NCBI GenBank assembly: GCA_020833005.1
Contig: JAJHRD010000003.1
Span: 63,567-127,566 of the forward strand
Reading direction: 5' to 3'
Length of the DNA: 64,000 nucleotides
Source of the DNA: Thermoproteota archaeon
Lineage (GTDB): Archaea; Thermoproteota; Methanomethylicia; Culexarchaeales; Culexarchaeaceae
The position numbers were made by a program, and so were the translations under genes. Positions 1-64,000 of the stretch are shown here, piece by piece. Position 1 is the stretch's first letter; the number at the start of each line of letters is the position of its first letter. The notes under the pieces are model-generated. The model was given only the letters and a program-made list of their open reading frames with translations. It had not been told where the DNA came from and made no database searches.

Positions 1-1583
1 CAATAACCAGTGAAGAATTAAAGCAAACATTGATAGGAGCAGTAACAACAACTAAAGGTGTGAAAGAGGAAGCTGAAGAAGAGGAGATAAAGCAAGTTAA
101 GGTGGAGATAGGTGAAAGTGCAACTTTACCACAAATAACAAAACCACCAGCAATGAAGAGTAGAACACTAAACATACCAACACCAATAGCATTCCTAATA
201 ATGGGTATAATGTACTATCTAGTATTCTACTTTGCCTTTGCAGCAATAACACTAATGTTTGCTGGAGTGAGGGGTGGAGGGTGGGAGGAGATAAGTGAAT
301 TCATGAGTACAGAACTATTTAAACTAGCAGCAATAGCCTTCGCAATATACATGGCAATACAGGCAATAATCAATATGTTATTGAGAAGAAGAGGGAGGGC
401 AGTGATGTATGCTAAAGCTATTAGAGCCCAAGAGGAGGAGGCTAGGAGGATCATTACACATAGGATCATGGTTAAAGAGCAAATAGTTGAAGCTCCACCA
501 CCAATGCAGAAATTTGGTTCAAGAGCATTTCAATACATAGCATTATTGGGGGCTAAGATAAAGGCAAATTATAAAGCTGCAATAGATAAGGGGAGGAAGA
601 TATTTCAAAACATTTATGAGATAATGACTGCGCCACCACCATTATTCAAGATAACATTATCATCAGAGTACATGAAGGGTAGAAGGAGGGGGAGAGCTGA
701 AGTTGCAAGGGGGATTTGGATTAGGAGGGGGAAATACGTTAAACATGCACTACCAAAGGAGAAGCCATACGACATAGCCATAGCACCCACAATAAGAGTA
801 GCAGCACCAAAACAAAAGAGTAGAAGTGGAGGGAGTCTTGCAATAAAAATAGATTATGATGATATTAGAGTTAAGGTGAAGGAAACTAGAATGCCATTAA
901 TAACAATGATAGTATTGGATATAAGTGAATCAATGGTATCATCAATAGAAAGTGTAAAAGCTGCTATAAGAGGGTTACAGAAGGGGGCTCATGCCAAGAG
1001 GGATAAAGTTGGATTAATAGTATTCAAGGGGAGAAACGCTGAGGTACTCCAATATCCAACAACAAACATCAATGCAGTAATAGAGAAACTTGTGAATGTT
1101 GGTGTAAGCGACTTCACACCACTAGCTGCGGGATTAAAGAAGGCTAGAGAAATACTGTTAATGGAGAAATCAAAAATGAAGGAATCCATACCAGTAATGG
1201 TGATAATATCTGATGGAATAGCAAACGTAGCCCTAGAAAACCCATTATCCGTAGAGTATAGAGCTAAATTCCTAAATCCAGCACAAGCAGATGCATTGGA
1301 TATGGCAAGGAAGATAGCTAAAGATGGGATAAAGACCATAGTTATAAATACTGATCACAGATCAGACGAAATATACAAGAGGATATATTATAGGAAGGAT
1401 ATGCAAGTGATATTCTATACGCCGACAGCATTAATGATGGAGATAGCTAAGATTACTGGGGGGAAATATTATGGTTTAAGAGCAGATAAACCAATGGCGG
1501 AAATAGTGATAGAAGATGTTGTGAGCCAAATGCCAACAATACCTGAAAGGGTTATGGAGCCAATAGGCTTCATACTTGAATAA
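1..1583 (+). CDS. von Willebrand factor A (vWA) domain protein with N-terminal TM segment; 5' end truncated by window edge (frame is open upstream of nt 30)
   Basis: MIDAS-type motif DISESM followed by GLIVF...VMVIISDG, which is typical of vWA domains. Hydrophobic helix near the N-terminus. No stop codon between nt 1 and the TTG at 30. Confidence 0.55.
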   Translation, partial: ITSEELKQTLIGAVTTTKGVKEEAEEEEIKQVKVEIGESATLPQITKPPAMKSRTLNIPTPIAFLIMGIMYYLVFYFAFAAITLMFAGVRGGGWEEISEFMSTELFKLAAIAFAIYMAIQAIINMLLRRRGRAVMYAKAIRAQEEEARRIITHRIMVKEQIVEAPPPMQKFGSRAFQYIALLGAKIKANYKAAIDKGRKIFQNIYEIMTAPPPLFKITLSSEYMKGRRRGRAEVARGIWIRRGKYVKHALPKEKPYDIAIAPTIRVAAPKQKSRSGGSLAIKIDYDDIRVKVKETRMPLITMIVLDISESMVSSIESVKAAIRGLQKGAHAKRDKVGLIVFKGRNAEVLQYPTTNINAVIEKLVNVGVSDFTPLAAGLKKAREILLMEKSKMKESIPVMVIISDGIANVALENPLSVEYRAKFLNPAQADALDMARKIAKDGIKTIVINTDHRSDEIYKRIYYRKDMQVIFYTPTALMMEIAKITGGKYYGLRADKPMAEIVIEDVVSQMPTIPERVMEPIGFILE

Positions 1584-1607
1584 GAATTACGAAAGTCAAT
1601 GCTAATA

Positions 1608-3587
1608 TCATAAACCGAAAAGGAAGGTTAAAACAATATTTGTAACCCACCCAGCCAAAACTGAAATCGCTATGGTGGACAAAGAGATTAAAGTAGCCCT
1701 CCTCCAACCCTCCTCCCTCACACATGCAGCTATAGTGGCAACACATGGAATGAAAAACATAACAACCACCGTGAATACAAGCATCTGCTTCACACTTAAA
1801 ACTAAATTAAGATCACTGGATCCAATAACTTCTTGAAGCAGTATTAATGCAAGCTCCTTCCTAAGAATTCCAAATATTAATGGGAAAGCCGTTACAGCTG
1901 GCAATCCAAGCAATCCGGTTATTAATGGTGAAGCATAATATGATATCAATGGAACCATATTCAATTGGTATATGGTTTCAAGTATGACGCTACCAGCAAC
2001 TATTAATGGTGAAGCTTCATAAATGAATCCTTTAACCCTATGCCAAGTCTTTAAAAGAACAGCCTTCAAAACTGGTTTACGATAATCAGGCATCTCCATA
2101 ATTAAACCCACAGGGCAACCTGGTAGAAGCCTATTTAGAGCATACCCAAACAAAACTATCACAATAATGTTGATTAGATACAGCATCAACGCGTATGTGA
2201 AGCCAATATATTTACCAACAATTCCAAGTATAACCACAGTCCTAGCACTACACGGAATTAAAACCACTAGAAAGCTTAGTAGAAGCTTTTCACGATCACT
2301 CTCCATAATTCTACAACCCAAGCATGCTGGAACATTACATCCATAACCAAGCATTAATGGCAGGAAAGCCTTACCATGCAATCCAATCCTATGCATGAAT
2401 GCATCCATGAGATATGCTGCCCTAGGCATATATCCAGTATCTTCAAGTATCGATAGGATGAAGTAGAAGGGTAGGATATATGGTAGAGAGATTGTGAGTG
2501 TCGCTATCAATCCACCAAAGAAACCATTAATCACAATATTAGAGATTGTTTCAGGGAGGATGCCTGAAATAATCCCAGAAATCCAAGGCATTAAATTCTC
2601 ATCAAAAATGTAGCTTAAAGCGTCCTCCAATAATCTTCCGCCAGTGAAAATTGCATAGAAGATTGTTAGGAAGACTAGTATGAGTATTGGATAACCGAGT
2701 ATTGGATGCGTAGTCCAGTAATTCAATTTATCTGAGAATGTCCGTGATATTGGTGCTCTCTCAATGAATTGAACCTTTGGCAATATATCCCTACTTATGA
2801 TGCTATAACGCTCAGAGGATATTATTGAAGATATCTTCTCACCATGTATACGCTCCAATTCATCCACAAACTCCTGAACTAATAGTATTATAATTCTGCC
2901 ATTCTCCAAGCTTTCAACCATCTTCAAAACGTTTTCATCACCCTCAAGGAGCTTTATGGCAAGCCATCTAGGAGGATATTTGGAGCATAATTGGGGGAGA
3001 TACTTCTTAATAGACTCAGATAATATGGAAATCTTCTCTTCAACCTCCCTACCATACTTAAACTTTGTGGGTGAAACTTTTACACGCCCCTCAACAAAAT
3101 CAATGATTGTTTTAACAAGGACATCTATACCGCGACCAGTAACTGCAACCATAGGTATAACGGGGACTCCAAGAATCTTGCTCAATTCATCAACATCTAT
3201 CCTTATACCCTTACTCTGAGCCACATCCATTAAATTTAATGCCACAATTACTGGAGCTTCAAGCTCAAACAATTGTATTGTCAAATATAAATTCCTCTCT
3301 AAAACGGAGGCATCGACAACATTGACAACGACATCAGATTCCCTTGAAAGAATATACTCCCTAGCAATAACCTCCTCCTCAGAATACGATGATAGGGAAT
3401 ATGTTCCTGGAAGATCAACAACGTTTATTTCATAATCTCCATAAATTAATCTCCCCTCAGCCTTCTCCACAGTTTTCCCAGGCCAATTCCCAACAATTTG
3501 ACTACCACCAACAAGGCTATTGAATATTACACTTTTACCAACATTTGGCTGCCCAGCTAAGGCAACATTAATCTTCCTCTCAACCAT
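1608..3587 (-). CDS. feoB: Ferrous iron transporter FeoB (N-terminal GTPase plus polytopic membrane domain)
   Basis: G1 motif GQPNVGKS and further G-protein motifs, followed by a long hydrophobic permease domain. 659 aa is typical for FeoB. Downstream of a feoA-domain/dtxR gene pair on the same strand. Confidence 0.9.
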   Translation of the reverse strand: MVERKINVALAGQPNVGKSVIFNSLVGGSQIVGNWPGKTVEKAEGRLIYGDYEINVVDLPGTYSLSSYSEEEVIAREYILSRESDVVVNVVDASVLERNLYLTIQLFELEAPVIVALNLMDVAQSKGIRIDVDELSKILGVPVIPMVAVTGRGIDVLVKTIIDFVEGRVKVSPTKFKYGREVEEKISILSESIKKYLPQLCSKYPPRWLAIKLLEGDENVLKMVESLENGRIIILLVQEFVDELERIHGEKISSIISSERYSIISRDILPKVQFIERAPISRTFSDKLNYWTTHPILGYPILILVFLTIFYAIFTGGRLLEDALSYIFDENLMPWISGIISGILPETISNIVINGFFGGLIATLTISLPYILPFYFILSILEDTGYMPRAAYLMDAFMHRIGLHGKAFLPLMLGYGCNVPACLGCRIMESDREKLLLSFLVVLIPCSARTVVILGIVGKYIGFTYALMLYLINIIVIVLFGYALNRLLPGCPVGLIMEMPDYRKPVLKAVLLKTWHRVKGFIYEASPLIVAGSVILETIYQLNMVPLISYYASPLITGLLGLPAVTAFPLIFGILRKELALILLQEVIGSSDLNLVLSVKQMLVFTVVVMFFIPCVATIAACVREEGWRRATLISLSTIAISVLAGWVTNIVLTFLFGL

Positions 3588-3594
3588 TATAATT

Positions 3595-4188
3595 TCACCT
3601 TAACCTCTTAACATAAATTCTGGATGCTATACCCCTACCTAGGGCAATCTCATATCCCCTAACCTTCAACACTATGGGTCCACCTAGGGAGGCTATGGAT
3701 GCAACTTCAAACTCAATTCCAGGCGTTAAACCCAAGTCAGATAGTCTTCTCAGCATCCCATGCCCTCCAACAGCATATATGAATATACCCCTCTCCCCCC
3801 TACGGAGGTTAGTGAGCGGTTCAACTTCATCAATGTTCCCATCAAACTTTGATAGAAAGCTCCTTAATGACTTCAAATCTTCATCACTTAAATCATGACC
3901 ATACTTTAAATGTTCACCCACACCAGAGTATAAGCTACTAACACCATATCCACCATGAATCAACTTATCATGTATGAATGCCTGCCTATATTTTAAAATG
4001 AACTCCCTCCCAGAATCTGTTAAATTTAAACCATCACTTGAAATTAAACCCCTTTCACGAGCCAACTTCAAAACATCCTCCAAAAAATTTATAGGAACAC
4101 CAAGTCTCTTCGAAACCTCATCTAAAGTTACCTTTCCACCAGAAAGGGATATTGAATATATGGTTTCCAAGATTTTAGGCATTAACAT
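3595..4188 (-). CDS. DtxR-like winged-helix protein with C-terminal FeoA (SH3-like) domain; start probably at an internal Met (ORF open to 4260)
   Basis: N-terminal HTH ILETIYSISLSGGKVTLDEVSKRLGV...GLI resembles the DtxR N-terminal domain. The C-terminus GIFIYAVGGHGMLRRLSDLGLTPGIEFEV...KVRG matches the FeoA/SH3-like fold. The longer ORF would overlap the upstream dtxR by 40 nt. Confidence 0.6.
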   Translation of the reverse strand: MLMPKILETIYSISLSGGKVTLDEVSKRLGVPINFLEDVLKLARERGLISSDGLNLTDSGREFILKYRQAFIHDKLIHGGYGVSSLYSGVGEHLKYGHDLSDEDLKSLRSFLSKFDGNIDEVEPLTNLRRGERGIFIYAVGGHGMLRRLSDLGLTPGIEFEVASIASLGGPIVLKVRGYEIALGRGIASRIYVKRLR

Positions 4189-4220
4189 TTCTATTAATGA
4201 GGAATCGTAACCCAACTTGA

Positions 4221-4691
4221 TCAACCCTCCTCCAATGGGCATTTCCCACCATACAAGCAAACATTATTACATGGGAGCGGAGCGCCATGCGGGCAACGTG
4301 AAGGTATTTTTAAAGCCTTACATATCTTGACAACACTACTATCATTAACATAATGCTCTAAAGAGCATATTTCAGATGCAACATCCTCATCAATATTGAA
4401 GTTGAGGAGATACCCATACAGACACTCCAAAATCTCCCTCTTAAGGATATATTTAAAGGCAATATTTTCACCAGCTTTAGTTAACATTACACCCCTATAT
4501 GGAACATAATTGCATAAACCCATATCACTAAGCCTCCTAACAGCTTCAGAAACCGTGGAATTTGAAACTTTAAGGTAATTGGCTATACTGGAATTATCAA
4601 CCAAACCATCACTACTAGATTTAACCAAATTGTATATGGCAACTAGATAATCCTCAATCCTCCTATGCTTTAAACCATCAGACATAACCAA
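4221..4691 (-). CDS. DtxR/MntR-family metal-dependent transcriptional repressor with Cys-rich C-terminus
   Basis: HRRIEDYLVAIYNL...STVSEAVRRLSDMGL...MLTKAG...REILECLY follows the DtxR family pattern, plus a C-terminal Cys cluster. First gene of the feo operon. Confidence 0.75.
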   Translation of the reverse strand: MVMSDGLKHRRIEDYLVAIYNLVKSSSDGLVDNSSIANYLKVSNSTVSEAVRRLSDMGLCNYVPYRGVMLTKAGENIAFKYILKREILECLYGYLLNFNIDEDVASEICSLEHYVNDSSVVKICKALKIPSRCPHGAPLPCNNVCLYGGKCPLEEG

Positions 4692-4746
4692 ACCTAATCA
4701 TTGCATATAGAATTAATATAGATTTCGGTTATACGAAAAACAGTGA

Positions 4747-4764
4747 AAAAATTAATATTAATTT
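4747..4764. promoter_or_regulatory. Perfect 18-bp palindrome AAAATTAATATTAATTTT in the dtxR-feo operon promoter region; candidate metalloregulator operator
   Basis: Read directly from the sequence, 55-75 nt upstream of the dtxR start (minus strand). A second partial copy AAAATTAATTT lies about 25 nt away. Confidence 0.35.
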
Positions 4765-4781
4765 TCTGAAATATTGAAAAA

Positions 4782-6365
4782 TTAATTTAACATAATCATT
4801 TCATAATGCAACTTTCCATCCTTCATACTAAAGCATATCCTCTTCAACCAAGCATCAGATTCATTTGGAAAATCAGATCTATAATGCGCCCCCCTACTCT
4901 CTTCACGAATGAGACTTGAAGTTGCAACCACCGAGGATACTAGGAGCATATTCTTAAGTTCGAAGAGCTTTAAAGCATCAAACTTGGATTTCACGATAGC
5001 ATCCTCAACTTTAACATTTAATTCATCAATGATTTTGAGTAGATCCCTTAAACGGCTACCATTACGAATAACTCCACAATACTTCCACATGCTATGTTTC
5101 AATTCAAATCTTAAATTATCGATGTCGTAAGATCCAAGTGAAGATTTATTGAGCATCCTCTGAAGATTTTGAATAGTTTCATTGCAATCCACCTTAGAAA
5201 TTTTAGATGTTAATGCATATTTTGAAGCTGAAGCTCCAGCCCTTGCGCCGAAAACTATGGTTTCCGTGAGTGCATTACCGCCAAGTCTATTGGCACCATG
5301 AACACCACCACAAACCTCACCACAAGCATAAAGCCCAGGTATACCGGTACTGCAATTCTCATCAATAAGTATGCCACCCATAGTGAAATGGGCTGTGGGA
5401 GCTACTCTAAATCTACTACCACTCAAACCCAGAACTCTTATTAGATGTATTGAAGAATCTGGCATAACAGTTGATGGATCTTTATCCCCAATATCCATTA
5501 TTAGAGAATCATCGAATCCAAGACCATCATCTATCTCCTTAAACAAAGCCCTCGAAAATAGGTCTCTATCTTCAACAATTATCCTCCCAAGAGGCTTGTT
5601 AAAATTATATTTGAGGACAACATCTTCGCCAGCTCTATTAATTATTTTGGCATCATATGCTGGGAAAAGCCATGGCGGCTTCCCCTCCTCAGCTAAACCC
5701 AATGGGAAGAATTGCGTGAACTCCATATCCACAAGTTTAGCTCCAGCTTTCAAAGCCATGGCGCAACCATCACCAGAAACCCTAACCGGATTATCGCTTC
5801 TCAAGAATATCTGACTATACCCACCAGTTGAAAGCACAATGGATTTTGAGTAGATTGGTATTATCTTGCCGGAGGGGATTTGAAAAGCTATTAAACCATG
5901 AACTCCATAATCATCCACCATTAGATCTAAGGCCATGAAATTTTCAAGGAAAGTGACGCCAATCTTCTTGGCATAATCGCTTAAGGGCTTTATCAATCCA
6001 AGCCCAGCAGTTATAGGTCCATCAGTAACACTTGCACCCCCATTTCTAATGTTTAAGTTAACTCCAAAATCTCTTAATTCAAGTAGCCTACTTGGAGCTT
6101 CCTCCACCAAGACTTTAACTAAGTTACGATCGTTTATCATTCTACCTCCATGGAGGGTGTCTTTGAAATGGTTTTCCTTGGTATAGGATCCGAAGGCAGC
6201 TCTAAATCCTCCACCAACATATAGGGTGCATGAGGAAGCACCTATTGGAGCCTTAGAAATTAACATAACATTTAAACCCATCTTCCTAGCCTCTATGGAA
6301 GCTCTAAGACCAGCTGCACCGCCACCAATAATTAAAACATCAGTTTCTGGAATACTGCTCACCAA
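4782..6365 (-). CDS. FAD-dependent oxidoreductase of the L-aspartate oxidase / fumarate reductase flavoprotein family (NadB-like; no covalent-FAD His motif seen)
   Basis: N-terminal dinucleotide-binding motif DVLIIGGGAAGLRAS. The C-terminal RGAHYRSDFP capping region is typical of NadB/SdhA-like flavoproteins. Confidence 0.65.
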   Translation of the reverse strand: MVSSIPETDVLIIGGGAAGLRASIEARKMGLNVMLISKAPIGASSCTLYVGGGFRAAFGSYTKENHFKDTLHGGRMINDRNLVKVLVEEAPSRLLELRDFGVNLNIRNGGASVTDGPITAGLGLIKPLSDYAKKIGVTFLENFMALDLMVDDYGVHGLIAFQIPSGKIIPIYSKSIVLSTGGYSQIFLRSDNPVRVSGDGCAMALKAGAKLVDMEFTQFFPLGLAEEGKPPWLFPAYDAKIINRAGEDVVLKYNFNKPLGRIIVEDRDLFSRALFKEIDDGLGFDDSLIMDIGDKDPSTVMPDSSIHLIRVLGLSGSRFRVAPTAHFTMGGILIDENCSTGIPGLYACGEVCGGVHGANRLGGNALTETIVFGARAGASASKYALTSKISKVDCNETIQNLQRMLNKSSLGSYDIDNLRFELKHSMWKYCGVIRNGSRLRDLLKIIDELNVKVEDAIVKSKFDALKLFELKNMLLVSSVVATSSLIREESRGAHYRSDFPNESDAWLKRICFSMKDGKLHYEMIMLN

Positions 6366-6420
6366 ACATTATAGTGGATGGTGGATGTATTTATAGTTGA
6401 CAATAGCATCTGCAGGGATT

Positions 6421-7224
6421 TCACAGCTTATACAATTCTACCCTCCTATCATTGAAAACATGATTGTATGGTGTTATCCACTTATCCCTAGCCATAAATG
6501 GATCAACATCAACAATCCCCACAACCTCATCATCCACACCAGCAGAACATAAAACTTCCATTTTTGGATTAACAATTTGACTCAAACCAGTAAATCTCAG
6601 CTTTTCACCACCCCTCTCCTCAACTCCAATTCTATTCGCGGTAATTGTGTAAACTCTATTTTCAATGGCCCTAACCCTCATGGCAATCTGTGCATATGGA
6701 AGGATGAGATTTGATGGATGACAAATTATATCTGCACCCTTCAAAGCCAGAGTTCTCGAAGCTTCGGGGAAGCACCAATCAAAACATATTAAAACACCAA
6801 TCTTAGCGGAACCAATATCATAAACCTCAAAATTTGAATCACCCTTATCGAATAAGAGCTTCTCCCTACTGAACAAATGAGCTTTACGATAAACTCCAAG
6901 AACACCCTTCGGGCCAACAATAACAGCAGAATTAAAAAGCTTCCCACAACACTTCTCAGCTATGCCAGCCACTATAAAGGCATTCTTTTCATGAGCTAAA
7001 TCCATAAGTTTCTTGCATGTGTACCCATATGGAACCTCTTCAGCTAAACGTTCAACTTCATTCCTATCAAGAAATAGATATCCAGTATTGAAAAGTTCCG
7101 GTAAAACCATGAGATCAAATTCAACATTTTTAAGCATTGAAACAACTTTACCAACATTATACTCAACATCACCAAATATGGGATTGAATTGGAGGAAACC
7201 AATCTTCAATAATATCCACTCCAA
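6421..7224 (-). CDS. Carbon-nitrogen hydrolase (nitrilase superfamily) amidohydrolase
   Basis: Glu-Lys-Cys catalytic triad context PELFNTGY ... YRKAHLF ... VLICFDWCFPE, with the typical size of 267 aa. Confidence 0.8.
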   Translation of the reverse strand: MEWILLKIGFLQFNPIFGDVEYNVGKVVSMLKNVEFDLMVLPELFNTGYLFLDRNEVERLAEEVPYGYTCKKLMDLAHEKNAFIVAGIAEKCCGKLFNSAVIVGPKGVLGVYRKAHLFSREKLLFDKGDSNFEVYDIGSAKIGVLICFDWCFPEASRTLALKGADIICHPSNLILPYAQIAMRVRAIENRVYTITANRIGVEERGGEKLRFTGLSQIVNPKMEVLCSAGVDDEVVGIVDVDPFMARDKWITPYNHVFNDRRVELYKL

Positions 7225-7235
7225 AAAATGAGGGG

Positions 7236-8405
7236 TTAGTGTAGTATTGTTAAGCTATCCAAATCCCTTGGATAGAATGTTACAACTTCAACTCCATCCT
7301 CCGTTATTATCACCGTATCTGAATGTCTGAAGCCTGCAAATCCAGGTATGTATATTCCCGGCTCACAAGAGAACACCATTCCAGGTTTTAGAATCGTTGT
7401 ATCACCATCTTCAATCCATGGAGGTTCATGACCTTGTAAACCAATTCCATGACCAACCCTATGCAATATATACTCTTGAGGTACACCCTCCTCCTTGAAA
7501 ACCTTAAAGGCAACTTTATTCACATCACAACACTTTACACCTGGTTTAAAGGCTTCAAGGGCTGCTTGCTGAGCTTTAACCATTATATTGAAGTATTTGA
7601 TTTGCTTCTCATTTGGCTTGCCAACTATCATGGTTCTCTCAAGCTCTGAACTATAACCACCAATTTTTGCACCTGCACCCGTAACTAGCACATCCCCCTC
7701 CCTTATAACTATATTTGAAGTTAACATATGTGGGTATGCTGAGTAAGGCCCAATTTGACCTCTAAATCCAGCTGAAGCTGGAAGCATCGTTCCAGGTTCA
7801 AATTCAGGTCCAAGAGCTTTAATCATGGCTAAAGATGCTTCAAAACTGGCTCTAGCTGCAACCTCAATTTCATGAGCCCCAGGATAAACGTATTCTTGCA
7901 AAAGCCTATGAGCCAAATTACCCCACTTAGCACTCTCCCTTATAAGTGCAATTTCCTCATCATCCTTCACAAGCCTCATATCATTTATAATTTTCCCAAG
8001 ATTCTCAATTTTCGCAGATGGTAAAACCTCAGCCAAAGATGGACCAACATAACCCATAATCCCAGGATACCCTGGAGCATCAACAGCAATCTTCTTATCC
8101 GCCAATTTAAGCTCCTCCAACCCCCTAGCTAAAACCTTCATTGGATGCTCAACACCCGGATACTCAAAGTAAACAATCCTCTTCTTAATCTGTGGAACTC
8201 TAAACTTCGAATGATCTTCTTCAAGTCTTGGAACGAATAGAATTGGTTCATCATGCACTGGAAGGATGAGTGCAGTAGGCCTCTCAGTCGATATTATCGT
8301 GTATCCGGTAAGGTAGAAGACGTTCAATGGGGAGAATAAAATCATTGCAACACATCCATGCTTTTCAATTTCACTACGCACATAATTCATCCTCTTCTCA
8401 TGCAT
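7236..8405 (-). CDS. M24-family Xaa-Pro aminopeptidase/dipeptidase (start likely internal Met MHEKRM...; ORF open to 8483)
   Basis: Creatinase-like N-domain plus pita-bread metal ligands HRVGHGIGLQGHEPP. The extreme N-terminus of the long ORF is low-complexity. Confidence 0.8.
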   Translation of the reverse strand: MHEKRMNYVRSEIEKHGCVAMILFSPLNVFYLTGYTIISTERPTALILPVHDEPILFVPRLEEDHSKFRVPQIKKRIVYFEYPGVEHPMKVLARGLEELKLADKKIAVDAPGYPGIMGYVGPSLAEVLPSAKIENLGKIINDMRLVKDDEEIALIRESAKWGNLAHRLLQEYVYPGAHEIEVAARASFEASLAMIKALGPEFEPGTMLPASAGFRGQIGPYSAYPHMLTSNIVIREGDVLVTGAGAKIGGYSSELERTMIVGKPNEKQIKYFNIMVKAQQAALEAFKPGVKCCDVNKVAFKVFKEEGVPQEYILHRVGHGIGLQGHEPPWIEDGDTTILKPGMVFSCEPGIYIPGFAGFRHSDTVIITEDGVEVVTFYPRDLDSLTILH

Positions 8406-8506
8406 CTTCCAACTAATTCTATACCTACCCATAACTATCATAATATTGTTGTAATTTGAAGTGTATAAAAAGTTAATGAACAAACCTATTACGGCTATAT
8501 TACCAT

Positions 8507-9082
8507 CTAACTTTTAATGGTTTGGGAAGCCATTTTACGGAGCTCTTCTATACTATCCTTAAACCCACTAACAAGCATTACAACTCCACCAGTTAATGTG
8601 AAATCCCCAGGTGGATCCTTAATCCACCTCTCCCCAGGAAATCTAACTGCAAGAACATTAATTCCCATCTCATCAAGTTCAAGTTCAGATAGGGATTTAC
8701 CATCAAGTTCACTATCCTTCTCAACTCTAATTAGGGAGACGCTCTCCTCAGTTTCCATAAAAGCCATGCCCAATATGGGGTGGGATTTAAACCCCCTCAT
8801 AACAACATCGGCTATGGATGCAGCTGCATCTGAAATTGATTCCACACATAAACTCAACCTTATTACCCCAAGAATATTCTTCTCATCAACTCCAGCATCC
8901 CTAAGCTTTAAGCAATCAGTTTCCAACTCTGTATGCAGATTGTCAATCTCCTCCTCCATAACTAGAACTTCATGCGCAATACTCGAATCATTGTAGAGTA
9001 ATGCGTAATATGCTAGGTCAATCATGGATCTAGACATATCAATCATTTTAACAAGCTTTTCCTCAATACTCTTAAAACTCAT
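8507..9082 (-). CDS. PhoU-like domain + TrkA-C (RCK_C) domain regulatory protein
   Basis: N-terminal PhoU-type helical repeats. C-terminal LDGKSLSELELDEMGINVLAVRFPGER...GDFTLTGGVVMLVSG matches TrkA-C. Paired with a paralog and adjacent to an MgtE-like transporter. Confidence 0.6.
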   Translation of the reverse strand: MSFKSIEEKLVKMIDMSRSMIDLAYYALLYNDSSIAHEVLVMEEEIDNLHTELETDCLKLRDAGVDEKNILGVIRLSLCVESISDAAASIADVVMRGFKSHPILGMAFMETEESVSLIRVEKDSELDGKSLSELELDEMGINVLAVRFPGERWIKDPPGDFTLTGGVVMLVSGFKDSIEELRKMASQTIKS

Positions 9083-9707
9083 CCCCGAAAACCTCCTTCA
9101 AATCCTTAACTTCACCAGAAGCAATCCTACTTAAATCATTTAAACCATCGATTGGACCTCTAACTATTAGGATATCCCCCTCAAATATGGTTTCACTATC
9201 CTCTGGATCTATTATAATCTTAGCTCCACGCCTAATAGCCAACACGTACACCCCCATATTAACATCAAGTCCAAGTTCACCAAGCCTCTTACCAACAATA
9301 GGCGACCCCTTAACTACAGTGATGCGTCTATATTGTGGTTCAATTTTAGATAATGCTTCCTTAAGTTGGCTGGGCAATCCAAGCTTAAGCCTAATAACAT
9401 TCACAATATCAGCAACTGCATTTGAAATGCCATCAATGGATATTGCAAGCTTCATTATACCAGCCAAAGCCTCAGCATCCTCCACATCCCTAACAGCAAG
9501 GGATGCACTGGCCCAAATCTCATATAAAAGTGAATCTATATCCCTCTCAATCTCCAAAACCTCCTCCGCCAGATCCTCATCATTCAAGAATAGTGATGCA
9601 TAAGCTAAATCCAACATCAACCCACATGAATTCTTCATATCAATCAAAACATCCTTCACTGGGCGGGGTCTACGACCCCAAATATTATGGGATTTATGTG
9701 CACACAT
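9072..9707 (-). CDS. PhoU-like domain + TrkA-C (RCK_C) domain regulatory protein (paralog of 8507..9082)
   Basis: Same architecture as its neighbour: GKRLGELGLDVNMGVYVLAIRRGAKIIIDPEDSETIFEGDILIVRG is TrkA-C-like. Overlaps the neighbour by 11 nt. Confidence 0.6.
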   Translation of the reverse strand: MCAHKSHNIWGRRPRPVKDVLIDMKNSCGLMLDLAYASLFLNDEDLAEEVLEIERDIDSLLYEIWASASLAVRDVEDAEALAGIMKLAISIDGISNAVADIVNVIRLKLGLPSQLKEALSKIEPQYRRITVVKGSPIVGKRLGELGLDVNMGVYVLAIRRGAKIIIDPEDSETIFEGDILIVRGPIDGLNDLSRIASGEVKDLKEVFGDEF

Positions 9708-9766
9708 TTGGGAAACTCAACCTCAATTAATATCAATATTACTATAGTTTGTCTGGAAATTAAATT

Positions 9767-11017
9767 TTATGGGTAAACTATCAAGCTCAAAAATATTACC
9801 AGCATAGCTCCAAAGAGGTCTGCAATGGAAGTTTCGAGTGGGATTACGAAGTTATCGGGATCCCAACCCCTACCATAAGCATACACACCAACAACATAGG
9901 AAACAACCATTATGACTATGGAACCTATAAACATAACCAATATGGATAGTAGGATCATGCTCAAAAGTATTGGGACAAGCCCAGTTAAAGTTGCCAAACC
10001 ATATCCGAGCAGGCTATAAATTACACCCATAAATGAAGCTGAGAGGAGCATGCCAAAGAACTCGTTAGACATTACATGTATGGAGGATATCTTGGAATCC
10101 AAGTATCCAAGGGCAAGTTTAGTTGTAGTAACACTACCAAAGGATGAACCAACACCCCCAATAGCATTCAACAAGACAGGGTATATCATGAGAATTTCAG
10201 GGTGATGAACAATGTTCTCAATGAAATTTGCAAGTAGAAGGCCGTTGATCACACCATCAAAACTACATACAAAACCCACTGGAACAGCCTCCCTAACCAC
10301 AACCCTATAAGTTTTCACAAACCTATCAACCCTATAATACCATGTTATTAGAGCAAGCAATGGTATCACTATGAAGAGAAGAGCAGCGATGAGCACAAGG
10401 ATGAGTTGACCACCGAGTATCATAGTTACAGAAGCACTATAGCATAGGGAGACTAGGAAATCATTTAAAATACCCACAACCGGATATGCTATAACATCTG
10501 GATCCAACCCCCTCCTAAAACTTAGAAACGCAGTATAACAATTGAGTGGGAGGGATATGAATGTTGCCAAGACACAAGTGAAGAGGCTTGAAGACATGAA
10601 TTGCGATAAACTCTCCACTGAAACCTGCCCAAAAACGAGGTTGACCAGAAACGCCAATAAACCAATCAAAGATGCATCGATATATGCTAACAAGATGGAA
10701 GCCCTAACCAGAGAGTAGAAATCGACAGTATTACCCCTCCAAGAAGCTTTAACTCTACCAACATTAAGCATTGTTGTCAAATTACCAGTGAAAACACCAC
10801 TTACATCACCCCTAACAGTCAAAACAACTGGATATAAAGCTACAACCCAATGATGCAAAGCCATTATTGGACTTAGTCCTGAAACCACCCTACCTGAAAG
10901 AAGACCTCCACTACTAAAGGATAAAGCAAAGGTACATTGCAGAAAACTTTTCCAAAGAATCCTCTGATTCAACCTCAATGTTGCCCCATAACCATCAAAA
11001 CCTCCAGCAATGCTCAA
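9767..11017 (-). CDS. MgtE/SLC41-family divalent cation transporter membrane domain (two internal repeats)
   Basis: Two repeats carrying the MgtE/SLC41 signature: RGLDPDVIAYPVVGILNDF and RGWDPDNFVIPLETSIADLFGA (the DPDN..P...S..DL motif). About 10 TM helices. Confidence 0.6.
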   Translation of the reverse strand: MSIAGGFDGYGATLRLNQRILWKSFLQCTFALSFSSGGLLSGRVVSGLSPIMALHHWVVALYPVVLTVRGDVSGVFTGNLTTMLNVGRVKASWRGNTVDFYSLVRASILLAYIDASLIGLLAFLVNLVFGQVSVESLSQFMSSSLFTCVLATFISLPLNCYTAFLSFRRGLDPDVIAYPVVGILNDFLVSLCYSASVTMILGGQLILVLIAALLFIVIPLLALITWYYRVDRFVKTYRVVVREAVPVGFVCSFDGVINGLLLANFIENIVHHPEILMIYPVLLNAIGGVGSSFGSVTTTKLALGYLDSKISSIHVMSNEFFGMLLSASFMGVIYSLLGYGLATLTGLVPILLSMILLSILVMFIGSIVIMVVSYVVGVYAYGRGWDPDNFVIPLETSIADLFGAMLVIFLSLIVYP

Positions 11018-11129
11018 CTAAACTAAGAGATAGTCTAAGCATTCATCTTAAATACTTTACCACAAACCCATTCAGCTATGGAAAGTTTCAATAATAAATT
11101 ATGAACAATAATAATGTATGGTGTAAGAT

Positions 11130-12149
11130 TTGATTGAAATTAGGAAGGAATTATTGGATGAAGCTAAAGCCATACATAAAGAATCAATAATAATAGATGG
11201 CCACTGCGACACAATACTACAAATGCTCCCAAGAATGTGGGGACCAGACCGAGAGCCTAGAAGCATACTAGTTAGAAGTGATAGGGGGCATGTTGACCTA
11301 CCAAGATTAATGGAAGCCCACGTTACATGCCAATTCTTCGCAGTATACACTGAACCAATATATAAACCCCTAAAAGCCACTGCAAGAGCTTTAGAAATGA
11401 TGGCTACATTTTATGAGGAAGTGGAGAAATCTGAGGGGAAGATAATAATAGTGAATAATTCGAAGGAAATTTATGAGGCAAAGAGAGATGGGAAACTTGC
11501 AGCATTAATATCCATGGAAGGTGGAGAACCAATACAACACAACCCAATAATATTGAGAATGTTCCATAAACTTGGGTTAAGAGCCTTATCACTAACATGG
11601 AATGAGAGGAATATGCTTGCAGATGGTGTTGGAGAATCGAGGGCTCAAAGCAGGTTAACCGAACTGGGATTGAAAGCTTTGGAAGAAGCTAAAAAGTTAA
11701 AGATCCTAATAGACGTATCACATCTAAGCGATTCATGCTTCTGGGATCTGGTGGAAAACTTCAAAAACCCAATAATAGCTTCACACTCCAATGCAAGGGC
11801 AATATGCAACCATAGGAGGAACCTCACAGATGAACAATTAAAGGCTATAGCTGAAAGAGATGGGGTTGTTGGGGTAAACTTTTCACCATCATTCATAGTA
11901 AGTGAAGGTAAAGCAACCATAGAAGACCTCATAAAACACATAGACCACATGGCCAACGTGATTGGAGTGAAATATGTGGGGCTTGGATCAGATTACGATG
12001 GAATATCCTCAACGCCAATAGGACTTGAAGATGTAAGCAAACTACCAAATCTAACAGCAAAATTGCTGGAACATGGATATAGCAAGGAGGATGTGAAAAA
12101 GATCCTTGGAGAAAACTTCCTAAGAGTTATAAGTGGGGTTATGGGATGA
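11130..12149 (+). CDS. Membrane dipeptidase, peptidase family M19
   Basis: ESIIIDGHCDTIL (the HxD Zn ligands at the N-terminus) and overall M19 (renal dipeptidase) layout. 4-nt overlap with the downstream D-aminoacylase. Confidence 0.8.
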   Translation: MIEIRKELLDEAKAIHKESIIIDGHCDTILQMLPRMWGPDREPRSILVRSDRGHVDLPRLMEAHVTCQFFAVYTEPIYKPLKATARALEMMATFYEEVEKSEGKIIIVNNSKEIYEAKRDGKLAALISMEGGEPIQHNPIILRMFHKLGLRALSLTWNERNMLADGVGESRAQSRLTELGLKALEEAKKLKILIDVSHLSDSCFWDLVENFKNPIIASHSNARAICNHRRNLTDEQLKAIAERDGVVGVNFSPSFIVSEGKATIEDLIKHIDHMANVIGVKYVGLGSDYDGISSTPIGLEDVSKLPNLTAKLLEHGYSKEDVKKILGENFLRVISGVMG

Positions 12150-13750
12150 TGGAAGCAGATATACTCATAGTTGGCGGTAGAGTAATTGATGGAACTGGTG
12201 GACCATGGTATAGGGCGGATATAGCAATAAAGGATGGTAAGATAACTGCAATTGGGAAAATTAGGGGGGCGGATGCTAAGAGAGTTATAGATGCCAATGG
12301 ATTGATGGTTGCACCAGGATTCATAGACATGCACAGCCACTCAGACTACACATTAATGGTTGATGGGAGAGCTTTAAGCAAAATAATGCAAGGTGTAACG
12401 ACAGAGGTTATAGGGAATTGTGGAAGTTCAGCAGCACCATTAATGGGGATATTAAGGGATAGAGGCTATGAAGAAAGCAAGAGGTATGGATTGAAAATTG
12501 AATGGACTAAAATGAGGGAGTATATGAGTAAACTTGAGGAGTCTGGAGTATCATTAAACGTGGCACCACTCGTGGGATACGCAAACATAAGGATAGCAGT
12601 TCTAGGCTATGATGCAAGAGAACCATCAAAGAGGGAGATGGAGGAAATGAAGATAATACTCGAAGAAGCATTAAATGATGGTGCATTCGGAATGTCCACG
12701 GGATTAAGATACGACCCACAATCCTTCGCAAAAACTGAAGAGATAATTGAATTGGCGAAAACAGTTTCGGAATATGGGGGAATATATGCATCACATATAA
12801 GAGATGAAGGTGATAGGGGATTGGTAATCGAAGCAGTGGAGGAAGCTATAAGGATAGGTAGGGAGGCAAAAGTTCCTGTGGAAATATCACACCTAAAAAT
12901 ACTTGCAAAACCACTATGGGATAAATGTGATGAAATAATTAGATTAATTGATGAAGCTAGGGGGAGGGGGGTTGAAGTAACTGCTGATCAATACCCATAT
13001 GAAGCAAGCGGTACAAGTTTAATGGCATGGATACCGAAATGGGCTAATGAAGGTGGAAGGGAGAAGTTGATTGAAAGATTAAGGGATAAGGATTTGAGGG
13101 AGGAGATAAAGGTGGAACTGTACAAGACAATGGAGTATCGTGGAGGAGCTGAAAATGCCATCATAAGCAGATTCGAACCAGATCCATCAATTGAAGGATA
13201 CTCAATAAAACAGGTCTCTGAAAAACTTGGATTAAGCGAAGATGAAACTGCCATAAGACTTGTGGAGAAAGCCCTTGAAGCTAAAAGCGGAATTGGAATA
13301 ATAAACTTCAATCAAAAACCGGAGAATCTTAGGAAGATATTTTCAAAACCATGGGTTATGGTTGGATCAGATGGCTACGCACTCTCACCAACTGGAATAC
13401 TGGCCGCTGGAATACCTCATCCAAGAAGTTATGGGACATTCCCAAGAGCAATAGCGAAATATGTGAAAGATGAAAAGGTTGTGTCATTGGAGGAATGTAT
13501 AAGGAAGATGACATCACTACCAGCAAACGTTCTAGGATTATGGAGTAAAGGTTTGATAAAAGTTGGATTTGACGCCGATATAGTGATATTTGACTATGAG
13601 AAGATAAGGGATACAGCCACATATACGAATCCAGCACAATACCCCCTTGGCATAGAGTACGTAATAGTTAATGGGAAACTAACTGTGGATAAAGGTGTAT
13701 ATACTGGGGAGAAGGCGGGTAAAGTTTTAAGGAAAAAGGGGAGGGTTTAG
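12146..13750 (+). CDS. N-acyl-D-amino-acid deacylase (D-aminoacylase), amidohydrolase superfamily
   Basis: DILIVGGRVIDGTGGPWYRADIAIKDGKI...APGFIDMHSHSDY is the characteristic D-aminoacylase N-terminus and metal-binding HxH. 534 aa. Confidence 0.8.
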   Translation: MMEADILIVGGRVIDGTGGPWYRADIAIKDGKITAIGKIRGADAKRVIDANGLMVAPGFIDMHSHSDYTLMVDGRALSKIMQGVTTEVIGNCGSSAAPLMGILRDRGYEESKRYGLKIEWTKMREYMSKLEESGVSLNVAPLVGYANIRIAVLGYDAREPSKREMEEMKIILEEALNDGAFGMSTGLRYDPQSFAKTEEIIELAKTVSEYGGIYASHIRDEGDRGLVIEAVEEAIRIGREAKVPVEISHLKILAKPLWDKCDEIIRLIDEARGRGVEVTADQYPYEASGTSLMAWIPKWANEGGREKLIERLRDKDLREEIKVELYKTMEYRGGAENAIISRFEPDPSIEGYSIKQVSEKLGLSEDETAIRLVEKALEAKSGIGIINFNQKPENLRKIFSKPWVMVGSDGYALSPTGILAAGIPHPRSYGTFPRAIAKYVKDEKVVSLEECIRKMTSLPANVLGLWSKGLIKVGFDADIVIFDYEKIRDTATYTNPAQYPLGIEYVIVNGKLTVDKGVYTGEKAGKVLRKKGRV

Positions 13751-13753
13751 GAT

Positions 13754-15712
13754 TTATTGTTTCAAGTGCTTATCAAACCAATCCACAATTATTTTTAACC
13801 TTTCAACCCTATGCTTAGGCTTACCACTCCTAGATAAATCGTGATTTTCACCTGGAACTAAAACCATTCTAGCCTCCTTACCCAACTGCTTCAAAGCAAT
13901 GAAGAATTGCATGGCCTCAACATAATGACACCTGTAATCTTCTAGGCTATGCAATATTAGTATTGGCGTTTTCACATTTTCACAATACATTAATGGAGAC
14001 TTCTCGAGAAACTTGTTAACGCTCTCAGGGGTTATGGGCTTAGCTGATAGATCGCCGAGGATATGGTCTAATGCAAATCTATAACCAATATCGCTTGTAC
14101 CATAGAAGCTAAGCCAATTGGATATCCCACGCATACTAACGGCAGCTTTAAACACATCAGTATGTGTAACTATCCAATTGGTCATAAAGCCACCATAAGA
14201 TCCACCTGCAACGCCAATCCTTGAGGAATCTATGTATGGATAGTTTGTTAAAACGTAATTCAATGACTCCATTATGTCAGCATAATCCCTCTCACCATAA
14301 TGTCCACGTATATCAGCGAAATCCTCAGAATATCCATCACTACCACGGGGATTAGTGTATATGACGACGTAGCCTCTAGCCGCATAAACTTGAAATTCAT
14401 GTATAAATGATGCACCATAAGCCGTTTTAGGTCCACCATGAATGTAAAGTATTGCGGGATACTTCTTACTGGGATCAAAATCCAATGGCTTCATTATCCA
14501 ACCATCAATCTCAGCTCCATCACTAGCTGTGAAACTGAAGTGTTCAGGTTTAGATATTGAGAATTCCCTTACAAAATCTAGATTGAAGTTTGTTAATTGG
14601 ATTTCTTTGCCTCCACGTATTAAGTAGAGCTCTATTGGATAAGTGTCCGTCATTGATGTGAAAACCAACAAATGTTCACCGCTTTTGCTAGCGACATCAA
14701 AACCTTCAACACTCCTATAACCAAAAGTTACCGGGCTTAATGATCCATCATTAACATTGATGGAATAGAGATTTGCTGAACCACCCTCATGAACAACAAA
14801 GTAGACTTTGTCTTCAACCCATTTAGGCCCCACATTAACCTCACCACCCCTCACATCGGAATTCAATGAGTTGCTTATGTTTAGATTCAAGTTGCCAGTT
14901 AATAGTCTGATAGATTTGTCTTTAAGGTTAAGCAAATAAAGCCTGCTATGTGAAACCGATCCTCTCTTCAAATCATGCCCTCTAAAAACAATCTTAGAAT
15001 CATCAGGACTCCAACTAAGGCTACTAATACTCATACTTGAGGAGGTTAGAAGCTCACTCTTACCAGTCTTTAAATCTAGTATGAAGATGTCATTTATGTA
15101 TGGTTTAAGATCATTTAGGGTGGCTATATATGCCAACTTATCTCTAGAATTGCTTAGAGACATGAAGTTTACATCAAATTCGCCGGAAGTTAATTGCTCA
15201 ACACTTTCACTAAAGACATCAACCATGAAGATGTGATTTCTAATGGTGTGTATGAAGCCTCTACCATTAAACCAGAAGTTTATTCTATCAATAACCTTAA
15301 CATCTTCTTGAACATCTCCAAAAGCTCCGAGGAAGAGCAATTTACGATCATCAATCCATTGAAGCTTGGTTATGGGCAATTTGCGTTTTAATAGCATTCT
15401 AAATTCTCCACCATCAATTCTACCCAACCAAACCTCCACTCCAGGCTCATCCTTCCTTAAAGTCCTCCTAGAAGTAAATGCAATGAATCTTCCAGAGGGG
15501 CTCCAAGAAGCTCTACCATCTTTAGGACCATTAGTATATGCGTAAACCTCCCCACTTTCAACATCTGTAATCCACAATTTAGATATGTAATCATTTTCAT
15601 CTAAGCTTGGTTTAGTCAATGTAAAGATCACTTTCGATGCATCTGGAGAGAATGTTGGTTCTGAAATCATTGAAATTTTAGTGAAGTCTTCAAATCCAAT
15701 CTTCTTAGGCAT
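13754..15712 (-). CDS. S9-family acylaminoacyl-peptidase / prolyl oligopeptidase-type serine peptidase
   Basis: N-terminal beta-propeller-like region plus a C-terminal alpha/beta-hydrolase with nucleophile elbow GGSYGGFMT. Asp and His are also present downstream. Confidence 0.8.
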   Translation of the reverse strand: MPKKIGFEDFTKISMISEPTFSPDASKVIFTLTKPSLDENDYISKLWITDVESGEVYAYTNGPKDGRASWSPSGRFIAFTSRRTLRKDEPGVEVWLGRIDGGEFRMLLKRKLPITKLQWIDDRKLLFLGAFGDVQEDVKVIDRINFWFNGRGFIHTIRNHIFMVDVFSESVEQLTSGEFDVNFMSLSNSRDKLAYIATLNDLKPYINDIFILDLKTGKSELLTSSSMSISSLSWSPDDSKIVFRGHDLKRGSVSHSRLYLLNLKDKSIRLLTGNLNLNISNSLNSDVRGGEVNVGPKWVEDKVYFVVHEGGSANLYSINVNDGSLSPVTFGYRSVEGFDVASKSGEHLLVFTSMTDTYPIELYLIRGGKEIQLTNFNLDFVREFSISKPEHFSFTASDGAEIDGWIMKPLDFDPSKKYPAILYIHGGPKTAYGASFIHEFQVYAARGYVVIYTNPRGSDGYSEDFADIRGHYGERDYADIMESLNYVLTNYPYIDSSRIGVAGGSYGGFMTNWIVTHTDVFKAAVSMRGISNWLSFYGTSDIGYRFALDHILGDLSAKPITPESVNKFLEKSPLMYCENVKTPILILHSLEDYRCHYVEAMQFFIALKQLGKEARMVLVPGENHDLSRSGKPKHRVERLKIIVDWFDKHLKQ

Positions 15713-15814
15713 ATCCCATCAGCATAATATCTATAACAACTCAATTTATACCTTTGTACATTACTACTTCGCTACAATTCAATGTTGAGAAATAAGTTTG
15801 TGGGATGTTGAAGA

Positions 15815-17728
15815 TTATGCTCGAAGCTTCGAGCGTTTGAAATAGATGTAGGCTAAGCCTATTATCAAGATGAGAGATGGAATGCGTATTGCAATGTGTG
15901 GGTAGAATATGGTTATGGAAGATATTATGAGAAGCCCCCTCAACAATATGTCTATAGACTGCTTTCCACCGAATTTGCCGAAAAGTCCAAGTGAGAATGC
16001 AATTATGCTAACAGTGATTATGACCACCGAAATTAAGGTTAACCAGGATACCTCAGATACTGCTGGCTGCTCCACTAATATTCCAAACATTAAAATGAAG
16101 AGGGGTGTACAAATCTTCATCAATTCAATTAATGTCTCCATAAACCCTGCACCAGATATCTTAGATGCCACAGCCGCAGCCAGTGAAGTTGGTGGTGAAA
16201 GTTCAGAGAAGAGGGCCATGAAGAATGCAAAGTAATGTACTGCCCAAGGATCAAAACCCAACTTAATCAAGTATGGCGCCACAAGTATAGCTGTAAGTAG
16301 ATATGTGGGTGTTGGTGGTAACCCCAAACCCAAAATGTATCCAAGAATAAAAGCTATAGTTACTGTGAGAATTACATTTGCACCCCCAATCTCCATGAGT
16401 ATGAGGCCTATTTTCGGAGGGACCCCCGTAATTGTCATAGCTTCAGTCATAATTCCAAGAGTTGATAGAAGTAGAGTCAAATCGACTAGATCAGACATAA
16501 AATTATGTATAGAAAATACAAACTTATCATATAGCTCTTTCAAAATATCTTTAAGAGAACTCTTCTGTAGAATTGAGAGGACAATGGTGTCTATTAATAC
16601 TATGATTAATAGTAATACTGACGATACGAAGCCGGCAACTATTGGTGATATACCGATCCACATAAGATATGTGATAAGTGCAATGCCGAAGAAGAAGATC
16701 ATGGTGTTAATTACATCGCTCCTCTTATAAGCGAAACTGGCAGTTACAGCCACTTCTCTGATGACGTACCTCCTAGTTAATAGGTATACAATGAATAGCA
16801 AGCCAACAACGTATATGAATAGCAAAATCCACCCTCTCAAGCATACATCAAAATATGAAACCCTCAAGTATTCAGCCATAATAAATGCAGCTGCACCCAT
16901 CAATGGAGGTGATAATTGTGCTGCCACACTGGAAGCAGCCTCCACAACACCAGCATATTTGCTTGGAATACCTATCTTTTTCATCAATGGAATAGTGTAG
17001 GATCCGCTTACCGCAACATTGGCAGCTATACTACTGGATGGTAAGCCGATGGTTATTGAATTTATAACACACGCCATTGGTATTGTTGAAGGCCTCCTAC
17101 CAAGCTTACTCATAATTACATTAATTAGAGAGTTTAAGAGGCCGAAACCATAGGAAATGGATGAGAAGAGCATAAATACGCCAATAACGGTTAACGCAAG
17201 TTGAGGTAACCTTTCAAAAATGCCAGTTTCAAAATCCACAGTTAAGGATCTTATGAGCACACGTATACCAACCCCTGGATGTCTAAAAATGTCTGGAAAC
17301 AACCACCCATAAAGTGCATAGAACATCAAGAAAACGTTTAATACAAATATGGCGATATGCTTCCTCCTAGTATACTCCATGATAAAGAGTAAAGCTATTG
17401 TACCGATAATGTAATCGGTGGTGTTGGGAGACCCCCATCTCACATATCTTAGATCATCAAAATTCACAACTAAATATATTGAAATTATTATGCTTAATAC
17501 AACGTATATCACCCCAACTATGTAATTCACTTTAACACCTAATCTGGGGTAAAGCTTATTCTCCTTAAGTGAGTAAAGTGTATGTAGTGCAAATATCAGT
17601 GGAACGGTAAATACTGCTAAAAGCATAGACCCCCCATATCCAGTAGCGTAATAGTAGATGAGAATAATTAAAAGGAATATTTCAAGACCTAAAATTATGT
17701 AATCAAGGAATTTATGTTTATTCAACAT
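15815..17728 (-). CDS. TRAP-type fused (4TM/12TM) permease, TAXI-associated
   Basis: 637-aa polytopic membrane protein immediately downstream of a TAXI-like periplasmic binding protein. This size and architecture are typical of TAXI-TRAP fused permeases. Confidence 0.5.
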   Translation of the reverse strand: MLNKHKFLDYIILGLEIFLLIILIYYYATGYGGSMLLAVFTVPLIFALHTLYSLKENKLYPRLGVKVNYIVGVIYVVLSIIISIYLVVNFDDLRYVRWGSPNTTDYIIGTIALLFIMEYTRRKHIAIFVLNVFLMFYALYGWLFPDIFRHPGVGIRVLIRSLTVDFETGIFERLPQLALTVIGVFMLFSSISYGFGLLNSLINVIMSKLGRRPSTIPMACVINSITIGLPSSSIAANVAVSGSYTIPLMKKIGIPSKYAGVVEAASSVAAQLSPPLMGAAAFIMAEYLRVSYFDVCLRGWILLFIYVVGLLFIVYLLTRRYVIREVAVTASFAYKRSDVINTMIFFFGIALITYLMWIGISPIVAGFVSSVLLLIIVLIDTIVLSILQKSSLKDILKELYDKFVFSIHNFMSDLVDLTLLLSTLGIMTEAMTITGVPPKIGLILMEIGGANVILTVTIAFILGYILGLGLPPTPTYLLTAILVAPYLIKLGFDPWAVHYFAFFMALFSELSPPTSLAAAVASKISGAGFMETLIELMKICTPLFILMFGILVEQPAVSEVSWLTLISVVIITVSIIAFSLGLFGKFGGKQSIDILLRGLLIISSITIFYPHIAIRIPSLILIIGLAYIYFKRSKLRA

Positions 17729-17768
17729 GAATCACCTCCATAATGAGAATTTATAAAAATTTAAAAAA

Positions 17769-18878
17769 TTAAAAATTGAAGTTGTATTTAGCGTTCCACC
17801 ACACTTCCATGCTTCCCCCTTTCCATACCCCCTTCTCCTTTAAATACCTGATTAATCCAGGATGTATTGGTGCTTGTGGATAGTAGCTACGCAGAAATTC
17901 TATACCTAGGAGTTGCATTCCTACAAAATCATCTGCCAATTGTGAAAATGATGGGTCAATTGATTTCAGTTCATTAATATTCTTCTCAATAGCCTTTATG
18001 AACTTGTAAGCATCTTCCTCCGGTAGAATCTTATCATCAGTAAACAATGTAGTGATTGCTGGAACAGAATACATGAAATCGGCTTTCACATCTATTTTAA
18101 ATGGCTTATACTTTGTTAAATCAACTTTATACAGCTTTATCCCCTTAGCCTCCAGTTTCGCCAATTCTTCGGGAGATGGATTCAATATGGCTATTGGGGT
18201 TGTTAATACCATTTCCGCTATCCATGGTGGAACATCCATACCACCAGCACTAGTATAAACACCAGTAGCCACTATATCACCCTTCGTAAGTGCAGTGCCA
18301 ACCATGCTAAAATCAACTTCTATAAACTTTGGCTTTATACCTAGAGCGGGGAAAATTATATTCTCGAAAATTGGACGGGCACCCCAAGCAGGTGGATACA
18401 TGAATATTGGTTTCCCATCCAAATCAGACCAGCTACGGATCTTACCTACATCCCTCTGATGAATTGCAATTCCGTATTCAAGGGAAACTATGGCGAAGAG
18501 CATGGAGGGAAGCCTCTTAGCTTCAAAACCCTTAAAGAAGCCAAAAGTTTTACCTGCAGTATACATGTCTGCAGCTTGAAAACCAAATGCTAAAGCCCCT
18601 TCAGCTTCCTCAGAACAATACATTTTCAAACTAGCCGTATAACCAGCTGTCACGAGTGCTAGAAAATCGTATTTAGGCATTTCCCTCTTTAAAACCGTTA
18701 TCATTTCAAGTGTCATTTTATAGCCCATGGAGCCTGAAGTGGAAGTGCCTATTCTAAAGGGTATGGTTGGAGCTGGTCTAGGCATTATTATGGAGTAAGC
18801 GGTGATTGCAGCAGCAACTACTATCACGATAATGGCAATAACTAGATATAGCTTTTTTAAAGCTCCTTTAGAATGCAT
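17769..18878 (-). CDS. TAXI-family (TRAP-associated) solute-binding protein with N-terminal anchor
   Basis: N-terminal TM/signal segment, then RIGTSTSGSMGYKM resembling the TAXI TGGTGGxYY motif. About 370 aa. Confidence 0.45.
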   Translation of the reverse strand: MHSKGALKKLYLVIAIIVIVVAAAITAYSIIMPRPAPTIPFRIGTSTSGSMGYKMTLEMITVLKREMPKYDFLALVTAGYTASLKMYCSEEAEGALAFGFQAADMYTAGKTFGFFKGFEAKRLPSMLFAIVSLEYGIAIHQRDVGKIRSWSDLDGKPIFMYPPAWGARPIFENIIFPALGIKPKFIEVDFSMVGTALTKGDIVATGVYTSAGGMDVPPWIAEMVLTTPIAILNPSPEELAKLEAKGIKLYKVDLTKYKPFKIDVKADFMYSVPAITTLFTDDKILPEEDAYKFIKAIEKNINELKSIDPSFSQLADDFVGMQLLGIEFLRSYYPQAPIHPGLIRYLKEKGVWKGGSMEVWWNAKYNFNF

Positions 18879-19107
18879 ATATATTATTATTGTTTATAAT
18901 TGGATATAAGCTTTATGATTTGATTATTGGTTTTGTAAACATTTATCTTTACTTAGATTATCATGAAACTTGATTATGTTTAGTCATAAAATTATCGATG
19001 ATGACTCTTTACAATTCTTATGCTTAAACTATTTAATTGAAGATGAATTGGGTGTTACTATAACTTTTGCAAATAGTTATATGATTATATTGATTATATT
19101 GAAATAA

Positions 19108-22098
19108 TTATGGAAATTTCCATTCCATAGCTATATGCCTGATTAATCTTGCAACATTCATTGAATGCCTTTCAGGGGAGTTCCCAATACTTCTAACATT
19201 CAATAATATTTTACATTCACCATCATCAACATGAGCATCCAATGAGCATCTACTACTATTCTTGGAAGCTAAGCCGGAGCCAGAATCATAAATGAAGATG
19301 AGTCTATAAACCTTTGCACCATTAGATTCAACTCTTTTGTCAATTATTCTAATGGATTCCTCAATTGATGATGGATAATCCTTCAATCTGCTATAAATAT
19401 AGTTAATGAAATCATCAACGGAGGCTGGATCCAGTCTAATTGGAATATCAAATGTGTCAAGTCTACCTTCATCTGTGAATTTAGTTGTCCTCCTTATATT
19501 CCAGAGTTTTGATGGAACAACCATTAACGCAGACCTGAAAACTATTGAGAAACCAGCAATTAATGCTATGAGGGAAATGCTTAGTGATAAGATAACCCAT
19601 GTGAATGATACCTTTGGGAATACTGCTATACTACTGGTGATAGACATCAACTTATACAATAGAAGTCCAGCAACATAGCCTAAGGAGCCTGCTGAGAAAC
19701 CCATTATAATTGATTCGTTGAGGAATATCCTAAATATCTGTGATGGGGAGGCTCCAAGGGAAGTTATGATTACAGTTTCATTCTCCCTCTCACGTAGAGA
19801 AGCTGTGGCCGAGATTATGGCATTAATGGATATTAATACCATTGGCAATAGGGCTTCGAAACCACTTGTAGCAAGATATTCAGCTAAAATCATGTTAACA
19901 CATTTTTCACCACTTAAAATTGTTACGAGGATGTTGCCACCCCTCAAAGCAATAATTTTACCAAGAGAATTTATGTCTACATTGGATGGGTATGAGGCAT
20001 ACACCCTAGTTACTTGTAGTCCATAATTGCCAATATCAGACAAATGTATGAAGACAACCTCCCTAGGTTCACAAACCATTGAAGAATAAATATCTGGAAC
20101 ACCATCACCACCCTTCATACTAAGAACCATCTTGTATGGGAGTATTGGTCTACCACTCAACTCCCGCAACCCGTATATAATATTATCATCAAACAATCCG
20201 CAAACAACATATTGCTTACCAAGAACCCTAATTGAACTACCAACTTTAAGACCTAAGCTCCGAGCTAAAGAGGAACTTATGGCTATCTCACCACTCCTCA
20301 TTGGGAGATTACCATCCACAAATGCTGATGAAACTAGACGAGCCGCAGGATCCATCAAGTCGGAGAAACTTACAATACCCATAACAAAATTATTTTCATC
20401 AAACCTCCAATATGGAGTAACCTTAGCCTTAGATTCAGCCCTAAAACTTTCATAAGATACATTACCAAGCATTTTCAACATGTTCAAAACTGATAATGGA
20501 ACTGCTTGGGCATATGGGTTATTTTCTGCATCCATAGGGCTGAACCCAGCTACAGAATAAGATTCCGGAACCTTAACCTCAACGCTCAAACCACTTGCAT
20601 TATACGAGTTCTCCCTAACATAGGTTAACAAGTCCACTTCAAAGGAGAAGGAGGTTAAAGCTATGAATCCCGCTGTAAATACAATCAATGAAATCATTAT
20701 AAGTGTAGTTCTAAGCTTCCTCCTCCTCAAATTCCTCTTAGATATGGAGAGCAACTCAGCAGAATTTGATATGAATTTTGATACTGGGAATTTTGAGGTA
20801 ACAATCTCCAATAATCCTCCAAGTATTGGAGGTAATAATATTGCTTGTGGAATAATGGAGTTTATTTTATAAGCGAGGGGGTAGCTTGTGGATAGTAGAT
20901 ATAGGAGTAGTGTATATAAAGCTGCTGAAATACCTAACTTCAATATCAAACGTTCACTAACAAGATATCCTATGGCAAGTGAACCTATTCCAAAGAATAT
21001 TAAGAGGAGGTTTAATGAGGAATATGCATCACTATACAATCCATCTATAGTTGAAGATAGATTTTGAAGTAAAACACAACAATTCCTCAAAGTTGCAAAG
21101 GCAGCTGATGGGTTACCTTCATTAAAACTCTTCTCAGCATCTTGAATTAGCATCCTGATCTTATTAAGCTGTGAATATAAGCTGGTGGTGTAGAAGCCAT
21201 CCATTCTAGCAACATCCAACTTACTTAAAACCCTATCATACATGGAATTTACAACTCTAAATGAATCTTTAAGAGAAACATCATAAACTGTGAAGGTTAG
21301 AATATCACCAGCCTTGAAAACTCTAAAATCATCAAATAATTTCAAATTCAAGTAGGTTTCACGTATCGTTGGCGTTATCGAAGTAGTTCTACCGAAAATT
21401 ACTGTGGATGGAACTGTTAAAGCCTCTTGAAAAACTCCCGTGACCACGACATTAACTGGATACCCAGCTGGCACTGGAACCACTTCACCATTAACCCCAG
21501 CATCCTGGAAGTATCGAGAAATCTCTTTAAAATCATATTTTAATATGCAATTCAAACCTTCAGGCAAAGAAACTCCAACCTCAACTTCATATATAACGCG
21601 AACAGCTGGATTGCTGTAGTTAACATGCATAAACCCTCCAGAAAACATGATGGTAGCAGCTGGGATAAGTGTAAAGTTAATTGTTAAATTAGAGGAAGTT
21701 GTAGGTAGACTTTTAGACAAATATGCTGGAACGTAATCAGGGAGATTTGTACTATTACTCAAATGGATGGCGAAAACCCTAATGGATGGAAGCCTAGACA
21801 AATACTTAAGCAAGTTAAATTTAACACTTAAACTATAGAAGCCATTCACGTCACTCCTCGTCTTATTCCATAACTCCACAGTATCATAGTATTCCCTATA
21901 AAGGAGTATTATGGTGCCATCAAGCGGGCTGCCATCACCAACTCTACGTACATAACCACTAATACATATGCGCACATCATATTGTGAATCAGCATAAACC
22001 TTCATAGATGTGAATGTTGATGTAAATATCAAGGAAATTGCTAATATAATTGTTATATATGTAGCCAATGAAGTAAATCGCTGAAAGCAAATCATCAA
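19108..22098 (-). CDS. Large (996 aa) membrane protein: N-terminal signal + carboxypeptidase-regulatory-like beta domain, two clusters of TM helices (FtsX/MacB-permease-like topology), cytoplasmic C-terminal tail
   Basis: Signal peptide, then YDVRICISGYVRRVGDGSPLDGTIILL (CarboxypepD_reg-like). Hydrophobic clusters at about aa 370-480 and about 700-850. No ATPase partner nearby. Confidence 0.4.
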   Translation of the reverse strand: MMICFQRFTSLATYITIILAISLIFTSTFTSMKVYADSQYDVRICISGYVRRVGDGSPLDGTIILLYREYYDTVELWNKTRSDVNGFYSLSVKFNLLKYLSRLPSIRVFAIHLSNSTNLPDYVPAYLSKSLPTTSSNLTINFTLIPAATIMFSGGFMHVNYSNPAVRVIYEVEVGVSLPEGLNCILKYDFKEISRYFQDAGVNGEVVPVPAGYPVNVVVTGVFQEALTVPSTVIFGRTTSITPTIRETYLNLKLFDDFRVFKAGDILTFTVYDVSLKDSFRVVNSMYDRVLSKLDVARMDGFYTTSLYSQLNKIRMLIQDAEKSFNEGNPSAAFATLRNCCVLLQNLSSTIDGLYSDAYSSLNLLLIFFGIGSLAIGYLVSERLILKLGISAALYTLLLYLLSTSYPLAYKINSIIPQAILLPPILGGLLEIVTSKFPVSKFISNSAELLSISKRNLRRRKLRTTLIMISLIVFTAGFIALTSFSFEVDLLTYVRENSYNASGLSVEVKVPESYSVAGFSPMDAENNPYAQAVPLSVLNMLKMLGNVSYESFRAESKAKVTPYWRFDENNFVMGIVSFSDLMDPAARLVSSAFVDGNLPMRSGEIAISSSLARSLGLKVGSSIRVLGKQYVVCGLFDDNIIYGLRELSGRPILPYKMVLSMKGGDGVPDIYSSMVCEPREVVFIHLSDIGNYGLQVTRVYASYPSNVDINSLGKIIALRGGNILVTILSGEKCVNMILAEYLATSGFEALLPMVLISINAIISATASLRERENETVIITSLGASPSQIFRIFLNESIIMGFSAGSLGYVAGLLLYKLMSITSSIAVFPKVSFTWVILSLSISLIALIAGFSIVFRSALMVVPSKLWNIRRTTKFTDEGRLDTFDIPIRLDPASVDDFINYIYSRLKDYPSSIEESIRIIDKRVESNGAKVYRLIFIYDSGSGLASKNSSRCSLDAHVDDGECKILLNVRSIGNSPERHSMNVARLIRHIAMEWKFP

Positions 22099-22121
22099 TA
22101 ATAGTTTAATGGAGAATTACG

Positions 22122-22136
22122 TTAATAAGGGTTACT
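22122..22136. promoter_or_regulatory. Conserved 15-mer TTAATAAGGGTTACT in the promoter region of the 996-aa membrane protein gene (second copy at 29738)
   Basis: A 12/12 identical core TTAATAAGGGTT, extended to 14/15, shared with 29738..29752. Located 15-30 nt upstream of the minus-strand start. Confidence 0.3.
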
Positions 22137-22197
22137 CAAGCTAGGTTAAGGTCAATTTATTCGCTAACTCACATAGATATGTAAAATGTATGTGGGG

Positions 22198-22809
22198 TCA
22201 GGCATAGTTTTTGAATTTCTCAAATATTGTTGGTGCTACCTTTAAAACTTCCCTCAACATTAACTTAGCCATCTCCCTAATCTCCCACTGCGCATCCACC
22301 ATCAACCTCAAACTGAAGAAGTGGAGCAATTCCCTAGCATTCATTGTAACCACTATTGATGTCCCCACTGCTTGCGGGACAATGTATCTTGCATCCTCCT
22401 TATCGATACCTAGACTTAGAAGCTTCTCATAAGCTTCCATGCATTGATTTAATGCTTCCATGAATATCTTCTTAGCTTCAGGATTACTTTCAATTGATGG
22501 TGGAATAACGAAATTTTTCGGGTTTATTTTAACAGCCCTCTGACTCTGCTGACTATATGATGCAATCCTATGCCTAACAAGCTGATGGGAGGTAACCCTA
22601 GATATACCTTCAATTAGAAATGTGAATGATGCATGTTCGATTGGGCTTAAATGACCCATTTCAATGCAATTCCTTATAAGCCGCTTAACATCCTCATCAC
22701 TTAATTCCGAAAGTATCTTGTCAGCACCAACACTACTCCTACACTGCCTAATAGCTGCAGCCACAACCCTCTCAGGATTAGGGGTATGAGCTATCAGTAC
22801 TACCCTCAA
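22198..22809 (-). CDS. thyX: Flavin-dependent thymidylate synthase ThyX
   Basis: ThyX signature [13 protein letters not shown] (RHRxxxxxQxSxR). Confidence 0.9.
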
Positions 22810-22893
22810 ATCAAAACACCAAACACAAACTTATTATACAATTGTTGGAAATCACAATATAAAAGTAATGTTGGAAGTTGGAGTGGTCTGAAT

Positions 22894-24174
22894 ATGAGTT
22901 TAATTAAAAGGGCGAAGATGGGATTGAAAGATGATGTTGTCAAGGAGGTAGCAGTTAATGAGGGTGTGGAAGAGGAAAAGTTGTTAAGGCTAATAGCTGA
23001 GGGGAGAGTCATAATACCAAGAAACAATGTGAACAGAGAGATGAAGATAATTGGAATAGGGGAAGGTTTAACCACGAAGGTTAATGTTAACATTGGCACA
23101 TCAAACTTATATGTAAACCCCGAAATGGAGGTTAGAAAGGCTGAGGTAGCTGTAAAATTCGGTGCAGACACAATAATGGATCTAAGCACTGGTGGAAACT
23201 TGGATGAAATTAGAAGAATGCTGATGAAGAAAGCACCAATACCATTTGGAACTGTGCCAATATATCAAGCATTCATAGAAGCAACTGTGAGGAAGGGGGC
23301 TGGAATACATATGACTGAAGACGACATATTCAACACAATAGAGAAGCATTTGAAAGATGGAGTTGACTTCATGACAATACATGCAGGGATAACCATGGAA
23401 ATCGTGGAGAAGGCTCTAAAAACCAATAGGATTACTGGAATAGTGAGTAGGGGTGGAGCAATGCTTGCAGCATGGATGATAGAAAATAAACGTGAAAACC
23501 CACTATACAAGAATTATGATTATCTAATGGAGTTACTCTCAAAATATGATGCTGTGATAAGTCTTGGAGATGCATTGAGACCTGGATCAATACTGGATGC
23601 ACATGACTACCTACAAATGGCTGAAATGCTAACTGTATCAAGGCTTGTTGAAGAAGCATGGAAGCATAATGTACAAGTAATGGTTGAGGGACCTGGACAT
23701 ATGCCATTAAATCAAATAGAAGCCAATGTGCGATTGGAAAAGCAACTCTGTAAAGGGGCACCATACTACGTCTTAGGACCACTAACAACGGATATAGGGG
23801 CTGGATACGATCACATAGTATCTGCAATAGGGGCGGCAATAGCAGCTGCAAGTGGAGCTGACATAATATGCTACCTAACACCATCAGAACACCTTGGATT
23901 ACCAGATGAGGAAGATGTGAAGGAAGGGTTGATAGCAGCAAAACTTGCAGCACACTCGGGGGATATAGTTAAACTTGGGGAGAGAGCTTTGAAAAGGGAT
24001 TTGGAGATGTCCATAGCTAGAGCAAACCTAAATTGGGATGAAATGTATAAACTTTCACCAGACCCTGAAAGGGCTAAGAAACTCCATGAAAGATTCGGTT
24101 TGAAGGGGAAGGTATGCACCATGTGTGGGGAATACTGTGTATATAGGATATTGAAGTTGAAAACCTCAATTTAA
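22894..24174 (+). CDS. thiC: Phosphomethylpyrimidine synthase ThiC (start at ATG 22894; the longer ORF from 22786 overlaps thyX on the opposite strand)
   Basis: Conserved ThiC core (…DFMTIHAG…VSRGGA…) and C-terminal Cys motif CTMCGEYC. Confidence 0.9.
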
Positions 24175-24175
24175 A

Positions 24176-24850
24176 TTATTGATTCCCAACGTAAACTTCA
24201 ACCTCAACTTCACTTCCATCTACAAGTTTAAGTGCATCCCTAATACTTATTGGAGCTAAAATCTCAATAACATCATCACCATAATGCGTCCTCTCAACTA
24301 GAATTACAGCACAATCAATCCCATCAATCTTAGCTTTAAAGCATTTAGCTCCACCATAACTCCTAACACCATTATAAAAGCCTACTATGGGTATACCAGT
24401 TATAAGCTTCAAAACCTTTTTAACCTCAATATCATGAAACCCCTTCAACTTTAAATTCAAAGTTCCAGGGTAGGGGTCGAAGCCAAGCTTCTCAATGAAC
24501 TGCCTCCTATAATGTGGAATACTCGTATAAAACCTGCCTTCACCAAGACCACTAAAAACTATACCCCTAAACTTCAGTTTATCTGGGAAACTTTCGAAAA
24601 TTCTACCCAAATTTACATATAGCTCCCTCAAAACTTCAGCACCCTTCTCAGTTATCCTAATAATTTGACCCTTACCATATACACTTCTACTTATCAATCC
24701 AAGCTTCTCAAGTTCAATAAGCCACCTGGAAACACTCTGCTGCGATACGCCCATGAGATCCTTCAATTTCGTTGTCTTTATGGGTATTGGACTTCTCAAA
24801 GCTCCCATAAGAGCCAATTGATATAATGTTATGAGCAAACTACCCTTCAT
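24176..24850 (-). CDS. ribK: Archaeal CTP-dependent riboflavin kinase fused to an N-terminal winged-helix DNA-binding domain (RbkR-type)
   Basis: N-terminal HTH VSQQSVSRWLIELEKLGLI. The C-terminus GIVFSGLGEGRFY...PGTLNLKL matches MJ0056-type riboflavin kinase. An internal Met start avoids overlap with the next gene. Confidence 0.7.
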   Translation of the reverse strand: MKGSLLITLYQLALMGALRSPIPIKTTKLKDLMGVSQQSVSRWLIELEKLGLISRSVYGKGQIIRITEKGAEVLRELYVNLGRIFESFPDKLKFRGIVFSGLGEGRFYTSIPHYRRQFIEKLGFDPYPGTLNLKLKGFHDIEVKKVLKLITGIPIVGFYNGVRSYGGAKCFKAKIDGIDCAVILVERTHYGDDVIEILAPISIRDALKLVDGSEVEVEVYVGNQ

Positions 24851-24909
24851 ATACACCACAAAAATAGGTGAAATATTGTTAATATTAATTTTGATTTCAA
24901 ACGCCTTCT

Positions 24910-27378
24910 TCAATGGAGAATGGCATTGAATAGGAATTTGAATGTGGCTGGAGTTTGACATCTACTGTATACTGGAACTCCTAGGAGGATTATCCTACCA
25001 TACCCCTTAGGGACATCGACTATTGCGGCAGCATTATACAAGTATTTCTCACCCAAAATCCAACCACTTAGAAGTGGATTTGATTGGGGGTATCTTGCAA
25101 CCACATATTCTTCGGGACATTTGAATGCTGGACTATTTATGAACATAACGGCTGAATCCACATCCATTCCAAACCCTACTGGATGCCTATTATTCACTAT
25201 AACCCTTAAAATTGATCCTGGAATATAGAAATCGTTTGGTTTAAGCCCTTCCAAAACATTTACAACTGGAATCCACATACGCTTAATTGGTAATTCGCAA
25301 CTAGCATCAATTGTTATGAGTTTTCCACCATTAGCTACAAATTCATTCAAGTGATCTACACCAACATCCCCTATTCCACCAGCATACTCAGGCGGAACTT
25401 CATCTACACTCCTACCATTAATGATGCTATTCATACTTTGACTGGGTATTATTATGACATCATACTTGGAATTTAAATGTCCACGTCTAATATCATCATT
25501 ACCAATAGTAGTGTATGGAATGTTGAACATTTCAAATAGGAATCTAGCCCACCCCTCCTCAGAATTTGGAATCCAATTCCTATATAAACCAACCCTGGGA
25601 ATATTAAGTTCAGCTAGCTTTATGTTTGGTAATTCATTATAGGCATACAATTCAACTGGAAGCCCTTTCAAAAACTCATTTAAACGATTCCTCAAAGTGG
25701 AACTATTCTCAATTATAAATGCCCCTGGAGGCATTCTAACACTATTGAAGCTTAAATCTTCAAAAGCCCTATAAACCCTTATTCCCTCACCTAAAAGTTT
25801 GAATACAAGTTTATATGATGCATTGGATTCAGGTGGAGCAACAAGGTATTTAGAATCAGCATCGCCAATCACAAATCCATCTGGAAATTCAACTTTATCC
25901 AACTCCGAACTCTTAACTTTGAATTCCTTGTTCACAGTATAAACTTTAACGTTCATCATTAATGGAAGAGTCCACGCAGTTAAATCGTAAGGTCTCTTCG
26001 GCGGCGATTCAGGGGTTTCCCTAAGGTCAGGATACTGCTGAACTTCAAGTAGGGTTTTCGCATACCTACCGTATGGTTGGGCGAAATATATTATGAAAGT
26101 CCCCTTCGGAAACTCTATACCATCTGCAGTGAATGACTCCTCAGCAACATTAATTTTAACCAAACCTTTATGTAGAATGCTGAGCAACCAGTAGAGATTG
26201 TATAAGTCCTTCTGCCTCCTCGGAATTATGAAGGCGAAGGGTCCATCTTCAGGTTTAATGGCACGCTTAAATATTTCAACAGTATTTGCAAGCCACATCC
26301 TCCTATACTTTGCAGCATTCCTGAGACAAGCCAATACTGCCACAAGCTCATAATCCACAATATCCCTAAGCCTCCACCTCCCACCACGCCATGGATTCGG
26401 ATTATTCCACCTCTGTTTAGAGGGGTCTAAGCCTATAACTGGCCGTAAATCTTGAGGCTTAATATCTATGGGTGTAGCTATCTTCACACTGGCAGCTTCT
26501 GAAAGTATTCTTATCCCACCATGATAATGTTGATATGCTCTAGCTGGAGTCCAAGCATCATATATGGCATAACATGCCACACCCTTAAATCCTCTACCAA
26601 TAAGTTCATTTGCCATTGAAGAACCCATGAAGACGATCTCCTGCTGTAATATGGGGTCAACATTTGGATCTATTGGATCTAGGTATGGTGGAAGCCAAAA
26701 TCTAGGGCCGTATGGACCCATCTGATGTAAATCGTAAACTATTTGTGGATGCCACTTATTGTGAACCTTCTCAACCACAAGTCTAGTTTCAACTAGATTC
26801 AACATAAACCAATCCCTATTATTATCGTGACCAGCATACTTGTGATATAGCCATGGGGGAGAAGAACCCTCATACCTTGTACCTAGAGTCTTATTATACC
26901 AATCTACAACCATAACATGTCCATCAGGGTTAAGTGATGGAATTAATAGGAGGATTACGTTATCCAATATCTCCCTAATATCATCTGAATCCTCCGTTGC
27001 AAGCTTGTAGAGGAGTTCCATACTCATCTGGGAAGCAGCAATTTCAGTGGAATGTATGCTACATGTAACTAGAACTATTGTTTTACCCTCCTCAATAAGC
27101 TTTGAAATTTCACCATCACTGAGATTATATGGGTTATGAAGCTTCTCTTGAATAGCCCTATAATAATCTAGTTTCTTCAAATTCTCTGGAGAAGACACTA
27201 TTGCCAAGATCATATCATTACCCTCAGTGGTTTTACCCAAAAATTCCAGTAAAACCCTATCGGAAGTCTCACTAACAATCTTAAAGTACTCTACAATTTG
27301 ACGCCAACTGGCAAGTTTCCTATCTTCCCCAACTCTAAAACCCAGAAAGCTTTCCGGGGTTGGAATACCCTTATTCAT
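24910..27378 (-). CDS. M14-family zinc carboxypeptidase-like protein (822 aa, no signal peptide, long C-terminal extension)
   Basis: HxxE Zn motif (CSIHSTEI), NRD and DLHQ motifs spaced as in M14 carboxypeptidases. Confidence 0.65.
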   Translation of the reverse strand: MNKGIPTPESFLGFRVGEDRKLASWRQIVEYFKIVSETSDRVLLEFLGKTTEGNDMILAIVSSPENLKKLDYYRAIQEKLHNPYNLSDGEISKLIEEGKTIVLVTCSIHSTEIAASQMSMELLYKLATEDSDDIREILDNVILLLIPSLNPDGHVMVVDWYNKTLGTRYEGSSPPWLYHKYAGHDNNRDWFMLNLVETRLVVEKVHNKWHPQIVYDLHQMGPYGPRFWLPPYLDPIDPNVDPILQQEIVFMGSSMANELIGRGFKGVACYAIYDAWTPARAYQHYHGGIRILSEAASVKIATPIDIKPQDLRPVIGLDPSKQRWNNPNPWRGGRWRLRDIVDYELVAVLACLRNAAKYRRMWLANTVEIFKRAIKPEDGPFAFIIPRRQKDLYNLYWLLSILHKGLVKINVAEESFTADGIEFPKGTFIIYFAQPYGRYAKTLLEVQQYPDLRETPESPPKRPYDLTAWTLPLMMNVKVYTVNKEFKVKSSELDKVEFPDGFVIGDADSKYLVAPPESNASYKLVFKLLGEGIRVYRAFEDLSFNSVRMPPGAFIIENSSTLRNRLNEFLKGLPVELYAYNELPNIKLAELNIPRVGLYRNWIPNSEEGWARFLFEMFNIPYTTIGNDDIRRGHLNSKYDVIIIPSQSMNSIINGRSVDEVPPEYAGGIGDVGVDHLNEFVANGGKLITIDASCELPIKRMWIPVVNVLEGLKPNDFYIPGSILRVIVNNRHPVGFGMDVDSAVMFINSPAFKCPEEYVVARYPQSNPLLSGWILGEKYLYNAAAIVDVPKGYGRIILLGVPVYSRCQTPATFKFLFNAILH

Positions 27379-27414
27379 TAAAGAGAATTATGTTGAATCA
27401 TGATTTAAACTTAA

Positions 27415-27490
27415 TGGTAGCCGGGGGGAGATTCGAACTCCCGTCGACGGGGCCAAAGCCCGTCATGCTTGGCCGCTACACCACCCGGCT
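27415..27490 (-). tRNA. tRNA-Gln (anticodon UUG), CCA apparently encoded
   Basis: The reverse complement folds into a cloverleaf. Acceptor AGCCGGG/CCCGGCU. T-arm GGGAG-TTCGAAT-CTCCC. Anticodon stem ACGGG/CCCGT with loop CTTTGGC, giving anticodon TTG. GC-rich island in an AT-rich genome. Confidence 0.8.
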
Positions 27491-27678
27491 AACCCAAATA
27501 ATATTACATAATATCCACGATAAAAATTTCACTCAAGAAGTTTAAATATACCGTTCTATTAACACATAATGAAAAGCGAAAAGTTTATATACTAAATATT
27601 TGCAGTCTTATTTCTGGCTCATTAATCGTGAATTACATGTGTAATTTAGATTTAAATTCTAATGGGGAGGGGAAGAAG

Positions 27679-28638
27679 ATGAGTAGTCATATTGCTGAAT
27701 CTGATGAGAAAACCACTGTTAGCATACAAACCATTGATAAATGTCCAGAATGTGGAAGCACACACTTAATAAGAAACTATGAGAGGGGGGAAGTTGTATG
27801 TGCAGATTGCGGTTTAGTCATAACCGAGAAGGTGGTTGACAGTGGACCTGAATGGAGAGCATTCACACCGGAGGAGAGGCAGAAGAGGAGTAGGGTTGGA
27901 TCACCAACAACATTAACCATACATGATAAGGGATTATCAACAGTTATTGATTGGAGAGATAAGGATGCCATGGGGAAGAAGCTTGAACCAAAGAGGAGGA
28001 TAGAAGTCATTAGATGGAGGAAGTGGCAGATAAGAACTAGAGTTCACAGTTCAATAGATAGGAATCTTGCACAAGCTATGAGTGAACTTGATAGGATAAG
28101 CGCGCAACTAAGCCTCCCAAAGAGCGTTAAGGAGGAAGCTGCAATGATATATAGGAAGGCTGTGGAGAAGGGGCTTGTGAGGGGGAGGAGTATAGAGGCA
28201 GTTATGGCTGCAAGTATATATGCTGCGTGTAGAACGCAAAAGATACCTAGAACCATTGAGGAAATAGCCAAGTACACTAGATCTGGGAGAAAGGAGGTTG
28301 CAAGATGCTATAGGCTAATATTGAAGGAGATCAACATAAGGATACCATTATCAGATGCAGAAACATTTGTACCAAGAATTGCAAGCGAACTAGGCCTAGG
28401 TGGAAGTGTTCAAAGCAAAGCTGTGGAAATAATTAGGAAAGCTAAGGAAATGGTTTTAACTGTTGGGAAGGATCCAGCTGGACTTGCAGCTGCAGCAGTA
28501 TACATAGCTTCACTACTTGAGAACGAGAAGAGAACACAGAAGGAGATTGCAAGGGCAGCTAAGGTTACTGAGGTAACTGTGAGAAATAGGTATAAGGAGT
28601 TGGTTAAGAAGTTGAAGATCCCCCTGCCGGTTGAGTAG
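27679..28638 (+). CDS. tfb: Transcription initiation factor TFB (TFIIB homolog); start at ATG 27679 preceded by a GGAGGGG SD-like sequence (ORF track GTG at 27628 is less likely)
   Basis: N-terminal Zn ribbon CPECGS...CADCGLV and two cyclin-fold repeats with the typical TFB helices. Confidence 0.9.
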
Positions 28639-29707
28639 CTTTCCTCTTCTTATTGCCAGCAATTTTAATGGTCAACTTCAAATCTTCAATTTTCATCTCT
28701 TTACACTCCAAAAGCCCCTTTTCAACACATTCTTTGAAAAGCTTCTCACCAATACCACTCCTAACGATCACTGTAGTCCAACCATCGGGGGAATCGAGGC
28801 TACCCACAGATATATCTGCAAGCTCAGCTGTGAAATCCCCACAGTACTCGCAAGATTTACGTCCATAACCCTCAATCTCCTTCAAACTTGTGGACAATAT
28901 TGTTTCGTCACCAGACTTAACGATGAATTTCCCACTAGTTATCTCAGTTTTAGTAACCTTATTTATGTCAATCCCCCTACCCATTAAAAAGTTCTTGAAG
29001 AGTGAGGAGTAGTAGAAGGTTTTGGAGCAGAATAAACCTATTGCAAACTTAACTGGCAAACCGTACTTCAATGCCCCATAATCATGATATTGCATCTTCC
29101 TAACCCCAGTAATCTGGCAACCAACACCCACAAACCCAATACTATCAGCTCTAAACTCATCCACAGCTGCTGTTAAAGCCTTCAAATTTGGACTTGCAGT
29201 ATACTTAGATCCAGCACAGCTTAAAATGTCATTCCTATTAAAGGCTACGATAGGCTCTGGTTTGAATGGCTCCTTAGAACTTAACCCGGAGCATATGGCG
29301 CAATCGATGAGTCCAGATTCAATTGCATATATTAGAAGTGTTGAAACAACACCACCATCTTGAGCACGCTTCAAAATTTCAGAATCAGTGGATCTAGCAC
29401 TATAAACACCCTTAACATATCCAATAACATCATGTTTAAAGCTGGATTCAAAAAGCTTTGATATATCACCCTTTGGATTGAATGGTGTGTGAGGACATTG
29501 AGCATAGCAAAATCCACACCCAATGCATCTACCAGCAATACTTGGCTTCTCATCCTTCTCATCAATAACCTTAACTGGGCAAACACCTATACATGCACCA
29601 CAAAAGGAACACTTATCAGCCCTCACAACCTCCGCAAAAAGGTGCCCCCATATCTTAACCTTAAGTCCAAGTACACCATCAGGCTTAACCCTAACACCCA
29701 ACCACAT
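28604..29707 (-). CDS. FrhB/FpoF-family protein (coenzyme F420 hydrogenase/dehydrogenase beta-subunit-like) with N-terminal 2x[4Fe-4S] ferredoxin domain
   Basis: [12 protein letters not shown]...[12 protein letters not shown] ferredoxin motifs, followed by an FrhB-like flavin-binding body. Confidence 0.5.
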
Positions 29708-29737
29708 TCACCACAAAACAAGTAATATGGGGGAAAA

Positions 29738-29752
29738 TTAATAAGGGTTGCT
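29738..29752. promoter_or_regulatory. Second copy of TTAATAAGGGTTGCT motif in the divergent promoter between the FrhB-like gene and the toroid/HhH-GPD gene pair
   Basis: See 22122..22136. Confidence 0.3.
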
Positions 29753-29827
29753 ATTCGCAATCATGGAAAATAAATATATATTTTAGATTTAGTATGAGGT
29801 TTACGTTATATAAGAATTGAGAAGTGG

Positions 29828-31612
29828 ATGCAAATGATAGAGGATTTCCAAGTGAAAGCAGCTAGATATATAATGGAATTGGGGGATTGGATAGAGAAGC
29901 TGGAGCTGTTAATGCTAGTTGATAATTTAAAGGAAAATGTAAAGATGTATGTTGATAGGTTATTAAGCCTTCAAAATCTAGATGGAGGATTCCCCCACAA
30001 TTGGGTAAGGGGGTTCCCATCAAGTATAATTGAAACAGCCAATGCAATAACCATAACCTCAAAAATTGGATTAAATAGTGATGAGAGGATTAGGAGAGCC
30101 ATAAAATTCCTAATTGAAAAGCAACTTGATAATGGATCATGGGTTGAGGAAAACTTAGAATGTGAAAATGGCTCCAACGAAATAATAGTTTCAGCAGAAG
30201 CCCTAAGAGCTCTTGCCACAGCGGGAATTAAAGGGGAACCAGTTAATAAGGGGGTAAAGTATTTATTGGAATGCCAGAGGGATGATGGTTTATGGCCAAA
30301 ATCAAAAGTGGATCCAAACCCAAACTTAGAGGCAACTGGAAAGGTGATAATGGCTCTACATGAAGCAAAAGGCAAAACAGCAACAAAAGCCATGAAAAGT
30401 GGTTTTGAAGGGTTAATGGAAGTATTCGTGGAGAAGTTGACGAAGGAATGGGATGCAGTATCGGAAGATGCACTACCAGTAATTGAAGCCATACTAAGCA
30501 TACAACCAAAAAACACTGAATCAGTAAGGAAAATAATTCAGGCATACGTTAAAAGTGAGAGATGGAATTTCACTGATAGGAGAAGTGAAGATACGGAAAA
30601 GGTTCTAAAAGTACTTAAAATAATGAGTTTAACTGACAGTATAAGCAAAGCTAAAGTTGAAGAGGAATTGAAGAGATTGATGAATTTAAAAATGAAGATG
30701 AAGGAAATTATAGTTAAAGTTGAAGATGAGGCAAGGGAAATTCTACTATCCAGATTCGAAGATGTGGGGATAAGGAGAGATGACGATGAAAAGAAGATAT
30801 TGCTTGGACTATTCATATACTCATTATTGGAGCAATTCTTCTGGGCAGTTGATTACGATCCACAAAGAGAGTTTGTAGGGTTAATAGATAGAATTGGAAG
30901 ATTAGACAATGTTGAGAAATACGTAAACTACGAAGACGTTAAAAAGGCACTGTTTAGGAGTAAAGCTCTAAGCGGCGTTGCAAAGAGGAAGAAGGAGGAA
31001 GCTGCAAAGAGCATATCACTGTACACGAAATTCTTAATTGAAAATGGGGAGTTCGAAAGCTTCGAAGATTATGTAAATAAGTTAACCAAGTTCACTTTAC
31101 TTGAAATGGCACCCACACTCTCCGGAATGACAACGGCTAAGAAGCTTGGACTACTACTGAGAAACTACACGAAGGGAGAGAACAGCGCATACAAATTATT
31201 TGAATCCATGAAGCTCTCATTGGAATGCTTCCCATCGGTGGGATCGAAAATTTCAACCCTATACCCATACTACGTGATATGGGTTTACAATGTATGGAGT
31301 GAAATGAGAGAATATGTTGAACCACCAATAGACTGGAATACAGTAAAACCATACGTAAATCTAGGGTTAAGCAACATGACATTAAAGGATCTAAGGAAGG
31401 ATCCGAAGAAGGCATATCCAGCCATAAACAGATTGGCTGAAGAACTATTCCCAGAAGATAAAGCGAAAATATCAATACTGTGGATTGCTGGAAGGGAGTG
31501 GTGTACAAAACCACACAAATGCTATGGATATATGGGTAGGAAATGCTGGTTCTATGATATATGTGGGAGAGGAACCAAAAATGAGGAAAGAGGAAAAGAA
31601 GATATGGGATAG
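29828..31612 (+). CDS. Fusion protein: N-terminal prenyltransferase/terpene-cyclase-like alpha/alpha-toroid repeats + C-terminal HhH-GPD/endonuclease-III-like domain with 4-Cys cluster
   Basis: Three QxxDGxW repeats (QNLDGGFP, QLDNGSW, QRDDGLWP). C-terminus ...LFPEDKAKISILWIAGREWCTKPHKCYGYMGRKCWFYDICGRG is paralogous to the next gene's C-terminus. Confidence 0.4.
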   Translation: MQMIEDFQVKAARYIMELGDWIEKLELLMLVDNLKENVKMYVDRLLSLQNLDGGFPHNWVRGFPSSIIETANAITITSKIGLNSDERIRRAIKFLIEKQLDNGSWVEENLECENGSNEIIVSAEALRALATAGIKGEPVNKGVKYLLECQRDDGLWPKSKVDPNPNLEATGKVIMALHEAKGKTATKAMKSGFEGLMEVFVEKLTKEWDAVSEDALPVIEAILSIQPKNTESVRKIIQAYVKSERWNFTDRRSEDTEKVLKVLKIMSLTDSISKAKVEEELKRLMNLKMKMKEIIVKVEDEAREILLSRFEDVGIRRDDDEKKILLGLFIYSLLEQFFWAVDYDPQREFVGLIDRIGRLDNVEKYVNYEDVKKALFRSKALSGVAKRKKEEAAKSISLYTKFLIENGEFESFEDYVNKLTKFTLLEMAPTLSGMTTAKKLGLLLRNYTKGENSAYKLFESMKLSLECFPSVGSKISTLYPYYVIWVYNVWSEMREYVEPPIDWNTVKPYVNLGLSNMTLKDLRKDPKKAYPAINRLAEELFPEDKAKISILWIAGREWCTKPHKCYGYMGRKCWFYDICGRGTKNEERGKEDMG

Positions 31613-32531
31613 CTATCTAACGAAATTCTCAGCTAAAATGGAGGGGGGATTACTGAAAAACTTGAAGGAAGAAGTGAATATTAGAAGTGACATTGTTGAA
31701 AAGCATTACATGAAATTAATGGAGACCATAGGGGTAAAGGGGGAGGATATTAGATGCACATTGATGAATACATTTGCATACTCAGTGTTCGATAAATACA
31801 ATTGGAAACTTAGAGATAAAGGGGAGAGTCCATCAAAAGAGTATAGGAGGTTTAAGAAGACAATAACTAGAATTGAAGATTATTTGGATGAAGACCTCAT
31901 ATATTACGCAATAAAAGATGAATGCAATGAGTTAGGTAACTTAAACAGAGCTGAAATAGAGAGGATTATAACATCAATGTCCCAGTTCGCCAACGCCATA
32001 AAGAACATTAAAAGCATTGAGCTAATAAATTTTGCAAATGAGTTAAAGAGTTACATAGCATTCAATACGTCAAAATATATTCCTGAAAAGATATATAGGG
32101 TTAAGTCGCAATATTACGGCTCCCTATTAATGATGAACATAAAGGACAATGCAACGGCAATAGAAACTCTGAAAACGGTAATACTATGCCTACCGATAGG
32201 AGAACAGCAAATTGCCAACATGTACACATACCTCCTCACAGTAATCTTGAACGTATGGAATATTGCGGGTAGATCGAATATATATGCTCCACTAGATCAT
32301 GGAGTTGCAGAAGTACTTCTAAGCTTAGGACTAACAGACAAGAGAATTGAAAACATGGAATATGAATCCAGCGGATATAAAGCCTACAAAATAATATGTG
32401 ATACACTATTCCCCGAAGACCCATCAAAAATGATGGTTGCAAGAGCAGTTGCGGAGAGATGGTGTTATCAAAGAAAGATAAAAATATGCGATGAATGTTG
32501 GCTTAACAAGCTATGCCCAAAAGAGTATTAA
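31581..32531 (+). CDS. HhH-GPD superfamily (endonuclease III/MutY-like) C-terminal domain protein with FCL-type [4Fe-4S] Cys motif; divergent N-terminus
   Basis: VILNVWNIAGRSNIYAPLDHGVAEVLLSLGL aligns with the EndoIII VVLNTAFG...VDTHIFRV region (Lys replaced by Ser, Asp kept). C-terminal CYQRKIKICDECWLNKLC fits Cx7Cx2Cx5C against the EndoIII Cx6Cx2Cx5C. Start chosen at ATG 31581 (SD GGAGAGG); overlaps the upstream gene by 32 nt. Confidence 0.4.
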   Translation: MRKEEKKIWDSYLTKFSAKMEGGLLKNLKEEVNIRSDIVEKHYMKLMETIGVKGEDIRCTLMNTFAYSVFDKYNWKLRDKGESPSKEYRRFKKTITRIEDYLDEDLIYYAIKDECNELGNLNRAEIERIITSMSQFANAIKNIKSIELINFANELKSYIAFNTSKYIPEKIYRVKSQYYGSLLMMNIKDNATAIETLKTVILCLPIGEQQIANMYTYLLTVILNVWNIAGRSNIYAPLDHGVAEVLLSLGLTDKRIENMEYESSGYKAYKIICDTLFPEDPSKMMVARAVAERWCYQRKIKICDECWLNKLCPKEY

Positions 32532-33788
32532 TCACTCACCAAACTTCGCAGCTTTACCAGCATAATTTATGAGTATTGGAAGTAAATCTAAACCCCTTAT
32601 ACGTCCAAGACCACCCTTCATACAAGCCCTCTCACTATAGCTATTTACATCATCATTAACTATATTTGGACCATAAATCAATACTGGAACCGGATCCCCG
32701 GAATGCTCCTTTAATGAAACTGGGGTGCAGTGATCAGCTGTTATGGCTAAATACAATTCATATCCACTTAAACCATCCAATATCCTCCCAACCATCCTAT
32801 CAATCCTCTCAATGACTTCAATCTTCCTATCAATTAAACCATCATGACTAGCAGTATCAGGGGCCTTAACGTGAACAAAGATAAAGTCATAGTTTAACGC
32901 TGATTTAATGGCTGCATCAGCTTTAGCCATGAAATCACTATCCAATCCACCAGTAGCACCCTCAACATTCAAAACATCCAATCCAACAGCTCTTGCAACA
33001 CCCTTAATTAGCGGGATTCCTGCAATACATACACCACGCAACCCATATCTATCAGTGAACTTCTCCACACTTGGCAACGTCCCCGCCCCTCTACATAAAA
33101 TTATGTTTGCAGGCTTCTCACCCCTAGACATTCTAGAGAGATTTGCTGGGTGTCGTGATAAAACTTCAAAGCTCTTCAATGTGAATTCATTTAGGATTTC
33201 AGCAGTCTTCCTAGCTTCAGGGGTGTTTGCCAAGGGTTTCGACATATTTATCTTCACACCCTCCTTCTCAGGGTCTATGTCACTAACATCCCTAGACAAA
33301 CCTGAACCCCTCAATATAAGCACCCCCCTATGCTCTACACCACGCTTAAAAATTATTGATACATCTTTTGCAGACTCCAATTTAATCTTGCTCACAGCTT
33401 CAGCTAATACATCCCCCTCCCTAAGACTCCTACCAGCCCTCCTATCTAAAACATGGAAATCACTGTCAACAGTTGCAAAATTTGCTCTAAATGCCACATC
33501 CCCAGGCATTAAATCTAAACCTAAACCAAGAGCTTCAAAAGCCCCTCTACCAGTATAGTACTTGTATGGATCATAACCTAGAAGTGCAAGGTTTGCAGGT
33601 GCACTCCCCGGGGGGACTCCAACTCCAACAACATCCATAATGCCAGTAACACCGAGCCTCGCCAATTCATCCATTACTGGTTTATTTGCAACCTCCAATG
33701 GGGTTTTGTTTCCAAGTTTTGGAATTAGTCTATCACCCATACCATCAGCAACTATAAGTACAATCTTCTTCTCAACCATAAAATCCAC
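32532..33788 (-). CDS. apgM: 2,3-bisphosphoglycerate-independent phosphoglycerate mutase, archaeal type
   Basis: N-terminus IVLIVADGMGDR...PLEVANKPVMDELA is characteristic of archaeal iPGM. About 418 aa. Confidence 0.8.
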   Translation of the reverse strand: MDFMVEKKIVLIVADGMGDRLIPKLGNKTPLEVANKPVMDELARLGVTGIMDVVGVGVPPGSAPANLALLGYDPYKYYTGRGAFEALGLGLDLMPGDVAFRANFATVDSDFHVLDRRAGRSLREGDVLAEAVSKIKLESAKDVSIIFKRGVEHRGVLILRGSGLSRDVSDIDPEKEGVKINMSKPLANTPEARKTAEILNEFTLKSFEVLSRHPANLSRMSRGEKPANIILCRGAGTLPSVEKFTDRYGLRGVCIAGIPLIKGVARAVGLDVLNVEGATGGLDSDFMAKADAAIKSALNYDFIFVHVKAPDTASHDGLIDRKIEVIERIDRMVGRILDGLSGYELYLAITADHCTPVSLKEHSGDPVPVLIYGPNIVNDDVNSYSERACMKGGLGRIRGLDLLPILINYAGKAAKFGE

Positions 33789-33828
33789 TAAAAAGGTATT
33801 TATGTGGAAAGGATATAACGTTTACCAT

Positions 33829-35145
33829 CTATTTACGCTTAGATAAGAATTCTTTAACTATGCTCTTCAATGAGGGGCCTTCAATCTCATTCAATTCAAA
33901 GCTAACCATGGTGGATGGTTTCTTAATGGTGATAAATCTTCTAAGATCCGTGGGGGTTGCTATTATCACACCATCACAATCAGCATTATTTATGGTGGCT
34001 TCAAGTTCACGTAATTGCTTTTCACCATATCCAAGGGCTGGAACTGAGAGTAGATCATTCTTCTCAACAACCTCCCTAATAGATCCAACTGCACAAGACT
34101 TTGGTGAAACAATTTCAGATGCACCAAACTTCCTTGCAGCCACATATCCAGCTCCAAACTTTAAATCTCCATGCAAGAGTGTAGGTCCATCTTCAATGGT
34201 TAATACACGTTTCCCCCTAATTACACTTGGATCATCAACATAAACTTCAGATGTAGCTTTAACTATAATTGCACGTGGATTAAGCCTCCTAACATTCTCC
34301 TCAACCAATTTAACACTCTTCTCATCAGCCACATTAACCTTATTTATGACTATCACATCAGCCATCCTCGCATTAACTTCACCGGGGAAGTACTTGTCTT
34401 CATGACCAGCTCTAAGTGGATCTGCAACGACGATCAATAGGTCAGGCTTGAAGAATGGGAAATCATTATTTCCACCATCCCAAACGATCACATCAGCCTC
34501 AGATTCAGCTCTCCTCAAAATAGCCTCATAATCAACCCCAGCATAAACCACATAACCCCTACGTAAATGGGGTTCATACTCCTCCTTCTCCTCAACGGTA
34601 CAATTGAACCTCTCCAAATCCTCAATCTTCTCAAATCTCTGAACAACTTGAGCTTTAAGATCACCATAGGGCATTGGATGGCGAACTACAACAAACTTAA
34701 CCCCAAAACCCTTAAGAGCATCGCATACCCGCCTCGAAACAGTACTCTTACCAGCACCAGTTCTAATGGCACAAACAGCTATAACTGGCTTACTGGATTT
34801 CAGCATTACATCCCTTGGACCTAGAAGCCTAAAGGATGCACCACAACTCATGGCTATGGAAGCCAGGTGCATGACATGCTCATGGGATACATCGCTATAT
34901 GAAAAGACAACTTCATCAACATTAAACTTCCTAATTAATTCTGGAAGCTCAGATTCAGGATATATTGGTATGCCATTTGGATATAGGGGTCCTGAAAGCT
35001 CTGGAGGGTAAATCCTACCAGCTATACCAGGAATTTGAGTTGCAGTGAAAGCCACAACTCTAAATTCAGGGTTCCCCCTAAAGAAGACATTGAAATTGTG
35101 GAAGTCTCTGCCGGCAGCACCAAGTATTATTACATTCCTAACCAT
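33829..35145 (-). CDS. P-loop protein of the cyclic 2,3-diphosphoglycerate synthetase-like family (Rossmann-like N-domain + Walker A GAGKST)
   Basis: Walker A IRTGAGKST. The size (438 aa) and position next to phosphoglycerate mutase fit the cDPGS/DUF1611-type family. The family assignment is recalled from memory. Confidence 0.35.
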   Translation of the reverse strand: MVRNVIILGAAGRDFHNFNVFFRGNPEFRVVAFTATQIPGIAGRIYPPELSGPLYPNGIPIYPESELPELIRKFNVDEVVFSYSDVSHEHVMHLASIAMSCGASFRLLGPRDVMLKSSKPVIAVCAIRTGAGKSTVSRRVCDALKGFGVKFVVVRHPMPYGDLKAQVVQRFEKIEDLERFNCTVEEKEEYEPHLRRGYVVYAGVDYEAILRRAESEADVIVWDGGNNDFPFFKPDLLIVVADPLRAGHEDKYFPGEVNARMADVIVINKVNVADEKSVKLVEENVRRLNPRAIIVKATSEVYVDDPSVIRGKRVLTIEDGPTLLHGDLKFGAGYVAARKFGASEIVSPKSCAVGSIREVVEKNDLLSVPALGYGEKQLRELEATINNADCDGVIIATPTDLRRFITIKKPSTMVSFELNEIEGPSLKSIVKEFLSKRK

Positions 35146-35252
35146 AACATCACCAACAATAGTAGATGGATTGAAAACATATATGTTTTAGCTTAGATAT
35201 GCTGTGGAAACATTAATAATGATTTAAAGACTAACTATATTTTCGAAGCACT

Positions 35253-35612
35253 ATGAGTGAAAAGAAGGAGAAAACACCATTTAGAGTGAAAATGTCTGAT
35301 GGAAGCATAGAAACGGTATATGCATACTCAGAAAAACAAGCATTATACTTGGCATCAAAAAGTGGGAAGAAGGCTGTGGGAGTTGTTGGAATACTAATGG
35401 AGCGAAAAGAGGAAGAAGGGAAGGGTAAGGGTACAGTGGAAGATGTGGAAATTATCAGGAAGCTTGAAGAAGCCATAAAGAGTGGTAGATATATTGAAGC
35501 CATCGAATTGAAAACCCAAATCCAAAGGATGATAGCTGAGGAAAAGTTGAATTGGAATAATGAGTTGGAGAAGAAGTACCATCTATTCTGGTCATGGTGC
35601 AATGTGCGATGA
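35253..35612 (+). CDS. Hypothetical small Lys/Glu-rich protein
   Basis: Coding-like composition. The competing antisense ORF 35231..35722 is low-complexity (Y/R-rich) and implausible. Confidence 0.3.
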   Translation: MSEKKEKTPFRVKMSDGSIETVYAYSEKQALYLASKSGKKAVGVVGILMERKEEEGKGKGTVEDVEIIRKLEEAIKSGRYIEAIELKTQIQRMIAEEKLNWNNELEKKYHLFWSWCNVR

Positions 35613-37249
35613 GAAATCTTGCACATACAAATACAAAACTTCCTCCACCACTCTTCATAATACTCATCGTCATTGTACAGATACCTCATATAACGACTGT
35701 AACGGCTGAAGTATCGATTCACAAATTAGAATCGATGGATGTTAGAGGGGGGATTTACACGCTATACACCATTGCCAATAATGGATATATGAATGTAACA
35801 TACAAATCCCTAGAAAAGTATACTGAAACACCATCAATAAATGTGATTATAAACGTAAATGGATTGGAAAAGTGGGCAGTATACAGCCTAACAAATAGGA
35901 AACTCTTGTACGGTGAAATACAAGATTGGAATATATATCCACTATGGATACCGAAATGCATACAATTAAATGATGAAATACCAATATACAACTACGAAAC
36001 AAAATTCAAGTGCATATTTAAGAATGATACCACAATCATACTATCACATGGAAATGAGAAGCTTATCTACGATCCATTCACCGGAGCGCTCATTGAAGGT
36101 GAAGTAAGATTAGATGGCTATGGGCAACTATACTTAAAGCTCAACAAAACAAATATGAAGATTAGGAGGGAATACTTTAGCGACGACTTATACTTTGATT
36201 GGGAGACGCTAACACTTAAACTAATGAAGTTGGAGAAGGAATATGCGAATATACTAAAGGTTTACAGTATAGGTAGGAGCGTGTTGGGTAGAGAGATATG
36301 GTGTTGCGAGATAAAGGCTTCAGAATATGAGGATGGAGTGGTATTAATTGATGGGGGGATGCATGGAAGTGAAGTTATAGGGGTTAAAGTTGCATATTCA
36401 ATTCTAGAGAGAATCCTCTCAGAATATAATGAACTGCAGAGTAGAGGGGTATTGAAGAGGCTAACCCTAATAATAATACCGATGCTAAACCCGGATGGCG
36501 TGGAAATGACGAAATATTCACCACCAACACCAAGCATAAGATTGAAGGATGGTAGATGCAATGCCAATGGAGTTGACTTAAATAGGAATTTCAATTATGA
36601 ATGGAGTGCTGGCGGCTCACCACTATACAATTCAACAGTTTACAGAGGGGAAGTGGCTGAAAGTGAACCTGAAGTTAAAGCTCTAAAAGATTTAATGCAA
36701 AGGAGGAAGATAGTATTCTACCTAAACTTCCATTCTGGAGTGAGACAAATAATAATACCAGCATATCAAGCAAATCCATACCTAAACGTATATGCCAACA
36801 TAACATCAACACTATCAAACATATTCGGATTCGAAATAGTTAGAGGGGGAGTTTATGGGGGCTCAGCAAACTGGTGTTTAATGGCGAGGGGGGAACCAGC
36901 ACCATCAATCATAATAGAATTGTATGGTGGAGGAACGAATGCATTGAATGTAGACTGGTTCCTATTCTACAATCCAGTGGATGAAGTGGAAATACGTAAA
37001 CTCACAATACTGGGCTACCAAGCAACCATACAAATACTATTGAATGCAAAGAGGTGGAGGGATATGATGTTCGAGAAGACTCCGCCACAATTACCATGGG
37101 AATCGATGAAAACAGCATTAACCGTAACGATAATAATAGTATTGGGATTAGCGATATACATTAAGTTGAGGAAATCTCAAGGGAGGATTAAGGATAAGAG
37201 TAGTCCAACAAAACCACCAATAAATGTGGAAGCAAAATTTACAACATGA
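35594..37249 (+). CDS. Secreted/membrane-anchored M14-family zinc carboxypeptidase (signal peptide, C-terminal TM anchor)
   Basis: HGSE (HxxE), NRNF and FHSG motifs in M14 spacing. N-terminal hydrophobic signal and C-terminal TM LTVTIIIVLGLAIYI. Confidence 0.65.
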   Translation: MVQCAMRNLAHTNTKLPPPLFIILIVIVQIPHITTVTAEVSIHKLESMDVRGGIYTLYTIANNGYMNVTYKSLEKYTETPSINVIINVNGLEKWAVYSLTNRKLLYGEIQDWNIYPLWIPKCIQLNDEIPIYNYETKFKCIFKNDTTIILSHGNEKLIYDPFTGALIEGEVRLDGYGQLYLKLNKTNMKIRREYFSDDLYFDWETLTLKLMKLEKEYANILKVYSIGRSVLGREIWCCEIKASEYEDGVVLIDGGMHGSEVIGVKVAYSILERILSEYNELQSRGVLKRLTLIIIPMLNPDGVEMTKYSPPTPSIRLKDGRCNANGVDLNRNFNYEWSAGGSPLYNSTVYRGEVAESEPEVKALKDLMQRRKIVFYLNFHSGVRQIIIPAYQANPYLNVYANITSTLSNIFGFEIVRGGVYGGSANWCLMARGEPAPSIIIELYGGGTNALNVDWFLFYNPVDEVEIRKLTILGYQATIQILLNAKRWRDMMFEKTPPQLPWESMKTALTVTIIIVLGLAIYIKLRKSQGRIKDKSSPTKPPINVEAKFTT

Positions 37250-37992
37250 TTGTTTATGAAGCGAACCCCCTTAAAGAATCTAGCTTCACAACCACAATTA
37301 TGTATAGGATCCTCAGAAAATGAATTGCACTTATCACACCAATATCCAGCTTGAAGTGTTGCTCCTAAAAGGCTATCAATAGTTGAACCTATAAAGCCAG
37401 ACAATACAGCTATACATACAACCTTAACAAATGAGAATCCAGGTTCAATTCTAAGTATTGCAGCTGAAATTCCCATTAGAAGTGAAGATAATATTATCGC
37501 AGCCTCCCCATATGGTGAAATAGCACCAGAAAAACCTGGTTCAACAGTCTTAAAATTCGTTATGAGCCTAGGTTTCCCAGGATAAAGTAAGCCAACCTCG
37601 GTTGCCAATGTATCAGATACAGCTGTAGATATGGATCCAAGGAATGCTGCAAAAAATATTCCACCACCAAACACCCCCTCACCCAATGCAAATAAAGCCG
37701 CTGCACCACCATTACCAATAACATTCCTCCAAGATCTAGCTCCACCCTTAGCCTCAGCAAAACCTAAAGCCCTCTTAAAATCATACTTATACTTTGTAAA
37801 CAAACTTGAAATCAAATAGAAGGATAAGAGGAGGAGGAACCAGCCCAAACCACCAAAAACTATTACAATAAAGCCAATAATGAGGGCTGAAACAACACCG
37901 GAAGGTTCTAGAAATCGGAATTTAAGGGAAATCCATGATAATACGATCAAAATCAGCAATTCCACGAATAGCACATGTGGCTGAAATGTCAA
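37177..37992 (-). CDS. DUF92/TMEM19/VTE6-like integral membrane protein (putative CTP-dependent isoprenoid-phosphate kinase family) with C-terminal Cys4 ribbon
   Basis: Signature SISTAVSDTLATEVG (DUF92 DTxASExG motif). Polytopic. C-terminal CDKC...CGC motif. Confidence 0.55.
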   Translation of the reverse strand: MTFQPHVLFVELLILIVLSWISLKFRFLEPSGVVSALIIGFIVIVFGGLGWFLLLLSFYLISSLFTKYKYDFKRALGFAEAKGGARSWRNVIGNGGAAALFALGEGVFGGGIFFAAFLGSISTAVSDTLATEVGLLYPGKPRLITNFKTVEPGFSGAISPYGEAAIILSSLLMGISAAILRIEPGFSFVKVVCIAVLSGFIGSTIDSLLGATLQAGYWCDKCNSFSEDPIHNCGCEARFFKGVRFINNHVVNFASTFIGGFVGLLLSLILP

Positions 37993-38087
37993 ACCTCCTC
38001 ACTCTTAAACATAATTACATAAGAGGAAATTAAAATAGGTTTCCCAAACATTGGAAGCTTGAAAAACAATTGATTTAAGAATTATTA

Positions 38088-39467
38088 TTGCAAATGATTA
38101 GTTGGTGTATTGTTTTGAGGATTTATAGGGCATTAACGATAGCTGGATCGGATTCAGGTGGTGGAGCTGGAATACAAGCCGATTTGAAAACATTTTCAGC
38201 ATTCCAAGTCTATGGAATGACGGTTATAACTGCATTAACAGCACAGAATACTATGGAGGTTAGAGGGGTATATCCAATACCACCAGAATTTGTTAAAATG
38301 CAAATGGAAGCCGTAATTGAGGATATAGGGGTTGATGCAGCTAAAACTGGAATGCTATATGATGAGGGAATAACAAATGTGGTTTGTGAAGAAGTGATCA
38401 AAAATAGAATACCTTTAATAGTGGATCCAGTCATGATAGCAAAATCCCGTGCAAAACTCTTAAAAGATGAAGCAATTAAAGCATTAAAGGAGAAGCTTAT
38501 ACCCATAGCAAAAGTTGTTACACCAAACATACCTGAAGCAGAAGTCCTAACTGGATACAAGATTGAAGATTACAATACAATGAGGAAAGCTGCAATAGAT
38601 ATACAATCAACAGGGGTTGAAGCAGTTGTAATTAAGGGGGGACATCTAGCTGGAAGTGAAGTTGTGGATATACTATATTATAATGGGGGGTTCCATGAAT
38701 ATAGGAAGGGGAGGATTGAAAGTAGATGTACGCATGGAACTGGATGCGTATTCTCAGCAGCAATGACTGCACTAATAGCCAGAGGATTTGGAATTGTAGA
38801 GGCATTTAAAATTGCAAGCGAATTTATGGGTAAAGCTATAAGTGAGGGGGTAATGGTTGGTAAAGGTCATGGACCAGTAAACCCCATGGCTAAACTTTAC
38901 GAAGATGCCAACAGGTATAATGCGTGGAGAAATGTCATGAAGGTTGTGGAAGCGATCGAGGGGGATGAGAAGATATCTCAACTAATACCTGAAGTTAGGA
39001 TGAATATTGGTGAAGCAATACCAAATGCAAAAAGCTTTGAAGATGTATGCGCAGTTGATGGAAGGATAACAGTAGTGAATGGAAAGCCTAGAGCGGCTGG
39101 ACAAGTTAAATTTGGAGCATCAAGGCACATAGCAAACATAATACTCTCAGCCATGAACTTCAATGAGGAGGTGAGGGCAGCTGCAAACATAAAGTATAGT
39201 GATGAAATCTTAGAAGCATGTATGAAGGCTGGATTTAAGATAGCTGAATTCAGTAGGAGGGAGGAACCTGAGGAAATAAAGAGTGTTGAGGGAGGAACTT
39301 TAAAATGGGGTGTGAAAAGGGCTATAGAAAGTTTAGGTGGAATTCCAGATATAATATATGATCGTGGAGATATTGGTAAGGAGGCTATGATAAGAATTAT
39401 TGGAAGAAGTGCGGAGGAAGTCTTCAATAAAATTATGAAGATAATGGAGGCAAAAAATAAGGGGTAA
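38088..39467 (+). CDS. thiDN: Bifunctional ThiD (HMP/HMP-P kinase) + ThiN (archaeal thiamine-phosphate synthase) protein
   Basis: LTIAGSDSGGGAGIQADLKTF...GMTVITALTAQNT is the ThiD/PdxK ribokinase-like N-domain. The 200-aa C-terminal domain is typical of ThiN fusions. Confidence 0.75.
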   Translation: MQMISWCIVLRIYRALTIAGSDSGGGAGIQADLKTFSAFQVYGMTVITALTAQNTMEVRGVYPIPPEFVKMQMEAVIEDIGVDAAKTGMLYDEGITNVVCEEVIKNRIPLIVDPVMIAKSRAKLLKDEAIKALKEKLIPIAKVVTPNIPEAEVLTGYKIEDYNTMRKAAIDIQSTGVEAVVIKGGHLAGSEVVDILYYNGGFHEYRKGRIESRCTHGTGCVFSAAMTALIARGFGIVEAFKIASEFMGKAISEGVMVGKGHGPVNPMAKLYEDANRYNAWRNVMKVVEAIEGDEKISQLIPEVRMNIGEAIPNAKSFEDVCAVDGRITVVNGKPRAAGQVKFGASRHIANIILSAMNFNEEVRAAANIKYSDEILEACMKAGFKIAEFSRREEPEEIKSVEGGTLKWGVKRAIESLGGIPDIIYDRGDIGKEAMIRIIGRSAEEVFNKIMKIMEAKNKG

Positions 39468-39472
39468 TTTTG

Positions 39473-40114
39473 TTATGCAGGTAGTTTAAGCCACTGGAAC
39501 AGTAGGAAGTTTAGCCTCCCAACGAACAAGTCGATCCTACTGACAACTGTCGTGGCGAAGCTGTAGCCGAAGGCTATCATCATAAACCATCTGCCAATCC
39601 TTGGAATATACTCAAGTTTACCAGCATGTAGTGATGGGAATGTGAATATGAAGTAGTACAATGAGGTTATGAAAGACACCACTAGAATCACGTTTCCAAA
39701 GATTGTAAGTGCATCCCCCTTAGTGAAGAGTATGGATATGGTGCTACGAAGTTGTGTGAGGACATCAGCTTCAATAGACCTTACAAACGCTGCAGTAACG
39801 CTGGTGCCAACAACAATGGCTATTCCATACCTAAATAGCCAATACAATGTGCGATGATACCTAAAGTACATTATAACGCCAATTACCAATGGTATTATGT
39901 ACCATGGATCCTTAACTGTTGGGTATAGGTAGTCAATCCCATAACCTCTAATATTTCCAATGGCAACCGCAAAGCTATAACCGACAGCTGCACCAACATA
40001 TGTATGTTCAGCAAATTTGAATATTGGATTATCTCTATACACAACGCTCACAATGGCTATTGTTAGGAAAGCTGCAATCCAAATTCCAATTTCAGTTATT
40101 ATGTCAGCCATCAC
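39473..40114 (-). CDS. Uncharacterised polytopic membrane protein (about 6 TM); 4th gene of a membrane operon
   Basis: Hydrophobicity only. 4-nt overlap with the upstream gene. Confidence 0.4.
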   Translation of the reverse strand: MMADIITEIGIWIAAFLTIAIVSVVYRDNPIFKFAEHTYVGAAVGYSFAVAIGNIRGYGIDYLYPTVKDPWYIIPLVIGVIMYFRYHRTLYWLFRYGIAIVVGTSVTAAFVRSIEADVLTQLRSTISILFTKGDALTIFGNVILVVSFITSLYYFIFTFPSLHAGKLEYIPRIGRWFMMIAFGYSFATTVVSRIDLFVGRLNFLLFQWLKLPA

Positions 40115-40953
40115 CTAACACCCCCCTTACCCATACGTTTAGCAATAGCTGCAATATTGCCAATAATTATGAAAACCAGCAATATCAGCTGTGCACCTGT
40201 GAAGGCATCAGCCTTCTTAATCCCACTACCAGGCTTACCTATTAGGAATTCATACTCGCCTCCTGCAGCAGAACCCGTTAGGACAGTTACTTGCTTAGCT
40301 TCATAATATGGTCGCATAGTTGGCAACATCATATCAAGAACGCAACACAGATACTTGACTTCAGGCCGCACTACAACCCACTGCCTAACCCAACCAATAG
40401 AAACTTCACCAGCACTCGTAAAGCATATAACCATAGCGAAATCACGTATATTCCGTATATTTGCAGCCATTGGAATTTGGCTTAGGGGGGTACCCTTATA
40501 ATCTGATGGTACTGCAGCCTTGAAATCATCTGCCAAAGCCTTCATGGCAGTTTCACCGCCAGGAATATACCCTATATGGAAGTAATCTACACCATAAACC
40601 TTACCATAACTCTTAGGGTCAACCTTTGAAAGCAACGTATCATAAACCACCAAGCCAGTATTATCAATGGAGAAGAAGACTATCTTCAATGGTCTACTGA
40701 AGAGGTGATGTAATGTAGCTATCTGCATAGACTCGAATGCTGGGTAAGCTCCCAAACTGCTATGTGAAACTAAGACTATGGATCCTGGAGGAAGCGATTC
40801 AATGGCATCATACCAATCCCTGATTGGTTTAGATACCGGTACAGGCAATCCCAGGGGGCGTAGTAGTGGTACAATCATTGCAATTAGAACTATCGTATAT
40901 ATCACTTCTCTAGGTATACTCTCCAACATATCCGCAAATGATTTACCAGCCAT
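40111..40953 (-). CDS. Uncharacterised bitopic membrane protein (N-TM, about 200-aa extracytoplasmic domain, C-TM); paralog of 41648..42508
   Basis: Shared motif FFSIDNTGLVVYDTL versus ICSVGDSTVLGVAAEL in the paralog. TM helix at each end. Confidence 0.4.
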   Translation of the reverse strand: MAGKSFADMLESIPREVIYTIVLIAMIVPLLRPLGLPVPVSKPIRDWYDAIESLPPGSIVLVSHSSLGAYPAFESMQIATLHHLFSRPLKIVFFSIDNTGLVVYDTLLSKVDPKSYGKVYGVDYFHIGYIPGGETAMKALADDFKAAVPSDYKGTPLSQIPMAANIRNIRDFAMVICFTSAGEVSIGWVRQWVVVRPEVKYLCCVLDMMLPTMRPYYEAKQVTVLTGSAAGGEYEFLIGKPGSGIKKADAFTGAQLILLVFIIIGNIAAIAKRMGKGGVR

Positions 40954-40955
40954 GT

Positions 40956-41636
40956 TTAATCCCTCCTACCAAGATATCCAGTTTCAACACCCATCAAAGT
41001 TCTTATTCCAAGAAGTATTGCACCAAGAGCTGCACTCACTTGAATCCCCCTATAAGCACCAACGGCAGGGTAAGCTGCAATCCAATCAACTGTCTGAATA
41101 ACCCATGGAGCATATGCCTGGAAGAGAGGCGTTTTATACATTATTGATAGAAAGCCAACCACAAGTAGAACTGCAGATTCAAGATTTCTAGCTCTAAAGG
41201 CTCTATAGCATCCTGAAGCCATATAGAATACTAGTGAAGCATAGACTGTGGAGTCAAGTGGCGTTAAAACATACAATTGTAGCCAATCCCAATTATTTTT
41301 TAATGGCGTCCACCACATCCTAGTATAACCGAACAATCCCACTACAATGAATACCACCATAACGAAGAGTAACCATGCACTATAAAATTTCTCAGTAGCA
41401 CTCTTCGCCCGCATTATACGTCTAACATGTATTAAGGATACATTGACAACACCAAACCCTATTATGAAGTTTGCAAGTAAATTAGCCCAATTGGTCAATG
41501 TAACTCCGTAATACTGTACTGTGCTTTGCCATGGTTCAGTTATCTTAGTTGGTACAAGGAAGAATTGCAATAATATTATCAGTCCACATATGAACGTTAT
41601 TGCTAGAGGTATATGCCTCCTATAAAGTATGGACAT
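40956..41636 (-). CDS. Uncharacterised polytopic membrane protein (about 6 TM); 2nd gene of a membrane operon
   Basis: Hydrophobicity only. 3-nt gap to the downstream gene. Confidence 0.4.
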   Translation of the reverse strand: MSILYRRHIPLAITFICGLIILLQFFLVPTKITEPWQSTVQYYGVTLTNWANLLANFIIGFGVVNVSLIHVRRIMRAKSATEKFYSAWLLFVMVVFIVVGLFGYTRMWWTPLKNNWDWLQLYVLTPLDSTVYASLVFYMASGCYRAFRARNLESAVLLVVGFLSIMYKTPLFQAYAPWVIQTVDWIAAYPAVGAYRGIQVSAALGAILLGIRTLMGVETGYLGRRD

Positions 41637-41647
41637 CCATCACCACC

Positions 41648-42508
41648 TCACCATTGAAGGAAATCTATAAGCACTTTAGATCCTAAATGTATGGCTATAA
41701 GTCCAACAATCGTTAGAGCTAAGGCAAACACCTTAAATAGGTCTTGCACGAAGATGCTGCTAACACCATAAGGCTCCTTTGTAAGGTAAGCGCCAGTGGC
41801 AAACATCTCATCACCAATAATCACGTAATCGCAGACGATTGCGAAGAATGGAATTTGATAAATTCTTGCTGTACCAGCAACTTGTATTGCGCCAATCCTA
41901 TAGAAGACCTCTGCAAACATCATTGATTCAGCGTAGAATGGCCCAACCATAACGTTTCCAGCAGGCTTCTCCCTCTCAGCAATACCTATAACAGCTGATG
42001 CAAATGCAAACTGGCTTCCGGAAAGATATCTGATGGCTTCTTCAGGTCTAGCGCGATCAAGTTTCCCCTCAGCCATATAAGCCTGCTTATAGAGTTCTGC
42101 AGCCACTCCAAGAACTGTGGAATCGCCCACACTACATATTAGTGGCACATCATACTTTGCACACAGCTTTGCAAGCTCAGCGAAAACAGCTAGCCCAGCA
42201 ACTGTTTGTGGAGAAGTACTGCTTGTAAGGGAATCATAACCGGGAGTAAAGTGCACAGACTTACCCATTTCAGCAGCTCTACCAACAACCTCTTCTAAAG
42301 CCTCTAGACCAGCAATCTTCCTCCATTTAGGCGTCCATCCACGCTTAAGCATCTCAACGCCCAATATCGTTAGAACCCATATGATCACAAGCACAACTAG
42401 ATCTAAGTATCTGCCAGCCACTATTTGTAAAACGTCTAAAGTCAACCCATTAAATGGCATATTTTCAACCTCCAAAATTGGAAAACGAGTCGCTATATGG
42501 CAACTCAT
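41648..42508 (-). CDS. Uncharacterised bitopic membrane protein (N-TM, soluble domain, C-TM); first gene of a membrane operon (start may be internal Met MPFNG...)
   Basis: Paralogous to 40111..40953 (see above). Confidence 0.4.
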   Translation of the reverse strand: MSCHIATRFPILEVENMPFNGLTLDVLQIVAGRYLDLVVLVIIWVLTILGVEMLKRGWTPKWRKIAGLEALEEVVGRAAEMGKSVHFTPGYDSLTSSTSPQTVAGLAVFAELAKLCAKYDVPLICSVGDSTVLGVAAELYKQAYMAEGKLDRARPEEAIRYLSGSQFAFASAVIGIAEREKPAGNVMVGPFYAESMMFAEVFYRIGAIQVAGTARIYQIPFFAIVCDYVIIGDEMFATGAYLTKEPYGVSSIFVQDLFKVFALALTIVGLIAIHLGSKVLIDFLQW

Positions 42509-42730
42509 TTAAATTTAGGTTTTGGAAGGTATATAAACATTTCCACATAAGTTAAGGTATAAGGCACTGAATATGTAAAAATTTAAAATCACTGTACTTC
42601 AAATGATTATTTGGGATGATTGAGCTCGAAAGATATGACCCACTTATTGGGGATGATTAACCCATGCTAAATGACCACAAAAATTATTTAAGCCGTTTAG
42701 CACATTTAGTTTTGTTTAAATACATGGTGA

Positions 42731-42994
42731 TTGCTGATGTCTAAGAAGGCGAAGAAGGCTGTTAAAGCAGAGGTTAAGAAGATAGTTAGAGATTGCATCA
42801 GCGAAGCTGAGTTAATTGAGAAGATTAAGAAGGATTTAAAGAGCTTCCAATACTTAACACCACTAATCGTAACGAACAAGTATAATGTGAGTTTAGGGGT
42901 GTCGAAGCGGATTTTAAGGAAGCTTGCAGAAGCCAATTTAATTAAGCTTGTGGCAAGTAACCCAAGAAGCCCATTATATGTGATTCAAAAATAG
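42731..42994 (+). CDS. rps25e: Ribosomal protein S25e (eS25)
   Basis: Lys-rich N-terminus plus a winged-helix segment LTPLIVTNKYNVSLGVSKRILRKLAEANLIKLV typical of eS25. 87 aa. Confidence 0.6.
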   Translation: MLMSKKAKKAVKAEVKKIVRDCISEAELIEKIKKDLKSFQYLTPLIVTNKYNVSLGVSKRILRKLAEANLIKLVASNPRSPLYVIQK

Positions 42995-43060
42995 AGGGAT
43001 GCGAAAAGGTAATTAGGTGGTTAAATCATTTAGATTTAGGGTTGATGGTGACCTCCAATT

Positions 43061-44479
43061 GTGTTCAAGATATATAACACGTTAACTTCACGTAAGGAGG
43101 TTTTTAAACCACTAAGTAGAAGTCTTGTGAGAATGTATGTGTGTGGACCAACAGTATACGATAAGACACATATAGGACATGCAAAGGCATACGTAGCCTT
43201 CGATGTTTTGAGGAGGTATTTGGAGTTTAAGGGTTACAATGTTCTAGAAGTGGTTAACATAACTGATATCGATGATAAGATAATTAGGAAATCCATTGAA
43301 TTGAAAGTGGATTATAGGGAGATTGCAGACAAATATTATAGGGATTTCATGGAGGCATGTGAAAAACTAAACATAAGGAGAGCACACATATATCCAAAGG
43401 CTACAGAACACATTGAAGACATGATAAATATAATTAAGGAGCTTATTGAGAAGGGGTATGCATATGAAGCTGATGGAAATGTATACTTCGATGTGAAGAA
43501 GTTCAAAGATTATGGTAAATTATCAAAGATAAATTTGGAGCAAGTGAAAACACAAGAGGAGGGTGTTGGTAAGAGGAATCCACAAGACTTCGCATTATGG
43601 AAGAAGGCTAAACCAATGGAGCCATATTGGGATAGCCCATGGGGACCTGGGAGACCTGGATGGCACATAGAATGCTCAGCCATGTCCTCAAAGTACCTTG
43701 GAAAACAATTCGATATACATGGTGGTGGGGAAGATCTAATATTCCCACACCATGAAAATGAGATAGCGCAAAGTGAAGCATGCTTCAATAAGACACCATG
43801 GGTTAAATATTGGGTTCACGTTGGACTTCTAATGATGGGGAAAGATAAAATGTCGAAATCATATGGGAATATAATTACGGTTGAGGAGATAACTGCAAAA
43901 TACTCACCAATGAAGGTTAGATTCTACCTTATTAGTGGGCATTATAGAAGTCAAATGGTGTTTCAAGAAGAGAACCTTGAATCTGTGGGGGCAGCATACG
44001 AGAGAATATTGAATACGATATCAGCATTGAAGAGTATATCATCAGCAATGGACGTGAAGGTTAAGGAGGGCTCATTAAAGAGGGTTATGGATGTAGGTAG
44101 GATTAGGAGGAGATTCTTAGAAGCATTGGATGACGATTTAAATACACCAAAAGCCATAGCAGAAATACATTCACTAACCAACTTTGCCAACGATGAAATA
44201 ATACCGAAAGAGGATAACTTGGCTGCAAGGGTAGCCCTAAAAGTTTATGAGGATGCATATAGAATACTTGGAGTTTTTAGGGAGACATTCGAAGAGGAGA
44301 GGGTAGGGGAGGATAAAAGGTTGTATGAACTAATAAACCTACTAATAACAGTGAGGCAGATACATAGGAGTAGGAAAGATTGGGAAGTAGCGGATCTTAT
44401 AGCAAGGGGATTGAGAAGTCTTGGAATAGAGTTATCGGATCAAAAGGATAAAACCGTATGGTGGTTTAAGAGCACTTAA
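43061..44479 (+). CDS. cysS: Cysteinyl-tRNA synthetase
   Basis: N-terminus MFKIYNTLTSRKEVFKP, HIGH motif (CGPTVYDKTHIGHA), KMSKS motif, and the Zn-binding Cys/His of CysRS. Confidence 0.95.
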   Translation: MFKIYNTLTSRKEVFKPLSRSLVRMYVCGPTVYDKTHIGHAKAYVAFDVLRRYLEFKGYNVLEVVNITDIDDKIIRKSIELKVDYREIADKYYRDFMEACEKLNIRRAHIYPKATEHIEDMINIIKELIEKGYAYEADGNVYFDVKKFKDYGKLSKINLEQVKTQEEGVGKRNPQDFALWKKAKPMEPYWDSPWGPGRPGWHIECSAMSSKYLGKQFDIHGGGEDLIFPHHENEIAQSEACFNKTPWVKYWVHVGLLMMGKDKMSKSYGNIITVEEITAKYSPMKVRFYLISGHYRSQMVFQEENLESVGAAYERILNTISALKSISSAMDVKVKEGSLKRVMDVGRIRRRFLEALDDDLNTPKAIAEIHSLTNFANDEIIPKEDNLAARVALKVYEDAYRILGVFRETFEEERVGEDKRLYELINLLITVRQIHRSRKDWEVADLIARGLRSLGIELSDQKDKTVWWFKST

Positions 44480-45434
44480 CATTGAGAGACTCATACACTG
44501 CAGCTAATAAGATTGGCAGAATTATCGTGGCATCTCCATAAACAGTAACCTTTTTAGCTTCAGGCTTAACTTTACCCCAACTTACAGCCTCCCTAATCTG
44601 TGCACCACTCAAACTACCATCATATTCAAATGCAGTAGTCAAATATACCGCATAATCTAAGCCACCCTTAAATTGATTCCACCATATGGTATGATGTTTC
44701 GATATTCCACCACCAATCATCAATGCCCCAGTAACCTTACTATCAAAAACTATATCCGAAAGCTCCTTCTGATCCTTAAGGACATCAATATTAAACTTGT
44801 GGGATTGGGAATACATTAATAGGCTAGTTCCAAAACATGAATCCACAATTCCAGGAATGTATACTGGAACCCCCCTCAAATACGCCTGTCTAAGGAATGA
44901 ATTATCATCATTCAATCTAGCTCCAACTTCACTCAACAATTCCCTAACACCCCAAACAGACTTAACCTTAGTAAGTTCATCCAATAAATTCCAAGTAAAC
45001 TTCTCAATTATAACACCATAAGAATCCTGTGGGATGAGGATGTTTCCAAGCCTAAATATGCCATGCTCCTTTAGGAATGCATCATCATAACTGAAATCAC
45101 CATGATAATAACTACCACCAAGCGCTCTAGCCACATCATGATCAACAGAACCCCCAGTGGTTATAATTACATCAATAAACCCCTTCTCTATCAATTCAGA
45201 TATAACCCCCCTAAGACCTGTAGCCAATAGATTAGCTGTAAAGGAGAGGAAGACTTTACAATCTTTATCACTAAACATTTCCACTAATATCTTATATGCA
45301 TCATAAACAAATTTAGATGAGAATCCACCCATTAAACCATACATTTCAACAATATCCCTAGCACTCTTAGTCTTACAAACTCTAATATCCACAACTTTAT
45401 CCCGCAATATATCCGACAATACTGAACCCCTCAA
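44466..45434 (-). CDS. dys: Deoxyhypusine synthase
   Basis: Archaeal DHS length (322 aa) and conserved regions (…TTGGSVDHD…, NAD-binding Gly-rich segments). Confidence 0.85.
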   Translation of the reverse strand: MRGSVLSDILRDKVVDIRVCKTKSARDIVEMYGLMGGFSSKFVYDAYKILVEMFSDKDCKVFLSFTANLLATGLRGVISELIEKGFIDVIITTGGSVDHDVARALGGSYYHGDFSYDDAFLKEHGIFRLGNILIPQDSYGVIIEKFTWNLLDELTKVKSVWGVRELLSEVGARLNDDNSFLRQAYLRGVPVYIPGIVDSCFGTSLLMYSQSHKFNIDVLKDQKELSDIVFDSKVTGALMIGGGISKHHTIWWNQFKGGLDYAVYLTTAFEYDGSLSGAQIREAVSWGKVKPEAKKVTVYGDATIILPILLAAVYESLNVKCS

Positions 45435-45673
45435 CTTAGAGGAAGCCCTCTACAGTAAACTTTGCCCGAAACCCTCCTAATAAAATTGCTACATGAAAAG
45501 CATACTAGGAATGGTGTGTCTTCACTGCGAATTGGGCATGACACAACCTCCCTACGCATACTTGAAATCATCTTAGAACCAACTGCACCCTTAATTTCAT
45601 CTAAAACCTCTTGGGGGATCTTTAAAGCCTTCTCCACACGCTTAACATCAACAACATACCTAGCTTCACTCAA
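45431..45673 (-). CDS. Hypothetical small Cys-containing (possible Zn-binding) protein translationally coupled (4-nt overlap) to deoxyhypusine synthase
   Basis: Cys cluster VSCPI...CFSC...C. Overlaps the dys start. Confidence 0.3.
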   Translation of the reverse strand: MSEARYVVDVKRVEKALKIPQEVLDEIKGAVGSKMISSMRREVVSCPIRSEDTPFLVCFSCSNFIRRVSGKVYCRGLPLS

Positions 45674-45784
45674 TATTACAACACCAAAACATAATCTTCA
45701 AACAATGAGTAAATTAAGTTTGCTATACAAAAAGCTAATTTAACATTTAAATATGAAGTTGAGTTATAGTATGGTGGATTAAAT

Positions 45785-46144
45785 GTGAGTGGGAAAACTT
45801 TACCAATAGACCTAGCATCAAAAGATTATCAAGCGGCAAAAAGATATGCAATACAAATGTACATGGAGGGAGTGGATATAGCATACAAAGTTGCACAGCA
45901 ATCAAAGGAGAAGTATGGCCTCAGCGAAATGGAATATATGGCAGTATTTGAGAAGTTATTAGATAAAGCATTCAGCCCACTAAAATACCTACTACAAGAG
46001 TACGAGCATTTACCAGAAGACATAAAAGCAATATTCAAAACAGAGGAGGAGAAGGAGATTGATAAGAGAATTACAGAACTTGTGTCAAAAAGACTTTCAA
46101 AAATAATTGAAGAAGCAGAGAAGTTTGGTAAATCAAAGGGTTAA
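45785..46144 (+). CDS. Hypothetical helical protein
   Basis: Coding-like composition; no recognisable motif. Confidence 0.3.
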   Translation: MSGKTLPIDLASKDYQAAKRYAIQMYMEGVDIAYKVAQQSKEKYGLSEMEYMAVFEKLLDKAFSPLKYLLQEYEHLPEDIKAIFKTEEEKEIDKRITELVSKRLSKIIEEAEKFGKSKG

Positions 46145-46290
46145 TTCATCACAGTATTTAAATGTAAATTAATAACTCGGGTGAAAGAGGATATTAATAA
46201 TTTGTCCTAAACTTAAAATTTGGGGGTAAAATAAAGCATCAAAACTTAATTGACATACTCACACCAGCACTAGCTATAATAATACTGGTA

Positions 46291-47808
46291 ATGTTAAGGA
46301 GAGAATACATTTTAAACACCATATCAAGATATCCAATTGACAAGATAATTGGTATCAATTCTACTACGATAATTTCCATCATAACAATATCGGCATTAAC
46401 GTTGACCATTGGAATAATTATTTGGGTTAAGAGTGGCGAGAAAATATTCATAGGCTTTGATGGTATAAAGCCAGTTTACATAGACATTTCAGGGAATAAG
46501 CACATAGTCATATTCGGAATGACTGGAAGTGGAAAAACTGAAACTGCAAAAAGGATTTTAAAGGGGAGTAAGAAGGGGAAGCTTATAATAGATTGGTCAG
46601 GAGAATATTTAGATTACAAATCTGTAGAGCCATCGGAATTGAAAATAAATTTGAAGCAAGAAGATGTCATAGATGCCATTATAAGCACATTCCAATTAAC
46701 CATACCCCAACAAACCCTACTAATAGAGGCTGTAAAGAATGGTGGGGGAAGCTTAAGAGACGTCATAAACGATGTGAAGGAAATCGAATGCGAAAGTGAT
46801 TCTGGAAGGGAAGTTAGAGACGCATTACTGAGAAGACTATCAATACTGGAAAAGTTAAACTTATTCAATGGATCTAGAAATTTAATGGAAATTGAAGCTA
46901 TAGACCTATCCAAAATGGCTTTTGAAGCAAAGAAACTTGCCTCAAACATAATACTAAAATCATTCTACAACAACCCAAAACCAAGAATACTAGTGATAGA
47001 AGAAGCTCAAAACATCATGCCCAGAAACCAAAATCCAGATAGCATAAACACATTGGAATTAATAATAAATGAACTTAGAAAGCATGGTGTAAATGTTATA
47101 TTAATAGCTCAAACACCAAGCCAAATATCCACAGTATACAGAAACGCAGAATACATAATTCTACACAAAATGAGACTAACACATTACGAGATACAAGAAC
47201 TTGGATTAAAACCGGAAGATGCTGAAGCCATATCAAAACTGGATGTGGGGGAATGTATAATTTTAAGTGGAGGAAGTAAGAGGAAGGTTAAAGTGAAGAC
47301 TGTTAAGAGGGATATTGAAAAAGTAGTTAAAGTGATGGAAACAACCAATTGCAAAGAAGACATTAAGGTAGAGGAATCTGGAAATGAAAATAATAGTTCG
47401 AGTGGGAAGAAATGGGACTACGATGATATCATGATTAAGTTAATGGAAATCGAGGGGAATTACAAGAAGTTAATGGATAGGATAAGGGGGATTGAAAGTG
47501 TTAAAATAGCGGAGAATCCTATAAAACTGGGGGAATTCATAGATAGAACGGAAGATAATATTAGGAAAACAAACCTTGCAGTAAACATACTAAAAGACAA
47601 ATTGACATTAATGGAGGAAGAATTGGAAAAGAAGATTATTGAAGCAAAGCAAATTAATGGGAAAATTGAAAAACTGGAAAAACAAACAGCCATGAATACC
47701 AACAAAACCATCGAACTGGAAAAGAGGATAACGGATATTATAATGAAGATGAGAGATTTTGAAGAATGGGTTAAGGAGGCACTATCAAAAATTGAGTACA
47801 AACAATGA
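46291..47808 (+). CDS. Membrane-anchored HerA/FtsK/VirB4-superfamily (DUF87-like) P-loop ATPase with C-terminal coiled-coil region
   Basis: N-terminal TM helix. Walker A HIVIFGMTGSGKTE. Walker B-like ILVIEEAQNIMP (the hhhDEAH/EEAQ type of HerA/DUF87). C-terminal 150 aa strongly heptad/coiled-coil. Confidence 0.5.
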   Translation: MLRREYILNTISRYPIDKIIGINSTTIISIITISALTLTIGIIIWVKSGEKIFIGFDGIKPVYIDISGNKHIVIFGMTGSGKTETAKRILKGSKKGKLIIDWSGEYLDYKSVEPSELKINLKQEDVIDAIISTFQLTIPQQTLLIEAVKNGGGSLRDVINDVKEIECESDSGREVRDALLRRLSILEKLNLFNGSRNLMEIEAIDLSKMAFEAKKLASNIILKSFYNNPKPRILVIEEAQNIMPRNQNPDSINTLELIINELRKHGVNVILIAQTPSQISTVYRNAEYIILHKMRLTHYEIQELGLKPEDAEAISKLDVGECIILSGGSKRKVKVKTVKRDIEKVVKVMETTNCKEDIKVEESGNENNSSSGKKWDYDDIMIKLMEIEGNYKKLMDRIRGIESVKIAENPIKLGEFIDRTEDNIRKTNLAVNILKDKLTLMEEELEKKIIEAKQINGKIEKLEKQTAMNTNKTIELEKRITDIIMKMRDFEEWVKEALSKIEYKQ

Positions 47809-49612
47809 ATACAAGAAATACTTCCCATACAAGGAATTCAGGTATGGGCAACTGGAAGCTATAAGGGAAGCTGCAGAAATAGTGACAGTTAAAGGGCACT
47901 TAATATTGAGAGCACCATCTGGATTTGGTAAAACGATAACCATGCTCACAGCCATACTACCAATACTTGAAAGGGAATCTGATAGCAAATTAATGTGGCT
48001 TTGTAGAACAAGTAGAGAGAATAATAGGGTTATAGAGGAATTGAAGAAGATCAATGATATTCCAGGAAGCATAAATGGGATAGTCATAGAGGCTAGAGCA
48101 AAACTCTGCATAAAAGATGTGGATCGGGATTTAAAGAAAGATCATGAGGCATTCTCAATATTATGCTCAGAATTGAAGAGGCAAGGTAAATGTGAATACC
48201 ATAATAAATTGAAGATTGAAAGTGTGAAACTACCACAGATATGTGGGGTTAGAGAACTCATGGAAATATGTGAAGAGAATGAAGTATGCCCATATGAAGT
48301 TGCAAAGAGGAGGATACCTAACTCAAGAATAGTGGTAGCAAATTACAACTACATTTTAATACCCCAAATACTTAAAACCCTAAACACAAAACTGGATAAT
48401 TCAATATTAGTGGTGGATGAAGCGCATAACCTACCAGAAGTTGCAACTGAAATGGAAGTTGAGAAGGTAACTGTGAGAGGATTAGATGAAACATCACTTG
48501 AAATGATGAGGGAGGGGGTAGAGGAATACAAATGGATAATTGATGAAATGCTAAAGGTTATGGAGAAGAGTGGAGAGGATAGAGTTGTGGATAAAATTTA
48601 CTTGAAAAATATTCTTGAGGAGAAATGTGGTAGTCTAAGTCAATTGGCATCAACACTAATTAAAATTGGAGATAATGTGAGACGTAGAATAGCAAGAAGT
48701 GGGGGGAAACCAGTATCACACATACATCACTTGGGAAGATTTCTAATGAAGTTACATGAAACTTTAGGTAAAGATGAATACGAATTATTCTCTGGAAATG
48801 GTGAAATGTGGATAGAATGCTTCGACCCATCAAACATAGTGAAGAGAATGTACAAAATGTTTAGAGCCACAATAAGCATGTCTGGAACAATCAATGAAAA
48901 TTACGGTGAATTAGTGGGATTAGAGAATTACAGATACATAGAGGTAAGCTACATTGAGAAAGGAAATACCCTTCCAATACTAGTTCCAAATGTAACCACA
49001 GATTATGATATGAGGGGGCCTAAAATGTACCAGAAGATATGCGAGTACATATCCATAGTTGCGGAAAACATCAACACTGGGATAGGCGTATTCACAGCAT
49101 CATACGAAGTGTTGGAGGGACTATTAAATGCAGGTATAAGAAGCATTAGGAAGCCAATGTACATAGAAAGCCGAAATGAAAGCCCTAAGATAAATGAGTG
49201 GAAAATAGAGGAGTATAAGAGGATGGCGAAAACTGGCGGCGCAGTATACGTTGGAGTATGTGGTGGAAGAGCAAGTGAGGGGGAGGATTTCCCGGGGGAG
49301 GAAATGGACATAGTACTACTAGTTGGAATACCATTCCCAGAACCATCAATAAGAATGCGGAAGAGGAATGAATACTATGAGAAGAGATTTGGGGAGAATG
49401 GTAGCTTATACAGCTACATTATACCATCAATATGGAAAGCTGCACAAGCAGCGGGTAGAGTTATAAGGGGACCTGAAGATAGAGGTGCAATAATATATTT
49501 AGATGAGAGATACAAGAGATACATTAAACTACTACCAGAATGGCTGAGACCAAGGAAAATTGTGAGGGAACCAGAACAATTGAAGGAAGAGTTAACACTA
49601 TTCTTTACATAG
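47759..49612 (+). CDS. xpd: XPD/Rad3-family 5'-3' DNA helicase (FeS domain present); TTG start, overlapping the upstream ATPase gene by about 50 nt
   Basis: N-terminal FPY-KEFRYGQLEAI, Walker A APSGFGKT, DEAH box VVDEAHNL, 4-Cys FeS insertion (C...C..C...C) and HD2 motifs. Confidence 0.85.
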   Translation: MKNGLRRHYQKLSTNNEYKKYFPYKEFRYGQLEAIREAAEIVTVKGHLILRAPSGFGKTITMLTAILPILERESDSKLMWLCRTSRENNRVIEELKKINDIPGSINGIVIEARAKLCIKDVDRDLKKDHEAFSILCSELKRQGKCEYHNKLKIESVKLPQICGVRELMEICEENEVCPYEVAKRRIPNSRIVVANYNYILIPQILKTLNTKLDNSILVVDEAHNLPEVATEMEVEKVTVRGLDETSLEMMREGVEEYKWIIDEMLKVMEKSGEDRVVDKIYLKNILEEKCGSLSQLASTLIKIGDNVRRRIARSGGKPVSHIHHLGRFLMKLHETLGKDEYELFSGNGEMWIECFDPSNIVKRMYKMFRATISMSGTINENYGELVGLENYRYIEVSYIEKGNTLPILVPNVTTDYDMRGPKMYQKICEYISIVAENINTGIGVFTASYEVLEGLLNAGIRSIRKPMYIESRNESPKINEWKIEEYKRMAKTGGAVYVGVCGGRASEGEDFPGEEMDIVLLVGIPFPEPSIRMRKRNEYYEKRFGENGSLYSYIIPSIWKAAQAAGRVIRGPEDRGAIIYLDERYKRYIKLLPEWLRPRKIVREPEQLKEELTLFFT

Positions 49613-49661
49613 GACAACACATATAAATGTGTTGAATGACGTATATGCTATTGGATGATTA

Positions 49662-50042
49662 ATGAAGAATGTAGAAGAGGAAGAAGGTATAATAGAAATT
49701 TTAACTGCAAATCAAGAGAGATTTAGAATAAAATTACTGAGAGCAGTAGCCCCATTTACAGTATCACAGATAATGAGGAAACTCCCATTGAAATCCACAA
49801 TAATTGTACATGAAGGTAAAATGTATATACCATTGGATGTGGATGCTAAGATGGATAAAACAGTGAGGAGAGCTGTGAGGGGGGACGTAACATACTCCAC
49901 CATAAGCAAATCAATGATAATATACATGAAGGATTCAGAAATCCCAAAACCTGAAATAAAATTGGGGCAAGCATTAGACATTGAAGGATTAAGTAAGATG
50001 AAGAGTGGTACAAGCATAATACTGAAGGGTGGATATAAATGA
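49662..50042 (+). CDS. Hypothetical 126-aa protein translationally coupled (4-nt overlap) to the anaerobic RNR activase
   Basis: Coding-like composition; no recognisable motif. Confidence 0.35.
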   Translation: MKNVEEEEGIIEILTANQERFRIKLLRAVAPFTVSQIMRKLPLKSTIIVHEGKMYIPLDVDAKMDKTVRRAVRGDVTYSTISKSMIIYMKDSEIPKPEIKLGQALDIEGLSKMKSGTSIILKGGYK

Positions 50043-50842
50043 TGATTTACATAGCTGGGATGAGGGATTTAAGCTTAATAGACTACCCAAGACATCCATG
50101 TATCGTTATATGGTTCCAAGGATGCAATTTCCGATGCCAATACTGCTACAACTACGAGCTATGGGAATGGAAAGCGGAAAACATGATGAAAATAGATGAA
50201 CTAATGAGGAGATTGGAGGAAGCAAGCAGATGGGTTGAAGCATGCAAGATAACTGGTGGAGAACCAACACTACAACCAGAAGCATTGGAAATTATTGGTG
50301 AAAAATGTAGGGAAATTGGATTAAAATTTGGGATAGATACCAATGGGACAAACCCAAAATCAATACAACAATTAGCTAGCAAAAGATTGCTGAATCATGT
50401 GGCAATAGATTTGAAAGCCCCACTAAACGTAGAGGACTATAGTAAGCTGACCAATATAAATGTAACTGAAAGTGATATAGAAAACATAAGGAAATCAATA
50501 AAATTAGCCTTAGAAGAAGGTAGTATAGAAAACGTTGAAATAAGGATACCAATAGTAAGGGGATTTAATGATGACCCAAGCAAGACTATTGAAATGAAGA
50601 AGGATCTAATAGACATCGGATACCTTAAAGCCATAGAAGAGGGGAGGGATGTAAGCATAGAGTTGCTGGAAGTAATGCATGAAGTTGCTGCAAATAAAAA
50701 CTTGAGATTACAGAAGAATCTAACGGTAGAGGAGATTGTGAAGTTTGGTGAATTGCTGAACTTGCCAAAAATCTATATTAGGCATAGGAGTTTAGGTTTA
50801 AGGGAAAGTTTAGCAAACGCTAAGAGGATGATTAAAGTTTAA
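50039..50842 (+). CDS. nrdG: Anaerobic ribonucleoside-triphosphate reductase activating enzyme (radical SAM, NrdG-type)
   Basis: Radical SAM motif GCNFRCQYCYN (Cx3Cx2C) near the N-terminus. Convergent with nrdD. Confidence 0.8.
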   Translation: MMIYIAGMRDLSLIDYPRHPCIVIWFQGCNFRCQYCYNYELWEWKAENMMKIDELMRRLEEASRWVEACKITGGEPTLQPEALEIIGEKCREIGLKFGIDTNGTNPKSIQQLASKRLLNHVAIDLKAPLNVEDYSKLTNINVTESDIENIRKSIKLALEEGSIENVEIRIPIVRGFNDDPSKTIEMKKDLIDIGYLKAIEEGRDVSIELLEVMHEVAANKNLRLQKNLTVEEIVKFGELLNLPKIYIRHRSLGLRESLANAKRMIKV

Positions 50843-53090
50843 TTCTATATCTATCCTTCAACTCCTGCTTCTTAGCCATATTCCATCCACTAACATCTTG
50901 ATAATATCCGGTAACCCTACTCCACCACTTAACATTTGATGAACCGCAATTTGGGCATCTATCATTGAGTAGAGGTGATACCGTGGCACAATCGTTGCAT
51001 ATGGTTAGATCTTTCGTGTAAGCGAAATACCCTATCTGAGTTTCAGTGGCGATTTTCTTAGTGACCTTGAATAAGGCTTCAGCATCTGGATAAGCTTCCC
51101 CAAGCCAAACATGAAATATGTTTCCACCAGATAGTAGTGGGAAGAACTTATGCTCAATATCTATCTTCTTAGCCAAAGGAATATTTGCACCAACATAAAC
51201 ATGTGTGCCATTACTATAGTATACGGGGACATCTCTCTCGCCGGAATCAAGCATCTTACGGGCAGCTTCCAAATCCCCCTTAACAACCTTCTTAGCCATA
51301 TCTGAAAATTCTGGTGAAATTAGATCTGCAACTGCAAGTCTCTGTGCACAACTCTCAGCAGGGGTTCTAGCCAATGCAATCTTATAATTAAGCTTAGATT
51401 GCAATTCATCCCTATATTTACGCATAGCTAAGATAACTTTAACCAAGATTTTTACAGCTTCATTAGATTCATGCAATTGATATCCAGTATGCCACTGTGC
51501 CATTTCATTACCCCCAACCAACCCTATCACGAAAACAAGATTATTGAAGTCGACGGCTGGGGGGCCTCTACGACCAGTCTTCAAATCCAATGGTTGCTGT
51601 GTGGCGAAGGGTAAACGTCCATTCTTAATCATAATATCCATCCACTTCAATTTAGCTTTAAATACATCGAAAGCTAGATCCATTAATCTATAAACCTCTT
51701 CAATGAGCTTATCATCATCACCCTTAGCTCTATAAGCAGCTCTTGGGAGATTTAAGCTTACCACTTGCCAAGCACCCATACTGAAGTGTTTGCCATCAAC
51801 GAAATACATTTTATCATTAAACAATGGATCACTATCAGGAGTTTCAGTGAATGAGTATGCACAACACTGATAGCATGAAACACCCTTCCCATACCCCCTA
51901 TATGGTGGTAAAGCATTATCAAAGTATGGGGAGCCAAACTTGGAAACAACCTTATGCACCAGCATCCACTCATCATAATACTCATCCTTAAAGGCTTCAG
52001 GGGTTATATATGTTTCAAGCTTTGGGAAGTTGAAGGGTTTACCCCAATAATCACCTTTCAAAGCAACTTCATATATAGCTCTAAAGAACATTCTAGCCTC
52101 ATCCTCAAAGCTACCATAAGTGTCTTCTCCAATCATCCCCCTATACACAACAGGCTTATCACGCCAAATCTCTGGAATTGTTGGGGAGAGTTGAATGTTG
52201 GAGAAGACGAGTTGCCCACCCCTAGCAACGTAACATTGAGTTAACTCATAAAACATCATTTGAGCCAACTGCTTAATCTCGTCGTAGGATAACCCCTCCA
52301 TAAATGGAGCTAGAAACACATTATAATTGTAGAATCCTTGACCACCAGCAAAGTTTGTTTGAGCTGCAGCTAAAACCTTAACGGAATGGAGTATTGCAAC
52401 TTCAGGATGCTTTGCAGGTCCAGCTACACTGGTTTTGAAGCCAGTTCCATCTGGCATTAATCCATAGTATAGGAAGTATCTCAAATCATGATCTTGACAG
52501 AATGGTCTAGTCCCGAAATACTCTAAATCATGTATGTGTATGTCGCCACGTAGATGGGCATCAGCTATATGTATTGGAAGTAGAAGTAGATACTGCTCCT
52601 TAGAAAGCTTATCAGCCTTCTTCTTATGGGAAGTCTCAGGGTTTGGTTGGAGGTTAGCATTCTCCTTAGCTTCAAATCCAAGTCCAATATCAATTAGATA
52701 TGCATCATAAACTGGGGCTCCAACCCTAGTTAAAACGTTCCTATAAACTATGTATGCAGGCTTATTATTAGACCATTCTAGAAGAATATTGTTTACAACC
52801 TCCCTAATTAGCGGAGCACTAACGAAGAATCCCCCCATACGCTTAATTCTACGTTCAGCCTCCAAAGCTATGGCTTCAGCTTCACTTCTACTTATTGGTG
52901 GGATTCCGAAGAATTCCTCAGCCAATCTAGTTTCATTTAGAAGTTGCTTTACAATCTTAGATCTATCCCAAGGCTCAAAATATCCACTACTAGTTCTAAC
53001 AAGTATTGTTTCATTATTACCATTATCCTTCTTGAAATTTCCTAAGGATTTATCCACCCAACCATTATATCCATTAAGCCAATCCACCAT
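50832..53090 (-). CDS. nrdD: Anaerobic (class III) ribonucleoside-triphosphate reductase NrdD with N-terminal ATP-cone
   Basis: ATP-cone ILVRTSSGYFEPWDRSKI. C-terminal Zn ribbon CNDC...CPNCG. Glycyl-radical motif SRVTGYY at the extreme C-terminus. Confidence 0.9.
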   Translation of the reverse strand: MVDWLNGYNGWVDKSLGNFKKDNGNNETILVRTSSGYFEPWDRSKIVKQLLNETRLAEEFFGIPPISRSEAEAIALEAERRIKRMGGFFVSAPLIREVVNNILLEWSNNKPAYIVYRNVLTRVGAPVYDAYLIDIGLGFEAKENANLQPNPETSHKKKADKLSKEQYLLLLPIHIADAHLRGDIHIHDLEYFGTRPFCQDHDLRYFLYYGLMPDGTGFKTSVAGPAKHPEVAILHSVKVLAAAQTNFAGGQGFYNYNVFLAPFMEGLSYDEIKQLAQMMFYELTQCYVARGGQLVFSNIQLSPTIPEIWRDKPVVYRGMIGEDTYGSFEDEARMFFRAIYEVALKGDYWGKPFNFPKLETYITPEAFKDEYYDEWMLVHKVVSKFGSPYFDNALPPYRGYGKGVSCYQCCAYSFTETPDSDPLFNDKMYFVDGKHFSMGAWQVVSLNLPRAAYRAKGDDDKLIEEVYRLMDLAFDVFKAKLKWMDIMIKNGRLPFATQQPLDLKTGRRGPPAVDFNNLVFVIGLVGGNEMAQWHTGYQLHESNEAVKILVKVILAMRKYRDELQSKLNYKIALARTPAESCAQRLAVADLISPEFSDMAKKVVKGDLEAARKMLDSGERDVPVYYSNGTHVYVGANIPLAKKIDIEHKFFPLLSGGNIFHVWLGEAYPDAEALFKVTKKIATETQIGYFAYTKDLTICNDCATVSPLLNDRCPNCGSSNVKWWSRVTGYYQDVSGWNMAKKQELKDRYRIKL

Positions 53091-53093
53091 AAT

Positions 53094-53354
53094 TCAACAC
53101 CTCCCCAAAATCTTTAAAATAAAATCCCTCTTCAAACTTGAAGATTCAAAAAGGTCATTTACGAAGTAATATTTACCATCAACCTCAAGTATTGGGACGG
53201 AAGTTGCAAAAACATTGTTCATTATCAGTTCAGTCATAACATCTATATCTGAAACATCCCTCTCAACATACTCAACCCCAATACTCGCTAAGAAATTCTT
53301 TAACGCTAAACATAGTGGACAATTAGGAGCTGTATATACCTTTACAGTCAACAT
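53094..53354 (-). CDS. Glutaredoxin/NrdH-like thioredoxin-fold redoxin
   Basis: CPLC active-site motif at the N-terminus of an 86-aa Trx fold. Immediately upstream of nrdD on the same strand. Confidence 0.6.
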   Translation of the reverse strand: MLTVKVYTAPNCPLCLALKNFLASIGVEYVERDVSDIDVMTELIMNNVFATSVPILEVDGKYYFVNDLFESSSLKRDFILKILGRC

Positions 53355-53587
53355 ACATCAATATATTTAAACTAACTACTCTAAAAGTTTAGTGTTTTTA
53401 ATATTGTTTAAACATGCACTATAGGATTCGGTGAGACATGATAATCTTGAAATTTAATTAAACGTTTAAAGGGGGGTTCACGTTTAGAGAGGTTTAAAAA
53501 CCATTTAATAGAATAACCATTGTGGAGTCATGGAAAAACATAGTTATAATTTGAGGGGAAACTTGTAAAGCAAGCAAAAAATTTGGG

Positions 53588-53944
53588 TTAACTGATTTTC
53601 AGAAAACTTGGTTTCCCCTTCAATCTAATTATTGGAACTGCAATCCACCCTGGTTGCACACCATTAGAAGTCTTAATGAATTCACCAGATTCTTCGCTTC
53701 TCACTAAGAGGTATTTCCCATCAATTGGGGTTTTACTCTCATAGTAATAGAAAACTGGAACACCATACCACTTGTAATAATCCCTATATATGGCTATGAC
53801 CCCAATGTAATTTAAACCATTATATTCAAAATGCAGTGCATAGGCAGGTTGACCTAAACCAGCAATGGAAGCCATAAACCTAGCCAGATCCTCTAAACCC
53901 TCCACTTGCATGGGTATTGGTGGGGGAATTTCCTCCAAACTCAT
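53588..53944 (-). CDS. Hypothetical protein
   Basis: Coding-like composition; no motif recognised. Confidence 0.3.
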   Translation of the reverse strand: MSLEEIPPPIPMQVEGLEDLARFMASIAGLGQPAYALHFEYNGLNYIGVIAIYRDYYKWYGVPVFYYYESKTPIDGKYLLVRSEESGEFIKTSNGVQPGWIAVPIIRLKGKPSFLKIS

Positions 53945-53979
53945 CTAATACACCAATAACTATGAAGATTTTGGCTATA

Positions 53980-55164
53980 TTAATGTTTCCCAAGGGAATC
54001 CATGACGAATCGCTTAATTATCTCCACACCCCTCCTTATTTCATCAATGGATGTAGCATAGGAAAGCCTTAAATGTCCCTCCCCACCAGATCCGAAGGCA
54101 CCCCCCGGAACCGTTACAACACCATAATCTAAAAGTTTATCTGCAAGTTCAATGGAGTTAGATGATATTTTGGATAGATCTGGAAATACGTAGAATGCCC
54201 CCCTTGGAGTTGGACACCTTATACCCTCAATGGAATTCAATTCCCTAACCAGTAAACGCCTCCTATTATCATATTCTTTAACCATTAGATCAACGCAACT
54301 CTGATCCCCCAATAACGCTACAACACCAGCATATTGAACAAAGGATGAGGGGCATGTGGTTATGTTCTGCTGTATTTTATCCATACCATCAATGACTTCT
54401 TTAGGGGCTATTGTGAAGCCAAGCCTCCACCCAGTCATAGCGTAAGCCTTAGAGAAGCCATCAACAACTACCAATCTATCCCTCAACTCATTGAAGCACA
54501 GCATCGTGAAGGGTTTCTCGCCATCGTAAACTAGCATCCGATAAATTTCATCAGATACCACGTATAAGTCATGGTCTACAGCTAAATCAGATATAACCTT
54601 CAATTCATCTCTACTCAGAACACCACCTGTGGGATTATTTGGAGAGCAAAAGAGAATGACCTTACTCCTACCTGTTATGGCCCTCTTTAAAGCTTCTTCA
54701 TTAAGTTTAAAGGAATCACCACAATTAACTTCAACAACCCTCCCACCAGCAGACTCCACACATTGCCAATATGTTGGCCATGCAGGGGTTAGAAGTATAA
54801 CTTCATCACCAGAATCAACAAGGCATTGTATAGCTGCATATAATGAAAATTTGGAGCCAGGGGTAACTATAACTTCACTATTTGGATTCACATCCACATG
54901 GAAATACTGCTTATAGTATTTGGATATGGCTTCTCTAAGCTCAATTATACCCTTAGAAGATGTGTAATGTGTAAACCCCTTCTCTAAAGCTTCAATACAT
55001 GCCTTCTTAATGTGGGCTGGGGTATCGAAGTCAGGTTCACCTATACTTAGATCAACAAGCTTCTTACCTTGAGCTTTAAGCTTCCTAGCTTTCTCGCTAA
55101 CACTTAGAGTTGGTGATGGTTGTAGGGCAGTTATCCTTGATGCAAGTTTCCTCAAGAATACCAC
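53980..55164 (-). CDS. PLP-dependent aspartate aminotransferase (class I aminotransferase)
   Basis: SKAYAMTGWRLGF (Lys of the internal aldimine) and NPTG motif SPNNPTGG. 394 aa. Confidence 0.85.
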   Translation of the reverse strand: MVFLRKLASRITALQPSPTLSVSEKARKLKAQGKKLVDLSIGEPDFDTPAHIKKACIEALEKGFTHYTSSKGIIELREAISKYYKQYFHVDVNPNSEVIVTPGSKFSLYAAIQCLVDSGDEVILLTPAWPTYWQCVESAGGRVVEVNCGDSFKLNEEALKRAITGRSKVILFCSPNNPTGGVLSRDELKVISDLAVDHDLYVVSDEIYRMLVYDGEKPFTMLCFNELRDRLVVVDGFSKAYAMTGWRLGFTIAPKEVIDGMDKIQQNITTCPSSFVQYAGVVALLGDQSCVDLMVKEYDNRRRLLVRELNSIEGIRCPTPRGAFYVFPDLSKISSNSIELADKLLDYGVVTVPGGAFGSGGEGHLRLSYATSIDEIRRGVEIIKRFVMDSLGKH

Positions 55165-55249
55165 TGGATAATGTTTTGATGAAAATATCTTTTAAAAGTT
55201 TCTAAAATAAAGAATGGGATTAATTGATTTACCCAGCACTATATGTCAA

Positions 55250-55531
55250 TTACTTCCTAATCAGCGTTATCTCCATGGTAGAAACCCTTCTAGCCTGATC
55301 CCCCTGACCCACAGTTTCAGAGCCTATGGTTATATTCTTGACCTCCACTTGTCCAGGTAGAAACCTATTTTTAACTATTTGTGCAACGTCGACAGCCTTA
55401 CTTATAGCTCTACCACGCGCCTTTATAACAACTTCATCTGCACCTTGATTGAATTGCACTAGCGCCGCTAAAACATAGTTCATAGCCCCCTTCTTCCCTA
55501 TCAATACGACATTGCTTTGCTGTCCAGCCAT
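55250..55531 (-). CDS. alba: Chromatin protein Alba (Sso10b family)
   Basis: [22 protein letters not shown]...[24 protein letters not shown] is near-consensus Alba. Confidence 0.9.
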
Positions 55532-55596
55532 CAAAATCCCTCCAACACTCACTAATAATGAGCCTAAAATAGGTTAAAGACAATTTTATTTAAATT

Positions 55597-55920
55597 TTAC
55601 TCAAATATTGATTGCTCCATACTCTTAATGAATTCCCTAGCTTTCTCAAAAACCTTAATACCCTTATCTGTAACCCTATAATAGGATGTGCCGCCACTAC
55701 TAAACTTCTCCAGCAAACCCTCCCTCACCATCCTATATATCACTGCATAAACTGTTATTGTTGATGGATTAAAATTGAACTTCTCAGATATGGCTTTCTT
55801 AATGGCATAACCATACATTGGTTCAGAACGTAAAACGCTAATTATGTAGAGCCAAAGATTCTCCTTAGTCAATTTCCTAACAAGCCTCTCATAAGCCAAG
55901 GGGACACCATTAAAATACAC
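55597..55920 (-). CDS. PadR-family winged-helix transcriptional regulator
   Basis: LWLYIISVLRSEPMYGYAIKKAISEKF...TVYAVIYRMVREGLL matches the PadR motif. Confidence 0.75.
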   Translation of the reverse strand: MYFNGVPLAYERLVRKLTKENLWLYIISVLRSEPMYGYAIKKAISEKFNFNPSTITVYAVIYRMVREGLLEKFSSGGTSYYRVTDKGIKVFEKAREFIKSMEQSIFE

Positions 55921-55993
55921 TATTTATTTACAGAAATATTTTATGCAAAACATTTTAGAGTTATGAATGTGAAAATTAATTGAAGGTGGAAAA

Positions 55994-56506
55994 TTGAGTG
56001 AAGAAGATAAGGAGAGGGAGAAGCTAAAAAGCTTATTAAAGGAGAGGATAGATCAACTTAGCAAGGAAGTGGAAATACTTAAGATGTGCCTAGAAATATT
56101 GAGTGAAAAGCCCACAGCAGCCCAGCAGAAGACAAGCGAAACAAAAGTGGAGATGAAAGTTGAAAAACCAGTACAGAAGGCAAAAACCCCTGAAAGGAAG
56201 CTCTTAACAAGTATAAGTGAGGGGGGAGAAAACATTGCAAACATATATGTGGAGGAGGACAAGATAATAGTGGTTCCCGGGAAGAACGTGAAGGTTGATG
56301 TGAACTCAAGAGACTTCAAAGACTTCTTCGTAAAGAAGGTTTTATTCGGTTTGAAGAAGGAGAAGCCTTCAATATCATATGAAGTTAAGGATGTAAATGG
56401 AACTTTAAAGGAAGTTATAATAAAGAATGTTACTGAAGAGAGGGATGTAAAGAGGATTGAGGGAGCGGTGAAATGGACTTTCAGTAGATTTATATCTAAG
56501 CCTTAA
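55994..56506 (+). CDS. Hypothetical protein with N-terminal coiled coil
   Basis: TTG start. N-terminal heptad-like region; no motif recognised. Confidence 0.3.
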   Translation: MSEEDKEREKLKSLLKERIDQLSKEVEILKMCLEILSEKPTAAQQKTSETKVEMKVEKPVQKAKTPERKLLTSISEGGENIANIYVEEDKIIVVPGKNVKVDVNSRDFKDFFVKKVLFGLKKEKPSISYEVKDVNGTLKEVIIKNVTEERDVKRIEGAVKWTFSRFISKP

Positions 56507-57056
56507 ACCAGTTGAAGGAGATGTAGGTAACCTCATTGGTGGCTGGATTTATCATTGCAATAATGAAATTCTTCTTAACACTATGGGAAAGCCTCCCAGC
56601 ACGAACAATATCCACTGGATCAAGCTTCTCATTCATTGGAAGAACCTCAACTAAGAATGGTGCATGATCAATTCCAGGTCCATGAACATAAACTGCAAAA
56701 TCAGCTCCAAACTTCATACCAGACCTAACCACATACCCCTTACTCCTCAAATCACAATAAACGGTGTAGAGTTCATTAAACAACTTATGTTTACTTTTAA
56801 CAATGGATAAAACTTCACTTCTACTAAGAACCTTATCACCATCAACTATTGATATAACCCCCTTATCGAGGAGGTATAATGCCTCTATTGGCGATAATAC
56901 TAGGGGGGAATTGAAGTTTAAATCCTTAGGTTTCCTAACCTTAATTGGCATACCATAAAATCCATTGGCATAAAGCCACCTACTGGCTTCAAAATCCCAA
57001 ACCACAAAGTTTCCTCCAACCCATTCAACCACTATTGGCTTGGAGGGGGTTGCCAT
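56496..57056 (-). CDS. endA: tRNA-splicing endonuclease catalytic subunit
   Basis: Catalytic region GMKFGADFAVYVHGPGIDHAPFLVEV. 186 aa. Confidence 0.85.
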   Translation of the reverse strand: MATPSKPIVVEWVGGNFVVWDFEASRWLYANGFYGMPIKVRKPKDLNFNSPLVLSPIEALYLLDKGVISIVDGDKVLSRSEVLSIVKSKHKLFNELYTVYCDLRSKGYVVRSGMKFGADFAVYVHGPGIDHAPFLVEVLPMNEKLDPVDIVRAGRLSHSVKKNFIIAMINPATNEVTYISFNWFKA

Positions 57057-57125
57057 AACACATATTTACCTCCACTTACACTTAACACATTAGCAAAGTA
57101 AAAAAGGTTATGGGATGTTAGCGTC

Positions 57126-58196
57126 ATGCTGAGGAGGAGCATAATTAATAGAAGCATGCTAATGGTTATTGCATCGTACTGTGTGGGATTACTAATTGTA
57201 CTGGCATTGATAAACTATGCTGGATTCAGCAATGTCATCGGGAATATTGTGAACAAAATATCACTTCAACTATTCATAGTAACATTCCTACTCGACTTAA
57301 CTGGGCTAATATTATATGCATCAATATGGTACACGCTAATATTGGGAAGTGGGGCCAAAATAAGCTTTAGAACCGCAGTAACATCAACTTGGGCAAGCAT
57401 ATTCATAGTATACCTAAGCCCAACGGGAGTTGCAATGGAGGTATTAAAGCTTATCCTAACCAATAAAGATGGAAAAGTGCCAATAGGTAGGGGGATGGCT
57501 GCACTAACCATGCAAAGAATAATATACTCCATAAGCTTCGCTATAATAGCAACATCAAGCTACCTAATAGTACAATACAGATACATGATAATAGGGGAGA
57601 TGATTGGGAGAATAATTACTGCTTTACTAGCAATATCCATAGGAACAGTAATAGCCCTACTGATACTTGGAGAGAAGGCTGAATGGATAGAGAAAATTAT
57701 AAGCAAAATATATGAAAGGTATAGAGCCAACATAGAAAAGATGCTTTCAAAATACAATCCCACAGACATCATGAACTCAGTATCATCAACCCTAAACGAT
57801 TTCAAAGAATCATTCACAAAGTTGAAGTTGAATAAATTGCATCTATTAATAGCCTTCACACTTACAACAATCAATTGGATGACCAACGTAGCAATATTAT
57901 ATGTGGTGCTACTCTCACTTGGATATAGAGTGTCAATATGGATTTTAATGGTAATAATGGTTGCATGTGAATTCGTTCAAATGACCCCAATAGCTATACC
58001 TGGAATGCTTGGAATAATAGAAACTGTGATGACAATGGCGCTACAAACATTCGGTATACCATTGGATGTTGCAGCCACAGCTTCAGTATTGACGAGATTA
58101 GCAACATTCTGGTTCGATCTACCAGTAACTGCAACGGCAGCATCCTACTATGGTGTAAAATACCTATTGAAGGGGATGTCTAGGGAAGCGAATTAA
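57126..58196 (+). CDS. UPF0104/flippase-like (lysyl-PG synthase TM-region-like) integral membrane protein
   Basis: Eight predicted TM helices with the N-terminal pattern typical of UPF0104 (PF03706). Confidence 0.4.
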   Translation: MLRRSIINRSMLMVIASYCVGLLIVLALINYAGFSNVIGNIVNKISLQLFIVTFLLDLTGLILYASIWYTLILGSGAKISFRTAVTSTWASIFIVYLSPTGVAMEVLKLILTNKDGKVPIGRGMAALTMQRIIYSISFAIIATSSYLIVQYRYMIIGEMIGRIITALLAISIGTVIALLILGEKAEWIEKIISKIYERYRANIEKMLSKYNPTDIMNSVSSTLNDFKESFTKLKLNKLHLLIAFTLTTINWMTNVAILYVVLLSLGYRVSIWILMVIMVACEFVQMTPIAIPGMLGIIETVMTMALQTFGIPLDVAATASVLTRLATFWFDLPVTATAASYYGVKYLLKGMSREAN

Positions 58197-59803
58197 GCTT
58201 CCAATACAACACCACTTAAAGCCCTATCCGAAACAACCTTAACAACTCTAACTTTAACCACTTTGCCAATAAATTTTGATGCAAAATTTTGATTCTCAAT
58301 GAATATTACTGGGCCATGCATGAATGGATAAGCCACAATCCCCCTACCACCTGGAAATGCTTCAACAATAAATGCATCCAAAACCAATCCAACCCACTTA
58401 CCCTTCAACTTCGAATTCAATTCATTAGCCTTACTGGCAATTATCCTACTAGCCTCATCACTGAAGCTTGGTGGAGCTTTAGGGAAATCTGCGAATGCTG
58501 ACATGGGTAGTGGCGTGAAGCGATACAACGTTATCTTCTCAGCACCAGCCTTAACGGCCTCATCCATAACCCTTGAAGTTTCAATTGCCACATTAACATC
58601 TTGTCCGGGTAAGCCGTGAATGAAATATGCATATGGAATTAAGCCATACCTCCTAAGAATTTTAATGGCCTTCAAAGCTTGATGTGGGGTTGAGGGTCTT
58701 CCAAGAGCTATGGAGTGAGATTCACTACCAGTTTCAACGCCAATGCTAACTGGGGTTCCATGAAGATATTTACCTAAAACCCTAGCCACAGATTCATCTA
58801 CGAGGGATGGCTTAACATTCTCTATTGATATGAAAAGCTTTAACCCAAACTCCTTCTCTAAACCCTTAACCCTATCTAGGAGCTTCTCAATGGCATCAAT
58901 GTTTGGTGGAGGATTGGAGGGGTCTGTGAGGGGTTCAGGCTCCACAAGTAAATCCCTACCATAATCTAGGAAGTCTGAAGCGCCTAAAATGAACCTTCTA
59001 CAACCAGCTTCAATTAAACCCTTAATCTCATCCACTATGGATTCAATGGATCTACTCCTAGATGGGCCGAATAGGCTTGGGACTGAGCAATATCCACAGC
59101 CTGGAGGTATGTTTAGGGGGCAGTAATATCTATTGCTTAGGGGGCCAGTGTAGCATTTACCACAATCATTACATTTACGTCCATCTGGAAGCTGAATCTT
59201 TGCTCGTTTAAAGTTGCTGCAACCTCTAACTGCTTCCACATATATCCTACATGCATAGTATCCCCAATAATTCCTAATCACCTTAACGGATGGTTTGAAG
59301 GAGTTTAATTCAATTCTAGACATGAATGGTCTTAGGGGGTTGACAACAATCTCTGAGCCAACCCTATAAGCTAAACCACTAATATCTTTAAGGAAATCCA
59401 TGTCACCACTAGATTTGAGTTTATTGAGGAATTCAGATAGCGATTTCTCAGCTTCACCTATAAATGCAATGTCAAATTCAGCTTTAATTAAAGCTTCATA
59501 GGGATCTGAGGCTATTGGACCACCAATGACAGTTAAACCGTCACTAACCCTACTCCAAAGCCTCCTAATCCTACGAACAGTGGGTATATCCACACTCATT
59601 GCGCTTACCATTAAAATATCAAACCCATTTAGTAATGATGGATTTCTGAGGACACTATAGTATGGCTTCAAATCGAATTCGAATCCAAGCTTCTCCAAAA
59701 CTCCAGCCACAGTTCTAGGGCCACATCCAATGACATCTATGGTTGCATGTCTACCCTCAGAGCCTGAGCCTACAGCATCAACAATGATTATCTTCATAGC
59801 CAA
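58193..59803 (-). CDS. Radical SAM-like protein with N-terminal B12-binding-like (flavodoxin-fold) domain, Cys-rich insertion in the cluster motif and C-terminal TRAM-like domain
   Basis: MKIIIVDAVGSGSEG N-terminal Rossmann-like domain. VRGCSNF...[35-aa insertion with CNDCGKC...C]...CGYCSVP. C-terminal KVVKVRVVKVV TRAM-like beta barrel. Confidence 0.45.
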   Translation of the reverse strand: MAMKIIIVDAVGSGSEGRHATIDVIGCGPRTVAGVLEKLGFEFDLKPYYSVLRNPSLLNGFDILMVSAMSVDIPTVRRIRRLWSRVSDGLTVIGGPIASDPYEALIKAEFDIAFIGEAEKSLSEFLNKLKSSGDMDFLKDISGLAYRVGSEIVVNPLRPFMSRIELNSFKPSVKVIRNYWGYYACRIYVEAVRGCSNFKRAKIQLPDGRKCNDCGKCYTGPLSNRYYCPLNIPPGCGYCSVPSLFGPSRSRSIESIVDEIKGLIEAGCRRFILGASDFLDYGRDLLVEPEPLTDPSNPPPNIDAIEKLLDRVKGLEKEFGLKLFISIENVKPSLVDESVARVLGKYLHGTPVSIGVETGSESHSIALGRPSTPHQALKAIKILRRYGLIPYAYFIHGLPGQDVNVAIETSRVMDEAVKAGAEKITLYRFTPLPMSAFADFPKAPPSFSDEASRIIASKANELNSKLKGKWVGLVLDAFIVEAFPGGRGIVAYPFMHGPVIFIENQNFASKFIGKVVKVRVVKVVSDRALSGVVLEA

Positions 59804-59811
59804 TTACACGA

Positions 59812-60078
59812 TCACTTCAATGGGCGTCTAATGGTAGCTATGGAATTGTCGGCAATACCAAGAGAAGCCATTTGAGCTGGATTAGCCCAAACTTCCCTCT
59901 CAGGAACCTTATCATCAGCTACAACCGTTAACACACATTTACGCTTACCAGCAATAACAACTTCAATTTTATCTGTAATTTGAAGCTGCTTCATCATGGA
60001 ACTATTCATCTTAGCCATCCCTTCATCGACACCTTCAATACGCCTTATCCGCAACCTCTTCTCAGGAACCTTAGACAT
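59812..60078 (-). CDS. Small CDC48-N/VAT-N-like (double-psi barrel) domain protein
   Basis: LRIRRIEGVDEGMAKMNSSMMKQLQITDKIEVVIAGKRKCVLTVVADD resembles the VAT-N substrate-binding fold. Confidence 0.3.
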   Translation of the reverse strand: MSKVPEKRLRIRRIEGVDEGMAKMNSSMMKQLQITDKIEVVIAGKRKCVLTVVADDKVPEREVWANPAQMASLGIADNSIATIRRPLK

Positions 60079-60130
60079 ATGGCATCAACCAATAATATGA
60101 TGATTCATTGGATATTATAAATGTTGATGT

Positions 60131-61861
60131 TTACTTGAATGGTGTTCCAAGATCGTCAAATGAAAGCTTATAATTGAAGTATTTATGAAGTTTGAGTGGC
60201 AAATCATCTATGGGGGATCTAACTTGCCTCCATGAATCCCTATCCCTCAAAGTAACAGTATTATCATTGAGAGACTGATAATCAATGGTTATGGCTATTG
60301 GAACCCCTATTTCATCAGCCCTAGCATACCTCCTACCAATAGATCCGGAATCATCATAATCAACAGTGAAACCTTCATCCAAAAGCATACGATAAACCTT
60401 CAATGCAAATTCTGGGAGGCCATCCTTAGATACCAATGGTAAAACAATCAACTGTATTGGAGCAATATCCCTTGGGAGGGATAAAACCGTTCTACCACCC
60501 TTCTCACCATAAGCATACTCAAGAGTTGCATAAACTATTCTATCAGCTCCAAAGGATGGTTCAACAACATGTGGTAAGATATGTTTACCCTTAACCTCCA
60601 CATCTTCAACGAGGACATCGAAATCATCCTTAAATAATTTTACGCCACCAACCTCAATGAATCCTTCACGTTTAAATGCCACTTCCAATATCGATGGATC
60701 TATGGATTTAAGTATGCCATCAGCCTTATCACCAAGCTTCCCCCTTATAACATCGATCTTCGGAACATACTTAGTTACACGTTCAACCCTAGGACTATCA
60801 AATTGCTTATAAACCCTCAAATCCACACCACTAAACACCATATGTCTACCAAGATCGTAATCTGTCCTATAAGCATAACCAGCAATTTCAACATACCCCC
60901 ACCTCTCCAACTTAACAACTTGATCAAAAGTTTGAGCAGAATAGTGAGCTCTCTCCTGTGGAGGTTTATCTATGAAGAATTGGGAGTTGAAGGGTATACC
61001 GAGGGATTCAGCAAACCTCCTACCCAAAACCATGAAGTAAGCTTGCCACTCATTGGATATCATACCCTTATCAACAGCTTCACCAGCTGAGATAGTTATG
61101 GGCTCAAAAACCTTTGAAGTAGCTTGGGATTGTGGAACTATCCTCAAAAGCTCATTTCTACATTCATTGAAGAAGGGGCATTTCGGATCTTCAGGGTCAA
61201 AGAAGAATTCAACCTCCATTATGGTGAACTCCCTAAGCCTTATAGGCCCCTGCCTAGGGGAAATTTCATTCCTCAAAACACGTCCAATTTGAGCTATACC
61301 TATTGGTAGTTTCCCCCTACAAGCCTCATATACACGTTTAAATGCTAGAAACATTCCCTGAGCAGCTTCAGGTCTACAGTAACCAACATCCTCACTATAT
61401 GGTCCAATGGTGGTTTTGAATAGTAAACTGAAATTTTTAACATCGCTCAATCTCCCACCACACTCTGGACACCTTAACCCCCTCTCAGAAATTATATTAT
61501 TCAATTCATCTCTAGATAGAGATTCAACGCCACCAATTCCAGTCAACTGCTCCACAAGGTGATCAGCCCTATACTTCCTACCACAAGATAAACACTCCAC
61601 GAGGTAGTCTGTGAAGTGTTCAACATGCCCCGAAGCCTCCAAAACTCTACTTGGAAGTACGATTGGAGTTTCAATTTCAAAAATTAAGCCAGCATGCCTA
61701 TGAATGAAAAACTGCCTCCACTTATTCTCAATCCTATGCTTCATCAATGTTCCAAGGGGGCCGAAGTCTATGAATCCCCTCACACCACCATAAATCTCCA
61801 TGGAAGGCCAGAGGAATCCTCTCCTCCTAGAAAACTCCATTAAACGCTCATACCTATCCAT
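60131..61861 (-). CDS. glyS: Glycyl-tRNA synthetase (archaeal/eukaryotic alpha2 type); start at internal Met MDRYERL (ORF open to 61948)
   Basis: N-terminus MDRYERLMEFSRRRGFLWPSMEIYGG is typical of GlyRS. Class II motifs and anticodon-binding domain present. Confidence 0.9.
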   Translation of the reverse strand: MDRYERLMEFSRRRGFLWPSMEIYGGVRGFIDFGPLGTLMKHRIENKWRQFFIHRHAGLIFEIETPIVLPSRVLEASGHVEHFTDYLVECLSCGRKYRADHLVEQLTGIGGVESLSRDELNNIISERGLRCPECGGRLSDVKNFSLLFKTTIGPYSEDVGYCRPEAAQGMFLAFKRVYEACRGKLPIGIAQIGRVLRNEISPRQGPIRLREFTIMEVEFFFDPEDPKCPFFNECRNELLRIVPQSQATSKVFEPITISAGEAVDKGMISNEWQAYFMVLGRRFAESLGIPFNSQFFIDKPPQERAHYSAQTFDQVVKLERWGYVEIAGYAYRTDYDLGRHMVFSGVDLRVYKQFDSPRVERVTKYVPKIDVIRGKLGDKADGILKSIDPSILEVAFKREGFIEVGGVKLFKDDFDVLVEDVEVKGKHILPHVVEPSFGADRIVYATLEYAYGEKGGRTVLSLPRDIAPIQLIVLPLVSKDGLPEFALKVYRMLLDEGFTVDYDDSGSIGRRYARADEIGVPIAITIDYQSLNDNTVTLRDRDSWRQVRSPIDDLPLKLHKYFNYKLSFDDLGTPFK

Positions 61862-61969
61862 AGCAATCCCAACAAAAGTAAAAAGATGGGCAAATACATT
61901 AAAATATTTCTCACAACTGACGGTAAACAATTTTAAATCATACAACATTATAATTCAATAGTGTCATAA

Positions 61970-62857
61970 TTGGAGTGGTTGAAGTACCACTTAAGCGATG
62001 AGGGGAAATACTTCAATGGGAAACAATGCGAAATAAGTGAAGCGGAATTCATATTATTCGGTGCACCAATAGACTCCACATCAACGTATAGAACTGGATC
62101 TAGGGAAGCCCCTCCAATGATAAGACTTGCATCACTAAACGTGGAGACATACAGCTTCAGAAATGAAATGGATGCATTGGATTTAAAGATTCACGATGCA
62201 GGTGATATACCCCAAACACCAAACATAAATGAAGCTTTAAACAGAATCTCAAAAATTGTAAGTGAAATTGTGAAGATGGGGAAGAAGCCAATAATGATAG
62301 GAGGCGAACACACAGTAACCTATGGAGCTATAAAAGCATTGAAGAAGCCAATCATAATATTCGATGCACACATGGACTTAAGAGATGAATATCCATATGG
62401 TGTAAAGATGAGTCACGCCACAGTTTCAAGGAGGATAACTGATGAAATTGGAGCGGAAAATGTATTCATAATTGGCGTGAGAGCCACATGTAAAGATGAA
62501 ATTGAATATGCAAGAAGGGTTGGATTAAAGTATAAAACGTCAATGGAGGTAATGGAAAACTCAGCGAAAGATTTAATGAAAGATATTAAGTTGAATGGAA
62601 ATGATGTATGGATATCAATAGACATGGATGTACTAGACCCGTCAATAGCCCCAGGAGTTGGAAACCCGGAACCTGAAGGGATATCCGTAACAAAACTCCT
62701 AGACATACTACAATGGATAGCTATGAATAAGAAGGTTATTGGATTCGATCTAGTTGAAGTATCCCCACCATACGATAATGGGGTAACATCAATAACAGCT
62801 GCAAAAATAATACTTGAATTGGCATGCATGATAAGTAAGTGGAAAACTAGAGTTTAA
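61970..62857 (+). CDS. speB: Agmatinase (arginase/ureohydrolase family)
   Basis: Mn-binding motifs GGEHTVTYG, IFDAHMDLRD and SIDMDVLDP. Confidence 0.8.
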   Translation: MEWLKYHLSDEGKYFNGKQCEISEAEFILFGAPIDSTSTYRTGSREAPPMIRLASLNVETYSFRNEMDALDLKIHDAGDIPQTPNINEALNRISKIVSEIVKMGKKPIMIGGEHTVTYGAIKALKKPIIIFDAHMDLRDEYPYGVKMSHATVSRRITDEIGAENVFIIGVRATCKDEIEYARRVGLKYKTSMEVMENSAKDLMKDIKLNGNDVWISIDMDVLDPSIAPGVGNPEPEGISVTKLLDILQWIAMNKKVIGFDLVEVSPPYDNGVTSITAAKIILELACMISKWKTRV

Positions 62858-62990
62858 TCCTCTTAACTATTGGAGATCTAACCTTATAGAAAACCCTATA
62901 ACCACACATTGGACAACGCATTCCTGGAACAGCCTCAAAATCCTTCATACCACCAATAATGTAACCACATCTACCACAACGATAAGGCAT
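62847..62990 (-). CDS. rpoP: DNA-directed RNA polymerase subunit P (Rpo12/RpoP), 47 aa; not in the ORF track
   Basis: The minus-strand translation MPYRCGRCGYIIGGMKDFEAVPGMRCPMCGYRVFYKVRSPIVKRIKL has the CxxC...CPxCG zinc ribbon typical of RpoP/Rpb12. 11-nt 3' overlap with speB. Confidence 0.7.
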   Translation of the reverse strand: MPYRCGRCGYIIGGMKDFEAVPGMRCPMCGYRVFYKVRSPIVKRIKL

Positions 62991-63114
62991 AAATTATCAA
63001 TGTAGGTTGAACCCAACATAAATATATACCTTACCGTCATTACAATTTCCAAATGGAAATACAAACACTTATAAGATGGAAATAAACTAAATATTATCTG
63101 ATAAGGAGGAAGAT

Positions 63115-63429
63115 ATGTCCAAGAGTCAAATATGCCCCATATGCGGTTTACCAAAAGACCTATGTGTATGTCAATCAATAGCTAAGGAGCAACAAGTAAT
63201 AAAGATTAAGCTTGAAACAAGGAAGTGGGGTAGGGAAGTAACAATAATAAATGGGATAAATGATAAAGATGTAGATATACATCAAGTGGTAAGCGTACTA
63301 AAGAGTAGATTGGCATGTGGAGGGACTGCAAAGGAGGGTAGAATAGAATTGCAAGGGGATCATAGGCAAAGAGTAAAGGAGATACTTGTAGAATTGGGAT
63401 TCCCAAAGGAAAATATCGAAGTGGAATAA
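63115..63429 (+). CDS. sui1: Translation initiation factor SUI1 (aIF1)
   Basis: N-terminal Zn-knuckle CPICGLPKDLCVC and the SUI1 fold motif (KWGREVTIINGI...). 104 aa. Confidence 0.9.
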   Translation: MSKSQICPICGLPKDLCVCQSIAKEQQVIKIKLETRKWGREVTIINGINDKDVDIHQVVSVLKSRLACGGTAKEGRIELQGDHRQRVKEILVELGFPKENIEVE

Positions 63430-63554
63430 GGAAACCACAAATATAAAATTGAATTAAAGGAGTACTGATACATGATCAAACCAAGAATAAAATTAGCCAT
63501 GAATGTTAACAGTAAAATTTGGATTAACATTTAAAACCAAGTCTATAATATTAA

Positions 63555-64000
<446 letters not shown>

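Follow-up and report, generated by a model that had tools for sequence, protein, structure and literature searches.

Control of feoAB by DtxR-family regulators that act through palindromic sites in their own promoters is an established kind of regulation in Archaea, and in characterized systems the control of feoAB by this family is repression. Leyn and Rodionov (2015, J Bacteriol 197:451; cited in PMC10783522 and PMC7289023) reportedly described archaeal DtxR-family regulons for ferrous iron uptake, in which a regulator termed 'FetR' controls feoAB, and distinguished ten motif groups. In Archaeoglobus fulgidus, the DtxR-family metal-dependent repressor MDR1, studied by Bell et al. in 1999, is said to autoregulate an operon that also encodes a metal transporter, reportedly by means of three operators downstream of the TATA box whose occupation blocks RNA polymerase recruitment. 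The Haloferax volcanii regulator TroR represses iron uptake when iron is replete. Its motif, TTTAGGC-N3-CCTAAA, is located approximately 100 nt upstream of start codons, often in tandem, and a regulon of 26 genes has been shown experimentally (PMC10783522). The bacterial DtxR/IdeR operator comprises 19 bp and reads TTAGGTTAGCCTAACCTAA (for IdeR, PMC8464063).

The window analyzed here, the whole stretch of 64,000 nucleotides, comes from a Culexarchaeum-like (Methanomethylicia/TACK) archaeon and carries a locus with a comparable set of genes. On the minus strand between positions 11017 and 1608, the gene order is MgtE, two PhoU/TrkA-C proteins, an M24 peptidase, a CN-hydrolase, a FAD flavoprotein, DtxR, a wHTH-FeoA protein, and FeoB. 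The last three are dtxR1 (4221–4685; 154 aa), dtxR2/feoA (3595–4215; 206 aa), and feoB (1608–3587), which encodes the ferrous iron transporter; the gene upstream of them encodes an aspartate oxidase/succinate dehydrogenase-like flavoprotein (4782–6365). An alignment of orthologues places the start of dtxR1 at ATG 4685 and not at TTG 4691. The second gene starts with a TTG 5 nt past the dtxR1 stop codon and has its Shine-Dalgarno sequence, GGAGGAGGG, inside dtxR1. The order dtxR1-dtxR2/feoA-feoB and gaps of 0–8 nt are conserved in all loci, indicating that the three genes form one operon. For comparison, we aligned the upstream regions of orthologous loci in which DtxR is 47–98% identical; among named relatives, Ca. 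Culexarchaeum nevadense (88% identity) and MAGs of Methanomethylicia are the closest. A scan of a genome collection with the DtxR alignment added two close loci (L014 and L015) and one informative distant locus (L016).

Gene 1 matched Pfam families PF01325 (E=1.7e-16) and PF02742 (E=3.3e-12), both above the gathering score. Its homologues of solved structure comprise 8pvt, 5zr4, SloR, ScaR, MntR, and DtxR (E=7e-15 to 1e-9), the DtxR structures 1ddn and 1c0w among them. When the alignment was mapped by inspection, C107, E110, and H111 were found at the positions of C102, E105, and H106 of DtxR, while D12 takes the place of M10, as in MntR. E110 and H111 do not vary among the 8 aligned proteins, nor does C107 among the orthologues. 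At the positions of the ancillary site (H79/E83/H98), the protein has R83, E87, and A103, and thus the histidines are missing. Glu47 occupies the position of Gln43, which contacts bases in DtxR. An SH3 domain was not found in gene 1; in its place, the protein ends in a Cys-rich tail. As two-domain members such as MntR likewise do without SH3, this does not affect the assignment, and on these matches the dtxR1 product is a member of the DtxR/MntR family. The tail (4221–4300, minus strand) has the invariant pattern C131-P-H-G-x-P-L-P-C139-x3-C143-x5-C149, which is kept even in the 47%-identical member, and may provide an extra metal or Fe-S site.

For gene 2, a profile-profile comparison (hhalign) yielded a probability of 98.4% (E=5.8e-15, 192 columns). 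Gene 2 therefore is a very divergent, full-length DtxR paralogue that consists of a wHTH, a helical domain, and a terminal FeoA/SH3 domain. H82, D83, H87, H102, and H107 of this protein are invariant in 7 orthologues. With gene 1 assigned by Pfam and structure matches, gene 2 by this comparison, and gene 3 as FeoB, the dtxR-dtxR/feoA-feoB label of the initial annotation was right, and it is the profile-profile result identifying gene 2 as a DtxR paralogue that makes it so.

The spacer between the stop codon of the flavoprotein gene and the minus-strand operon has a length of 90 nt and is 80% AT. In this spacer, the initial annotation had reported a perfect 18-bp palindrome. The palindrome, AAAATTAATATTAATTTT, is indeed perfect (9+9) and is the longest perfect palindrome of the window, at 4748–4765, one base off from the 4747–4764 first given. 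The dtxR ATG (4685) lies 62 nt downstream of the near end of the palindrome, which spans roughly −55 to −72 relative to the predicted transcription start. A partial second copy, AAAATTAATTT, had also been reported. This sequence is present at 4778–4788; it overlaps the TAA stop codon (4784–4782) and the last codons of the flavoprotein gene and is not kept outside the species. A third look-alike, at 4711–4725, is the TATA-box region. The spacer, which includes a T6 run, probably also carries the oligo-T (T5–T6) signals at which transcription of the upstream flavoprotein gene would terminate. An explanation at the RNA level was rejected: the fold of the spacer had a z-score of −0.10, and no Rfam family matched at the locus. 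The sole match at Rfam gathering level in the window is a tRNA gene at 27418–27490 on the minus strand.

The palindrome had been taken for an autoregulated DtxR/MntR operator that overlaps the TATA box and belongs to a small metal-responsive regulon including the PhoU/TrkA-C-MgtE genes. That it is a perfect dyad of suitable length in a suitable spacer and has a TATA-like core speaks for an operator or an auxiliary site. When the 90-nt spacer was tested alone, a perfect palindrome of this kind was unusual (P=0.003), as it still was when inverted repeats with spacers of 0–8 nt were allowed (P=0.036), and sequences with up to 3 mismatches to AAAATTAATATTAATTTT occurred 3 times in the window versus 0.30 expected. 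Of the other two matches, however, one is located at an rbkR-type gene and one at an FrhB-like gene, neither of which is a metal gene. At the scale of the window, the palindrome is at chance level and is unusual only for the dtxR spacer tested alone: perfect palindromes of at least 18 bp occurred in 66 of 200 (33%) dinucleotide-preserving shuffles of the window, and the core TTAATATTAA with up to 1 mismatch was found 10 times versus 10.7 expected. Such palindromes are thus as frequent in random AT-rich sequence as here. Nor is there an overlap with the core promoter, since the palindrome lies 28 nt upstream of TATATTAA (4720–4713), the predicted TATA box that fits the dtxR start codon. Strains with 98% identical DtxR already break the palindrome: L010, L013, and L086 have AAAATTAATATTAAATTT, and L063 has AAAATTAATATTATATTT. 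In Ca. Culexarchaeum nevadense (88% identity) the palindrome is degraded, in loci at 66–73% identity unrelated AT-rich sequence stands in its place, and in other lineages the inverted-repeat content of the matching segment was no higher than in shuffles (P 0.11–0.97). In contrast, a neighboring dyad is invariant. The site proposed as a second member of the regulon at 9727–9742 is not conserved either, leaving a metal regulon without support. Taken together, these results make it very improbable that the palindrome and its partial copies are the operator, and the 18-bp sequence is best read as part of an AT-rich spacer that is lineage-specific and probably neutral. It is nevertheless likely that the spacer contains an autoregulatory operator, so that the idea of DtxR autoregulation would hold for the spacer and not for the palindrome.

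Extremely improbable is a further reading of the palindrome, by which it serves another regulator, for example of the RbkR type, or as the TATA box of a second promoter. An RbkR-type gene (wHTH and CTP-dependent riboflavin kinase) is located at 24176–24850 on the minus strand, with ThiC and ThyX as conserved neighbors in orthologous loci. Its promoter contains, at 24875–24892, the sole other exact copy of the TTAATATTAA core in the window, which is also the window's second-best match to the palindrome, and RbkR is known to be autoregulated through AT-rich palindromes that vary between lineages, with a site of 16–20 bp conserved within a lineage ahead of rbkR and rib genes (PMC5397151). The site upstream of the window's rbkR is, however, not conserved in the three orthologous loci examined (L143, L145, and L146; 71–76% identity), which keep a generic TATA-like AT-rich box alone, and the dtxR spacer has no flanking riboflavin genes. 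We thus rejected the RbkR operator as the identity of the palindrome. The palindrome's own TATA-like sequence could serve a second promoter, the start of which would then fall within the dyad.

The near-palindrome at 9727–9742, TTAATATCAATATTAC, is present as reported and adjoins the PhoU/TrkA-C pair. The pair does not precede MgtE, as had been stated; MgtE (11017–9767) is the upstream gene, and the site is located between MgtE and the first PhoU/TrkA-C gene. There it occupies the stretch between a conserved TATA-like sequence, CCATAAAATTTAATT, and a GAGGT Shine-Dalgarno sequence, and it is not conserved even in the 98% strain. The spacer between MgtE and the pair keeps a CCATAAAATTT(T)AATT block (9745–9760, minus strand) and a GAGGT/GGAGGT Shine-Dalgarno sequence in all lineages, which suggests an internal promoter for the PhoU/TrkA-C pair. 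Elsewhere in the window, a perfect 16-bp palindrome, AAAACATATATGTTTT, was observed at 35174–35189 in a divergent intergenic region. It is flanked by a gene for a metallochaperone-like GTPase with a CobW/HypB/UreG domain (33829–35145, minus strand) and, from 35253 onwards on the plus strand, by a small ORF and an M14 zinc carboxypeptidase. Its location suits a metal-related operator better than that of the palindrome at 4748–4765.

The element that is conserved in the dtxR spacer is located 9 bp downstream of the palindrome. It is a 17-bp dyad, TTTTCGTATAACCGAAA, on the minus strand at 4739–4723, with the consensus TTTTCGTA-N3-CCGAAA. Its arms, TTTTCG and CGAAAA, are perfect inverted repeats; over 18 bp, symmetry holds at 7 of 9 positions. 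All 11 distinct orthologous upstream sequences, from loci whose DtxR proteins are 47–98% identical, agree at the 14 positions of TTTTCGTA and CCGAAA, and variation is limited to the 3 central bases (TATAAC, TATTAC, TATATC, TACGAC, and TAAAAC). The flanks diverge among the 11 sequences and are scrambled within 60 nt on each side. Since the arms do not vary at all, there is no compensatory change that would prove the symmetry to matter. Each orthologous locus of 8–12 kb contains exactly one copy of the dyad, each time at the dtxR promoter. In the window, TTCG-N6-CGAA occurred twice versus 0.13 expected. The second match (51012–51027) is inside nrdD, which encodes the anaerobic ribonucleotide reductase, and was regarded as a chance occurrence; the 64-kb window contains no second intergenic copy of the dyad. 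The TATAA within the dyad was considered as a TATA box and ruled out, because the center reads TACGAC in Ca. C. nevadense.

A metagenome search for the exact 17-mer TTTTCGTATAACCGAAA returned at least 119 loci. Among the matches listed, only L032, L063, and L086 represent the orthologous promoter; the rest are unrelated and mostly bacterial, and no regulon members were found among them. At L023, L036, L041, and approximately 25 further metagenome loci, the 17-mer is located immediately upstream of a sigma70-like promoter, TTGACT-N17-TATAAT. These represent one bacterial locus that recurs in many gut and other metagenomes, either a coincidence or the site of an unrelated bacterial regulator.

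Directly after the dyad follows the TATA-like box TATATTAA predicted for dtxR (4713–4720, minus strand). All Culexarchaeum/Methanomethylicia loci have a conserved block T(T/A)TAT(T/A)AA upstream of the start codon at a distance of 21–32 nt, at 21 nt in Methanomethylicia and at 27–32 nt in Culexarchaeum. Other genes of the window share the same layout, with an A-rich BRE (GAAA/CGAAA), a TTTATATA-like box, and 21–23 nt to the start codon, a spacing that appears to be the signature of leaderless or short-leader mRNAs. By the same layout, the right arm of the dyad is at the BRE position, and it could be conserved partly as a BRE.

The most divergent dyad-bearing locus, L142 (DtxR 47% identical), has HerA/Mre11/Rad50 as upstream neighbors instead of the flavoprotein gene. 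It nevertheless keeps the dyad, indicating that the element is linked to dtxR and not to the upstream gene. In L142 (5930–5971), a TATA-like box and the ATG are 21 nt apart, and the dyad, TTTTCGTAAAACCGAAA, takes up this interval, which would be the classic position for a repressor. In both layouts the dyad thus touches the predicted core promoter, on the BRE side in the window and between TATA and start in L142. The putative operator appears to have been relocated across the core promoter between the L142 lineage and the others.

All dyad-bearing lineages, L142 among them, keep the gene 1 recognition helix, S-x-S-T-x-(S/T)-E-(A/T)-V. The Desulfurococcales homologue at L016 (39% identity) has a different helix and a different palindrome, TTTAGAC-N2-GTCTAAA, which abuts its own TATA box. 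At this locus (1750–1800), a TTTATAA box comes immediately after TTTAGACGGGTCTAAAC and is followed by a second, partial copy, GAGACGAGTCTAAAC. The L016 motif resembles the TroR motif of H. volcanii (PMC10783522).

On this evidence we assign a probability of roughly 65% to the reading that the palindrome is neutral and the dyad is the autoregulatory operator of a DtxR-family repressor, most likely gene 1. The binding protein, the metal, and the sign of regulation are those that we infer from the DtxR family. A metal-loaded dimer of the regulator would bind the dyad, with Fe2+ as the probable metal because of the feoAB context and the Cys ligand. Since the right arm coincides with the BRE position and immediately precedes TATA (4720–4713), binding there would exclude TFB and TBP, while in the L142 layout the bound dyad would block the recruitment of RNA polymerase. 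With sufficient iron, the short-leader or leaderless dtxR1-dtxR2/feoA-feoB transcript would be switched off. Upon iron limitation, loss of the metal would release the repressor, and Feo uptake as well as the regulators would be induced.

Two alternatives for the dyad are to be weighed against this reading. The dyad may be bound by gene 2 (wHTH-FeoA) or by a hetero-oligomer of both proteins and not by gene 1 alone. Gene 2 and such a mixed complex stay candidates because every lineage with gene 1 and the dyad, even L142, also has gene 2, whose product is a DtxR-family protein of full length that contains a wHTH as well as invariant His and Asp residues. We consider this unlikely, as L142 and the others (37% overall identity in gene 2) differ more in the putative recognition helix of gene 2 than in the helix of gene 1, despite an identical dyad, and as it is gene 1 that keeps the canonical ligands of the primary metal site. 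Rather less probable still is that the dyad recruits TFB, as an activator site or as an extended BRE/promoter element, and is no repressor operator. In archaea, a regulator site on the upstream side of TATA can also mean activation, and in most loci the dyad has exactly this position, immediately upstream of the TATA box, which archaeal activators often use; CGAAA-like BREs precede the TATA boxes of other genes in the window as well. Against this, the left arm TTTTCGTA is equally invariant even though it is outside any BRE, the dyad of L142 is downstream of TATA and covers the start site, a position at which repression is the only plausible effect, and repression is the rule for DtxR-family control of feoAB as set out above.

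Reaching beyond the favored reading of the dyad as a gene 1 operator, we tentatively consider, at clearly lower odds, that the locus represents a tandem DtxR system, so far undescribed, that belongs to uncultured TACK archaea, in which a Cys-tailed two-domain DtxR is paired with the divergent DtxR/FeoA paralogue and which uses a new operator class, TTTTCGTA-N3-CCGAAA. In such a system, the tail CPHG-x-PLPC-x3-C-x5-C might be a binding site for a further metal or for an Fe-S cluster, and the paralogue might supply the SH3 domain in trans. If this is true, moving the operator across TATA could switch the mode of repression between exclusion of TFB and exclusion of RNA polymerase.

With respect to method, a perfect palindrome beside a regulator gene is no evidence of an operator in archaeal spacers of 80% AT; here, phylogenetic footprinting chose an element 9 bp away. 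The analysis yields a specific operator and promoter model for the control of iron uptake in Culexarchaeia/Methanomethylicia, lineages for which, to our knowledge, there is no genetic system, and it brings to light a clade in which short DtxR proteins with a Cys tail are accompanied by a divergent DtxR/FeoA paralogue. One operator shifted across TATA between lineages would, moreover, constitute a small natural experiment on how archaeal repressors function.

Compared with the described systems, the locus resembles FetR in its arrangement: a DtxR-family regulator beside feoAB and a palindromic site of 16–20 bp in its own promoter, which here would make a small, local, autoregulated regulon. It differs from FetR in that a two-domain regulator with a Cys-rich tail is followed by a second, very divergent three-domain paralogue. 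The FetR study reportedly did not cover Culexarchaeia/Methanomethylicia. With TroR, the locus shares an archaeal DtxR-family regulator and a semi-palindromic motif of approximately 17 bp that is T-rich outside and GC inside; half-site and spacing differ, and here there is one predicted site, beside TATA. The resemblance to MDR1 consists in a repressor and a metal transporter encoded in one operon and in an operator, here a predicted one, at the core promoter. Unlike the operators of MDR1, however, the single dyad of the window is on the BRE side, and an MDR1-like downstream position occurs only in the L142 lineage. The bacterial DtxR/IdeR proteins have in common with gene 1 the fold, the Cys/Glu/His ligands of the primary metal site, and a dyad operator, here a candidate one, of approximately 18–19 bp. 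In contrast, the operator sequences are dissimilar, Gln43 is replaced by Glu47, R83 and A103 stand at ancillary-site positions, and SH3 is absent in cis. Judged by these comparisons, the locus would belong to the established archaeal kind, within which it stands out by a half-site of its own and by two regulators in an unusual tandem.

Follow-up and report, generated by a model that had tools for sequence, protein, structure and literature searches.

Split radical SAM motif enclosing a putative second metal site in an archaeal enzyme family with B12-binding-type and TRAM-like domains

Radical SAM enzymes are usually recognized, and the ligands of their cluster assigned, by the motif CX3CX2C. 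It has the canonical form RGCxxxCxFC in MgmA/QCMT, the MCR glutamine C-methyltransferase (PDB 9CCB, TIGR04014), and in the TIGR04013 family (MJ_1487), proteins of 380–460 aa with neither a Cys-rich insert nor a TRAM domain. The 11-residue insert of QueE is not known to carry metal ligands. It results in the motif CX14CX2C, where a loop splits the first and second Cys while the cluster is bound canonically (PMC4389238), and this extended cluster loop has been connected with flavodoxin interaction (PMC4389238; PMC11142719, citing Grell 2019). In the glycyl-radical-enzyme activases BssD, HpdA, and IbsAE, extra [4Fe-4S] Cys motifs adjoin the radical SAM motif. There, two full CX2CX2CX3C motifs follow CX3CX2C and form a ferredoxin domain. 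Basic activity of these activases in vitro does not require the ferredoxin-like domains (PMC10239695). The methylthiotransferases (MTTases) MiaB, MtaB, and RimO (TIGR00089) consist of an N-terminal alpha/beta domain, a radical SAM core, and a TRAM domain, and hold an auxiliary cluster by three Cys in the N-terminal UPF0004 domain (PMC10702137).

The window, that is, the whole 64,000-nucleotide stretch of a Culexarchaeaceae contig that was analyzed, contains a radical SAM gene on the minus strand (58193..59803), listed as an ORF of 536 aa starting from TTG at 59803. Translation probably begins instead at the ATG at 59797, giving a protein of 534 aa (MKIIIVD...), because homologues begin likewise (MKxxIVD); the upstream sequence also points to this codon. 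The string AVRGCSNF-[KRAKIQLPDGRKCNDCGKCYTGPLSNRYYCPLNIPPG]-CGYCSVP, quoted for this ORF, was confirmed in its translation. Seven of the 10 Cys of the protein fall within residues 195–239 (positions 195, 211, 214, 217, 228, 236, and 239). An orthologue in Ca. Culexarchaeum nevadense is 92% identical. Searches found 684 homologues and 320 species with a relative (80 of the 320 are listed), and all seven Cys are invariant in an alignment of 23 sequences with 45%–74% identity; therefore, the ORF and its Cys pattern are neither due to chance nor an assembly artefact. The family is small, comprising 66 clusters at 50% identity (E ≤ 1e-30), and among the matches listed, the named members are without exception archaeal (Bathyarchaeia, Culexarchaeia/Methanomethylicia, Desulfurococcales, Asgard, and Aenigmarchaeota). 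The query reached no NCBIfam cut-off, scoring 132 against 251 for TIGR04013, 79 against 360 for TIGR04014, 52 against 251 bits for TIGR00089, and 44 against 357 for the RimO model. MCR is not expected in Desulfurococcales and Asgard archaea, where the family occurs, so its members are not MCR maturases. The protein is a genuine radical SAM enzyme of an uncharacterized archaeal subfamily.

The protein has three domains: its radical SAM barrel, of the MgmA/MTTase lineage, is preceded by a Rossmann domain of the B12-binding type and followed by a TRAM-like barrel. All three had been proposed in the original prediction, which these analyses confirmed. The partial TIM-barrel core (residues ~186–445; 58469..59248, minus strand) was recognized both by its fold and by the Pfam Radical_SAM model PF04055 (E 3.9e-16, above the cut-off). 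Judging from the alignments, the SAM-binding motifs after β2 and β4 are present as an MTTase-type variant with no literal GGE: the stretch ILGASDFLDYG pairs with ILVAQDTTSYG of RimO, IGVETGS pairs with YGIESGS of MgmA, and D280, Y281, G355, E357, and G359 are conserved in the 23-sequence alignment. The N-terminal domain (residues ~3–160; 59324..59797, minus strand) has the invariant residues D9, T21, D23, G26, R30, S67, M69, D72, G94-G95, and E117/E119 (a GEGE-like motif), and the same alignment contains no conserved Cys before residue 195. The query matched Pfam B12-binding (PF02310) with an E-value of 2e-6 and 28.1 bits, just below the 32.1 cut-off, while 22 of the 23 homologues matched this model (best E 4e-12); structural matches were TsrM, TokK, CysS, OxsB, and MgmA. 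No UPF0004 match was found in Pfam for the query or its homologues. The C-terminal barrel (residues ~471–536; 58196..58393, minus strand), with a net charge of +5, matched Pfam TRAM at E 0.009 in the query and superposes on the TRAM domains of RimO and MiaB. The protein is soluble and basic (mean pI 8.8).

The MTTases thus share with this enzyme the three-domain layout, radical SAM and TRAM parts that align by sequence and structure, and presumably a second metal site, but the query has a B12-binding-like N-terminus and extra Cys enclosed by the radical SAM motif. The family joins the N-terminus of cobalamin methylases to the radical SAM and TRAM parts of tRNA/ribosomal-protein methylthiotransferases. 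The N-terminal domain may provide a cobalamin-bound methyl group in class B style. Since AprD4 has the same domain type and yet is not known to bind B12, cobalamin binding cannot be read from the sequence, and cobalamin-dependent methylation is a possible but rather doubtful chemistry for this enzyme.

In place of the canonical CX3CX2C, the protein has C195-x40-C236-x2-C239. C195 (59219..59221, minus strand) is located two residues past the extended β1 and pairs with the first Cys of MgmA RGCPGNCTFC, which aligns as RGC, the insert, and CGYC. C236-G-Y-C239 (59087..59098, minus strand) pairs with the CxxC of MgmA and RimO; P234-G235-C236-G237-(Y/F)-C239 is invariant in the 23-sequence alignment, and the usual aromatic residue precedes the last Cys. 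Paralogues of 380–460 aa keep RGCxxxCxFC without the insertion, and the Fervidicoccus fontis orthologue, which retains C195, contains only three Cys in the entire protein, arranged as GCSN-x22-CAYC. Because of the MgmA alignment, the paralogue motif, and this three-Cys orthologue, C195, C236, and C239 are very probably the ligands of the radical SAM cluster, and the predicted distance of about 40 residues between the first motif Cys and the CxxC holds. Another assignment, in which C228 would be placed on the radical SAM cluster (CX7CX2C) and C195 would join C211, C214, and C217 by analogy with two-cluster ferredoxins, was rejected because orthologues with Cys-free inserts retain C195 and the CxxC, and F. 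fontis has just those three.

According to the alignments, the loop between the first and second motif Cys, normally three residues long, is expanded to 40 residues (196–235; 59099..59218, minus strand). This insertion is missing in the RGCxxxCxFC paralogues and splits the HMMER alignments to the TIGR04013 and TIGR04014 models in two. It was found in all family members, with a length of 9–47 residues, and has a pLDDT of 85–93 in the structure model. Within it lies the module C211-x2-C214-x2-C217-x10-C228(-P229) (59120..59173, minus strand), a putative second [4Fe-4S] site with the consensus C-I-x-C-G-x-C, i.e., three Cys at x2 and x2, plus a distal Cys-Pro. QueE differs in its 11-residue insert, as against 37 residues beyond the canonical spacer with four invariant Cys in the query, and the activases differ from the single compact four-Cys loop nested here within the motif. 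Among the closest homologues, the spacings x2, x2, x10, x7, and x2 are constant, and the first spacer alone varies, from about 9 to 15 residues. A strict Cys pattern matched 103 of the 120 closest clusters; 16 of the 17 clusters missed by it were inspected (P0114 was left out), and all 16 kept the seven Cys with small variations. Variant members have CX3CX2C-x7-11-C in the insert.

The four additional Cys expected in the insert are thus present, and the alignment of orthologues showed their conservation in nearly the whole family and their loss in one nested clade. In a rough NJ tree, the four-Cys insert was found in basal and most other branches, while Cys-free short spacers were nested within. 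Therefore, the Cys were probably lost secondarily in one clade, and the module is likely an accessory that the core chemistry can do without, although a change of function could also be the cause of the loss. As far as the alignments can tell, the four loop Cys are a separable and conserved module.

On the best reading of these data, the enzyme modifies a macromolecule linked to translation and has a second cluster built in. The genes around it include glyS for glycyl-tRNA synthetase (60131..61948, minus strand; Pfam tRNA-synt_2b and HGTP_anticodon) and, as the second conserved neighbour, endA for tRNA-splicing endonuclease (56496..57056, minus strand; Pfam tRNA_int_endo and the N-terminal domain). 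A 170-aa ORF at 55994-56506 had no informative match in Pfam, NCBIfam, or PDB. Of 77 loci, 25 have glyS no more than about 1.1 kb away from the radical SAM gene, in differing orientations, and these 25 loci span Culexarchaeia/Methanomethylicia, Desulfurococcales, and Asgard archaea; endA was located at a distance of 0.7–2.4 kb in 20 loci. Together with glyS and endA, the synteny partners in several phyla were eS30, GatDE, Nop5, SUI1, and TFB. The TRAM-like barrel, the basic charge, and the synteny with translation genes across phyla point to a macromolecular, translation-linked substrate. Since the gene lies next to translation genes across Bathyarchaeia, Culexarchaeia/Methanomethylicia, Desulfurococcales, Asgard, and Aenigmarchaeota, its product probably installs a modification of the archaeal translation apparatus. 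However, synteny with housekeeping genes on both strands may be historical.

The modified molecule would most likely be tRNA or rRNA and, less likely, a translation-related protein. RNA is not established as the substrate because RimO uses its TRAM domain to bind a protein, and MgmA, structurally the nearest relative, is likewise a protein-modifying enzyme; we give RNA an even chance. A non-RNA substrate is a serious but somewhat weaker possibility: like MgmA and RimO, the enzyme could act on a protein, or it could act on a glycan carrier or membrane lipid, with the C-terminal barrel acting as a general binding module. Consistent with this, MgmA, the closest relative of solved structure, is a protein methylase (PMC11796369), the TRAM of RimO serves a protein substrate (PMC10702137), and the adjacent gene in the window encodes a flippase-like membrane protein (TIGR00374; weak HpnL match). 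In 25 Bathyarchaeia loci, where the neighbours are glycosylation-type membrane genes instead, the adjacent gene encodes a polytopic membrane protein that by eye looks like an MraY/AglH-type transferase. However, these membrane-gene neighbours are lineage-specific and located on the opposite strand, while the cross-phylum neighbours are glyS and endA. In addition, the protein is soluble and basic, and the known archaeal lipid radical SAM enzymes, Tes and Gms, are of the SPASM type, unlike this architecture.

Several specific functions were considered and rejected. The GMGT/GDGT lipid synthases (Gms and Tes) are SPASM-type enzymes with canonical motifs. A role as a t6A-to-hn6A methylase was discarded, as hn6A is thought to be derived from hydroxynorvaline via the t6A machinery and occurs also in methanogens, where the family was not seen. 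RaSEA and TYW1 gave no NCBIfam match, and Elp3 appeared only as a distant fold match.

The insert very probably binds a metal centre, and this centre is probably a [4Fe-4S] cluster. In the PDB, the insert profile matched best the CX2CX2CX11-12C loops of the histamine/trimethylamine dehydrogenase family of flavoproteins (PDB 3K30, 6DE6, and 6L6J; E 0.012–0.027), with all four Cys aligned, followed by the Fer4 motifs of TYKY and [FeFe]-hydrogenase. The dehydrogenase loop, which shares the spacing of the insert, ligates one [4Fe-4S] cluster used in electron transfer; the resemblance is at the motif level, the host folds are unrelated, and it may be convergent. The sub-threshold Pfam matches of the inserts were mostly to Fer4 models, with Fer4, Fer4_6, and Fer4_2 matching 10, 9, and 6 of 32 inserts, each below the cut-off. 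The hits of the insert to Fe-S motifs are weak and without exception sub-threshold (E 0.005–0.1; the best PDB hits, to Fe-S loops, range from E 0.012 to 0.2), and for some members zinc-finger models score comparably.

An alternative view is that the four Cys form a structural Zn knuckle or ribbon that stiffens the loop or makes a docking surface, the radical SAM cluster being the only Fe-S cluster; we consider this unlikely. Four-Cys sites in short loops frequently bind Zn, the top score of the query insert was to zf-C2H2_11 (E 0.004), as was that of 5 of the 32 inserts, several zinc-finger chains occurred among the weak PDB matches, and the module was lost without loss of the enzyme. On the other hand, the layout is not that of two CX2C knuckles but CX2CX2C with a distal Cys-Pro, an arrangement found in single-cluster ferredoxins and the trimethylamine-dehydrogenase-type [4Fe-4S] loop; the variant CX3CX2C-x7-11-C is again cluster-like. 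Because of this arrangement, the top PDB matches, and the majority of sub-threshold Pfam matches being to Fe-S motifs, the evidence favors a second cluster over a zinc ribbon, without proving it. Overall, we slightly favor a split-motif radical SAM enzyme whose separate four-Cys module most likely binds an Fe-S cluster.

In the mechanism we propose, the CX2CX2CX10CP module would bind a second [4Fe-4S] cluster. Since C228 is only seven residues from C236, this cluster would have to lie within roughly 10–15 Å of the radical SAM cluster, probably along the outer face of the cluster-binding loop, the usual docking side of the reductant. It would serve as a built-in ferredoxin-like relay supplying the electron for SAM cleavage, and the 5'-deoxyadenosyl radical would then take hydrogen from the macromolecule gripped by the basic TRAM-like domain. 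That the second centre is an electron relay and not catalytic is suggested tentatively, by analogy with the extended loop of QueE and the dispensable ferredoxin-like domains of the glycyl-radical activases. It is improbable that the cluster is instead catalytic as in the methylthiotransferases, LipA, and BioB, with its site shifted out of the N-terminal domain to the cluster loop, where it would carry or donate sulfur or anchor the substrate in a MiaB/RimO-like reaction. Against this, the N-terminal domain belongs to the B12-binding type and not UPF0004, the TIGR00089 score is 52 bits against the cut-off of 251, and the clade without the four Cys keeps all else, which is hard to square with an essential catalytic cluster. 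In addition, judging from known radical SAM structures, a loop that separates the first and second Cys is expected on the outer side, away from the SAM and substrate pocket.

The motif can thus be stretched, by sequence counts, to CX11-CX51-CX2C with a putative second metal site inside. If the site is a [4Fe-4S] cluster, it would represent a new position for an auxiliary cluster and a natural system in which to study reduction of the catalytic cluster, with the orthologues having only the three core Cys as matched controls. A literature search for CX34-41CX2C radical SAM motifs and for archaeal radical SAM proteins with B12 and TRAM domains found nothing relevant. We know of no RNA-modifying cobalamin-dependent (class B) radical SAM methylase. 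On the most far-reaching reading, which we regard as a long shot, this family would be the first radical SAM enzyme to nest an auxiliary [4Fe-4S] cluster inside CX3CX2C, as a built-in ferredoxin wired straight to the catalytic cluster, and it would also be a class B methylase of tRNA or rRNA, with conservation reaching from Thermoproteota to Asgard archaea.

Between glyS and the radical SAM gene, 8 nt upstream of the latter and probably co-transcribed with it, is an 88-aa gene (59812..60078, minus strand) for a small double-psi-barrel-like protein with the invariant motif GIADNSIATIRR. This gene was found directly upstream in 8 Culexarchaeia/Methanomethylicia/Thermoprotei loci and close by in 16 more, always with glyS. 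Its product weakly matched CDC48_N, DUF7209, a designed DPBB protein, and one segment of crenarchaeal eS6.

The radical SAM ORF (58193..59803, -) spans 536 aa from TTG 59803, from which residues are numbered here, and its translation contains the peptide AVRGCSNF...CGYCSVP quoted in the original prediction. The sequence around the start reads ...TGA tcgtgtaa TTG GCT ATG AAG ATA ATC, and since the aligned homologues begin with MKxxIVD, ATG 59797 is probably the true start, giving a product of 534 aa. Only 14 nt separate this ATG from the stop of an upstream gene for an 88-aa protein, which suggests that the two genes may be co-transcribed. Seven of the 10 Cys of the radical SAM protein lie within residues 195–239 (195, 211, 214, 217, 228, 236, and 239). 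The orthologue from Candidatus Culexarchaeum nevadense (L001) is 92% identical.

HMMER aligned the canonical RGCPGNCTFC motif of the MCR glutamine C-methyltransferase MgmA as RGC(195) ... CGYC(236–239), with the alignment breaking at an insert between C195 and C236. C195, C236, and C239 are very probably the ligands of the radical SAM cluster, since the homologue from Fervidicoccus fontis (P0148, 548 residues) has only these three Cys overall, arranged as GCSN-x22-CAYC. The first motif Cys, predicted about 40 residues away from the CxxC, was thus placed at C195 by both comparisons. The three-Cys protein also rules out C228 (CX7CX2C) as a radical SAM ligand. Interrupted motifs known so far are much shorter, namely CX5CX2C in HmdB and CX14CX2C in QueE (PMC4389238), and a literature search for CX34–41CX2C turned up no paper on radical SAM enzymes. 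When 1.84 billion representatives were searched exhaustively, scores showed a sharp break, with 66 clusters at E<=1e-30. Full-length clusters among the 66 aligned in a single stretch, down to ~250 bits; paralogues below the break (380–460 aa, RGCxxxCxFCQTP) aligned in two stretches at ~100 bits or less. All family members have an expanded loop separating the first two Cys, of 9–47 residues past the GCSN motif, and shorter Cys-free spacers were found in a small clade (P0139, P0145, P0148, P0155, and P0156) and in P0171.

The insert Cys, for which an alignment of orthologs had been proposed as a check, proved to be conserved: all 23 aligned homologues have C211, C214, C217, and C228, which are lost in nested Cys-free forms. 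Of the 120 closest clusters, 103 fit a strict pattern, and by inspection 16 of the 17 others retain all seven Cys with small variations (a count that excludes P0114). The spacing is fixed (x2, x2, x10, then x7, x2), only the first spacer being variable, and Pro nearly always directly follows C228. Distant members keep four Cys with altered spacing (CX3CX2C-x7-11-C or CX2CX3CX4C). In P0092, P0118, P0140, P0157, P0163, P0164, and P0170, the insert Cys occur as CCxxC, CX2CX3CX4C, or a second CX3CX2C-like triplet with a distal Cys, the last form resembling a duplicated radical SAM-type motif within the motif. In a rough neighbour-joining tree rooted on paralogues, the four-Cys form was basal and present in most other branches, and the Cys-free forms were nested within, indicating that the module was present in the ancestor of the family and has been lost at least twice.

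The original prediction offered a zinc ribbon or a second cluster for these four Cys. The best PDB matches of an insert-only profile were the CX2CX2CX11-12C loops of 6L6J, an Oxidored_FMN-domain protein, and of two histamine dehydrogenases, presumably members of the trimethylamine dehydrogenase family (E 0.012–0.027, all four Cys aligned). In those flavoproteins the loop ligates their single [4Fe-4S] cluster. The next matches were Fer4 motifs of complex I TYKY/NuoI and [FeFe]-hydrogenase, and sub-threshold Pfam matches of 32 inserts included Fer4 (10), Fer4_6 (9), and Fer4_2 (6). A [4Fe-4S] site is therefore the likely assignment, to which the loop and Fer4 matches lean, not decisively. Zinc is an unlikely occupant, suggested by a few zinc fingers scoring similarly in the PDB search and by sub-threshold zf-C2H2_11 matches in 5 of the 32 inserts.

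Pfam Radical_SAM matched residues 228–403 above its cut-off (E 3.9e-16) and was found in all 23 homologues. The predicted B12-binding-like N-terminus was supported by the Pfam B12-binding match in 22 of 23 homologues (best 4e-12; residues 30–125 here, E 2e-6, 28.1 bits vs a cut-off of 32.1). The TRAM likeness of the C-terminus, weak here (residues 499–523, E 0.009), recurred in 4 of 23 homologues (best 2e-4), and the MiaB/RimO model alignment (residues 236–524) reached through the C-terminal barrel. Every NCBIfam model scored below its cut-off with the radical SAM protein, the best being TIGR04013 (MJ_1487 family; 132 bits vs 251), followed by TIGR04014 (MgmA; 79 vs 360) and TIGR00089 (MiaB/RimO; 52 vs 251). 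The SAM-binding motifs of the core are of the type found in methylthiotransferases (MTTases), and the protein did not qualify as a member of the MTTases, TIGR04013, or MgmA despite resembling each. An AlphaFold2 model based on the 23-sequence alignment had pLDDT 93 and pTM 0.92 (insert at pLDDT 85–93), with further fold matches to AprD4, CysS, TsrM, TokK, and OxsB. The protein combines a radical SAM core, a nested four-Cys module, and B12-binding-type and TRAM-like flanking domains. Database names of members are generic ("radical SAM protein", "B12-binding domain-containing", "YgiQ family"), and no publication on the family came up in literature searches. We classify these proteins as a radical SAM subfamily that is so far uncharacterised and has a probable metal site in an unusual nested position, bearing on radical SAM enzymology and archaeal RNA and protein modification.

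Sequence comparison thus defines a conserved, separable four-Cys module that maps inside the cluster-binding loop. Since C228 precedes C236 by seven residues and both ends of the insert are fixed to radical SAM ligands, any metal centre in the insert would be close to the catalytic cluster, at roughly 10–15 A. In radical SAM enzymes of known structure, the stretch separating the first two Cys sits on the outer side of the cluster-binding loop, thought to be the docking side for reductants, and the insert centre would be positioned there as well. Our preferred reading, held at slightly less than even confidence, is that the module may form a built-in ferredoxin-like relay, transferring electrons and taking no part in catalysis; its loss in some lineages fits this role. 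Such a relay would parallel the ferredoxin-like domains found in glycyl-radical activases, which are dispensable (PMC10239695). For QueE, the extended loop has been associated with co-evolution with flavodoxin (Grell et al. 2019, cited in PMC11142719). That the second cluster is catalytic, as in MTTases, is unlikely, given the loss of its Cys in a nested clade and the non-MTTase N-terminal domain.

The family is basic (mean pI 8.8), with an average net charge of +5 in the TRAM-like domain. RNA, at about even chances, is the favoured substrate, followed by a translation-related protein and then a lipid or other compound. Cobalamin-dependent methylation is a more tentative guess, prompted by the N-terminal domain type and by MgmA. 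AprD4 has the same domain type, yet is not known to bind B12.

In the window, glyS (glycyl-tRNA synthetase; 60131–61948, -), an agmatinase-like arginase-family gene (61970–62857, +), and endA (tRNA-splicing endonuclease; 56496–57056, -) flank the radical SAM gene. Neighbourhoods were compared across 80 listed loci. In 25 of 77 loci (Culexarchaeia/Methanomethylicia, Desulfurococcales, and Asgard), glyS lies no more than ~1.1 kb away, in differing orientations; among the loci listed, endA is nearby in 20 and a small double-psi-barrel (DPBB)-like protein, with glyS, in 24. The block recurs rearranged in Desulfurococcales, with SUI1 and TFB. The listed Asgard loci have glyS and TFB in common, with SUI1 and the small DPBB gene present in some, but neither endA nor the agmatinase-like gene was found among them. 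The recurrence of the block indicates that synteny of these informational genes is conserved over a long range. Some other family contexts include eS30, GatDE, and Nop5, and others TFB. In the 88-aa DPBB-like protein (59812–60078, -), the C-terminus GIADNSIATIRR is invariant and an EVW motif is present; its weak matches are to CDC48_N, DUF7209, and a designed double-psi barrel. Two independent libraries also gave a match to residues ~42–105 of ribosomal protein eS6 in its long crenarchaeal form (PDB 9fhl_G, E 0.013; NF003292, E 0.0027). The commonest neighbour, found in 27 listed loci of Culexarchaeia/Methanomethylicia and Bathyarchaeia, is the family (family 1) of a 170-aa ORF (55994–56506, +) that overlaps the end of endA by 11 nt; it has a coiled-coil N-terminus and a C-terminal domain without known match, and searches of Pfam, NCBIfam, and PDB gave no informative match. 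Downstream of the radical SAM gene, a flippase-like membrane protein (57126–58196, +; LPG_synthase_TM / TIGR00374, weak HpnL match) is encoded on the opposite strand, the two genes being convergent with stop codons overlapping by 4 nt (58193–58196). In Bathyarchaeia the adjoining gene instead encodes a polytopic membrane protein that by eye looks like an MraY/AglH-type transferase.

By the taxa labelled in the records, the 80 listed loci comprise Bathyarchaeia (40), Desulfurococcales or Pyrodictiaceae (14), Asgard (8; Odin, Baldr, Jord, Freya, Hel, and a Loki-type), and Culexarchaeia/Methanomethylicota (7). The remaining 11 are other Thermoproteota, Nitrososphaeria-labelled and unclassified archaeal MAGs, and one Patescibacteria-labelled contig. 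Divergent members occur in Aenigmarchaeota, Promethearchaeota, and Fervidicoccus. The contig labelled 'Patescibacteria group bacterium' (L037, DATLAV010000204.1) carries a family member with Bathyarchaeia-type neighbours (families 1, 4, 9, 11, and 14) and is probably a mis-binned archaeal contig.
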